Below the pieces are notes generated by a model that did not search any database, had not been told where the DNA came from, and saw only the letters and a list, made by a program, of their open reading frames with translations. From Octopus bimaculoides (taxonomy: Eukaryota): a stretch of 34,096 nt of DNA. This document shows positions 1 to 34,096 of this stretch, one piece after another (within the stretch, counting starts at the first letter, position 1; each line of letters starts with the position of its first letter). The stretch spans positions 76,769,129-76,803,224 of the forward strand of contig NC_068984.1 of assembly GCF_001194135.2 (NCBI RefSeq), in the 5' to 3' direction. A program made the translations under genes and the position numbers.

Positions 1-24236: not shown

Positions 24237-24608
24237 GATACATTGAAAGAATTGTTCGGTGAATAGATTGAATTATCGGAGCTGTGGATTCGATGTGACA
24301 AACTGCCACCAGTAGTGCCATTCGAAGACATTGTGCAATACATTGTCGATTGAATAAAAAGTAAGTAAAATTTGCAAAATTAAAATGTGTTTAAAAAAAA
24401 AAGAATAAACTGTTCACGAACATGTATTGCATAAACAGTTAAATGACACTGTTTGCGTGTGGGGCGCAAGTAAAGCATTTCATTTTTCATTATATCACTA
24501 TATTCATATTCATTCGATTTATATTTTATGTACCCCACTATATTGTGTTGTCTGTCTTTGTTCGTCTCTTCTTTGTAAGAGCTATATACTCATAGTAAAG
24601 AATAAAGC
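23347..24608 (+). pseudogene. Copy 2 of ORF1/gag-like CCHC zinc-knuckle unit, disrupted
   Basis: CYYCGVQGHMQARC (C-X2-C-X4-H-X4-C) at 23576-23617 after LRVVVEGRPPI, EQEV repeats, K/E-rich region, frameshift in the poly-A run near 23811-23819, (GA)n expansion, stops, AATAAA at 24601-24606. Confidence 0.8.
24153..24229. repeat. (GA)n microsatellite inside copy 2
   Basis: Direct reading; absent from the homologous position of copy 1. Confidence 0.95.
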
Positions 24609-24624
24609 TAGCAAGTCAAAGTAC

Positions 24625-24667
24625 TCCAGACTGATGAAGAACAATAACTCTGAAATTAGTCTCTGGA
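24625..24667 (+). ncRNA. Minimal type I hammerhead ribozyme, intact core
   Basis: Stem I TCCAGA/TCTGGA (6 bp perfect), CTGATGA 24631-24637, stem II AGA/TCT with 8-nt loop, GAAA 24652-24655, quasi-palindromic helix III ATTAGT, GUC triplet 24659-24661. Confidence 0.8.
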
Positions 24668-24879
24668 TGCTGGCTTTGCTGGGTGGAGGTGCTTATCACG
24701 CTTGTTTGAAAACTTAAGGACACAGAACGCTTGTGTCACGTAGCCAACTGGAAACGATGTTTCCTGGGGCTAAATAGCAGTAGCATTCTTCCCTTTCCTG
24801 GGACTGCCACATTAAGTTGGCAATAAACCATCACTCTATAGATATCCTTTCGGAGAAAAGTAGAATTTTGCCCCATAAT

Positions 24880-25030
24880 ATAGGCGTAGGCGTGGCTGTG
24901 TGGTAAGAAGCATGCTTCCCAGCCACATGGTTCCAGGTTCAGTCCCACTGTGTGGCACCTTGGGCAAGTGTCTTCTGTTATAGCCTCGGGCCGATTGGAT
25001 TTGGTAGACGAAAACTGAAAGAATCCCATC

Positions 25031-25090
<60 letters not shown>

Positions 25091-25330
25091 ATGTACGTGT
25101 GTCTGTGTTTGTTTTCCACTCCACCGCCTGATAACCGGCGTTGGTGTGTTTATGTCCCCGTAACTTAACGGTTCGGTAAAGAAATCGATAGAGTAGGTAC
25201 CAGAGTTTACAAAAAGTACTGTGGTCAATATATTCGACTATAAATTCTTCAATGCGGTGCCCCAGCATGGCCGCAGTCTAATGACTGAAACGAGTAAAAG
25301 ATATAAGATAAAAGATAAAAGATAAAAGAT
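24880..25330 (+). mobile_element. SINE family A, full length
   Basis: GGCGTAGGCGTGGCTGTGTGG, GGTTCAGTCCC, CCTTGGGCAAGTG (CORE-like), internal (TA)n, tail (GATAAAA)n. Confidence 0.9.
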
Positions 25331-25489
25331 ATATTAATTTTTACAGCTCTATAACTAAATTTATATTTTATATAATTAAAAAATAAATTAGCATTTTAAT
25401 ACACTTTTGTTTCAGTTTTTCTGCCCTACATCTTTTACAAATGCCAATCTTCGCTATTAAACTTGGAGGCATTATTTCATAATTTCAAA

Positions 25490-25700
25490 GGCAGTGATGT
25501 AATAGAATCGTTAGCACACCAGACAAAATGCTTAGCAGCATTTCTTCTGGTTTTACGCTCTAAGTTCAAAAGCAGTTGGGATCGACTTTGCCTTTCATCC
25601 TTTTGAGATCGATAAAATAAGTACCAGTTGAGCACTGGAGTCAATATAATCGACTAGCTCCTTCCCTTAAAATTTCAGGCCTTGTGCCTATAATTGAAAT
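25490..25700 (+). mobile_element. SINE family C
   Basis: AAAGGCAG...AGAATCGTTAGCAC...GACTTTGCCTTTCATCCTTTTGAGATCGATAAAATAAGTACCAGTTGAG. Confidence 0.85.
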
Positions 25701-26317
25701 GATTATTTCATAAACAGAAGAGTTCCTATATTCATATTATATTCTTTAAAATTTATTTCCCATAAATAGTTTTCACCACCTATGTGACTATCTCTCTTTA
25801 TTTCTTTTATTAATCATACTGGTAACGATTCTGCTCTTGAACATTCCTAATATATCTATTACAACAGCCTTTAATAACCTTAACATGTTTATTTATGTCG
25901 AATAAATGAATCAGTTCATAAAGTCTTAATTGGCTACATTGCGTTATTGAAAGTTCCGCACACGTATTTACATCTATGCGCACAGACTTATATCACACAC
26001 GCACACACACACATATATACATGCATGCGTGCATACATACATGGTGGCTGTCAACTCGTAGACGAATATGACCATCACTATCAAATTATCATAGTCTACA
26101 CATTAAAGAAAATGGCAGTCAGCAATGCCCGTGCTGAAAGTTGAAGTCGATAACAGCTTGCACAACGCTGCTAAGACTCTCACCCACAAAGCCATTATAA
26201 TCCAGAGACAAGCAAGAGAAAGATCTACGGCTTTGCAATGCACTGGATATTTCTTATTTTGGAATTATCTTTGTCCTCCAGAGATATCTAAACAAAGACT
26301 TGGGGTTTCTCGCTCCA

Positions 26318-26534
26318 CGAGAGGGTGCTGAAAAGTTCCTGGCTTCGAGTGAAATTAAATGCAGGAGGATCAGTTAATTGTGATGTTATTGACCATATAC
26401 TGCTCTCAGATTCACACACATATTGCAGCAGTCCTTCAGTTTTTCTAAGCCTTGTAAAAGAACTCGGAAATTTGAACCTTTAACCAGGTCTTTCGTTATA
26501 CATTTAAAGCCAGGAACTCTTCAGCAGCCCGTCG
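26318..26534. mobile_element. Mariner-derived MITE (~217 bp)
   Basis: TIRs CGAGAGGGTGCTGAAAAGTTCCTGGCTT and AAGCCAGGAACTCTTCAGCAGCCCGTCG (24/28 match by eye), no coding capacity. Confidence 0.85.
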
Positions 26535-26761
26535 TTAGCTATTGGATGGCCATTGACTTTGTTGAGGGTATCTATTCTTTGATAGGTTTTACTTTTCGTG
26601 CTGTAGGGTGTCAAACGGAAAACTACCCCTTTACCATGTAGGCGTGTTAGGGGTGTCGGCTTAGTTGCTGAGAGCCCAACCTTCGGCTGGCTGTACTGGG
26701 TTACATGTTACTAATAGCACTATGAGTGGTCTGTATACATACATAAGTATACATACATACA

Positions 26762-26795
<34 letters not shown>

Positions 26796-27257
26796 CATAC
26801 ATACATACATACGTATATACATACAGATGTATATACATTCATACACACACGCGCACGCACGTATAAGGAGAAAGAAAAATAGAGGGAAGACCGACGTTTA
26901 CACATGCAAAGACGTAGATACATGTAAAGGTGAATATAAATATAAAGATACGTATAAAACAAGTATTTGAAGTGAAATGATATGTATAACACACAGACAC
27001 ACACACACAGATTGTGCCGTGCGATACTATTAAACTGCTGTTATCGTTAAATTCGAGATCATCGCTGAACAAACATATTCTAGCCATGACTACCTCATAG
27101 TCTTGTATATCTAGTACTGCATTGTCCAATGTGTTTTCCCTTTTTCGTTTTAATGACTATTGAAAGAACTAGTAGGATATGATTTGAAGGAGACTGGACT
27201 GCTATTTCACGCACACACGACACACTCACGCATCCACGCATCCACGCAAACAATCAT

Positions 27258-27316
<59 letters not shown>

Positions 27317-28022
27317 CACATGTACGCATGCACGCATGCACGCACATACATATACACACTCACATACATACACACGCACAGAAACAATATTGACCGAATT
27401 GTGTATGGTCCACTAACCAGATATAAGGAAAAACTACACAGACGACTACATATCAACCAAGACAACAACCAAAAAAGGAAAATAAAATAAAAATATAACA
27501 AAAACATGTGACCTTCATTTCAGGTAAAAAAAAATATAGTATGGAGAAATATATGAGAGAACTGCTCCTGTGTAGTTATTCCTTTTTTTAACAGTGTTGG
27601 GAAAGGTAGCTATTACAGCTATTCAGTATTCGGAGAAGAAAAGAAATTGTTCTGTTTATGCAATACAGCGTAATAATACCTGTTTATATACATTGCATAT
27701 ATTACATATGATTCATACATACATACATACATACATACATACATACATACATACATTGTTAAGTATATTCATATACGTGTGTATGTGTGTCTGTGCCTTA
27801 TATATGTATGCATATATGTAACTACTTGGACTGTAGGTATATGTTTATTAGTATGTCGATTAAAGCACATTCACCGTTTGGGATACCTGATGTCATACAC
27901 AGTAACACTATCGTTCTCACTGGATCTACGTCAGGAAATCCGCAGTGTTTGTTGAGTTTATAGATGATGAAGGAAAAGGAAGATGGGTTTAGTACGAATC
28001 TTTACTCAGCAGTAATCTTTAC

Positions 28023-28096
28023 TGAGATCTCCTTGGCATGAAGTTCTGGCTAGTTACGCATTGGTACAGCCAGAACAACATGCCAGTGAGATCTCA
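28023..28096. ncRNA. Pre-miRNA-like hairpin (candidate)
   Basis: 29-nt arms with 25 Watson-Crick pairs, two symmetric 2x2 internal loops, 16-nt terminal region. Confidence 0.45.
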
Positions 28097-28200
28097 ATAT
28101 ATTTAGGGAGATATCTTTCTCTACACCAAACACTAGAAGGGAAACACCTTGACGCACAATATCCTATCTCTCATGGGACAAATGAAAGATGGGTCTAAAC

Positions 28201-30070
28201 CAGGGACGTCAAACTCAATCGCACAGGGGGCCAAAACTCAAAGCACACTTTAGGTTACAGGCAGAACTGGATAAACATTTATTGAACAGACTAAAACTTT
28301 TTGAACATGAATATGTATTGAAACGGATGGTAAATAATTTTATTCCAAAAATAAATTAATTTACTTAAAATATTTGCTCTGCATAAAAATAGCTTCTATC
28401 AAAATTATAAAAATTTAAAATAACATGCTGCAAAAAAACAAAAAACCAACAAGAAAATATAAATAAAAAATGTGGTTTTTAGTGAAAATTAAAATAATGA
28501 ATCAAAACTTTCAATTTTCTTTATGCAATTTTGTCCGAACTACATACTTGGCATATTTTCTTGGCAACGAGTTCATTGATATTTGGGGGCAAGGCTATGT
28601 GTTGTTGAGACTCTCAGGGTGGGCTGAAGGTGTTCATCTGTGAGACGACTCCTATGTGATGGTTTATTCTTCAACACAGAGAACATCTGCTTGCACAGGT
28701 ATGTGCTTCCAAACAAAGACAGTGTTCGAACTGCATGTAAACGGAGCTGAGGTATTGTTCCAGGTGTGAAGCAAGTGAACTGTACGGGCCTCACAGAGTC
28801 GTACTTTGCTTTTAATGTCCCATTACACTGCAGTTCTATTAGCTCCATTTGAATCTATACAGGTAGAGTTACCACATTGACGGAAGCACTCAATTTATCA
28901 GCAAAGTGTTGCTATGGGAAGACCGTGTCGCTGACTTGGCTCACGATTACTTGGCAACAGGGAAAGTGAGACAAGTTCAATTGGTGTCCTTGTATCTCCC
29001 ATAAGCGCAGCTTCACTTGAAATGCCTTCACTGCGTCATACATATCACAGATCATGCGATTTCATCCCTGGAGGTGGATATTTGAAACATTGAGATGCGC
29101 AGTTATGTCAACCAGAAACGCCAACTCCCATTTCCACTTTTCATCCCGCAGAACTTTGGATTCTTTTCCTTTACTGTCCATGAACTGATATATCTCCTCA
29201 ACCAGCTCAAAAACTATATTGAAAACCTTTCCCCGACTGAGCCGCCGCACTTCCGTATGATAAGGTACGTCACAGAACTCTGAATGTATATCCCGCAGGA
29301 AAGACTGAAATTGGCGGTGATTTAACCCTTTGGCTCGGTTAAAGTTTACGGTTTGCGTTACAGAGCTCATTACATGTTCCATTTTAAGGCTTTAGCGCAT
29401 AGCATTTCCTGGTGTTTGATGCAGTGATATGTTGTCAACTCATCAGCGCAATTCTCTTCTTGCATCTTTAAACGTATCCCACCCACTAGTCGACTTTTTT
29501 CACCGAACATCGCGGGTGCTCCATCTGTTGTAAATCCAACAAGTTTGTCCCAAGGCAGTCTCATGTCAGTTACACTCATATTTTTTCAAAGAGATCTTTT
29601 CCTGTTGTCTCGTGCATCGATTTTATGTCCAAAATGTCCTCCATGACGAACAAATTGGACTCCACACCACGGATGAAGATAACCAGCTGTGCCGTATCAG
29701 TCGTGTCAGTCTGACACGACTGATTTGTCTTGATGTTTTGTCTCGTAGTGGCGTTTGAGATTATACTCTTTAAGTACAGCAACATTAGCACCACAATTAA
29801 AACACAGGAGTTTGTCATCAATGTTAGTAAACGTGTACTCGGTTTCCCACCAGATTTGAAAGGCTCTGTTTTCAGCATCGACTTTTCTCTTGGTCATTGA
29901 TATAGATAGCTACTACTACAGAATGACGTTACGTGAAAATGATCACCCAAAAGAGCGGCAACGCGGCTGTTGCGGTTCATTATGGCATTAGTAGATTTTA
30001 CGTCATCAGTGTTTCACAACACGCGATTAGAGAATCGAAGGACGTGTTACCCAGCATGCTTTGCTGTAGT
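28201..30070 (-). mobile_element. hAT (Buster/SPIN/GTF2IRD2-like) transposon, pseudogenised, one end missing
   Basis: TIR CAGGGACGTCAAACTCA at 28201 preceded by 8-bp GTCTAAAC (nnnTAnnn target). Transposase fragments: MTKRKVDAENRAF...LLCFNCGANVAVLKEYNLKRHYETKH (BED-like finger), TDTAQLVIFIRG, TTDGAPAM, HCIKHQE, EVRRLSRGKV, and SLFGSTYLCKQMFS...RSRLTDEHL (hATC dimerisation domain). Confidence 0.92.
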
Positions 30071-30114
30071 TACAATTAAGACATGTGACTGTCTTATCAT
30101 GCCTCTTTTATGGT

Positions 30115-31720
30115 TAACCAAAAAAATCCATAAATGCAAAAGGAAAAGTGATGCCTGTAAATCTTCAGCAAGCAAATACACACAGTTAACACCTCCGGAT
30201 GATTTAAAACTGAGACCAGTCATAGAAAGCCAGGCATGTAAAACACACAGACTCAGCAACGTCTTGGACATCCTCCTAAAACTCTTCCTAAAACATATAC
30301 AGAGCTACATACGAGTTGACCTAGACATACTAAATCATCTGCCAAAAACGGTAAATAAACATCCAATTTTTACTTCATTTGATGTTGTCAGATTATATAC
30401 TAACATTCTCCATGACTATAGAATAACTGGTTAGACACTCACCAATCTGAACTTCCAACATGCATAGCAAAAAATGTATCATTCATACTTGAAAACAACT
30501 ACTTTACCTTTAACAGTTCGGATTACTGACAAACATCAAGAACTGTGATGGGTACGAAAATAGCTCCCACATACGCCAACTTAGTCATGATATTCCACTA
30601 GCAAAACATCTACGATCAATCTCTTCTAATATTCGGTGACACGTTTCATACACAACTCAAAAACAATTGGAAAAGATACTCTGACAAGCTAACTGAATTA
30701 AAAATTATATTAAACAACCTAAGCAATAACATCCAAGTCACAATGGAGTTTAACCCCAAAAAACTCGCCTTTCTGGATAGTCTAATCACAAACCAAGATG
30801 GGAAAATAGAAACGGATATATTCTACGAACCCACTGACTACAAACAATACATTCTTTTTACATCACGTCACCCGAAACGCACAAAACTCAACATTTCCTT
30901 CAATCTCGCAAAATGAATTTGTACAATAGTATCAGAACCATCCAAGCGTGAGCAAAGAGTAGAGTAACTGAGGGACACACTTATCTAAACAGCCTGCCCT
31001 CCTGTCATAATCACCAACGGAATAAACAAAGCAAAATAAATGGATATCGATGAACTTAGGAGAAGCCCCCCCCCCCAAAAAAAAAACAAAAAAAACAAAA
31101 GAAGGAAAAACGTCTTAGCATTTGTGTTAACCTTCAATCCCAGAAACACCGAAATATTTGAGCACATCTACAAAAACCTCACCATTTTATTTGCAGATGA
31201 AAAAAATGAGAAAAGTCTTATAAAACCAACAATCATCAAAAAGCAAAAGGCAGCCCCAAACACTAAAACTCATTCTCACTGGAACAAAAAGACAAAGAAA
31301 CCCCAACTCAACTGTCACAAGATGCGAAAGAACAAACTGCGGCACTTGCCGTTTACCTAATTGAGGGACCAGAATTTAAATTTAAAGACGGCCAAACCTT
31401 CAAAGTTAAATCCAATATCACCTGCAACACAGAAAATCTAATCTACGTAATCACACGCAATGGTTGCCAACATAATTACATAGGTCAGACGGGTGGATTG
31501 TTACGCAACAGAATGACGTCTCATCATCAACAGATCCGAGACAAAAACACGAGGAAAATTCCATTAAGCAGTCACATTGCAAACTGTTCAGGAAAAGACT
31601 TACTCAATTTCAAAATCTTTCCCCTCAACAAGTGTTCAGATGTTTCAGCCAACAACAAAGATTAAATAAAGGAAGGCAATTTATTAACAAATATAAGCCA
31701 CAATAGGATATAGAACCAAC
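30115..31720 (+). mobile_element. Penelope-like element, RT plus GIY-YIG, 5'-truncated pseudogene
   Basis: KIHK...LRPVI...SFDVVRLYTNI, MGTKIAPTYANLVM, LAFLD...TDIFYEPTD...HP...NI, C..CGTC, LIYVITRNGCQHNYIGQT...RNRMTSH (31441-31525), with stops and frameshifts. Confidence 0.92.
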
Positions 31721-32174
31721 CTCTACCAATCAATAAATAAGAATGGACACTTAAAAAATGTATACATACTATTGATTTGGAAAGTACTTTCCATCAATTC
31801 TTAAATCTTCCAACACGCACGCACGCACGCGCGCACACACACATACACACACACACACATACATATACATGCGTGTGCGTGTATGTGTGTGTGATTGCAT
31901 GTGTGTGATTGCGTGTGTGTATATTATATATTTTTATTAAAATGGGAAAATGATCACAAAGCACTGTTACCCAGAGTTTCACGGTCCCGTTCGTCGAACA
32001 GTTGTGATGAGTGTCCGAAGGACGGGAACATGAAACTGATTAACATTTCTGTAATAATTTTGCAGCGTTAATAATAATATATCACTGTATTTTTGGTTTT
32101 CAAGTATTATTTCTCCACCTTGTTTTGCACTTATGTGCTCACCTGTATATATATATATATATATGTATATATAT

Positions 32175-32340
32175 CTTTTGCCTTTTGCTTGTTACAGTCA
32201 TTTCACTGCGGCCATGCTGGGGCACTGCCTTGAAATTTTAGTCGAATGTGTCGACCTCAGTACCTATTATTCAAAGTACTTACTCTATCGGACCCTTGTG
32301 TCGAATCTCTAAGTTACAGGGACGTAAACACCACCACACA
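32175..32340 (-). mobile_element. SINE family A, 3' half
   Basis: TTGCTTGTTACAGTCATTTCACTGCGGCCATGCTGGGGCACTGCC...GGGACGTAAACACC. Confidence 0.85.
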
Positions 32341-32378
32341 CTATATATAAATGTACATACACATCTATATACCGTGTT

Positions 32379-32688
32379 CGGACAGGATTCCGAATGCACT
32401 TTTGCCGGAGGACAAGAAGCCGAAACCAAGAGCCGAACGGACACAATGCCGGACGGACATAAAGCCGAACGTACAGAATCATAAAAAGAAACATTCCTAC
32501 CTACATAGTTTAATGGCCAATTCAGTCTGTCAAATGCTCATACTGTAGGAATAAAATGATTATCATATATTTTAATTTTCGTATGTCTTTTCGGCGTCTT
32601 GTCCGTTCGGCATTGTTTCCGTTCGGCTTCTTGGCTTGGGCTTCTTGTCCTTCGGCAAAAGTGCATTCGCCATCCCGTTCGTGTATCC
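32379..32688. mobile_element. Foldback-type non-autonomous element with internally repetitive ~95-bp inverted arms
   Basis: Left arm CGAATGCACTTTTGCCGGAGGACAAGAAGCC... matches the reverse complement of 32580-32681; arms are built of GCCG(A/G)A(C/G)GGAC subrepeats. Confidence 0.8.
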
Positions 32689-33011
32689 TATATACATACA
32701 TATGCATTCATGCATAAATGCATATATATACATACATGCATAAATACATACTTACATAGATGCATACATAAATACACAGATGCATACATCCGTACGTACA
32801 TATACAATCATGCATACATGCCGACATACCTCTGTACACAAATATACACCCACATATACATTAAATAGACATTTTTTCCAATTCTCATCATTGTATGTAA
32901 AGTTTGCTCCCTTAAATACGTCTTTTCATTCCTGCGTACCCTCTAAATTAAACTGCCGAGTGTCTGTTAATATTCTTTCCCTGTTTTTAAATATACTAAA
33001 AGTATTGATAG

Positions 33012-33012
<1 letters not shown>

Positions 33013-33087
<75 letters not shown>

Positions 33088-33108
33088 GCTGCTGCTGCTG
33101 CTGCTGCT
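33013..33108. repeat. Compound (GTT)n(GCT)n trinucleotide repeat
   Basis: Direct reading: GTT 33013-33087, GCT 33088-33108. Confidence 0.95.
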
Positions 33109-33802
33109 GTTTAGCCTCAGCTCAGCTCAGAGTTTGCGACTTTTGACAAGTTGGTAGGTGATCGATTAAGAGCAAAAACAGACCTGCTTTTTTGGAACAT
33201 ATTGTATCTCTACATATATGAAGATAAACTACATAGCACAGCGTGGTTAACTGTATGACGTTGTAATATAAACATGTTTTATACAGATGAAATTTACTCT
33301 AAAAGCTTCGCTTACTTTGTAATAGATATGCATGAAACTAAGTGGTACGTTTCGTCATTTGATATAAACTGCGGTCTCTATCCTTTATAGATTTTCAATG
33401 ATCAAATACTACTTTTATTTGTTCAGCCACAGAAGTAAAAAGTAAGTTGAAACACCCAGTGACCAGAAAATCCTACCCTGCCTTGAGCAACAATAATAGG
33501 AATGAGCGGAATGTGTCCATATGTCACCCTTTTAGCTTTAACCTCCCCATGAAGTGCTTTGAGCTATAACAGGAAGCTTAATATACGTGCCCTCAAGTCA
33601 ATCGTGAAGCTATTGTTTCAGATTCCAAGTTTCAGCTCCATAAAGGAGAAATCTCTACACTTGTCCTGAAGAAGACAATCTTGCTCGCTCTGAAGTATTT
33701 GTTCGATTGCTCAATTTTAAAATTGATTACATACACACCCGGATTGTTCTATTGCACCCAGCGTAATTACTCTCCCGTACCTTTATACACACACACACAC
33801 AC

Positions 33803-33842
<40 letters not shown>

Positions 33843-34057
33843 TCTTTACTCTTTACTCTTTTACTTGTTTCAGTCATTTTGACTGCGGCCATGCTGGAGC
33901 ACCGCCTTTAGTCGAGAAAATCGACCCCAGGACTTATTCTTTGCAAGCCTAGTACTTATTCTATCGGTCTCTTTTGCCGAACCACTAAGTTACGGGGACG
34001 TAAACACACCAGCATCGGTTGTCAAGCGATGGTGAGGAAGCAAACACAGACACACAA

Positions 34058-34060
<3 letters not shown>
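33843..34060 (-). mobile_element. SINE family A, 3' half, young
   Basis: Very similar to 661-865; the rest probably continues beyond the window end after the internal microsatellite. Confidence 0.9.
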
Positions 34061-34090
<30 letters not shown>

Positions 34091-34096
34091 CATATA

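What the first reader, a model, noticed from the sequence alone, without database searches (positions are those of the whole stretch)
24601..24667. Compact hammerhead ribozyme with intact core directly downstream of the zinc-knuckle unit's poly(A) signal
Seen: all core nucleotides are present (CUGAUGA, GAAA, GUC), with a perfect 6-bp stem I and quasi-palindromic helix III, starting 18 nt after AATAAA on the same strand as the ORF. Known: minimal type I HHRs with palindromic helix III work as dimers and mark Penelope-like pseudo-LTRs and retrozymes. Inference: this could be the processing signal of an undescribed HHR-bearing non-autonomous retroelement carrying a CCHC nucleic-acid chaperone but no RT, mobilised in trans by PLEs. 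Caveats: the stem II closing pair is A-U rather than G-C, and copy 1 ends about 20 nt before the HHR position, so the HHR may be an independent neighbour.
Basis: partly seen in the sequence, partly recalled or inferred. Interest (0 to 1): 0.75.

Follow-up and report, generated by a model that had tools for sequence, protein, structure and literature searches.

The report
Hammerhead-like motif in an octopus retroelement tail
The hammerhead-ribozyme-like motif is really there and belongs to the conserved 220-base tail of a small octopus retroelement that encodes only a zinc-knuckle protein and inserts the way Penelope-like elements do, but nothing yet shows that it cuts RNA.

Summary
The motif at 24625-24667(+) is as described. 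It has a 6-bp stem I, CUGAUGA, a 3-bp A-U/G-C/A-U helix II, GAAA, helix III AUUAGU and GUC, with cleavage expected after C24661. A motif this good is expected about 2e-5 times per window, or about 1.4 times in a 2.7-Gb genome. No Rfam hammerhead model reports it, even at E<=10.

It is not an independent neighbour. It opens a ~220-nt module (24622-~24843) that follows the zinc-knuckle unit at the same junction in a non-orthologous Octopus sinensis locus (L001). That locus holds a second copy upstream of the ORF and an inverted truncated copy abutting it. It also shows two alternative 3' ends 53 nt apart. Together these match the insertion signatures described for Penelope-like elements (PLEs).

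The element (~2.2 kb) has no RT. Its CCHC region shows purifying selection (dN/dS 0.12).

Against a working ribozyme:
- 10.1-11.1 is A-U in all three copies.
- There is no covariation among the three copies.
- The motif is no better conserved than its surroundings.
- Two of the three copies are damaged.

Best reading (0.57): a decaying type-I hammerhead in the pLTR-like tail of a non-autonomous, PLE-mobilised element.

The parts
22609..23347 (+). Zinc-knuckle unit, copy 1. It is 5'-truncated behind a microsatellite, ends at AATAAAATAAG and lacks the 3' module. It keeps an open 134-aa C-terminal reading frame (22711-23115).
   Evidence: Local alignment with copy 2; repeat families D11 and D18-D20 with spacing 1200-1259; ORF list.
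23348..24606 (+). Zinc-knuckle unit, copy 2. It is 5'-truncated: it starts at the equivalent of L001 9977, about 455 nt into the ORF. The ORF is degenerate, with a frameshift near 23810-23830, a (GA)n insert at 24156-24230 and stop codons. It is followed by a 3'UTR and AATAAA at 24601-24606.
   Evidence: CCHC knuckle at 23576-23617 (Pfam zf-CCHC, E 1.1e-4, 22.6 bits against a cut-off of 20.8).
24607..24624 (+). Linker between AATAAA and the motif. CAAAGU 24617-24622 can pair with GCUUUG 24674-24679 to give a distal extension of stem I beyond an internal loop.
   Evidence: Centroid and MFE folds. Part of this stretch (13 nt, GTCAAAGTACTCC) is deleted in the L001 downstream copy.
24625..24667 (+). 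Type-I hammerhead-like motif: stem I 24625-30 / 24662-67; C3-A9 24631-37; helix II and loop 2 24638-51; G12-A15.1 24652-55; helix III 24655-24660 (AUUAGU); C17 = 24661. Predicted cleavage lies between 24661 and 24662.
   Evidence: Sequence; own descriptor; chance estimates; homologous copies in L001.
24622..24843 (+). 3'-terminal module of about 220 nt that begins with the motif. It is the best-conserved part of the element and ends at ...ACCATCACTCTAT (terminus T1).
   Evidence: 89% identity to L001 8904-9122 and 87.5% to L001 11117-11329. Identity by segment. All copies lose similarity at the same point. Fold z-score -2.66.

Best explanation
The motif is a type-I hammerhead of the metazoan dimer-dependent kind. 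It sits at the 5' edge of the ~220-nt 3'-terminal module of a ~2.2-kb octopus retroelement that has no RT. The element's layout is 5'UTR, a ~440-aa ORF with an N-terminal domain, one CCHC knuckle and a conserved C-terminal domain, then a 3'UTR with AATAAA, then the module. The element inserts by the Penelope-like route: 5' truncation, partial tandems that turn the module into a pseudo-LTR on both sides of the ORF, an inverted truncated copy at the 5' side, and two alternative 3' ends (with or without a 'tail'). Inferred mechanism: read-through transcripts of tandem or partial-tandem copies carry two motifs. Helix III (ACUAGU in the O. sinensis copies, AUUAGU here) pairs between two motifs and allows cleavage after GUC, which trims the element RNA. 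A PLE RT-EN supplied in trans then copies that RNA, starting inside the conserved module. The window copy is a solitary, 5'-truncated, decaying insertion with a broken ORF and no partner motif. It is probably inert today. Shown: the motif, its membership in the element, the repeat architecture and selection on the ORF. Inferred: cleavage, dimer use and PLE dependence.
For: All core positions and three helices of canonical metazoan type-I size are present. The published canon is helix I 6 bp, helix II 4 bp, and helix III 1-2 bp with a 2-4-nt palindromic loop. Here helix I is 6 bp; helix II is 3 of 4 pairs here and a different 3 of 4 in L001; helix III is a perfect palindrome, ACTAGT, in both L001 copies. 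Chance expectation is 1.8e-5 per window. The same junction and the same 3' terminus occur in two loci that otherwise share only dispersed repeats. In L001 the module flanks the ORF on both sides (92.5% identical). An inverted copy at 8763-8900 abuts the upstream one and runs 53 nt past terminus T1. This matches the published PLE signatures of pLTR, inverted 5'-truncated copy and tail and the usual position of HHRs in pLTRs. The module is the most conserved segment: 90% against 74-82% for the ORF and a dS of about 0.87. The CCHC region has dN/dS 0.12. PLEs live in octopus genomes, and a PLE RT/GIY-YIG remnant lies in this window. A PLE with a 3' HHR and an upstream zf-CCHC ORF is on record in green algae.
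Against: No Rfam hammerhead hit even at E<=10, although Rfam finds 235 Hammerhead_1 loci in a squid genome. 10.1-11.1 is A-U in all three copies, whereas G-C is highly conserved in canonical and PLE HHRs. Helix II is weak. The monomer prefers another hairpin (-11.8 against -6.0 kcal/mol). There are no compensatory changes in three sequences. The motif (85% identity) is no better kept than the rest of the module (90%). L001-up has A9->C and L001-dn has lost part of stem I. Only two loci could be examined. Copy 1 in the window ends at AATAA without the module. A PLE RT inserted RNA in vitro without needing HHR activity. There are no RNA data.
Confidence: 0.57

Rival explanations
1. The module is a real, conserved cis-acting 3' end of the retroelement (an RT recognition or initiation region, possibly the long hairpin 24608-24683), but the hammerhead resemblance is accidental or long dead. 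On this reading the RNA never needed to self-cleave.
For: No Rfam hit. A-U at 10.1-11.1 and a weak helix II. The MFE is an extended hairpin that sequesters CUGA. The motif is not better conserved than its neighbours. No covariation. PLE insertion in vitro does not need HHR activity. About 1.4 equally good chance motifs are expected per genome.
Against: A chance motif landing exactly in a pLTR-like repeat, where PLE HHRs normally sit, is a further coincidence on top of 1.8e-5 per window. The helix sizes and the perfectly palindromic helix III in L001 fit the metazoan type-I canon, which the descriptor did not require. Both lineages kept 11 of 11 core positions except for one change.
Confidence: 0.27
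2. The element is an LTR-type non-autonomous retrotransposon (gag only) whose ~215-nt LTRs carry the motif. This would be an animal analogue of the plant LTR retrozymes.
For: Direct repeats flank a gag-like CCHC ORF in L001. A purine-rich stretch (AAAGAATAAAG) precedes the downstream repeat.
Against: There are no TG...CA termini, no tRNA-complementary site after the upstream repeat, and no short TSD directly flanking the repeats. 5'-truncated copies (window copy 2, L001-up, L001-inv) and the head-to-head inverted copy are features of target-primed insertion, not of LTR elements. Plant LTR retrozymes carry type III HHRs.
Confidence: 0.08
3. The module is an unrelated HHR-bearing repeat (a retrozyme or PLE fragment) that merely lies next to the zinc-knuckle unit.
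For: Copy 1 in the window ends at AATAA without it. A mini-fragment in L001 (11991-12039) ends 13 nt after AATAAA.
Against: The identical junction is found in two non-orthologous loci in two species. No free-standing copy of the module occurs in 55 kb of octopus DNA.
Confidence: 0.05
4. The stretch is a small RNA gene: a C/D-box snoRNA (UGAUGA ... CUGA with a terminal stem) or a miRNA-like hairpin.
For: Weak Rfam matches: snoR160 16.1 bits, SNORD109A 13.5 bits, mir-305 14.3 bits on the minus strand.
Against: All lie far below gathering scores (42, 35 and 66 bits) with E of 0.8-6 on tiny search spaces. Only 12 nt separate the C-like and D-like boxes, too few for a guide region. CUGAUGA/CUGA is inherent to any hammerhead core.
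Confidence: 0.03

Closest known systems
Hammerhead motifs in the pseudo-LTRs of Penelope-like elements (Cervera & de la Pena 2014, PMC4209133; Craig et al. 2021, PMC8557442; Frangieh et al. 2024, PMC11167929)
   Same: A type-I motif in a terminal repeat made by partial tandem insertion. Helix III is too short to work as a monomer and is palindromic. An inverted 5'-truncated copy lies at the 5' side, there is an optional tail at the 3' end, and microsatellites sit next to the insertions.
   Different: The element has no RT or GIY-YIG ORF and encodes a CCHC protein instead. Helix II is short (3-4 bp, not 6-8). There is no unpaired nucleotide before 10.1, and 10.1-11.1 is A-U. In these respects the motif looks more like the 'canonical' metazoan type I than the PLE min-HHR.
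Metazoan non-LTR retrozymes (Cervera & de la Pena 2020, PMC7229834; Li et al. 2026 preprint, 10.64898/2026.07.22.740005)
   Same: Non-autonomous, with a type-I HHR, proposed to derive from PLE pLTRs and to be mobilised by PLEs. Some of their motifs depend on dimers.
   Different: Retrozymes are 170-400-nt non-coding tandem repeats with one HHR per unit. Here the unit is about 2.2 kb and coding, and it is seen only as a partial tandem. No circular RNA evidence exists.
[quoted passage not shown] 2021)
   Same: A gag-like CCHC ORF and an HHR in one PLE-type element.
   Different: Chlamys-2 is autonomous (it has EN and RT) and comes from algae. Here only the CCHC ORF is present, in a cephalopod.
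Plant LTR retrozymes (Cervera et al. 2016, PMC4918200)
   Same: Direct repeats carrying HHRs flank an internal region, and the element is non-autonomous.
   Different: The plant elements have type III HHRs, true LTR features (PBS, PPT, 4-bp TSD) and no ORF. None of these LTR features is seen here.

Membership tests
Hammerhead ribozyme, type I | Conserved core: C3 U4 G5 A6 N7 G8 A9, G12 A13 A14, A15.1-U16.1, H17 | tested here: met
   Window 24631-37, 24652-55, 24655/24660 and C24661. L001-dn has the same core; L001-up has A9->C.
Hammerhead ribozyme, type I | Three helices around the core, with helix I open-ended | tested here: met
   Helix I has 6 Watson-Crick pairs. Helix II has 3 pairs (A-U, G-C, A-U) plus an A.C. 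Helix III has 2 pairs and a 2-nt loop, or 6 pairs as a dimer. The helices are weak: the HHR fold is -6.0 against an MFE of -11.8 kcal/mol.
Hammerhead ribozyme, type I | G10.1-C11.1 closing pair of helix II (highly conserved) | tested here: not met
   A-U in all three copies. Natural compensatory variation at this pair is reported in cricket satellite HHRs.
Hammerhead ribozyme, type I | Recognition by the curated covariance models (Rfam Hammerhead_1 and relatives) | tested here: not met
   No hammerhead family at gathering score or at E<=10.
Hammerhead ribozyme, type I | Helices supported by compensatory changes among relatives | tested here: inconclusive
   Three sequences give 0 compensatory pairs. 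One one-sided change keeps helix III paired (C-G to U-G). The other changes break pairs.
Hammerhead ribozyme, type I | Site-specific self-cleavage after H17 | not testable with these tools
Penelope-like element insertion (pLTR architecture) | Partial tandem that makes a terminal direct repeat (pLTR) carrying the HHR | tested here: met
   L001 8904-9122 and 11117-11329 flank the ORF and are 92.5% identical. This was seen in one locus only.
Penelope-like element insertion (pLTR architecture) | Inverted 5'-truncated copy abutting the upstream pLTR | tested here: met
   L001 8763-8900 is the reverse complement of 9039-9175 (87%), head-to-head with the copy that starts at 8904.
Penelope-like element insertion (pLTR architecture) | Optional 'tail': two alternative 3' ends some tens of nt apart | tested here: inconclusive
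   Terminus T1 is shared by the window (~24843), L001-dn (~11325) and L001-up (9122). The inverted copy ends 53 nt further on. The published tail is 30-40 bp. This is a single example.
Penelope-like element insertion (pLTR architecture) | ORF with PLE-type RT and a GIY-YIG endonuclease | tested here: not met
   The unit holds only the CCHC ORF. None of the 10 long family members that were scanned has an RT domain. The element can therefore only be a non-autonomous dependant, not a PLE proper.
Penelope-like element insertion (pLTR architecture) | 3' module shared with an autonomous PLE of the same genome | not tested
   No octopus PLE locus with pLTRs could be fetched; L002 and L003 are not octopus. 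The PLE remnant in the window shows no similarity to the module.
Non-LTR retrozyme | Non-coding tandem repeats of 170-400 nt, each with a type-I HHR | tested here: not met
   The unit is about 2.2 kb with a ~440-codon ORF. There is only one motif in the 34-kb window.
LTR retrotransposon / LTR retrozyme | TG...CA termini, PBS, PPT and a 4-6-bp TSD | tested here: not met
   Inspection of the L001 repeat boundaries.
C/D-box snoRNA | Score at or above the Rfam gathering threshold, and a guide region between the boxes | tested here: not met
   Best score is 16.1 bits against a threshold of 42, and 12 nt separate the boxes.

The most novel reading that the evidence does not exclude
Octopus genomes hold a family of protein-coding, retrozyme-like elements. 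A gag-like CCHC ORF is bracketed by dimer-dependent type-I hammerheads, which excise a ~2.2-kb RNA (linear or circular) from tandem transcripts. That RNA serves both as mRNA and as the template for a Penelope-like RT supplied in trans. This would be the first animal HHR-bearing non-autonomous element that keeps its own selected protein.
Probability: 0.25. Interest if true: 0.7.

Novelty: new variant of a known kind. Interest (0 to 1): 0.45.

Why it matters
Known HHR-bearing animal retroelements are of two kinds: autonomous PLEs (RT-EN) and short non-coding retrozymes. An RT-less element that keeps a CCHC protein under purifying selection together with a PLE-type, HHR-bearing tail would be an intermediate form. 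It would bear on two open questions: how retrozymes arise from PLEs, and whether PLE-type mobilisation can use a nucleic-acid-binding protein supplied by the passenger. It would also be an HHR variant with A-U at 10.1-11.1 that the standard covariance models miss, so HHR censuses in cephalopods may be undercounting. If the motif proves inert, the finding reduces to an ordinary decayed repeat with a look-alike sequence.

Tried and rejected
There are no data on transcript ends, circular junctions or copy number.

2. Rfam: gathering and E<=10 searches on the window and L001 gave no hammerhead. The weak snoRNA and miRNA matches were rejected on score.

3. More copies of the zinc-knuckle unit:
- P0001, P0003 and P0004 are not on record with contigs.
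- A profile search again found only Octopus proteins and no new locus.
- Exact look-ups of 10 window and L001 ORFs found none in the collection.
- A pattern scan of the JGI metagenome contigs gave 0 matches.

4. Octopus PLE loci for comparing pLTRs: the search seeded with the window's PLE remnant led to L002 and L003. These are not octopus and hold no HHR or module.

5. LTR model: no TG/CA termini, PBS or TSD, so it was rejected.

6. Orthology of the window and L001: rejected, because only dispersed repeats are shared.

7. Structure of the CCHC protein: the AlphaFold model from a 5-sequence alignment has pLDDT 41.7. That is too poor for a fold search, so none was run.

8. tRNA or SINE origin of the module: no tRNA found.

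9. Proteins from the search of protein representatives were not used for contig look-ups, because the tool states that they are not eligible.

Full report
**Observation.**
- AATAAA lies at 24601-24606.
- TCCAGA (24625-30) pairs perfectly with TCTGGA (24662-67).
- CTGATGA is at 24631-37.
- AGA and TCT enclose an 8-nt loop (24638-51).
- GAAA is at 24652-55, followed by TTAG and then T24660 C24661.

In hammerhead numbering every core position is present (C3-A9, G12-A14, A15.1-U16.1, C17). The 10.1-11.1 pair is A-U. Helix III, AUUAGU, can form only between two molecules (6 pairs, two of them G-U). Cleavage would fall between 24661 and 24662. My own descriptor finds no comparable motif elsewhere in the window.

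**Chance.**
- Random sequence of this composition gave 0 equal-or-better motifs in 200 Mb, and 13 for a looser descriptor.
- A conditional simulation gives 2.6e-10 per nucleotide. That is 1.8e-5 per window and about 1.4 per 2.7-Gb genome on both strands.
- The motif is therefore very unlikely in one window but not impossible across a whole-genome scan, so context has to decide.

**Model-based and energetic tests are unfavourable.**
- Rfam reports no hammerhead family at gathering score, nor at E<=10 on 301-nt or 71-nt stretches, nor on the best related copy.
- Rfam's Hammerhead_1 does find 235 loci in a squid genome, so cephalopod hammerheads are detectable by that model.
- The only weak matches are to C/D snoRNAs and a miRNA (7-16 bits against thresholds of 35-66). 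They reflect the UGAUGA/CUGA boxes that any hammerhead core contains.
- As a monomer the RNA prefers a hairpin pairing AGACUGA with UUAGUCU (-11.8 kcal/mol) over the hammerhead fold (-6.0).
- Published metazoan type-I motifs also have a helix III too weak to work as monomers, so this last point is not disqualifying.

**Context in the window.** Two zinc-knuckle units lie in tandem.
- Copy 1 (22609-23347) is 5'-truncated behind a microsatellite.
- Copy 2 (23348-24606) begins in mid-ORF.
- Their homology ends at AATAA, so within the window alone the motif looks like a neighbour.
- Copy 2 is a pseudogene, with a frameshift, a (GA)n insert and stop codons.
- The CCHC knuckle lies at 23576-23617 (Pfam zf-CCHC).

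**The related locus settles whether the motif belongs to the unit.** All protein homologues are from Octopus. One, LOC118767225 of O. sinensis, could be fetched with flanks as L001.
- Window 24221-24843 aligns without interruption to L001 10732-11329. The alignment runs through the 3'UTR, AATAAAGCTAGCAA, the motif and a further 180 nt.
- Window 24622-24839 also matches L001 8904-9122 at 89%, upstream of the ORF.
- Outside the unit, the window and L001 share only dispersed SINE-type repeats. They are therefore separate insertions that carry the same junction.
- All copies lose similarity at the same point...ACCATCACTTTAT. That is a transposable-element terminus, which I call T1.
- The motif thus opens a ~220-nt 3'-terminal module of the element.

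**The three motif copies.**

| Copy | Sequence | Damage |
|---|---|---|
| Window | TCCAGA CTGATGA AGAACAATAACTCT GAAA TTAG TC TCTGGA | none in the core |
| L001-up | TCCAGA CTGATGC AGAGCAACTACCCT GAAA CTAG TC TCTGGT | A9->C |
| L001-dn | same as L001-up, with A9 intact | 13-nt deletion removes half of stem I |

- Helix III in O. sinensis is ACTAGT, a perfect palindrome. The published canon for dimer-dependent metazoan type-I motifs is helix I 6 bp, helix II 4 bp, and helix III 1-2 bp with a 2-4-nt palindromic loop.
- Helix II is A-U, G-C, A-U, A.C in the window and A-U, G-C, A.C, G-C in L001. An ancestor with all four pairs is as parsimonious as the alternatives but cannot be proved.
- Formal pair counting on three sequences shows no compensatory change.
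- The motif is 85% identical between species, against 90-91% for the rest of the module. There is no sign of extra constraint on the motif itself.
- A-U at 10.1-11.1 is shared by both lineages, so the active ancestor already had it. G-C at this pair is described as highly conserved, although compensated variants occur in cricket satellite hammerheads.

**Architecture of L001, in order along the locus.**
- An inverted copy, 8763-8900, which is the reverse complement of 9039-9175.
- The module, 8904-9122.
- A ~400-nt leader.
- The ORF, 9522-10864, now broken by a stop and frameshifts.
- The 3'UTR with AATAAA.
- The module again, 11117-11329.
- (TA)n and (TG)n microsatellites.

The two direct copies are 92.5% identical. 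The inverted copy runs 53 nt beyond T1 into the sequence that follows the upstream module. Two alternative 3' ends therefore exist.

**Match to published PLE features.**
- The literature describes insertions with heavy 5' truncation, partial tandems that form pseudo-LTRs, an inverted 5'-truncated copy at the 5' end, an optional 30-40-bp tail at one end, HHRs within the pLTRs and microsatellite targets.
- The tail is explained by two adjacent internal start sites of the PLE RT and is called a signature unique to PLEs.
- LTR-type features (TG/CA termini, PBS, short TSD) are absent here.
- PLEs are established in octopus genomes.
- The window holds a degenerate PLE at about 30150-31665(+). Its RT fragments match proteins carrying RVT_1, and it has a GIY-YIG domain. 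It shows no similarity to the module.

**The ORF.**
- The element has no RT.
- The protein family is large (398 clusters at 50% identity in the representative library). All named members are from Octopus.
- None of the 10 long members that were scanned has an RT domain.
- Between the window and L001 the CCHC region has dN/dS 0.12 with dS about 0.87 (63 codons), so the protein was under selection while the lineages diverged.
- The 3' module differs by only about 10%. It is either under strong constraint as a cis-acting end or was exchanged recently between lineages.

**Most likely mechanism.** This is inferred by analogy with PLEs and retrozymes.
- Transcripts that span two modules bring two motifs together.
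- The palindromic helix III pairs between the two motifs.
- Cleavage after GUC trims the RNA.
- A PLE RT-EN acting in trans starts cDNA synthesis inside the conserved module.
- The window copy has no partner motif and a broken ORF, and is probably a relic.
- AATAAA 18 nt upstream may serve to produce mRNA, but it is not the element's end.

**Rivals.**
- Conserved 3' module with only an accidental or extinct hammerhead (0.27). This remains serious: A-U at 10.1-11.1, no Rfam hit, no covariation, and PLE insertion in vitro does not need HHR activity.
- LTR-type element (0.08).
- Independent neighbour (0.05).
- Small-RNA gene (0.03).

**Limits.**
- Only two loci and three motif copies could be studied.
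- No octopus PLE with pLTRs could be fetched.
- The structure model of the protein was too poor to use.

**Verdict.**
- The element is a new variant of a known kind: a PLE-style, HHR-bearing, non-autonomous element that codes for a protein.
- Ribozyme activity is unproven.

Noticed in passing
window 30150-31665 (+): Degenerate Penelope-like element. Its RT fragments (e.g. ...KLRPVIES...FTSFDVVRLYTNI...) match proteins with RVT_1, and it has a GIY-YIG domain (Pfam E 9e-5). It ends beside a (CA)n/(CG)n microsatellite. It has no hammerhead motif and no similarity to the 220-nt module.
   Followed up: partly
window 28573-29900 (-): Remnant of a DNA-transposon-like gene: a Spin-doc-type zinc finger (PF18658, E 1.9e-8) and a weak hAT dimerisation match, split over several short ORFs.
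   Followed up: partly
L001 11966-12055: A 49-nt fragment holding the last ~35 nt of the zinc-knuckle 3'UTR plus AATAAAGCTAGCAAAGAC (96% identical to 11073-11121). It sits between two copies of CTTGAACTTGCACCAA, like a tiny insertion with a 16-bp target duplication, and ends 13 nt after AATAAA inside stem I of the motif. Window copy 1 also ends at AATAA. Some element RNAs may therefore end at the poly(A) site rather than at the module's end.
   Followed up: partly
window 23348-24843 compared with L001 9977-11329: Conservation rises towards the 3' end: ORF 74-82%, 3'UTR 85%, module 90%. Synonymous divergence in the CCHC region is about 0.87. Either the 3' end is strongly constrained or the element lineages have exchanged 3' ends.
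   Followed up: partly
window 24878-25315; also 270-1038, 7335-7493, 12935-13324, 17832-18028, 33837-34094: Several copies, in both orientations, of a dispersed SINE-like repeat (GGCGTGGCTGTGTGGTAAGAAG...), also present in L001 380-1400. One copy lies 35 nt after the module's end.
   Followed up: no
window 24156-24230: A (GA)n microsatellite replaces coding sequence in copy 2 at the point where copy 1 (22950-22975) reads ...LLEGDSADK... This is one of the lesions that break the copy 2 ORF.
   Followed up: no
window about 1100-1200, 2250-2400, 4650-4740, 13340-13800, 15940-16290, 17290-17790: Runs of N (assembly gaps), mostly next to microsatellites. They produce the large 'repeat' and 'inverted repeat' families and the X-filled ORFs. 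These are artefacts, not features.
   Followed up: no
window 24770-24806 (also in L001 up, dn and inverted copies): A 37-nt stretch, TTGGGGCTAAATAGCAGTAGCATTCTTCCCTTTCCTG, is nearly invariant in all four module copies. The L001 copies match each other exactly, apart from one change in the inverted copy, and the window copy begins CC instead of CT. The tail sequence TGCTACTGC is the reverse complement of GCAGTAGCA inside this stretch. It is a candidate RT recognition or initiation site.
   Followed up: no
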